Shown piece after piece: positions 1 through 4,300 of a stretch of 4,300 nucleotides of DNA. Location: IMG/VR virus record IMGVR_UViG_2534681662_000009; one strand, written 5' to 3'. The position numbers and the translations under genes were made by a program. This DNA is from a virus (taxonomy: Duplodnaviria > Heunggongvirae > Uroviricota > Caudoviricetes). Within the stretch, counting starts at the first letter, position 1, and every line of letters begins with the position of its first letter. The notes under the pieces were generated by a model. It was not told the DNA's origin, ran no database searches, and worked only from the letters and a program-made list of their open reading frames with translations.

Positions 1-1
1 A

Positions 2-85
2 AATGACTGGTATCCCACAGCAAGTATCAGCGATTTGCTGGTTGTGGTGATGAAGAAAGCCACCGCAGGCATCAGTATCAGCTGA
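2..85 (+). CDS. 3' end of upstream tail gene (probably host-specificity/tip protein J-like), 5'-truncated by window edge
   Basis: Frame 2 is open from the window start and reads NDWYPTASISDLLVVVMKKATAGISIS before TGA at 83-85, with an intrinsic terminator 20 nt downstream. Identity is inferred only from synteny with lambda (J precedes lom); no start codon is in the window. Confidence 0.4.
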   Translation, partial: NDWYPTASISDLLVVVMKKATAGISIS

Positions 86-102
86 ATTTTATAACCCATA
101 TA

Positions 103-128
103 CGGGCGCCAGAAATGGCGCCTTTTTT
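103..128 (+). terminator. Rho-independent terminator after the upstream tail gene
   Basis: Palindromic stem GGCGCC (105-110) pairs with GGCGCC (117-122) around loop AGAAAT, followed by TTTTTT (123-128). Confidence 0.6.
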
Positions 129-141
129 ATTGCAGAAAAGC

Positions 142-147
142 GAGAGG
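142..147 (+). promoter_or_regulatory. Ribosome-binding site for lom
   Basis: GAGAGG lies 5 nt upstream of the ATG at 153. Confidence 0.5.
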
Positions 148-152
148 TAATT

Positions 153-752
153 ATGCGTAAAGTTTGTGCAGCCATTTTGTCCGCAGCCATCTGTCTGGCC
201 GTATCCGGTGCGCCTGCATGGGCGTCTGAGCAGCAGGCCACACTGAGCGCAGGGTATCTTCATGCCCGTACGAACGCTCCCGGCAGCGATAATCTGAACG
301 GGATTAACGTGAAATACCGTTATGAGTTTACGGACACGCTGGGGCTGATTACGTCATTCAGTTATGCCAACGCTGAAGATGAGCAAAAAACGCATTACAG
401 CGATACCCGCTGGCATGAAGATTCCGTGCGTAACCGCTGGTTCAGCGTGATGGCGGGGCCGTCTGTGCGCGTGAATGAATGGTTCAGCGCGTATGCGATG
501 GCGGGTGTGGCTTACAGCCGTGTGTCGACTTTCTCCGGGGATTATCTGCAGGTGACCGACAATACGGGGAAAACGCACGATGTGCTGACCGGAAGTGATG
601 ACGGTCGCCACAGCAACACGTCTCTGGCGTGGGGGGCTGGCGTGCAGTTTAACCCGACCGAATCCGTGGCCATTGATATTGCTTATGAAGGCTCCGGCAG
701 TGGTGACTGGCGCACTGACGGGTTCATCGTGGGTGTTGGTTATAAATTCTGA
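153..752 (+). CDS. lom: Outer-membrane beta-barrel protein Lom (Ail/Lom/OmpX/PagC family), prophage lysogenic-conversion gene
   Basis: The 199-aa ORF has a signal peptide ([25 protein letters not shown]-x-A cleavage site) and ends in GVGYKF, a C-terminal aromatic typical of OM barrels. Internal motifs [18 protein letters not shown] and [27 protein letters not shown] closely match lambda Lom as I recall it. It has a good RBS and sits directly upstream of stf, as in lambda. Confidence 0.92.
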
Positions 753-778
753 TTAGCCAGGTAACACAGTGTTATGAC

Positions 779-805
779 AGCCCGCCGGTTCAGGCGGGCT
801 TTTTT
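779..805 (+). terminator. Rho-independent terminator after lom
   Basis: Stem AGCCCGCC (779-786) pairs with GGCGGGCT (793-800) around loop GGTTCA, followed by a T-run 800-805; it lies 27 nt after the lom stop codon. Confidence 0.7.
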
Positions 806-812
806 GTGGGGT
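806..812 (+). promoter_or_regulatory. Ribosome-binding site for stf
   Basis: G-rich GTGGGGT lies 5-8 nt upstream of the ATG at 817. Confidence 0.45.
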
Positions 813-816
813 GAAT

Positions 817-1161
817 ATGGCAGTAAAGATTTCAGGTGTACTGAAAGACGGCACAGGAAAACCGGTACAGAACTGCACAATCCAGCTGAAAGCAAAACGT
901 AACAGCACCACGGTGGTGGTGAACACGCTGGCATCTGAAAATCCGGATGAAGCCGGGCGTTACAGCATGGACGTTGAGTACGGTCAGTACAGCGTTATTC
1001 TGTTGGTGGAAGGATTCCCGCCGTCACATGCCGGGACCATCACCGTGTATGAAGATTCCCGACCCGGTACGCTGAATGATTTTCTCGGTGCCATGACGGA
1101 GGATGATGCCCGTCCGAGGCACTGCGCCGTTTTGACTGATGGTGGAAGAGGTGGCGCGTAA
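817..1161 (+). CDS. stf: Stf N-terminal fragment (frame 1); authentic coding to about 1116, then out-of-frame tail to TAA at 1159-1161
   Basis: Track ORF 811..1161 begins at GTG 811, but the homologous start is ATG 817. Residues up to MTEDDARP match lambda Stf; the following [14 protein letters not shown] is frameshift read-through. Confidence 0.75.
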
Positions 1162-1208
1162 CGCGTCCGGGTGGCACAGAACACGGCAGCCGCGAAGAAG
1201 TCAGCCAG

Positions 1209-2170
1209 GATGCCAGCACATCAGCCCGTGAGGCGGCAACCCATGCGACTGATGCTGCAGGCTCAGCACGCGCAGCCAGCACGTCAGCCGGACAGGCCGC
1301 GTCGTCGGCTCAGTCAGCATCTTCCAGCGCAGGAACGGCATCAACAAAGGCCAGTGAAGCATCGAAAAGTGCTGCTGCTGCAGAGTCCTCAAAAAGCGCG
1401 GCAGCTACCAGTGCCGGTGCGGCGAAAACGTCAGAAACGAATGCGGCAGCGTCACAACAATCAGCAGCCACTTCTGCATCCACCGCGACCACGAAAGCGT
1501 CAGAAGCAGCCACTTCAGCACGGGATGCGTCGGCTTCAAAAGAGGCGGCAAAATCATCAGAAACGAACGCAGCATCGAGCGCCAGCAGCGCAGCTTCCTC
1601 GGCAACGGCGGCAGGCAATTCCGCGAAGGCGGCAAAGACGTCTGAGACAAACGCCAGGTCTTCTGAAACGGCAGCGGGACAGAGCGCCTCGGCTGCGGCA
1701 GGCTCAAAAACAGCGGCTGCGTCGTCTGCCAGTGCAGCGTCAACAAGTGCCGGGCAGGCCTCAGCCAGTGCCACCGCCGCCGGAAAATCGGCAGAAAGCG
1801 CCGCATCGTCTGCTTCAACAGCCACAACGAAGGCTGGCGAAGCCACTGAACAGGCCAGCGCAGCAGCGAGGTCTGCTTCCGCAGCGAAGACATCCGAAAC
1901 GAACGCGAAAGCGTCGGAAACCAGCGCAGAATCCTCAAAAACGGCTGCCGCATCGTCCGCCAGTTCGGCGGCGTCATCGGCATCATCTGCGTCTGCTTCA
2001 AAAGATGAGGCGACCAGACAAGCGTCCGCAGCGAAGGGCAGCGCCACGACGGCATCCACGAAGGCGACAGAGGCAGCTGGCAGTGCGACGGCGGCAGCTC
2101 AGAGCAAAAGTACGGCGGAATCCGCGGCAACGCGCGCTGAGACAGCGGCAAAACGGGCAGAGGATATTGC
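1209..2170 (+). repeat. Low-complexity Ala/Ser/Thr-rich coding region (fibre shaft) with degenerate repeats of AAK(T/S)SETNA
   Basis: The protein is dominated by A, S and T. The motif AAKTSETNA / AAKSSETNA recurs at about 1422-1448, 1548-1574, 1632-1658 and 1887-1913. The region is GC-rich with strong codon periodicity. Confidence 0.65.
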
Positions 2171-3974
2171 ATCCGCCGTGGCGCTTGAGGATGCGAGCAC
2201 GACGAAAAAGGGGATAGTACAGCTCAGCAGTGCGACCAATAGCACTTCCGAGTCACTGGCGGCAACGCCAAAAGCCGTTAAGGCCGCGTATGACCTGGCT
2301 AACGGGAAATACACCGCACAGGATGCAACGACAGCACAGAAAGGGATAATCCAGCTAAGCAGCGCGACCAACAGCACGTCTGAAACGCTGGCGGCAACGC
2401 CAAAGGCAGTAAAATCAGCCTATGACAATGCAGAGAAACGTCTGCAGAAAGACCAGAACGGCGCTGATATACCCGATAAGGGACGCTTCCTGAACAACAT
2501 TAACGCGGTCAGTAAAACAGACTTTGCTGATAAGCGTGGTATGCGTTATGTGCGGGTTAACGCTCCTGCAGGTGCAACATCTGGAAAATATTACCCTGTT
2601 GTTGTTATGCGTTCTGCTGGCTCAGTAAGCGAACTGGCATCAAGGGTCATTATCACCACGGCAACGCGAACCGCAGGCGATCCGATGAATAACTGCGAGT
2701 TTAACGGATTTGTTATGCCTGGTGGCTGGACTGACAGGGGGCGTTATGCTTATGGAATGTTCTGGCAATATCAAAACAATGAACGAGCCATCCACTCAAT
2801 AATGATGAGTAATAAGGGCGATGATTTGCGCTCTGTGTTCTATGTTGATGGCGCTGCTTTCCCTGTTTTTGCGTTTATCGAAGATGGCCTGTCAATATCC
2901 GCACCTGGTGCTGATCTCGTTGTTAATGATACGACCTATAAGTTTGGGGCAACAAATCCGGCGACTGAATGTATCGCGGCGGACGTTATCCTTGATTTTA
3001 AGAGTGGGCGTGGTTTTTATGAGTCTCATTCGTTAATCGTTAACGATAACTTGTCGTGCAAAAAACTTTTTGCCACAGACGAAATTGTAGCGCGTGGTGG
3101 TAATCAGATTCGAATGATAGGTGGGGAGTATGGGGCATTATGGCGTAATGATGGCGCTAAAACTTACCTGCTGCTTACCAATCAAGGTGATGTTTATGGT
3201 GGATGGAATACATTAAGACCGTTTGCTATTGATAACGCAACCGGCGAACTGGTTATTGGAACCAAGCTGTCTGCAAGTCTGAACGGTAACGCATTGACAG
3301 CAACAAAGCTGCAAACGCCAAGACGGGTTTCTGGTGTTGAGTTTGATGGTTCCAAAGATATTACTTTAACCGCCGCGCATGTGGCTGCTTTTGCCAGAAG
3401 GGCAACGGATACATATGCCGATGCGGATGGTGGCGTTCCCTGGAATGCCGAATCAGGCGCTTATAATGTCACCCGCTCTGGCGACAGCTATATTCTGGTT
3501 AACTTCTATACCGGAGTCGGAAGTTGCCGGACCTTGCAGATGAAGGCGCATTACAGAAATGGTGGTCTGTTCTACCGTTCTTCAAGAGACGGTTATGGTT
3601 TTGAGGAAGACTGGGCAGAAGTTTATACCTCGAAAAATCTTCCACCAGAAAGCTACCCAGTCGGCGCACCAATCCCGTGGCCATCAGATACCGTTCCGTC
3701 TGGTTATGCCCTGATGCAGGGGCAGACTTTTGACAAATCTGCTTACCCGAAACTTGCAGCCGCTTATCCGTCAGGCGTGATCCCTGATATGCGTGGCTGG
3801 ACGATTAAGGGCAAGCCCGCCAGTGGTCGTGCCGTATTGTCTCAGGAACAGGACGGCATTAAATCGCAACCCACAGCGCCAGCGATCCAGTACGGATTTG
3901 GGACGAAAACCACATCGTCGTTTGATTACGGCACTAAATCCACGAATAACACTGGTGCGCATACCATAGTTTAA
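1209..3974 (+). CDS. stf: Stf central fragment (frame 3): Ala/Ser/Thr-rich shaft, tandem fibre repeats, central module and start of conserved C-terminal region
   Basis: Frame 3 is open 1140..3974 with no ATG/GTG/TTG before GTG at 2178 (track ORF 2178..3974). Homology to Stf resumes in this frame at about 1209 ([13 protein letters not shown]...[14 protein letters not shown]) and runs through ...[11 protein letters not shown] at about 3962. Confidence 0.8.
2208..2426 (+). repeat. Tandem direct duplication (period 132 bp, 44 aa) of a tail-fibre repeat motif inside stf
   Basis: [29 protein letters not shown] (2208-2294) is repeated as [29 protein letters not shown] (2340-2426). The nucleotide copies are diverged at synonymous positions (roughly 80% identity by eye). 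Confidence 0.75.
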
Positions 3975-4132
3975 GTGGCAGCACGAATGCAGCTGGTAAT
4001 CACAGCCATAGAGATGGCCGTCGATTTAACCCCAGTGTTTTTAAAGATACTTATCAATATGGTTATACAAGCTCAGGTCAAAATACCTGGGGTGTACAAG
4101 GCTCAGTAGGTATGTCTACGGGGTGGTTAGCA
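3965..4132 (+). CDS. stf: Stf C-terminal fragment (frame 2)
   Basis: Frame 2 reads [56 protein letters not shown], continuing from GAHT in frame 3 after one apparent base loss in ACC(C)AT at about 3964. Confidence 0.6.
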
Positions 4133-4300
4133 ATACCAGTACAGATGGTAATCATAGCCACTCACTGTCCGGCACAGCAGCATCTGCAGGTGCACACGCG
4201 CATACTGTCGGTATTGGTGCTCATACGCACTCCGTTGCGATTGGTTCACATGGACACACCATCACCGTTAACGCTGCTGGTAATGCGGAAAACACCGTCA
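4129..4300 (+). CDS. stf: Stf C-terminal fragment (frame 1), runs off window end
   Basis: Frame 1 reads [57 protein letters not shown], matching the His-rich lambda Stf C-terminal region; there is no stop before the window end. Confidence 0.7.

Follow-up and report, generated by a model that had tools for sequence, protein, structure and literature searches.

Clustered one-base deletions in a prophage side-tail-fibre gene of an Escherichia coli draft genome are probably a consensus artefact of collapsed repeats

The DNA analysed here, referred to as the window, is a stretch of 4300 nt. By exact-protein look-up it was found to be contig AQDT01000026.1 of assembly GCA_000355595.1 in its full length (4300 bp), and the protein record for a product of this contig names the organism as Escherichia coli 2788150, an ETEC isolate. 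This isolate comes from the ETEC collection from Bangladesh published by Sahl et al. (Sci Rep 2017; PMC5469772), the genomes of which were sequenced on an Illumina HiSeq 2000 with 100-bp reads and assembled de novo with Celera Assembler; assemblies made with SPAdes 3.6 are also reported there (PMC5469772). Both ends of the contig lie inside lambdoid tail genes, in J at the start and in the conserved 3' part of stf at the end.

The plus strand carries J, lom and stf in this order. Only the 3' end of the tail-tip gene J is present (1–85); the gene was called at 1–85, and the end of the coding sequence at position 1585 of the NZ_CP180597.1 locus corresponds to position 85 of the window. It is followed by an intact lom gene (153–752) coding for an Ail/Lom outer-membrane beta-barrel protein of 199 aa, which matches PF06316 over its full length (E 1.7e-125). 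The side-tail-fibre gene stf starts with the ATG at 817 and runs off the contig end at 4300, as seen from the open reading frames, the gene calls and the Pfam matches; its stop codon lies about 12 codons beyond the contig end. The contig stops before tfa, and in the closest intact relative tfaQ is the next gene. Two GC-rich hairpins on the plus strand, each followed by a T run, bracket lom, one downstream of J (104–123) and one downstream of lom (779–800); both resemble intrinsic terminators, and the hairpin count is not above that of shuffled sequence.

Two further features were noted within stf. Over the Ala/Ser-rich shaft there are spurious long open reading frames, one on the minus strand at 1310–2059 and one in frame 1 at 1171–2217, which is out of frame with stf; the antisense frame at 1310–2059 encodes 249 aa and is called as a gene in the gene table of the collection. 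A direct repeat (2199–2290 and 2340–2430) with the motif KKGI(V/I)...(S/T)LAATPKAVK(A/S)AYD, in which 11 residues lie between the two written parts, corresponds to two PF03406 fibre repeats.

In the deposited sequence stf is split into three fragments, 817–1161, 2178–3974 and 4123–4300. An earlier reading made from the letters of the window had placed consecutive Stf segments of the 5' part in different frames, with EALRRF in frame 3 and the following segments in frames 2, 1 and 3. A three-frame translation reproduced these segments and gave a frame path of 1, 3, 2, 1, 3 for stf: the upstream part in frame 1 ends with ...MTEDDARP, and EALRRF is followed by 11 residues in frame 2, 12 residues in frame 1 and 13 or more residues in frame 3. 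When stitched together, the segments equal the intact Stf protein WP_350425673.1 residue for residue; the comparison was made with this protein, and the expectation that the stitched peptide lacks no residue was borne out.

A global alignment of the window with the intact stf of NZ_CP180597.1 (3531 nt) showed 42 substitutions and, on the side of the window, nine gaps of 1 nt; insertions were absent. The window is not collinear with intact homologues. In the 5' part the gaps fall after positions 1115, 1134 (equally 1135), 1169 and 1208, in agreement with the four one-base losses that had been proposed from the frames, and the proposal that there are deletions only, without insertions, holds across the whole alignment. 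The region 1114–1211 had been taken for the whole lesion, which proved too narrow, as five more one-base deletions were found after 3868, 3884, 3902, 3964 and 4131. The deletions thus form two clusters, four in 94 bp and five in 264 bp, with none in the remaining ~3.9 kb. When the region 1060–1260 (201 bp) was compared with thousands of complete E. coli genomes, 201 of 205 positions agreed and the four gaps were the sole differences; for the region 3840–4300 the best match among complete E. coli genomes was 461/466, again with the gaps as sole differences. The observed frame breaks are far beyond chance.

At each of the four sites of the first cluster, all on the plus strand, the allele counts among stf copies were determined. 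The first missing base (1115..1116) belongs to a CCN codon of Pro, where the alleles are G (107), T (65), A (3) and C (1). Because the alleles carry G, T, A or C at this place, the lost base cannot be named, and the loss cannot be written as a change from CCGGAGG to CCGAGG as had been done before. The second (1134..1136) belongs to a GAR codon of Glu with A in 120 and G in 58 copies, the placement being ambiguous within GA|C. The third (1169..1170) lies in GCG/GTG with C in 136 and T in 42 copies, and the fourth (1208..1209) in AGC/AGT with C in 115 and T in 61 copies.

The second cluster starts with the missing bases 5–7 (after 3868, 3884 and 3902, within 3868..3903 on the plus strand), at which the alleles are C/T (39:29), T/C (11:57) and T/G (10:58), respectively. 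These three losses jointly restore the frame, leaving 11 codons garbled. The eighth missing base (3964..3965, plus strand) lies at a site with four alleles, and its loss makes a TAA stop codon at 3972–3974. For the ninth (4131..4132, plus strand) the alleles are T (12) and G (6).

The contexts of the nine sites in NZ_CP180597.1, with the base missing from the window in brackets, are CC[T]GA, GA[A]CT, CG[C]GG, AG[C]GA, CA[C]AC, CG[T]AT, GG[T]AC, AC[T]CA and GC[T]AA. Several of the first four losses had been thought to sit in short homopolymers. For the most part they do not, as their contexts are CC[T/G]GA, GA[A/G]CT, CG[C/T]GG and AG[C/T]GA; a base run is touched at site 2 (AA) and possibly at site 1 (GG, if a G was lost), and the other seven of the nine sites lie outside any run.

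Restoring one base at each of the nine sites gives 1164 open codons without a stop, and no other stop that would be a sign of decay was found across these 1164 codons. The repaired protein is identical to the intact 1176-aa Stf at 1151 of 1164 residues (99%). In the Pfam search PF08400 was matched at positions 1–134 of 134 (E 3e-70), and the further matches were PF03406 twice, PF21446 and PF07484. The repaired Stf hence comprises the N-terminal PF08400 domain, two fibre repeats, a Gp34-like trimerisation domain and a collar domain. Several full-length Stf homologues at NCBI (P0006, P0007, P0010 and P0011) go under the name of 'short-chain fatty acid transporter' or of 'phage tail tape measure protein', which looks like propagated misannotation.

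The deleted sites were then placed on the variation between stf copies. About 200 stf-bearing loci, taken from IMG/VR and from complete genomes, made up the panel, and 165 of the sequences were unique. All nine deleted sites are polymorphic among these 165 unique stf copies, with minor-allele fractions of 0.11–0.41, and the four deleted sites of the first cluster are the most polymorphic positions of the panel within 1070–1215. A minor-allele fraction of 0.11 is reached by 6% of the background sites around cluster 1 and by 25% of those around cluster 2. In a stratified permutation with 200,000 draws, the minimum minor-allele fraction seen at the nine sites was never reached, and their mean was reached once. 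The same coincidence is seen between two single genomes: NZ_CP180597.1 and NZ_CP010157.1 are both intact at 1045–1297, and they differ there only at the four deleted positions (T/G, A/G, C/T and C/T). The stf of NZ_CP010157.1 is itself annotated as 'frameshifted', with one extra G near window position 3332 relative to both the window and NZ_CP180597.1.

The affected segment is commonly present in more than one copy. Of 5,426 complete E. coli genomes, 4,644 contained the region 1060–1260, at 11,163 places in total (median 2 and maximum 13 per genome), and co-resident stf copies can match fully over 1069–1226 while diverging on either side. Two same-genome paralog pairs from IMG/VR (L142/L171 and L106/L200) showed no difference at the four sites. 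Breaks in short-read assemblies are very common in this segment, as is apparent from the large number of N-terminal Stf fragments that the protein database lists as 'partial'. The centre of stf (2500–3700) is typically single-copy; it contains no deletions and matches a finished genome, that of strain CH4804, at 100%. CH4804 was considered as a full-length template and rejected, since despite this match in the centre it carries a shorter stf allele.

The deletions recur in other draft assemblies. Besides the window, exactly two assemblies encode the 114-aa truncated product of the first fragment, AQDH01000065.1 and AQDO01000076.1, the accessions of which are of the same series as AQDT; the protein record for the 114-aa product comprises three accessions and names E. 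coli 2866550, an isolate that also belongs to the published collection (PMC5469772). AQDH and AQDO carry another stf allele, which has 92% identity to the window across 2.4 kb, and this allele shows the four deletions of the window together with several others at variable sites.

The 43-kb contig AQDH01000065.1 was compared with two finished ETEC genomes and showed 23 further deletions of 1–2 nt and no one-base insertions. One of these lies in K (5053), ten lie within 200 bp of J (6762–6960) with one more near the end of J (9285), and 11 lie in the 5' part of stf (10299–10621); J is split into two open reading frames. The first 5 kb of the contig contain no such deletions. A minor-allele fraction of at least 0.1 was found at 15 of the 23 deletions, compared with 19% of the background sites, and the other 8 of 23 are at weakly variable or invariant panel sites. 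Compared with ETEC H10407 and O114:H49 90-9280, J of this contig also has gaps of 63, 21 and 12 nt and an insertion of 15 nt. Real allelic variation could account for these larger differences, and so could additional mis-assembly.

Outside this accession series the picture is different. The deletions of the window were found in none of the 5,426 complete E. coli genomes, and a 47-mer containing the first two deletions had no match in IMG/VR, in which its intact form occurs at least 120 times. A protein search turned up one truncated product (P0003) that is shifted at the same first two sites. It comes from the unrelated E. coli assembly QIBM01000036.1 (GCA_013423045.1), whose genes are all broken up, the single-copy gene prfC included; there 5352 nt of single-copy DNA align to a reference stretch of 5388 nt, so that about 36 nt (~0.7%) are missing net. 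This match says little because the assembly is generally noisy, with deletions everywhere, and it surfaced only through selection on the out-of-frame tail.

From these results we consider the frameshifts to be a consensus artefact, produced when paralogous repeats were collapsed in a short-read overlap–layout–consensus assembly, and not a case of gene decay; we put the probability of this reading at about 0.87. Lambdoid tail genes are usually present in two or more prophage copies per E. coli genome. The affected segments, one where the conserved N-terminal domain of Stf ends and one in the conserved C-terminal His-rich repeats, are those that lambdoid prophages have most closely in common, and they are likely to be near-identical between co-resident copies. 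If copies differ there by a few percent, within the error tolerance of the assembler, 100-bp reads from different stf copies could enter one multiple alignment. At each SNP between the copies the two alleles would probably come to stand in adjacent, separate columns, each of them half empty. A base caller working column by column may then pick a gap in both columns, and exactly one base would be lost per SNP. The model presupposes that 2788150 contains another stf copy in which the alternative bases stand at these sites; we infer this copy, and its alleles are assumed from the population data. It has been described that the Celera consensus works column by column and that mixed alleles can yield a consensus found in no read (Levy et al. 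2007; PMC1964779). When the literature was searched for a conversion of SNPs into deletions by Celera Assembler on Illumina reads, only this general column-wise mosaicism was returned. On this model the loss of one base per inter-copy SNP is a property of the software and not of the organism, with a signature that we did not find documented.

This model explains jointly the clustering of the deletions, their same size and sign, their position at variable sites, their recurrence across drafts of different strains and the otherwise undamaged gene. Against it, other variable sites of the contig were called as bases, which the model leaves unexplained, and the 8 of 23 AQDH deletions mentioned above fall on weakly variable or invariant sites. 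The sequence-only reading had already preferred an artefact to real decay and had named a confusion of paralogous prophage stf copies as a possible cause. Both points find support, as the deletions sit exactly on sites that vary between stf copies and recur in sibling drafts, while neither complete genomes nor IMG/VR contain them. Its more general attribution to sequencing or polishing error could not be upheld: the genome was made from Illumina reads with Celera Assembler, involving neither long-read polishing nor a chemistry prone to homopolymer errors, and no more than two of the nine sites border even on a dinucleotide run.

The main alternative is that the deletions are real and that stf is a pseudogene inactivated by multiple one-base losses, like the stf of lambda PaPa or the decayed fibre genes of cryptic prophages. 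We regard this as unlikely. Frameshifted stf genes do exist in finished genomes, an example being the annotation in NZ_CP010157.1, and the presence of the same four deletions in three separate assemblies could reflect inheritance or exchange between prophages. Decay would, however, have to account for nine independent lesions that are all –1 and all located on sites variable between copies, in a gene that once repaired is free of stops or other damage. The lesions are seen in none of the 5,426 complete genomes and nowhere in IMG/VR, but only in drafts of one accession series and there on alleles that are just 92% identical, and similar clusters disrupt J and K of the sibling AQDH contig.

It is still less probable that the deletions are homopolymer-type errors of raw sequencing or polishing, produced by the chemistry without any collapse of repeats. 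That every error is a deletion would fit such an origin, as would the deletions at the first two sites in the noisy and unrelated QIBM01000036.1. Homopolymer error is nevertheless not the explanation because only one or two sites lie in a dinucleotide run, seven or eight of the nine being outside any base run. Illumina HiSeq sequencing is not prone to indels, the errors are tightly clustered, with ~3.9 kb of the contig and 5 kb of the AQDH contig free of them, and random chemistry error would not strike variable sites in nine of nine cases. The least probable reading in our view is a real mutational footprint: stf copies of co-resident prophages would have recombined, and the repair of every heteroduplex mismatch would have cost one base, leaving a trail of –1 frameshifts at the inter-copy SNPs. 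Among biological models it alone would also place the deletions at sites variable between copies. We know of no mismatch-repair outcome that deletes one base per heteroduplex mismatch, and this outcome would be needed at every mismatch of the tract; moreover, the footprint is never seen in complete genomes with several stf copies and instead tracks a single series of draft assemblies. Programmed ribosomal frameshifting was considered as well and rejected, since homologues are read through in one frame, four successive shifts would be needed and there is no slippery heptamer at 1110–1116.

The question at stake is whether this prophage is able to make side tail fibres. The real stf in the bacterium is most likely intact and the breakage most likely the work of the assembler, as the deletions almost certainly arose when reads from near-identical prophage copies were merged. 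The same error affects two other drafts of the series, in which stf, J and K are fragmented by one-base deletions at inter-copy SNPs. The fragments have by now entered the protein databases, for example as EMW42814.1 and EMW42817.1. Such fragments could inflate counts of pseudogenes, create spurious clusters in pan-genome or BSR analyses and mislead predictions of host range that are based on fibre genes. The main value of the finding is thus a caution regarding pseudogene and gene-content calls from drafts with this error. Should the recombination reading be true after all, the deletions would represent a so far undescribed outcome of exchange between co-resident prophage fibre genes.

Compared with known systems, stf of the window is an ordinary member of the lambda Stf/PF08400 family in the usual J–lom–stf arrangement. 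Like lambda Stf, StfR and other prophage homologues it follows J and lom and has a full-length PF08400 domain, an Ala/Ser-rich shaft and two PF03406 repeats; the closest intact protein, of 1176 aa, is 99% identical and its gene is followed by tfaQ. It differs from the family in that, as deposited, it is in pieces owing to nine one-base gaps and that its stop codon is cut off, the contig falling short of it by about 12 codons. As for lambda PaPa, Hendrix and Duda reportedly described in 1992 that stf of this laboratory phage carries a frameshift caused by a one-base change, resulting in separate open reading frames and a phage without side fibres. The two cases are alike in that a change of frame splits stf into separate open reading frames. 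In lambda PaPa there is a single lesion that was verified experimentally in the phage stock, whereas the window has nine lesions, which lie at sites variable between copies and are seen only in the drafts of one series.

A likeness of another kind exists to the case of Levy et al. (2007; PMC1964779), in which reads of non-identical copies were likewise merged in one alignment; as expected of a collapsed repeat, the contig of the window is short and bounded by repeats. The case of Levy et al. concerned allelic mosaicism in a diploid genome assembled from Sanger reads (PMC1964779), whereas here Illumina reads of paralogous prophages from a haploid genome would have been merged, and the probable outcome is the conversion of each SNP into a one-base deletion.

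Follow-up and report, generated by a model that had tools for sequence, protein, structure and literature searches.

The nine single-base gaps that break up the side tail fibre gene (stf) on a short draft contig of Escherichia coli are very probably consensus errors of the draft assembly, in which two near-identical prophage copies were presumably assembled together. The cluster of frameshifts is almost certainly an assembly artefact and not a real biological feature. Its biological weight is low: in the source strain, 2788150, the side tail fibre gene is most probably intact and of the usual lambda type.

The window, that is, the whole stretch of DNA analysed here (4300 nt), is identical to the entire contig AQDT01000026.1 (4300 bp, consisting of the letters A, C, G and T only) of the assembly GCA_000355595.1, which comes from the ETEC strain E. 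coli 2788150. The isolate is listed as ETEC from Bangladesh and was sequenced with 100-bp HiSeq 2000 reads that were assembled with Celera Assembler, an overlap-layout-consensus program; SPAdes 3.6 was run by the authors as well (Sahl et al., 2017; PMC5469772). All features discussed below lie on the plus strand. The contig starts inside the tail-tip gene J, the 3′ end of which (1-85) is called as a gene on the deposited contig, and in the closest genomes the annotated host specificity protein J extends to the same place. Next comes an intact lom gene (153-752), an ORF for a 199-aa outer-membrane beta-barrel protein of the Ail/Lom type (Pfam PF06316; annotated as Lom in relatives), in which alignment with the closest genome revealed no indels. 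The remainder of the window is occupied by stf, which begins with the ATG at 817 and continues past the contig end (817-4300). The relatives show the same order of J, lom and stf, followed by tfa; the C-terminus of stf and tfa itself fall beyond the end of the contig. In the deposited form, stf is split into an N-terminal piece of 114/116 aa (811/817-1161), a 598-aa ORF (2178-3974), stretches that are out of frame and other fragments, and the GenBank proteins EMW42814.1 and EMW42817.1 take their form from the frameshifts. The gene also includes a Phage_fiber_2 repeat of two in-frame 132-nt units (2188-2426, delineated by alignments and domain matches); the number of these units differs among relatives, which is genuine copy-number variation, separate from the artefact.

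Base-level alignment of the window with intact relatives reveals nine single-base deletions and no insertions. The alignment set included the stf genes of phages PhiR34_1 and Kati and of E. coli PS3T, all of them intact, together with the split stf of PhiR30_1 and the gene of E. coli D10, which is annotated as frameshifted. Relative to the closest genome, PS3T, the window has 42 substitutions and is short of nine single bases, with none added (4300 vs. 4309 nt). Four of the gaps form a 5′ cluster. The first base is missing between 1115 and 1116, where relatives carry T (43), G (11) or A (1) in the third position of the Pro100 codon, and the second at 1134-1136, after 1134-1135, where A (51) or G (4) occupies the third position of the Glu107 codon; both polymorphisms are synonymous. 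The third gap (1169-1170; C in 53 relatives and T in one) falls on a second codon position and separates Ala from Val at residue 119, and the fourth (1208-1209; C in 54 relatives and T in three) again corresponds to a synonymous third position, in Ser132.

The 3′ cluster opens between 3868 and 3869, where the missing base is T in 19 relatives and C in 18 (CAT/CAC, His1019), with a shift from frame 3 to frame 2. It continues between 3884 and 3885 (C in 31 relatives, T in six; GCA/GTA, Ala/Val1025), where frame 2 gives way to frame 1, and at 3899-3903, after 3899-3902 within GGG (GGG[G/T]AC in relatives, synonymous in Gly1031), where the third loss of the cluster leads from frame 1 back to frame 3 and makes the triple self-compensating. 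The eighth missing base (3963-3965, after 3963-3964 within CC; relatives read AC[C/T]CAT, synonymous in Thr1052) shifts frame 3 to frame 2 and exposes the TAA at 3972-3974, and the ninth (4131-4132; GC[G/T]AAT in relatives, with T in 10 and G in nine, synonymous in Ala1108) shifts frame 2 to frame 1. The extra base is present in all 37 relatives that span the 3′ junctions (19/19 at the last site). Altogether, the polymorphism is synonymous and in the third codon position at seven sites; the other two sites are second positions, at which Ala and Val alternate.

The original prediction, which was made for the 3′ region, had read it as an stf gene with five 1-nt losses, the first three of which compensate each other. 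This reading is supported; the cause lay beyond its view. In a three-frame translation of 3780-4300, GIKS, the garbled stretch and TKTT are indeed found in frame 3, THSAS in frame 2 and SSTDLG in frame 1, and both motifs that had been expected at this position, HTHSAS and SSTDLG, appear in the alignments of intact relatives and in the restored translation. The garbled stretch, 12 protein letters in frame 3 (3869-3902), replaces HTHSASASSTDLG. Translation together with alignment to intact stf bears out that the first three losses lie within 35 bp, restore the frame and are concealed inside a continuous ORF. The loss placed at about 3964 is one base missing after 3963-3964, and the resulting TAA closes the 598-aa ORF; beyond this point, the His-rich motifs go on in frame 2 and then in frame 1, as proposed. 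The assertion that every event is a deletion agrees with the alignments to intact stf, which contain zero extra bases. The one amendment concerns the loss at about 4132: a single base is missing after 4131, but it is the G or T of GC[G/T]AAT and not an A of GCAAAT. When the five bases are put back, the region reads GIKSHTHSASASSTDLGTKTT and the frame stays open to the contig end.

Restoration of all nine bases yields an uninterrupted lambda-type stf ORF of 1164 codons that includes the same segment. Its product is identical to the Stf of strain PS3T, the closest intact one, at 1155 of 1164 positions (99.2%) and contains PF08400 at full length (1-134 of 134, E = 1.7e-71), two copies of PF03406 (Phage_fiber_2), PF21446 (Gp34_trimer) and PF07484 (Collar); in the deposited sequence, PF08400 is cut at residue 100. 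The assignment to lambda-type stf follows from the N-terminal PF08400 domain, the place downstream of J and lom, and the collinearity of the repeats, the collar and the His-rich C-terminal region with those of intact Stf.

The strongest clue to the origin of the gaps comes from the positions at which they occur, a non-random feature other than the one that the original prediction pointed out: all nine missing bases (9/9) fall on columns that are polymorphic by substitution among intact relatives. For this comparison, 52 further loci were retrieved from viral, metagenome and genome collections with a deletion-free 121-mer specific to the window. With the panel projected on the window coordinates, polymorphic columns make up ~11% of the two cluster regions and ~26% of the gene, and simple arithmetic from these fractions gives a chance expectation for 9/9 of ~0.11^9 (~3e-9) locally and ~0.26^9 (~5e-6) gene-wide. 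Over the 4300 columns, the window differs from the 59-locus panel by nine private 1-nt deletions, with zero private substitutions and zero private insertions.

Haplotypes were read by flank-anchored extraction. Real alleles from which the dropped bases are removed become identical to the window in 19 loci over 1085-1235 and in two loci over 3845-4155. In the 5′ cluster, the haplotype TACC, present in 18 loci, is distinguished from the GGTT of D10 solely by the four dropped sites within 151 bp. In the 3′ cluster, the haplotypes TCGCG and CTTTT differ at all five dropped sites, and both depart from the window in one or more other positions; TCGCG is found in seven loci in all, five of these with one other substitution, and CTTTT in three loci (L004, L005 and L047), which also differ from the window at 3917, where the window has G. 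A search of the sampled alleles for a pair that differs solely at the five 3′ sites found none, and in the closest pair each member has one further difference.

Genuine pseudogenisation, that is, nine real single-base deletions accumulated in the stf gene of a decaying prophage, is very improbable in the light of these patterns. Neutral decay gives no reason for the placement of nine out of nine events on SNP columns, nor would it be expected to produce nine deletions accompanied by no insertions and no private substitutions, and three frameshifts that exactly restore the frame within 35 bp would be an odd coincidence. Admittedly, the deletions stand in the GenBank record and have shaped annotated proteins, and frameshifted stf genes do occur in complete genomes: D10 is flagged as 'frameshifted', and the split stf of PhiR30_1 is one base short in the aligned region. 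Real deletions could, in principle, also arise by removal of single bases at mismatches when diverged prophage stf alleles recombine, for example, through aberrant heteroduplex repair that deletes the mismatched base. Each paralogue SNP in the exchanged tract would then leave a scar in the tail-fibre gene, and we consider this process extremely improbable as the source of the gaps.

The same deletions were sought in other records. Comparison of 3700-4300 with 5,426 complete E. coli genomes gave a best match of 99.0% over 606 reference bases, the differences being the five gaps and one mismatch; among 50,697 phage records, none had any of the deletions, and the best matches span five more bases. 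None of the window's deletions is shared by a record of either collection, which is a further argument against pseudogenisation. An exact-string search with the garbled 51-mer returned 0 matches in genome_contigs and viral_contigs, and none of the 52 fetched loci has any of the window gaps. In line with the original prediction, no homologue carrying the garbled stretch in one frame was found in genome_contigs, viral_contigs, the complete E. coli genomes or the phage records. Programmed ribosomal frameshifting or another form of recoding is excluded, given that every homologue spanning the sites reads through in one frame.

Two truncated proteins that cluster with the N-terminal piece (P0017 and P0018) lose the frame at the codon of site 1115. 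Both come from one assembly, GCA_013423045.1. In both of its prophage copies, J has lost single bases at regular intervals, ~24 in every 3 kb, and non-phage genes are fragmented as well. With a single, generally noisy and unrelated assembly as their source, the two proteins are uninformative, and they were rejected as separate evidence that the lesion at site 1115 is real. The loss of frame at this codon in both stf copies of GCA_013423045.1 might instead be taken to favour platform base-calling error, i.e., homopolymer or context deletions of the kind seen with 454, Ion Torrent or nanopore, independent of polymorphism, and at four of the nine sites in the window, one allele would place the missing base in a short run that could have contracted (CCGG, GAA, GGGG and CCC). 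However, the other five lie outside any run, the data are from Illumina HiSeq, a platform on which runs of 2-4 nt do not cause errors of this kind, and the errors of the window are tightly clustered, in contrast to the even ~1 per 130 bp in GCA_013423045.1. A homopolymer model also does not predict the coincidence of 9/9 sites with SNP columns, and an origin of the gaps in base calling has, in our estimate, almost negligible probability.

Two contigs of sibling assemblies from the same project and accession series, AQDH01000065.1 and AQDO01000076.1, likewise encode the truncated N-terminal product of 114 aa; one of them belongs to E. coli 2866550. In these siblings, the bases at 1115, 1134-1135 and 1208 are missing as well, and in place of the base after 1169 the neighbouring 1170 base is gone. 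Three 5′ deletions common to two other isolates might seem to speak for real, inherited lesions, but the lom-stf allele of the siblings reaches only 92% identity with the window, so that the sharing contigs represent a different allele produced by the same pipeline and are not independent assemblies. Compared with ETEC H10407 and TW10828, the siblings show 26-27 single-base losses, which form clusters in K, in J (split there into 325 + 795 aa) and in the 5′ portion of stf. Sibling losses that are universal relative to the panel fall on polymorphic sites in 17 of 20 cases (L058) and seven of nine cases (L059), against a background of 14-16%; the remaining dropouts (3/20 in L058 and 2/9 in L059) are on columns that are monomorphic in the panel. 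One signature occurs in three isolates, in different alleles and in different prophage genes, all typically present in several copies, and this implicates the pipeline rather than mutation. Because the losses in the window fall exclusively on polymorphic columns, and because the siblings, which came out of that pipeline, show such losses again, they are best understood as consensus artefacts, not mutations.

The two alleles that such an artefact involves could come from one genome or from a mixed DNA sample, in which a second E. coli strain (co-cultured or a contaminant) or variation within a phage population would supply the other allele. A mixed sample accounts equally well for the coincidence with SNP columns, and heterogeneous samples have been named as another source of correlated SNPs (Phillippy, Schatz and Pop, 2008; PMC2397507). 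In that case, however, dropouts should occur genome-wide, wherever the strains differ, whereas the spread of the sibling dropouts is uneven, with clusters in the typically multi-copy genes K, J and stf. One pattern in three separate isolates likewise favours a genomic cause, and multi-copy J-lom-stf modules are the norm, which leaves mixed DNA as a very improbable source of the alleles.

Several observations point to co-assembly of prophage copies within the genome. The J-lom-stf module has a median of three matching places per E. coli genome, and the complete genome of ACN002 contains two paralogous J-lom-stf modules with 97% identity over 5.3 kb; three of the dropped sites are among the positions that distinguish them. 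The 4300-bp contig, which starts inside J and ends inside stf, is a typical repeat-bounded contig. Near-identical repeat copies that overlap-based assemblers merge are known to give rise to correlated SNP columns, a signature of mis-assembly (Phillippy, Schatz and Pop, 2008; PMC2397507). The window shows errors at the sites where copies differ, in a short contig that ends inside a multi-copy element, and the errors recur in the same pipeline and are absent from independent assemblies.

Under this scenario of co-assembled copies, strain 2788150 would carry two stf-bearing prophages, and the contig would be a collapsed or partly co-assembled repeat of the J-lom-stf module, with the reads of both copies merged in the conserved N-terminal and 3′ segments. 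Where the reads disagree at a SNP, the multiple alignment would have no winning base and the consensus would emit nothing, leaving a 1-nt deletion. This could come about if the mismatch were divided between two half-gapped columns, each of which is then called as a gap, or, to the same effect, if an ambiguity call were dropped before submission. The deletion clusters would then mark the segments in which the copies are similar enough for co-assembly yet differ at a few sites. Searches of the literature on the consensus behaviour of Celera turned up the general principle of collapsed repeats and no description of base dropping. Stripping of IUPAC letters by the scan pipeline was considered and rejected, as the NCBI contig is identical to the window and made up of A, C, G and T only, and the GenBank proteins carry the frameshifts; stripping of ambiguity letters before submission is possible as a variant of the same artefact.

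The implications concern the databases in the first place. A group of ETEC drafts of the 2013 era that were produced with Celera Assembler appears to contain clusters of false frameshifts in the multi-copy prophage genes K, J and stf, and the errors have spread into GenBank proteins in the form of 114-aa and 598-aa fragments and spurious antisense ORFs. Such products are at risk of being misread as pseudogenes, truncated tail-fibre variants or even novel peptides, such as the garbled 12-letter stretch. The combination of private indels on the SNP columns of relatives with zero private substitutions offers a cheap, reusable test that requires no reads.

With respect to known systems, the window resembles the lambda-type Stf genes (PF08400, StfR-like) of E. 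coli lambdoid prophages, with which it shares the J-lom-stf(-tfa) gene order, the restored domains and the His-rich HxH C-terminal region; the difference is that the deposited stf is broken by nine missing bases. A natural point of reference for the broken form is laboratory lambda PaPa, in which stf is split into orf-401 and orf-314 by a single, experimentally verified frameshift in a defined lineage; the annotation of HK630 reads 'missing C relative to Ur-lambda'. The two cases are alike in that a 1-nt loss splits stf into separate ORFs. However, the lambda PaPa gene was split by one mutation, whereas the window shows nine events, all on SNP columns, within one pipeline and without accompanying substitutions. 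Another counterpart is collapsed-repeat mis-assembly (PMC2397507), which resembles the present case in the short, repeat-bounded contig, the errors at paralogue differences and the recurrence across isolates under one assembler. Classically, such mis-assembly shows itself in the piled-up reads, and the consensus settles on one allele as a rule, whereas in the window it apparently emitted no base at all.

The four single-base losses of the 5′ cluster in stf (window 1115–1208), which the original prediction had listed as a separate finding, have a cause identical to that of the 3′ losses. All four fall on SNP columns, that is, positions polymorphic among intact stf relatives, and the two real haplotypes found there, TACC and GGTT, differ at precisely these four sites. 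Single-nucleotide losses are also present in two sibling Celera assemblies, L058 (AQDH01000065.1, 1–10629) and L059 (AQDO01000076.1), where they are clustered in K (about 1053), J (2771–2960, which cuts this gene into pieces of 325 and 795 aa) and stf (6299–6621), and most of them lie at polymorphic sites. The single-base dropout problem appears to extend across the whole project.

Truncated Stf fragments from GCA_013423045.1, an unrelated E. coli assembly, belong to the same protein cluster as the fragment encoded in the window. In this assembly, J carries 1-nt deletions at a density of approximately one per 130 bp in both prophage copies (QIBM01000036.1 and QIBM01000012.1), and the ABC-transporter genes are fragmented as well; this is an assembly of low accuracy overall. 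Within the 90% cluster of Stf proteins that includes the 598-aa ORF of the window, several GenBank entries are listed either as a “short-chain fatty acid transporter” or as a “phage tail tape measure protein”; these look like tail-fiber proteins whose wrong names have been passed on from record to record.

Gene calling on the deposited contig yields a 249-aa antisense ORF (1310–2059, minus strand) and small ORFs, one of them at 2083–2217 on the plus strand, within the Ala/Ser-rich region of stf. These ORFs are called because the true stf frame is broken, have no Pfam matches, and are probably spurious. Directly 3′ of J (about 104–128) and of lom (about 778–806), a GC-rich hairpin is followed by a T run; as read off the sequence, both look like candidate intrinsic terminators.

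The complete genome of E. coli ACN002 (NZ_CP007491.1) contains two J-lom-stf paralogues, at 4.41 Mb (L065) and 1.53 Mb (L066), with 141 differences over 5.3 kb. The distribution of these differences is mosaic, with none in the region equivalent to window 2241–4101, which is suggestive of a recent exchange between the resident prophages, by recombination or gene conversion. The in-frame Phage_fiber_2 repeat of the window (2188–2426) consists of two 132-nt units with 76% identity to each other, and the intact stf of phage PhiR34_1 is one unit short of the window, which looks like true copy-number variation rather than an artefact.
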